Source: a bacterium (GTDB taxonomy: Bacteria > SZUA-182 > DTGQ01). From it: DNA of 12,790 nt. Positions 1-12,790 of the stretch are shown here, piece after piece. Made by a program: the position numbers and the translations under genes. The notes beneath the pieces were generated by a model that worked only from the letters and a program-made list of their open reading frames with translations, ran no database searches and had not been told where the DNA came from. Numbering within the stretch: the stretch's first letter is position 1; every line of letters starts with the position of its first letter. Location of the stretch: positions 1 through 12,790 of the forward strand of contig JBFMGO010000142.1 in assembly GCA_040752695.1 (NCBI GenBank), given 5' to 3'.

Positions 1-102
1 GCTTTCCCCCCTTATGGCTGGTTGCAAATGATACATCAACATGGCACTATACCACAGTATGAAATCAGCGATTATTGGTCAAGTAAAAAAATCTAAAAAC
101 TA

Positions 103-333
103 TTATCGGGGGTGCGGAAGCACGGCTCTATAAACATTTTCCGGCTTTAAAGTGACGATATTGATAACCTCTAAATTCTCTATTGGTATATTCTCTTTTT
201 CAGAAATTTTGGCTAATATATTATCTTTAAGGCCGTTTGCGATACTTTCCGTCCTAACTATATTACTAAAATAAAGGCTGACCAGGACAGACACTGCTAT
301 TACGCTTAAAATAAAGCTTTTCTTATTTGACAT
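103..333 (-). CDS. Small hypothetical exported/membrane-anchored protein (76 aa, MSNKKSFILSVIAVSVLVSLY...), possibly truncated
   Basis: AAGGAAGGT Shine-Dalgarno-like sequence just upstream of the ATG at 333; basic N-terminus followed by a hydrophobic helix; no recognisable family motif. Confidence 0.55.
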   Translation of the reverse strand: MSNKKSFILSVIAVSVLVSLYFSNIVRTESIANGLKDNILAKISEKENIPIENLEVINIVTLKPENVYRAVLPHPR

Positions 334-356
334 GTTATATACCTTCCTTATCATAT

Positions 357-428
357 TTTAATTCTACGGAAAAATTTAATACTACGAAAAAATTTAGTTC
401 TACGGAAAAATTTAGTTCTACGGAAAAA
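357..428. repeat. Tandem repeat, 4 x 18 bp (TTTARTWCTACGRAAAAA)
   Basis: Units at 357, 375, 393 and 411; the last two are identical (tttagttctacggaaaaa). Confidence 0.95.
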
Positions 429-867
429 AGCCAATTACAGGCTTGCCAAAATCCGCTTAAAAATACTGTATTATCATCACCTCCTTGTTTTGAAATGTGC
501 ACCCATATCTTACAGCCGAAGCGCCACAGACCAAAACCGCCCGGTTGAGCGGCCCGATTGGCGGTCACCAGCAACCCTATACGGACGCCCCTGGATGGAC
601 ACACACACCTTGAAGGGGTGCCCATGGAAGGAGGCAAGATTTTTCGCTGAGGGAACTCAAAATCCCCATAAAAAACAAGGGAGATGAAAAAACCATGTCT
701 TGCAGGGCCACACAGAGGGGGCCGGCAACCTGCTGGCTATCCCGTATGAGTGTATGAGTGCCAGATGGTACCTATGCAAGCTTCCAAACTAAACCGGCAA
801 TAAATTTTATTAATTTAATATTAAATAAATATTAAATTTTACCTTATATATTTTTAATTTTGAACTA

Positions 868-884
868 AGCAAATATAATGCCAA
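868..884 (-). promoter_or_regulatory. Candidate sigma54 (-24/-12) promoter
   Basis: Minus strand reads TTGGCATTATATTTGCT: GG-N10-GC with TGGCA and TTGC half-sites, in an AT-rich intergenic region. Confidence 0.7.
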
Positions 885-993
885 AAACAAAATAAAGAAA
901 AATAAAAATATATTTTTATTAATTTACAATAACTTACAAGAAGCAAAAAACCAGGGTGGCATGGATTTTCAGAGGAGATAAAGGGATGGAGGC

Positions 994-1110
994 GGCCAAC
1001 TTTTTGACCTGTGATCAGAATTATGGCCTGGTTTTTTTAGTTAATATATTGATTATAGAAGCTTTTATAGCAAAGGCCAAAAAGTTGACCCATAGGCCAA
1101 AAAGTTGGCC
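994..1110. promoter_or_regulatory. Palindromic boxes GGCCAA-N4-TTGRCC (candidate enhancer sites) around an IHF-consensus site
   Basis: Boxes at 994-1009, 1075-1090 and 1095-1110, with a weak one at 1013-1028. Minus-strand AATCAATATATTA at 1042-1054 matches WATCAANNNNTTR. All lie about 110-230 bp upstream of the 868-884 promoter. Confidence 0.6.
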
Positions 1111-1344
1111 TTTTTGCACCGCTCCTACTCGATGGATGCGATGGAAGCTCCTCGACGGTTGCCCTCCTGGCCCTGCCAGCATGGGTTTTTCCCTAAAGAG
1201 GCTATCTAAAAAGTAGCAGGTGAGGTAGAATAAATACACATTGTTTCAATTAGTTATAAGGTAGAAATCGGTTTATAAGATGTGTTTATTCAGAGATGGT
1301 AAAAAATCATCGCTCATATATAGTAGCCATCACATTCCTTTTTT

Positions 1345-1370
1345 GTCATTCCCGCGAAGGCTTAGAATCC
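1345..1370 (+). repeat. Degenerate REP/dRS3-like palindrome (GTCATTCCCGCGAAGGC..GAATCC)
   Basis: Matches the widespread GTCATTCCCGCGNAGGCGGGAATCC repeat except that the right-arm GGG is replaced by TTAG. Confidence 0.65.
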
Positions 1371-1963
1371 GTGTGACCGGCATGGTCGATAACTAGCTGG
1401 TGAAAGTCCAGCCATGAGTCGGAAAGAAGGCAACATGTAGGCGAAGGCAAGGGTGCCCGAAGAAACTTCTAGCTGCTGCCCGACGAGGGAAATAAACGGT
1501 GGAGGGGAGCCAATGAGGGATCTGAAGGAAGCCGTAGTCAAAATTGCCACTCAAGCTTGGTGCGAACCTCTGGCAGGCAGGGAAGAGGGGCCGAGGTACC
1601 GGATATTACCGAAGGCCGATATCCTTTACGTAACTCGACCTTGTATAGGAGGTGGGTGGGCAATGACAAAGCTATCGATCTTACCCGGTGAAGGGCCGCC
1701 TACTAGCGGACCGTTGTAACTGCGACAGCGTTGTCCTAAGCGGAGCAGAGATGTGACCGTTACGGGTAGGGGGTCTACAGATGAAGCCGTAGTAGTCGTA
1801 AAGCTGGGAGCCGATAAGGATACGGTGACGTATCTGAGGGGAAAACATTCAGCGAGCGGCATTTTTTTTCTGAGAGTGCTGGAGGCGAAGGGCGGAACAT
1901 GTAACCGAGAGTCTCAAATTTCATTTGGAACTACCGTCAAGAGTCCAGCCGGAAAAGGAACGA
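1371..1963 (+). mobile_element. Group II intron ribozyme 5' fragment (IIC-like DI, DII, DIII and start of DIV); no RT ORF, DV or DVI
   Basis: Starts GTGTGACCGGCATGG. Carries landmarks shared with IIC introns such as that of O. iheyensis: GGTGAAAGTCC, GCAAGGGTGCCC...ATCTGAAGGAAGC, TCTTACCCGG at the DI end, and GAAGCCGTAGTAG...GCGAAGGGC in DIII. EBS1 loop GGAT (1601-1604) is complementary to the exon end ATCC (1367-1370). Confidence 0.85.
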
Positions 1964-2032
1964 GTTGCGCTGACCTGGAAGGTGCTCCGATAGAAAGCGC
2001 GTCAGCACTCTTGCAAAATCAGTCTGCTTCAT
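1964..2032 (-). pseudogene. N-terminal stub of the third RIT recombinase (RitC)
   Basis: An ATG at 2032 overlapping the ritB stop reads MKQTDFARVLTRFLSEHLPGQRN, a typical RitC N-terminus. It then runs into intron sequence and stops at 1937-1939. Not in the ORF track. Confidence 0.8.
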
Positions 2033-3003
2033 GGAACGGCACCTCCGGTATTAAAAATGAAAAGTTTTGTTCCACAGAGGCTATGATGTCCGGATATAAA
2101 TCAGCAGTCAGCCTCAAGTAATGCTGTGTACCTCTTAGGTCAACATGCCCCAGATACACGGAAAGATAGGGAAGGAGGCTCGAAAGATCATCTTTATTCA
2201 AAACCTATTTCTTTAAGCAATGGACGGAAAATGAATGTCTTATATCGTGGAGTCTTGGACCCTTTCCACTATGGGAAATCCTGGCCTTCCAGAGTATCTC
2301 CCTGAACAGGCGATATATAGTGTTTTCCTTAATACCGCCCTCCATATGGAGACGGGAAGAAGAAAGGGTTACAGGATTCATAATTATGAACTTTCCCTGC
2401 ATACTGGCGGCAGCTTTCTGTCAGGGATTCTGCCATTGGGACAATCCGTTCTTTTCCGAATTTCGCATCCCGTATAAATAACGTCCCTTGCCTTAAGTCA
2501 ACCTCATCAAGCTTTAAATTCAGAGCCTCTGAAATCCGCAGGCCGCACCCGTATAACATACGGAAAAGAAGTGGAAGTATCAGATGCCGGTTGGGAGAAA
2601 CCTCGGAAACGGGATAATTGTCGCAGATGGTAAAAATATCTTTCAGCTCTTTTTCTGAAAAAATGTAAGGGACATAGGAATACCTGGCAATGGTAACAGC
2701 GGCTGCCGGAAAAACGTATGCCTCATGACCAAGACGTGCCATATATTTTGCAAACCCGCGCACTATTGAGATCCTTGCGTTTCTGTTACTGTCTGTTTCA
2801 TTCGGCCTCTTTTGCGTCCATAACAATACCATCTCCTTCGGAAGTTTCTTTTCCACCAGGTGTTCCTTGACAACCAGAGTATCAAACTGTTTCAAAAGAG
2901 AGGAACCCTTTATGTATTTGTAACCCACAGCTCTTTTTTCCTCTCTATATCCGGCAATTAATTCACCAAGAACGCTTTCAAAAACAACGAGTTTTTCAGG
3001 CAT
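2019..3003 (-). pseudogene. RIT tyrosine recombinase B with a frameshift and a nonsense codon
   Basis: Start MPEKLVVFES overlaps the ritA stop. GLRISEA, KFGKER, HDIRH, YLGH and TQHY motifs are spread over three ORF pieces. One extra base near 2331 (tat-t-aag), and an in-frame TAG at 2205-2207 where Trp is expected (KK*VLNKDD). Confidence 0.9.
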
Positions 3004-4237
3004 CCTTAAACACCTCCTCTGGATCAATGGCACATGAGCACAATCCTTCAATTCCTGTATGCAGATAGACCCCGGTAGACCTGGAATTGAAATGTCCGAG
3101 GATTTCAGAGATTATGGGCAATGGTGTCCCCTTCTCCAGCAAAGTACTCGCAAGTGTGTGACGAAGCGAATGCAATCCGTGTCTTTTGCCCCTCGGGACA
3201 GTGATTCCGGAAAGCCTGGTGTATCTTGTGATGATGTTATGAAGATTGGCATTTTCTCCAAAGGCCTCATAGGGAGCGTTCATCCGTATAAATACAAAAG
3301 GTGAATTACTTGTGGGGCGTGCATTTTTCAGATAATCAATCAATGCCCAGCCTATATCGCTTAAAATGGGATAGGTGACGGTGTTCTTTGTTTTATCCTG
3401 CCGTATATTTATGGTTTTTGACCGCCAGTCTAAATCTGATAATTTCAAAGACTTAATGTCACCGACCCTTATGCCGAGCCTGGCAACCAGAAGCAGGATG
3501 GCATAATCTCTCTTGCCGGTTGGATTCCCTCTGTCAATGCCTTCCAGCATACGCACTACATCTTCCTTATTCCAGACAGAAGGAACGGCAGGATAATAAT
3601 ACTTATTCTGTTTTGGGACTTTTAAAGACAGGTCTTCAGCCGTATATTGGTTAAGGTAGAGAAATCTTAAAAATACCCTGAGCGTTGTTAAGATTGCTGA
3701 AATGCTTTTTTCATGGTGCGCATAGATTGTTTTTACATAATCGGATATCATATCCGGCGTAATAGCATTTACATCCTGAACATTCCTGGCACCCAGATAA
3801 TCTACGAAGAAAAACAGCCGTTGCGTCCGCGTACGCAGTCCTCTTTTTGAATAATCGTTGCTCTCACATTCCCTTTCATAGGCTGTCAGCTCTTTTTCAA
3901 ATTGCGGGGGTTTTACGTATCCGGGCTTTTTAACAATTCTCCGGACTATCACACCATGTAGTTGATAATCTCCCAAAATCCGTATTTTCCTGATGGGATG
4001 TCTATATGCCCTGGGCATAGCTTCCGTATAATAATTGATTGTGCAGTTATACTTTGCTTTTAAGAATTCTCTTCCTAATTCTTCTGAAAAATAAAGTTCC
4101 TCCTTCTCGTTGGCAAAAGCAATCACCTTCTTGTAAAAGCCACGATATCCACAAAGTGAGCTGTAGGAATAATTCAGCCTTTTAAGTTCCGCTAATACCT
4201 TAGCGACAAGCTCATTAATGGTTGGTTTTGTTTCCAT
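2996..4237 (-). CDS. RIT tyrosine recombinase A (413 aa), apparently intact
   Basis: Catalytic set present: LGIRVGDI (R), QDKTK (K), HSLRH, LGH and GVYL (Y); AGGAGG RBS upstream of the ATG. Confidence 0.95.
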   Translation of the reverse strand: METKPTINELVAKVLAELKRLNYSYSSLCGYRGFYKKVIAFANEKEELYFSEELGREFLKAKYNCTINYYTEAMPRAYRHPIRKIRILGDYQLHGVIVRRIVKKPGYVKPPQFEKELTAYERECESNDYSKRGLRTRTQRLFFFVDYLGARNVQDVNAITPDMISDYVKTIYAHHEKSISAILTTLRVFLRFLYLNQYTAEDLSLKVPKQNKYYYPAVPSVWNKEDVVRMLEGIDRGNPTGKRDYAILLLVARLGIRVGDIKSLKLSDLDWRSKTINIRQDKTKNTVTYPILSDIGWALIDYLKNARPTSNSPFVFIRMNAPYEAFGENANLHNIITRYTRLSGITVPRGKRHGLHSLRHTLASTLLEKGTPLPIISEILGHFNSRSTGVYLHTGIEGLCSCAIDPEEVFKDA

Positions 4238-4341
4238 ATGGCACCTCCTGGATTATAGATTATTGTGAATAATTTATTGTGAGGTGTTTATGGTAAGGAA
4301 TAGAAGGATATTGCAATTAAAATAGGCAGGTATTCTTATTT

Positions 4342-4400
4342 CTTTCCATAAGCAAAAACTTGCGATAATTGCCATTATGGAAAGCTTTCCATAATGGCAA
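4342..4400. repeat. RIT terminal recombination site with a perfect 32-bp palindrome (4369-4400)
   Basis: CTTTCCATAA (4342), CTTGCGATAA (4359, 17 bp later), spacer TTGCCA, then TTATGGAAAG-CTTTCCATAA (4375-4394), then TGGCAA. Confidence 0.85.
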
Positions 4401-4827
4401 AACCCATCTTTCGGTAAGCATAGGGATCAAAGCACTGATGAAAGGCTACAAGGTGCTCTTTACTTCAGTTGGCGAGATGTTGCAGAACCTTCACTTTTCC
4501 AAAGCTGATAATACCTACTACCAAAAGCTCAAACACTACCTTTCGCCAGAGGTGCTGATCCTGGATGAGCTGGGGTTTAAGAAACTGCCCGCCTACAGTG
4601 CTGATGATTTTTTTGAGGTGATTTCAAAACGATACGAGACCGGCTCAGTCATCATTACCTCCAATAAAGACTTCGAGCAGTGGGCAGAAATTTTCTCTGA
4701 TCACATATTGGCCTCGGCCATTATTGATCGCATAGTCCATCATAGTGTGGTGATTAAAATCACAGGCTCCAGCTTTCGCACGAAGGGCATGAAAAACAAA
4801 GGATGCGATGGCCAGGATAAATCGTAA
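4396..4827 (+). pseudogene. istB: IS21-family helper ATPase, 3' fragment starting inside Walker A
   Basis: GKTHL (end of Walker A), VLILDELGF (Walker B), IITSNK..W..IF.D...A.AIIDRIVHH and G.SFR are IstB hallmarks; the N-terminus is replaced by the RIT end. Confidence 0.92.
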
Positions 4828-4837
4828 GTGAACACCT

Positions 4838-4997
4838 ACAGTTGTCCGGCAACTGTTGGATACCTTACTTCACATGGCCAGCCCCTTACCCGAAGCGGAA
4901 GCGTTGTCAAGGCTGCGAACGGATGTGAGCACCCGCAAGGGCTTGGCCTTGACTGCGCTGGAGCGTAGGGTACACTCGGCCCATGTGAGGTAAGGTA
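4838..4997 (+). ncRNA. Putative structured RNA/ssDNA element between istB and the IS21 right end
   Basis: 17-bp outer stem 4861-4877/4981-4997 with one G.U pair; inner stems TACCC/GGGTA and GTCAAGGC/GCCTTGAC; CCC-GCAA-GGG GNRA hairpin at 4932-4941; separate 7-bp hairpin at 4838-4856. Confidence 0.5.
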
Positions 4998-5041
4998 ATA
5001 TATTGTGGGAATCAAAACGTATTTTTCGGGTGAGTCAACTA

Positions 5042-5086
5042 TGGAAAAATCTTTACCGCGACCTCTGGAATTTTCTTTACCTTTGA
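5042..5086 (+). mobile_element. IS21-family right end with two transposase-binding repeats; terminal CA missing
   Basis: TGGAAAAATCTTTACC (5042) and TGGAATTTTCTTTACC (5066), 24-bp period, followed by TTTGA where IS21 ends normally finish TGACA. Confidence 0.7.
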
Positions 5087-5087
5087 G

Positions 5088-5363
5088 GATGTGAAAACTG
5101 CTCTGATTGCCTGGCCGGAAATCCAGATCCAGTTTATCCCCAAGTATGCCAGTTGGCTCAATCTGATTGAACCCTGGTGGAAACAGTTGCGCTCCCTTGC
5201 CCTGAAAGGCAAGCGATTTGAGGATACGCAGGAGTTGATTGATGCTTTTACCCATGCTCTTGATTTTTGGAACGCCCATAAGCATCCTTATATTTGGAAG
5301 AAGATTCCTGAACTTCTCCCAAAATCCATCTTGGGTGGTTTTGGCTCCACATTAAATGCATGA
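5088..5363 (+). pseudogene. IS630-family transposase C-terminal fragment
   Basis: [16 protein letters not shown] matches the IS630 P.YS..LN.IE motif containing the catalytic Glu; ends with N....PYIW; the HTH and first two catalytic Asp residues are absent. Confidence 0.85.
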
Positions 5364-5463
5364 TTACTTTCTTAGCGAGAGAACCATTCTCCTTTCTTCG
5401 GTGGTGGTACTCTTTTCAACAAAATCAAAGGCTTACCCGCCTTGAGCTTAAGCCGCTCAATGC

Positions 5464-6783
5464 TCACCCTTTTTGAATCACCCGGGCCAGTTCTCTCACA
5501 CGCTCCAGAATGGGCTCTTCTTCCAGATGCAGGAGCTTTCGGTTTTTCATCAGGATGGTTCCATTGACCACCACGCTGTTGACATCGGCACCGTTGAGAG
5601 AATAGACCAGGTGAGAGTAAAGGTTATAGAGGGGCATAAGGTGCGGTTTTCGAAGATCGAGGGTAATCAGGTCCGCTTTTTTGCCGGGCTCGAGTGAGCC
5701 GATATCCGCCGCCATGCCCATGACCTTTGCTCCGCCTTTTGTGGCCATGTACACAGCCTGCCTGGCGTTTAACGCGGTAGGATCGAGGCGTGCAACCTTA
5801 TGGAGTTTGGCCGCAGTGTCCATCTCCTGAAAAAGATCCAGATCGTTATTGCTGGCGCAGCCATCGGTGCCCAGCCCCACGGTTATTCCCTTTTGCAAAA
5901 GGGCTGGTATGGGAGCCACGCCGGAAGCAAGCTTCATGTTGCTTTCCGGTGCGTGGACTACCTTCACCTGGAATTTCTGGAGAAGGTCAATCTCTTCCGG
6001 ACTGAGCCAGACGCAATGAATGGCCATGACCGTTTCGTCCAGAATGCCAAGGTCTGCCAGATGCTGGATGGGCCTTTTTCCGTACTTACGCATCACTTCC
6101 TGGATTTCGGTCTGGGTCTCGGCAGCATGGATGCCAAAGGGAAGGCCATGCTTTTGGGCCAGTTTCTTGGTTTCCCGGATCGTTCCGGGGCCGCAGGTAT
6201 ACGCTGAGTGGCAAAAAAGAGCGGGCTTGATCCGGCCCGACGCGTCCGCCCCCTTCCATCGGCGGATGAACCTCTCGGCCAGGCGCAGGTTCTCTGCGGG
6301 ATCAGGGGCATCAGGCGAGGGAAAATCGACGATCCCCTGAGCCATGAGGCCCCGAAGTCCGGCATCCTGGACAGCACGCGCCGCTTCTGACTCAAAGAAA
6401 TAGCTGTCGCTCAAAGTGGTAGTGCCTGATTTGATCATTTCGATGCAGGCCAGGAGTGTCCCGAGGTAAACATGCTCTTTATTCATAAAACGGGATTCAG
6501 CCGGGAAGATATGATTTAAAAGCCAGTCCATCAAGCCAAGATCGTCGGCCAGTCCCCGGAAAAGGGTCATGGCGGCATGAGTATGAGTATTAACCAGCCC
6601 CGGCATAACCAGTTGGCCCTTTACGTCGAGGGTTTCGGAGCCTGCGTATCTGGCGGCGAGATCCTGCCCAATCTCGATGATGGTGTCTCCCCTGACGGCG
6701 ATATCGCCCGGATCGAGGATCGAATCATGGTCATCCAGACAGAGAACTTTCCCCCCTAAAATCAATAAATCAGCTTCCTGCAT
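5464..6783 (-). CDS. mtaD: Amidohydrolase, MTA/SAH/5'-deoxyadenosine deaminase family (paralog 2)
   Basis: PGLVNTHTH, IFPAE, CHSAY, HAAET, HCVW, PESNMKLASG and GTDGCASNN motifs; exact substrate not determinable. Confidence 0.88.
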   Translation of the reverse strand: MQEADLLILGGKVLCLDDHDSILDPGDIAVRGDTIIEIGQDLAARYAGSETLDVKGQLVMPGLVNTHTHAAMTLFRGLADDLGLMDWLLNHIFPAESRFMNKEHVYLGTLLACIEMIKSGTTTLSDSYFFESEAARAVQDAGLRGLMAQGIVDFPSPDAPDPAENLRLAERFIRRWKGADASGRIKPALFCHSAYTCGPGTIRETKKLAQKHGLPFGIHAAETQTEIQEVMRKYGKRPIQHLADLGILDETVMAIHCVWLSPEEIDLLQKFQVKVVHAPESNMKLASGVAPIPALLQKGITVGLGTDGCASNNDLDLFQEMDTAAKLHKVARLDPTALNARQAVYMATKGGAKVMGMAADIGSLEPGKKADLITLDLRKPHLMPLYNLYSHLVYSLNGADVNSVVVNGTILMKNRKLLHLEEEPILERVRELARVIQKG

Positions 6784-6828
6784 CGCCTTTCCCTCTGTAA
6801 TCTTACCTTTTGATCCTTTTTTTAAGAT

Positions 6829-8178
6829 TTATTCTTTTTTCAAAAACCCCAGTACTTTCGCCTTCAAATCTTCGACCTGTCCGAGGATTGCTCCCATGTC
6901 GGCCACAACGGGCAGCCGGTTTTTGACGATCAGTTCTCCATTGATCCAGACGCTGTCAACATCGGCTCCACAGGCAGAGTAAACCAGATGCGAATAGATA
7001 TTGTATAATGGCACCAGGTGGGGCTTGTTAAGATCAATGACTATACAATCCGCTTTCTTTCCAGGCTCCAGGGTGCCGATTTCGGCCTCCAGGCCCACAG
7101 CCCTGGCTCCTCCGACCGTAGCCATCTCAAGAACCGTTTTTGCATCCATGGCGGTGGGGTCTGCGGCAAAAACCTTGTGAAGCTTGGCTGTTACATCCAT
7201 TTCCTGGAAAAGATCCAGATTATTGTTGCTGGCGCAGCCATCCGTGCCAAGTCCCACCGGAATTCCCTTTTGAAGCAGGCGCGGTATAGGAGCGACTCCT
7301 GAAGCCAGTTTCATGTTGCTTTCGGGTGCATGGGCCACCCGGACCCCCAGTTCGCCGAAAGATTCGATATCCTGATCCTTCAGCCAGATGCAATGATCTG
7401 CCAGCACCTGGTGATCCAGCACTCCGAGCGATTTGAGGTGCTGCACCGGATTTTTTCCGTATCGCTCCTGAATTATCTGGACTTCCTGCATGGTTTCAGC
7501 CAGATGAATGATGAAGGAAACGCCATACTTTTCTGCGATTTTTTTGCTCTTTTTCAAAAGTTCGGGGGAGCAGGTATACGGGGAGTGAGGCTCCACAGCC
7601 GGAACAATGAGCGGGTCTCCCTGCCATTGCTGAATCAATTCTTCTGTGTAGTGAAAGCCCGCTTCGGGCGGTCCGTAATTGGGGGAGGGAAAATCATAGA
7701 GCACCTCACCCACTACGGCACGCATTTTCATATCCCGTGCGGCCTGGGCCACGGATTTTTCAAAGAGGTACATATCGCAAAAAGTCGTTGTTCCGGAAAG
7801 AAGCATCTCAAGACAGGCAATTTGCGTCCCGGCGTAGACCAGCTCTTTCGTCAGCTTGCTTTCCGCAGGGAAGATATATCCCTGAAGCCAGTCCATGAGG
7901 GGAAGATCATCGGCCAGCCCCCGAAAGAGGGTCATGGCGGCGTGGGTATGGGCATTGACCAGCCCTGGCATAATCAGGTGCTGAGGGAAGTGAAAGACAC
8001 TTTTGGCCCTGTATTTTTGTTCCAGTTCCTGCGTGCTGTCTGCATCAACGATCCTGTCATTTTGGATGGCTACACCGCCGTATTCGATGGGCTTTGACTG
8101 AGGAGCCATGGTGATGAGCCATCGCCCAAAGATAAGGGAATCTACCTGCCGCGGGCTGGAAGTATCGATCGGCTTCAT
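6829..8178 (-). CDS. mtaD: Amidohydrolase, MTA/SAH/5'-deoxyadenosine deaminase family (paralog 1)
   Basis: PGLVNAHTH, IFPAE, PHSPY, HLAET, HCIW, PESNMKLASG and GTDGCASNN motifs; ATGA overlap with the upstream phosphorylase stop. Confidence 0.88.
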   Translation of the reverse strand: MKPIDTSSPRQVDSLIFGRWLITMAPQSKPIEYGGVAIQNDRIVDADSTQELEQKYRAKSVFHFPQHLIMPGLVNAHTHAAMTLFRGLADDLPLMDWLQGYIFPAESKLTKELVYAGTQIACLEMLLSGTTTFCDMYLFEKSVAQAARDMKMRAVVGEVLYDFPSPNYGPPEAGFHYTEELIQQWQGDPLIVPAVEPHSPYTCSPELLKKSKKIAEKYGVSFIIHLAETMQEVQIIQERYGKNPVQHLKSLGVLDHQVLADHCIWLKDQDIESFGELGVRVAHAPESNMKLASGVAPIPRLLQKGIPVGLGTDGCASNNNLDLFQEMDVTAKLHKVFAADPTAMDAKTVLEMATVGGARAVGLEAEIGTLEPGKKADCIVIDLNKPHLVPLYNIYSHLVYSACGADVDSVWINGELIVKNRLPVVADMGAILGQVEDLKAKVLGFLKKE

Positions 8179-9107
8179 TTTTGGACCTCCTCTTGGCTCT
8201 CTTCCTGTGTCACCTCCCGGATCTTTCCTTGGATCTCTTCCCGGCCCGCCACTTTTCTTTTATGTGCAGAGTCCGAAGGGGAAATTTCCATTCTGGCCAC
8301 GATCTTCTCGATGAGGTATCTGAGGGTGGATTCTGTTTTGGCCGCCACGGAGACAACATCTTCGTAGCTGATTGCCTGAAAGGCGTCAGGCAGATTGAGG
8401 TTACTGATAATCGAAAGACCGAGGATTCGCAACCCCGCATGGATAGCGACAATAACCTCGGGCACAGTGGACATTCCCACCGCATCGGCACCAGCCATGC
8501 GCAGGAAGCGGGTCTCGGCAGGGGTCTCAAGGTTCGGCCCATGGACAGCGATATAGACACCCTTCTGGAGGGATATCCTTTCCTCAAGGGCAATGTGCCC
8601 GGCCATTTTGATGAGCTCTGGATCGTAGGCATCTTTCATGTCCGGGAACCGCAATCCCAGCCAATCGGGATTAGGGCCGATCAAGGGGCTGGTCCCCATG
8701 AGATTGATGTGGTCCACAATGACCATCAGGTCCCCGACATTGAATAAAGGATTGAGCCCACCGGCAGTATTACAGACGATTAGTGTCCGGACACCGAGCT
8801 TTTTCATGGTTCGGACGGGAAACGCGATCTGCTGCGAGTTATATCCTTCGTAGTAGTGAAACCTTTTGGGAAGGACAACGACGGGTTTTTTGGCCAATTT
8901 CCCCAAAACCAGTTTTTCCCTCTCACTCGCTTCATCTGAACAGGGAAACCCGGGTATACGGGAGTAAGGAATAGCGACGGATTCCTCTAACTGATTCAGC
9001 AGTTCTCCCATGCCGGTCCCGAGGATGATACCGATTTTGGGAACAATGCTTGTCTTCTCCTGTATGAAACAGGAGGCTTGCTCAAGTTGCCTTTCTAAAT
9101 CTTCCAT
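8175..9107 (-). CDS. Purine nucleoside phosphorylase, trimeric (PunA/XapA-like) family, atypical active site
   Basis: GIILGTG, RFHYYEG, AGGLN, DHIN, RFPDM, GPNLETPAE and GADAVGMSTVPE motifs; AGGAG RBS. Confidence 0.92.
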   Translation of the reverse strand: MEDLERQLEQASCFIQEKTSIVPKIGIILGTGMGELLNQLEESVAIPYSRIPGFPCSDEASEREKLVLGKLAKKPVVVLPKRFHYYEGYNSQQIAFPVRTMKKLGVRTLIVCNTAGGLNPLFNVGDLMVIVDHINLMGTSPLIGPNPDWLGLRFPDMKDAYDPELIKMAGHIALEERISLQKGVYIAVHGPNLETPAETRFLRMAGADAVGMSTVPEVIVAIHAGLRILGLSIISNLNLPDAFQAISYEDVVSVAAKTESTLRYLIEKIVARMEISPSDSAHKRKVAGREEIQGKIREVTQEESQEEVQK

Positions 9108-9115
9108 AAGCGTAC

Positions 9116-10303
9116 TTATTCTCCTCTTTTTGCCTTTCGAAAGTGATCAAATCCGGATTCCGGGACTGGAATGGCTTGCCCTTGGGCATCAATAAGGCGA
9201 ACGCCTTTGATCTTTTCGGTGATCTCGCCTATAATACTGACCCTCGTGCCGGTGGCCTGCTCAATCATCTGCCTGGCCTTTTCAGCCAGATCAGGGGGGG
9301 AGGTGAAGAGCAATTCATAATCCTCCCCTCCGAAGAGTGCATAGGAAAGGACAGGCTTTTGGAGCACCTTTGCAATTTCGATAACAGCCCCTGAAATGGG
9401 AAGTCGCTCAAGCCAAAGGAGGGCACCTGCTTCCCCAGGGCCACATTTTTGAGAGACACGGCTGCCCTGGCGACCAGAGGGACCATAAAGGGCTTGCTGT
9501 TCGTGGCAGCCCTGGTGAACGTGGCGGCAAAGGTGCCTCAAATCCCCTGCCACTCCATCACTGACATCGATCATGGCAGTGGCCAGCCGGTGCTGGCTGA
9601 TTATCCGGGACTCGGCCAGGCGAACAACAGGAACCCGATGCCGCTGAAGCGCCTTTTGGTATTGACTGTCGAGAAGATAGTAACTCGCCTGAAGAGAAGG
9701 ACTGTCCTCTTGAAATGAAGGATGCTCTATAGCCTGCAACAGGTCGAGCCCTGCGGCAGAATCTCCAATCTGGCCGGTCAATAAGATCAAGTCACCCGGT
9801 CTGGCACCGTGCCGGGTAATTAACCCCTGCGGACAGACCTCCCCGATCAGAGTGATATTAATCACCAGTCCCCGCTCCTCTACCTGGGGAAAGCTGGCGT
9901 TGGTATCTCCTCCTAAAATCAGGACGGAATATTCTCGAGCAACAGCGGCCAGACCATGCCAGAGCTCGTCGAATTCTTCCAGATAAAAAGAGGCAGGGAG
10001 CGCCACAGATATAAAGGCATACTTTGGCTCGCCCCCCATGGCCGCAATGTCACTGAGATTCACAATCATGGCCTTTTGCCCGATCTCCCGGAGTGAGGAG
10101 TAGTCCCGGCTGAAATGGACATCCTCGATGAGCATATCGGTCGTGACCAGAAGATATTTTCCCCTTGCACCCCGAAGCACTGCACAATCATCTCCGATAC
10201 CTGCCACAACCTGCCTCCCGTCCGCATTTTGAGCAGCCGAAGCGAGTATCGTCTGAAGACGCTGGATGAGCTGAAATTCACCCGGCATTTGAGTTGAAGA
10301 CAT
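9116..10303 (-). CDS. thiL: Thiamine-monophosphate kinase
   Basis: GEF.LI, GIGDDCA, TTDMLIEDVHF, NLSDIAAMG, GGDT, R.GA.PGD, MIDVSDG, GGEDYELLF and terminal GFDHF motifs. Confidence 0.97.
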   Translation of the reverse strand: MSSTQMPGEFQLIQRLQTILASAAQNADGRQVVAGIGDDCAVLRGARGKYLLVTTDMLIEDVHFSRDYSSLREIGQKAMIVNLSDIAAMGGEPKYAFISVALPASFYLEEFDELWHGLAAVAREYSVLILGGDTNASFPQVEERGLVINITLIGEVCPQGLITRHGARPGDLILLTGQIGDSAAGLDLLQAIEHPSFQEDSPSLQASYYLLDSQYQKALQRHRVPVVRLAESRIISQHRLATAMIDVSDGVAGDLRHLCRHVHQGCHEQQALYGPSGRQGSRVSQKCGPGEAGALLWLERLPISGAVIEIAKVLQKPVLSYALFGGEDYELLFTSPPDLAEKARQMIEQATGTRVSIIGEITEKIKGVRLIDAQGQAIPVPESGFDHFRKAKRGE

Positions 10304-10658
10304 TGATATGCCCTTGTTCTCCCACCATGAAAAATAAGGAATAATGAAAAGGAATACTTAACTTGTGAAACCTATGATATAATAGGTTTTAATTATTTTC
10401 AAGGTAAAATTGGTATTAATACCTTTACTCATATCCTTTCGCGCTGACACCACCCTCCTGATGAGTGCACTATGGAAAGAGCTCCCCCGTCCGTTTTTTA
10501 GCCTCTTGTCTCAAAACCGGCGTCCATTTTTGCTACTTTACATTCCCTCCCCTGACAGATAAAAACCCTGCCAAACTCCGCAAGGAGGGGTAAATTATGC
10601 CTGTAGTGCCAGCTCAGGCGGCAGACCGCTCCCTTAGTTCGGCCTACCTCTTGAAAGC

Positions 10659-10674
10659 TGGTATAGTATATGCA
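10659..10674 (+). promoter_or_regulatory. Candidate sigma54 (-24/-12) promoter
   Basis: TGGTATAGTATATGCA: GG-N10-GC spacing, intergenic, oriented toward the secreted-protein genes. Confidence 0.55.
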
Positions 10675-11050
10675 TAATATATAGATGAATTTATTCAGTT
10701 TTTTCGCTTATCCTCAAGACGGTGCAGAGGGTAAAAGTATGCATACTCAATGAGGCGATATGCGATTCTTCGGGCGGGGGATAACCTTTGATTTTCTCCC
10801 CCAGCACAAAGTGCCCCGCCCTTAATAAAGCAGTACTGTCAGTATCGTTACTGCTTATAGCTCCCGCTCGACACAATCTATGGCATAGAAAATTTGATAC
10901 GACCTGAGGCCGGATGCCTGCAATTTTCAAAGGCGCTTTTGCGGATGGGAGTACATTTTGGCCCGGAAACGTGTTGAACCGCACTTAATCAGTAACTTAC
11001 TACTATCATCAAAATTAACCCATATACCAATAAATAGAAGGAGTGGTTCC

Positions 11051-11500
11051 ATGAGCCGTATCAAGAAAATTTATTTTATTATTCTCTTATCCGTTTTCAT
11101 CGTAGCTATTGCTTCTCAAAAGGGTAGATGCCAATATTTGGGAGTGCCATACCCTCCATTCATACCATGGAGCATGGTGCCGCCAGTTCAACTTCTTCCA
11201 GCCCCGGCTTTACCGATCCCTTATACAAGGGCACCTCAAGCTACGATTATTATCTCCCCGGGAGTTACCGCGGTGAGCACAGCACCTGGTGTTGTCGTTA
11301 TCGGAGCCCCGACTGTGGTTACTCCGGCCGCAGCGCCAACGGTTGTTTCAACGGTACCGACAGCAACAGCTACGGCAGCAGCACCTGCCCCTCTGCTTGG
11401 TATTCTGGTTACTCTCTACAGCAGTGCGATCTATTCACCGACTCCTCTTTCCATAGCTAATCCACTACTCTTTGCCTATCTTTCAACATTACTTCTTTAG
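11051..11500 (+). CDS. Secreted Pro/Ala/Thr/Val-rich hypothetical protein (149 aa)
   Basis: AAGGAG RBS before ATG 11051 (better than the track's 10958 start); Sec-type signal peptide; low-complexity core; hydrophobic C-terminus; no Asp or Glu. Confidence 0.8.
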   Translation: MSRIKKIYFIILLSVFIVAIASQKGRCQYLGVPYPPFIPWSMVPPVQLLPAPALPIPYTRAPQATIIISPGVTAVSTAPGVVVIGAPTVVTPAAAPTVVSTVPTATATAAAPAPLLGILVTLYSSAIYSPTPLSIANPLLFAYLSTLLL

Positions 11501-11512
11501 TTCGAAAACTAT

Positions 11513-11557
11513 CTTGCCGAAGGCGATGACAATAATTCTCGCCTTCGGCGAGTTTTC
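11513..11557 (+). terminator. Intergenic stem-loop (terminator or mRNA-stabilising hairpin)
   Basis: Perfect 11-bp stem GCCGAAGGCGA/TCGCCTTCGGC (11516-11526/11539-11549), extendable by 3 bp, followed by TTTTC. Confidence 0.7.
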
Positions 11558-11615
11558 ATACACAGACATCTTTTTTAGATTTCAACAACCTACTTGAGTG
11601 AGGAGAAAAACATCC

Positions 11616-12245
11616 ATGAAAAGATGGACCTTAGGTATTATCATCTTAATCGTCGTTCTGCTCGTATCATTCAATTCCGGGACAGCCCAAATGAGCTTAT
11701 TTTCAACGGTCCTTTGGCCACAAAGAATATCGTCTTTTCTGTCACCCCTCCTGCCGGTGCCCATACGATCCGGATTTGCAGGCAGTTCATTTCCCTTTTA
11801 TACTCCTGTGCCTTTTCCTCCTTTACCCCTGGCCATGCCTTCCCTGCAACCTTCTCCTTTGGCACCAGTGCTTGCTCCGGTAAGTCTCCCCCGTCCCATG
11901 ATAAGAAATGCTGCGGCAACGATTACCATCATCTTCAACCCGGCCTTGTCGGTAGTAAATGTCAGCGCGCTCCCGATTACTGCACTTGCGCCGGCCACCG
12001 CGGTTCCAACCACAACTTTGCCGACGACGACAGCGCCAACCATAGCACCTACGGCACTTGTGGCTCTTTTGCCGGCACTTTTAACGTCCATCGCCCCAGC
12101 CGGACCCCCTTACAACCAAACTCAGACCCTGGTTGCTCCTGCCGCACCTGCTCCTGTTGTTCCCGCAGCACCTGCCGCTGCTGCAGCCAAGGCACCTACC
12201 GCTACAGTCCTTCCCGGCCTTACTGGATTGCTGCCGCTTATTTAA
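11616..12245 (+). CDS. Secreted Pro/Ala/Thr/Leu-rich hypothetical protein (209 aa)
   Basis: GAGGAG RBS before ATG 11616; signal peptide MKRWTLGIIILIVVLLVSFNSGTA|Q; no Asp or Glu; shares the R-x-[AP]-[AQ]-ATI motif with the upstream ORF. Confidence 0.82.
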   Translation: MKRWTLGIIILIVVLLVSFNSGTAQMSLFSTVLWPQRISSFLSPLLPVPIRSGFAGSSFPFYTPVPFPPLPLAMPSLQPSPLAPVLAPVSLPRPMIRNAAATITIIFNPALSVVNVSALPITALAPATAVPTTTLPTTTAPTIAPTALVALLPALLTSIAPAGPPYNQTQTLVAPAAPAPVVPAAPAAAAAKAPTATVLPGLTGLLPLI

Positions 12246-12513
12246 GAAGGGAGGAGTGAGCCACGTCCTGATGAAGTATATCAGGACTCTTTTGACATGT
12301 GAGGAGCAGACAGAGGGAATTGTTTTTCATAATTATTGAATTGAATGCTTTTTATTAAACAATGAGTTCCAATGCATACATATCCTCTTGTGAATTTTTT
12401 TTCATAGAATACGGTAATTTTAAGAAAAAATCAATTTATTTTTAATTATGGAAAAATTGATAATACATTGGAATCAAAATGATTTTAATATAAAAATATC
12501 TGAATCAACATTA

Positions 12514-12529
12514 TGGCATGATTGATGCA
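12514..12529 (+). promoter_or_regulatory. Candidate sigma54 (-24/-12) promoter
   Basis: TGGCATGATTGATGCA: GG-N10-GC in a very AT-rich intergenic region about 100 bp upstream of the next start codon. Confidence 0.7.
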
Positions 12530-12625
12530 TAATTATAAAAATAAATATTTTATATAATGAATTTATGCTAAAAATGGTACGATATTTTTAGCGTATACTA
12601 ACTTATTTAGCAGGATGCACCAGCA

Positions 12626-12790
12626 ATGACCGGCTCAAGAAACAAGATAGTGCTATTCCTCTTTATCTTCTTTTTTCTCTTAGCCTTCGATCCTGCAGCG
12701 TATGTGCAGTGTACTAATATCGTGCCCGATCAGATCATGGACATCTTAAGTGTTGCCAAGTTCGAAGATGCTCTCATGAGGGGGGGCAAA
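12626..12790 (+). CDS. 5' part of an exported hypothetical protein (runs off the window)
   Basis: Open for 55 codons to the window edge: MTGSRNKIVLFLFIFFFLLAFDPAAYVQCTNIVPDQIMDILSVAKFEDALMRGGK; signal-peptide-like N-terminus; AGGA upstream. Confidence 0.65.
   Translation, partial: MTGSRNKIVLFLFIFFFLLAFDPAAYVQCTNIVPDQIMDILSVAKFEDALMRGGK

Follow-up and report, generated by a model that had tools for sequence, protein, structure and literature searches.

The stretch of bacterial DNA analysed here, referred to as the window (12,790 nt), includes a region that is a pile of mobile-element remnants. On the minus strand at 5464-10303 lie thiL, a purine nucleoside phosphorylase gene and two tandem paralogous amidohydrolase genes, whose DNA is about 80% alike over the shared stretches. 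To their left are fragments of IstB (IS21) (4369-4827) and of a DDE_3 transposase (5091-5363), a cluster of tyrosine-recombinase genes, and the 5′ part of a group II intron that directly follows a REP-like palindrome (Table 1). A repeated module at 602-1275, with 91% identity to the region C111 and 78% to C161, contains 23-nt inverted repeats (688-710/1168-1190) and GGCCAA..TTGGCC repeats (994-1110), and is MITE- or origin-like. The paralogous region C111 was considered as an empty allele of the window site and does not provide one. An 18-nt tandem repeat of about four copies occupies 355-428.

Table 1. Features around the intron junction in the window, with the evidence for each.
Feature	Positions	Strand	Evidence
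Repeated flank motif, part of a compound repeat, usually 5′ of the REP	1319..1338	+	Copies in G000
CGTC-1/dRS3-type REP, TTAG variant; 5′ exon and target	1345..1370	+	Copy counts in G000; features in the available text of PMC3733652
IBS1 (ATCC)	1367..1370	+	Complementarity to 1601-1604; covariation
Group II intron 5′ fragment: DI, DII, DIII and start of DIV	1371..1955	+	Identity to L152
Rfam group-II-D1D4-3 match	1510..1679	+	RF02001
Id3 stem-loop carrying EBS1	1589..1617	+	Consensus fold, 15 homologs
EBS1 (GGAU)	1601..1604	+	Covariation with exon -1 to -4, 72 introns
EBS3 (U)	1646	+	Column pairing with +1 in full-length introns
Tyrosine-recombinase cluster replacing the rest of the intron	1956..4237	-	PF00589 in the first two genes

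The junction between palindrome and intron had been singled out in an earlier note made by inspection of the sequence, and every feature listed there was found where the note had placed it. The REP-like element is 26 nt long (GTCATTCCCGCGAAGGCTTAGAATCC, that is, GTCATTCCCGCGAAGGC followed by TTA and GAATCC) and is directly adjoined by GTGTG at 1371-1375. Within domain I (DI), the stem GGTA/TACC (1595-1598/1607-1610), nested inside GGCC/GGCC (1589-1592/1614-1617), closes an 8-nt loop, CCGGATAT (1599-1606), whose positions 3-6 read GGAT and are complementary to the last four bases of the palindrome. The Rfam model of group II DI matches with 67.7 bits and an E value of 4.7e-12, and both stems of Id3 show compensatory changes in the consensus fold. 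Plain minimum free energy folding of 1371-1700 was no better than that of shuffled sequences (z -0.06), so the intron structure rests on covariation. The GUGYG 5′ end, the DI fold and the covarying stems identify a group II intron; domains V and VI, an AY 3′ end and a reverse transcriptase (RT) ORF in DIV are absent from the window copy. The relative L152 has what the window copy lacks: it is a complete 2099-nt intron with an RT ORF and DV/DVI, matching RF00029 and, above the cut-off, TIGR04416.

The window copy aligns with L152 at 89% identity across 585 nt, and the match stops near position 1955. Judged by its sequence, it is a dead 5′ intron fragment that cannot splice or move, a remnant with no likely function; neither a second intron copy nor the 3′ half was found in the assembly of the genome that carries it (G000; 96.6% complete). 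The adjoining recombinase cluster, which we take to be RIT-like, is present in a single copy in G000. Its first gene is intact (2996-4237, minus strand) and its second lies in three pieces, frameshifted twice (2019-3051, minus strand), both with PF00589, while the 5′ stub of a likely third gene, running from 2032 to about 1956, is fused to the intron fragment; this stub is cut after about 25 codons and is assigned by position alone, without a family match. The recombinase element would have inserted later than the intron, and a deletion likely removed the remainder of the window's intron copy. G000 carries two other RT genes, both of a different intron type. Contigs C114 and C228 each carry an intact group II intron (L006, L007); both are of another class and are located in small palindromes of a different family, GGGGACAGATTT...AAATCTGTCCCC, with 10 strand-hits, two of them intron-occupied; the C228 copy sits exactly at the palindrome centre. 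Candidate EBS1 (TTGAAA, AATAAA) and EBS2 (TGTC/TGTCC) sequences of L006/L007 match the exons by eye, and this second G000 intron lineage would thus home into a palindromic repeat, probably by sequence.

The palindrome at the window junction belongs to a multicopy family with the features of the CGTC-1 REPs, which are known as dRS3 in Neisseria. In the main text of PMC3733652, which mentions introns zero times, these repeats are described as having a CGTC/TGTC tag, an 8-bp stem that starts with AT, a 4-nt loop and a CCA tail, as forming head-to-head dimers and as seemingly lacking a transposase of their own. The G000 family is like the CGTC-1 REPs (dRS3 of Neisseria, RPE-6 of Rickettsia) in tag, stem, loop, tail and dimers; it differs in the frequent occurrence of a TTAG variant whose 3′ arm is broken, the window copy being one with a broken stem. 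We counted 89 matches to the canonical 25-mer at up to 4 mismatches, and 57 copies of the exact pattern as compared to none for the reversed control. The window-type REP was present in 6 of 20 genomes of the phylum. Among 179 REP heads in G000, 78 end in GAATCC, and the next base is A in 73 of these 78; the window REP is cut just before this final A of its CCA tail. The flank motif upstream has 32 copies in G000 (at up to 3 mismatches), with a REP head within 35 nt downstream in 25 of them. The shortened form in which the earlier note wrote the repeat concealed that TTA stands in for GG, leaving the window copy with hardly any hairpin (DNA ΔG -0.6 vs. -8.9 kcal/mol for the canonical form). There are 28 empty copies of this TTAG variant (TTAGAATCC/A, the slash marking the junction here and below) in G000, many of them in head-to-head dimers, and the variant thus predates the intron insertion. 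Only one REP in G000 is occupied, compared to 73 empty GAATCC/A copies. The genome contains 17,924 ATCCA sites, of which those 73 (0.4%) lie in REPs; the guide alone therefore cannot explain the choice of target, and something else must be read. Another REP in G000 (C17:37111-37136), with the same flank and TTAG variant as in the window, ends after GAATCC and gives way to unrelated sequence immediately ahead of an ORF; this may be what an earlier event, an insertion or a deletion at the base used in the window, has left behind. In G003, a genome of the same genus, a variant intron 5′ end, whose EBS1 lies beyond the contig end, follows the same REP family 4 nt further on, in a GAATGAC form.

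To collect relatives, we searched genome contigs with a 19-nt pattern, which gave 67 loci, comprising 15 homologous introns and 52 others that were rejected (51 chance matches and one 22-nt stub, L060), and metagenomes with a 32-letter lineage pattern, which gave at least 120 loci out of an estimated 400. The exact junction pattern had no match in the genome contigs, and the 32-letter pattern had none in viral contigs. In all, 137 intron 5′ ends were compared (genome and metagenome loci, one plasmid copy and the window). A sample of 401 genomes from another phylum yielded intron DNA in just 5; members of the lineage also occur in an archaeal MAG (Promethearchaeota; L042) and on a Methylomonas plasmid (L003), where the ORFs just upstream of the intron copy resemble type I-F cas genes. 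L041, L096 and L138 have internal deletions (716-830 nt) with both ends kept, and L119 is a tandem insertion, with the 3′ end of another intron copy as its 5′ exon.

Six metagenome loci share the first 85 nt of L152 identically (L106, L111, L142, L152, L153 and L185), and in all six the intron begins at the same base of the window's REP. The upstream flanks are of at least four kinds. The six loci stem from four assemblies, which may belong to a single campaign; EBS1 can be read only in L152 and in the window. The recurrence of a GAATCC junction that the earlier note had proposed to look for was thereby found: all seven subtype loci, the window included, are in one register, and L152 shows GGAATCC/A within a REP dimer. 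Its 3′ end is followed by A and, 17 nt later, by an inverted second REP, so that L152 lies in the 5′ arm of the dimer. The exact empty junction occurred in one contig of the DNA run X1, which any member of the REP family could yield; in the same run the depth of the intron exceeded that of its flanks, a difference that is not a copy number. Contigs of the RNA runs X2 and X4 contain the L152 intron with both junctions, which proves neither transcription nor splicing. The REP stem is damaged in three of the seven subtype loci (L111, L142 and the window).

The assignment of the GGAT loop as EBS1, made in the earlier note, gained support from covariation across homologs. Of 84 introns that were long enough, 12 were dropped for a broken stem or an identity below 60%; in the other 72, the loop forms Watson-Crick pairs with exon positions -1, -2, -3 and -4 in 81, 85, 89 and 42% of cases, as compared to 32, 33, 42 and 25% after permutation, and pairing at -5 and -6 is at chance. 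The mean number of pairs at -1 to -4 is 2.96 vs. 1.32 ± 0.10 for permuted sets (maximum 1.72 in 5000 permutations), and 30 different EBS1 4-mers occur among the 72 introns; since the introns are related to one another, permutation p-values are optimistic. For EBS3, our first guess on the 3′ side of Id3 (1611-1624) failed, and we compared every column with the first base of the 3′ exon across 21 two-ended introns (22 with one duplicate dropped). The column of window position 1646 pairs with +1 in 16 of the 21, a score reached at any column by 43 of 20000 permutations, and it lies in a loop 3′ of a covarying stem, where EBS3 is expected. The lineage thus combines a 3-4 nt EBS1, strong at -1 to -3 and partial at -4, with a single-base EBS3, as in class C introns. 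As to EBS2, the DI model has no large Id2 insert, with exon positions scanned to -6. The EBS3 of the window copy is U, which predicts A as the first base of the lost 3′ exon, and EBS1 and EBS3 together specify ATCC/A, the REP's own tail.

To assess what the lineage as a whole inserts into, we folded 113 distinct 5′ exons (from 123 with at least 100 nt), using windows 65 nt upstream as controls. The last 35 exon nucleotides fold at -5.5 kcal/mol, compared to -2.3 kcal/mol for the distal windows, and a z score below -1.65 was reached by 53 of 113 exons vs. 12 of 113 distal windows, the other 60 exons failing this threshold. A DNA stem-loop 5′ of the insertion is enriched lineage-wide and marginal at the window's own site. 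In 70 of the 113 exons, 0-3 nt separate the end of the stem from the junction; the last loop ends 8-12 nt before the junction in 46 of 80 folded exons vs. 2 of 31 distal ones, a control that is biased to mid-window. The earlier note had named as refuting its proposal a lineage sitting mostly after terminators or unrelated sequence, with no REP enrichment; a terminator majority was not seen, only 3 of 113 exons having T-rich, terminator-like tails. Its proposal that a REP is the target class of the lineage was supported for the subtype of L152 and the window (six of six loci) and was not supported as a rule for the whole lineage: of 120 distinct sites, 5 are CGTC-1 REPs, 52 belong to one of six further groups with a recurring motif and 63 to no group, the seven groups having been defined after inspection. 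The remaining sites, outside the CGTC-1 REP, are other palindromes, some of them single-copy. L194 (EBS1 AAGG), the next-closest intron by 5′ sequence, follows an unrelated hairpin; in G024, three identical intron 5′ ends follow three unrelated sequences, all ending in CAC; the TTCCCACGC family has 50 strand-matches in G021 and in G020 the occupied site only; and in their draft genomes the targets of L029, L037 and L071 occur only at or beside the occupied sites. The target class is better described as a short hairpin plus 3-4 guide-paired bases and one 3′ base, a combination often supplied by REPs.

A rival reading of these data, which we hold to be unlikely, is that the lineage is a REP-dedicated clade whose RT or RNA reads the conserved GCG-N-AG-GC cap, or else a REP-bound host protein, and not the helix as such. 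It would account for the constancy of cap and GAATCC over the subtype sites while the stem is damaged in three of seven, for GCG.AG-type cap motifs in 33 of 113 exons and in none of the controls (mostly 8-10 nt from the junction), and for the 57 of 120 sites that fall into the seven post hoc groups as opposed to 5 of 113 control windows. Against it stand the 63 sites outside these groups, the strong perfect hairpins with unrelated loops used by L071, L091, L188 and L194, a target that is single-copy in its genome (L071), and the three unrelated sequences upstream of the identical intron ends in G024.

The class to which the lineage belongs was examined through the RT and domain V of intact relatives. 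Their RT (439 aa) matches the GsI-IIC RT over its full length, its best PDB matches are the IIC RTs 6AR1 and 7UIM, and the closest RT relatives carry PF00078 and PF08388 only, with no endonuclease domain. Trees were built without bootstrap from lineage rows, 13 class C-type references, two outgroup introns of unassigned class and one distant fragment. In a quick IQ-TREE run the 22 lineage rows form one long-stemmed clade (SH-aLRT 99), and in FastTree, with 12 rows dropped, the 11 lineage rows form a clade with support 100; this clade is level with (IQ-TREE) or nested among (FastTree) the terminator-type and attC-type class C references. The trees agree with the IIC-like reading of the earlier note, as they group the intact relatives with class C-type references, apart from the outgroups. 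RT identity is 65-77% within the lineage and 37-48% to the class C references, and the attC-type RTs L200 and L201 form a separate branch, at about 41% identity to the lineage. Domain V has 30 nt in L152 and 21 others, with spacing as in the class C references. The class C references show a CGC catalytic triad, which the lineage does not share: the triad is AGC in all 22 recovered 3′ ends, found with a search pattern that required AGC and would miss exceptions. The scarcity of T-rich tails sets the lineage apart from the terminator-type IIC introns, and its RT branch and variable IBS1 set it apart from IIC-attC. In these trees the RT forms a long-branched clade inside class C, to which it belongs, although one defining RNA feature (CGC) fails. 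In its workings the lineage resembles class C, but it is of neither the terminator type nor the attC type.

With the terminator-targeting IIC introns (B.h.I1, O.i.I1, GsI-IIC and E. rectale, 7UIM/7UIN) the lineage shares an RT family without endonuclease domain, a 3-4 nt EBS1, a single-base EBS3, a short domain V and insertion 3′ of a DNA stem-loop. It differs in that its targets are almost never T-tailed terminators, its IBS1 overlaps or abuts the stem with no spacer between, its EBS1 takes 30 forms among 72 introns, its triad is AGC instead of CGC, and its RT is 37-48% identical. In the E. rectale IIC structure, as given in the available text of PMC10190682, a spacer lies between the 12-bp stem and the IBS1 3′ of it; the geometry of the lineage is thus different. 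Like the IIC-attC introns (S.ma.I2 type), as described in the available text of PMC7923331, the lineage enters the base of a bulged DNA stem-loop, or the point next to it, where this stem-loop is part of another repeated element; the fixed TTGT/T consensus of IIC-attC contrasts with the variable guide found here, and the window has no integron context. The REP-targeting insertion sequences ISPpu9, ISPpu10, ISPsy8, ISPa11 and IS1397 likewise use REPs as multicopy neutral landing sites (available text of PMC1525189), but they employ DNA transposases without RNA guide pairing, whereas the lineage is a ribozyme-RT retroelement. The target specificities listed for bacterial group II introns in the accessible part of the review PMC4424553 are homing sites, terminators and attC, and the IIC targets named in the available texts of PMC3733652, PMC4424553, PMC10190682, PMC7923331, PMC12584367, PMC4748821, PMC3552965, PMC10011109 and PMC1525189 are terminators and attC. 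In the available portions of the literature we found no REP-homing or AGC-triad class C clade; the one related record was a table row in PMC1525189, and other surveys may mention the clade.

That row (2006), in the part of PMC1525189 available, records two of nine P. putida group II intron copies as REP-associated, and it favours a second rival, namely that these are ordinary class C introns that take any stem-loop, hit REPs as the commonest hairpins and have no special clade geometry. The same is true of the phrase 'other inverted repeat structure', allowed as a IIC target in the accessible text of PMC7923331, and of the genome G143 (L250-L263), where the standard class C 5′ end was matched 17 times, some of the copies being nested or fragmentary. 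Among the matches listed, six follow GTAG-type REP-like repeats, the introns being identified by their 5′ end alone. REP use is not unique to this intron clade. We nevertheless give this reading little chance, given terminator-like tails in 3 of 113 exons as opposed to 5 of 12 in a crude class C control (12 of 36 matches kept), the closeness of stem and junction (0-3 nt in 70 of 113 exons) where the solved IIC complex has a spacer 3′ of its 12-bp stem, and the long stem branch and AGC triad of the lineage. Least credible by far is survivor bias or chance, with ATCC/A alone guiding insertion and only copies in dispensable repeats persisting: the repeats are indeed intergenic and dispensable, and one REP in G000 is occupied against 73 empty copies, but REPs hold so small a share of the ATCCA sites, so many other intergenic sites would be equally harmless, and all seven subtype loci share one register, that it can hardly hold.

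The explanation that we consider probable is that of a class C offshoot that homes by a hairpin plus a short guide, with REPs as abundant landing pads. The window intron is inserted at ATCC/A in the tail of a multicopy REP palindrome. By analogy with class C biochemistry, and with the E. rectale IIC structure in the available text of PMC10190682, target binding, melting, strand exposure and priming may proceed as follows. An RT-RNA particle would bind a short hairpin, about 10 nt upstream of the junction, in transiently single-stranded DNA exposed at a replication fork or in a transcription bubble. As IBS1 mostly falls within the 3′ arm of the stem or right next to it, the lower part of the hairpin would need to melt, and the particle may read its capped top only. 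EBS1 (3-4 nt) and EBS3 (1 nt) would then pair across the junction, where the intron RNA would reverse-splice and the RT make its copy without an endonuclease. A point against a pure stem model is that the window's own target barely folds (-0.6 kcal/mol); this weak hairpin and the damaged stems of L111 and L142 imply that some sites are used without a stable helix. A further difficulty is posed by empty head-to-head dimers, where single-stranded exposure of both arms would bury the junction in the pairing of a long stem. A subtype whose guide fits an abundant REP tail (GGAU plus U) would gain dozens of harmless landing sites, and drift of the guide could move an intron to another palindrome family, so that sub-families would come to lie in different repeats.

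The probable reading, a class C offshoot using hairpin and guide, would widen the hairpin-reading mode, in a geometry unlike the known one, so as to take in REPs as well as further short palindromes, and would make the CGTC repeats landing pads for retroelements. The 30 guide variants among 72 copies are a natural series with which to ask what the class C particle reads (helix, loop cap or distance), and the lineage lets one ask whether a short domain V needs the CGC triad. A more far-reaching idea, which we regard as possible though doubtful, is that of a third specialised class C branch beside the terminator and attC branches: an AGC-triad, REP-tracking retroelement in several bacterial phyla and one archaeal genome, whose RT would measure about 10 nt from a GCG-N-AG-capped hairpin and whose 4+1-base guide would be swapped freely to follow the host's REP family. 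If true, it would amount to an integrator of the 'mini-hairpin plus five bases' kind, reprogrammed in nature and parasitic on REPs.
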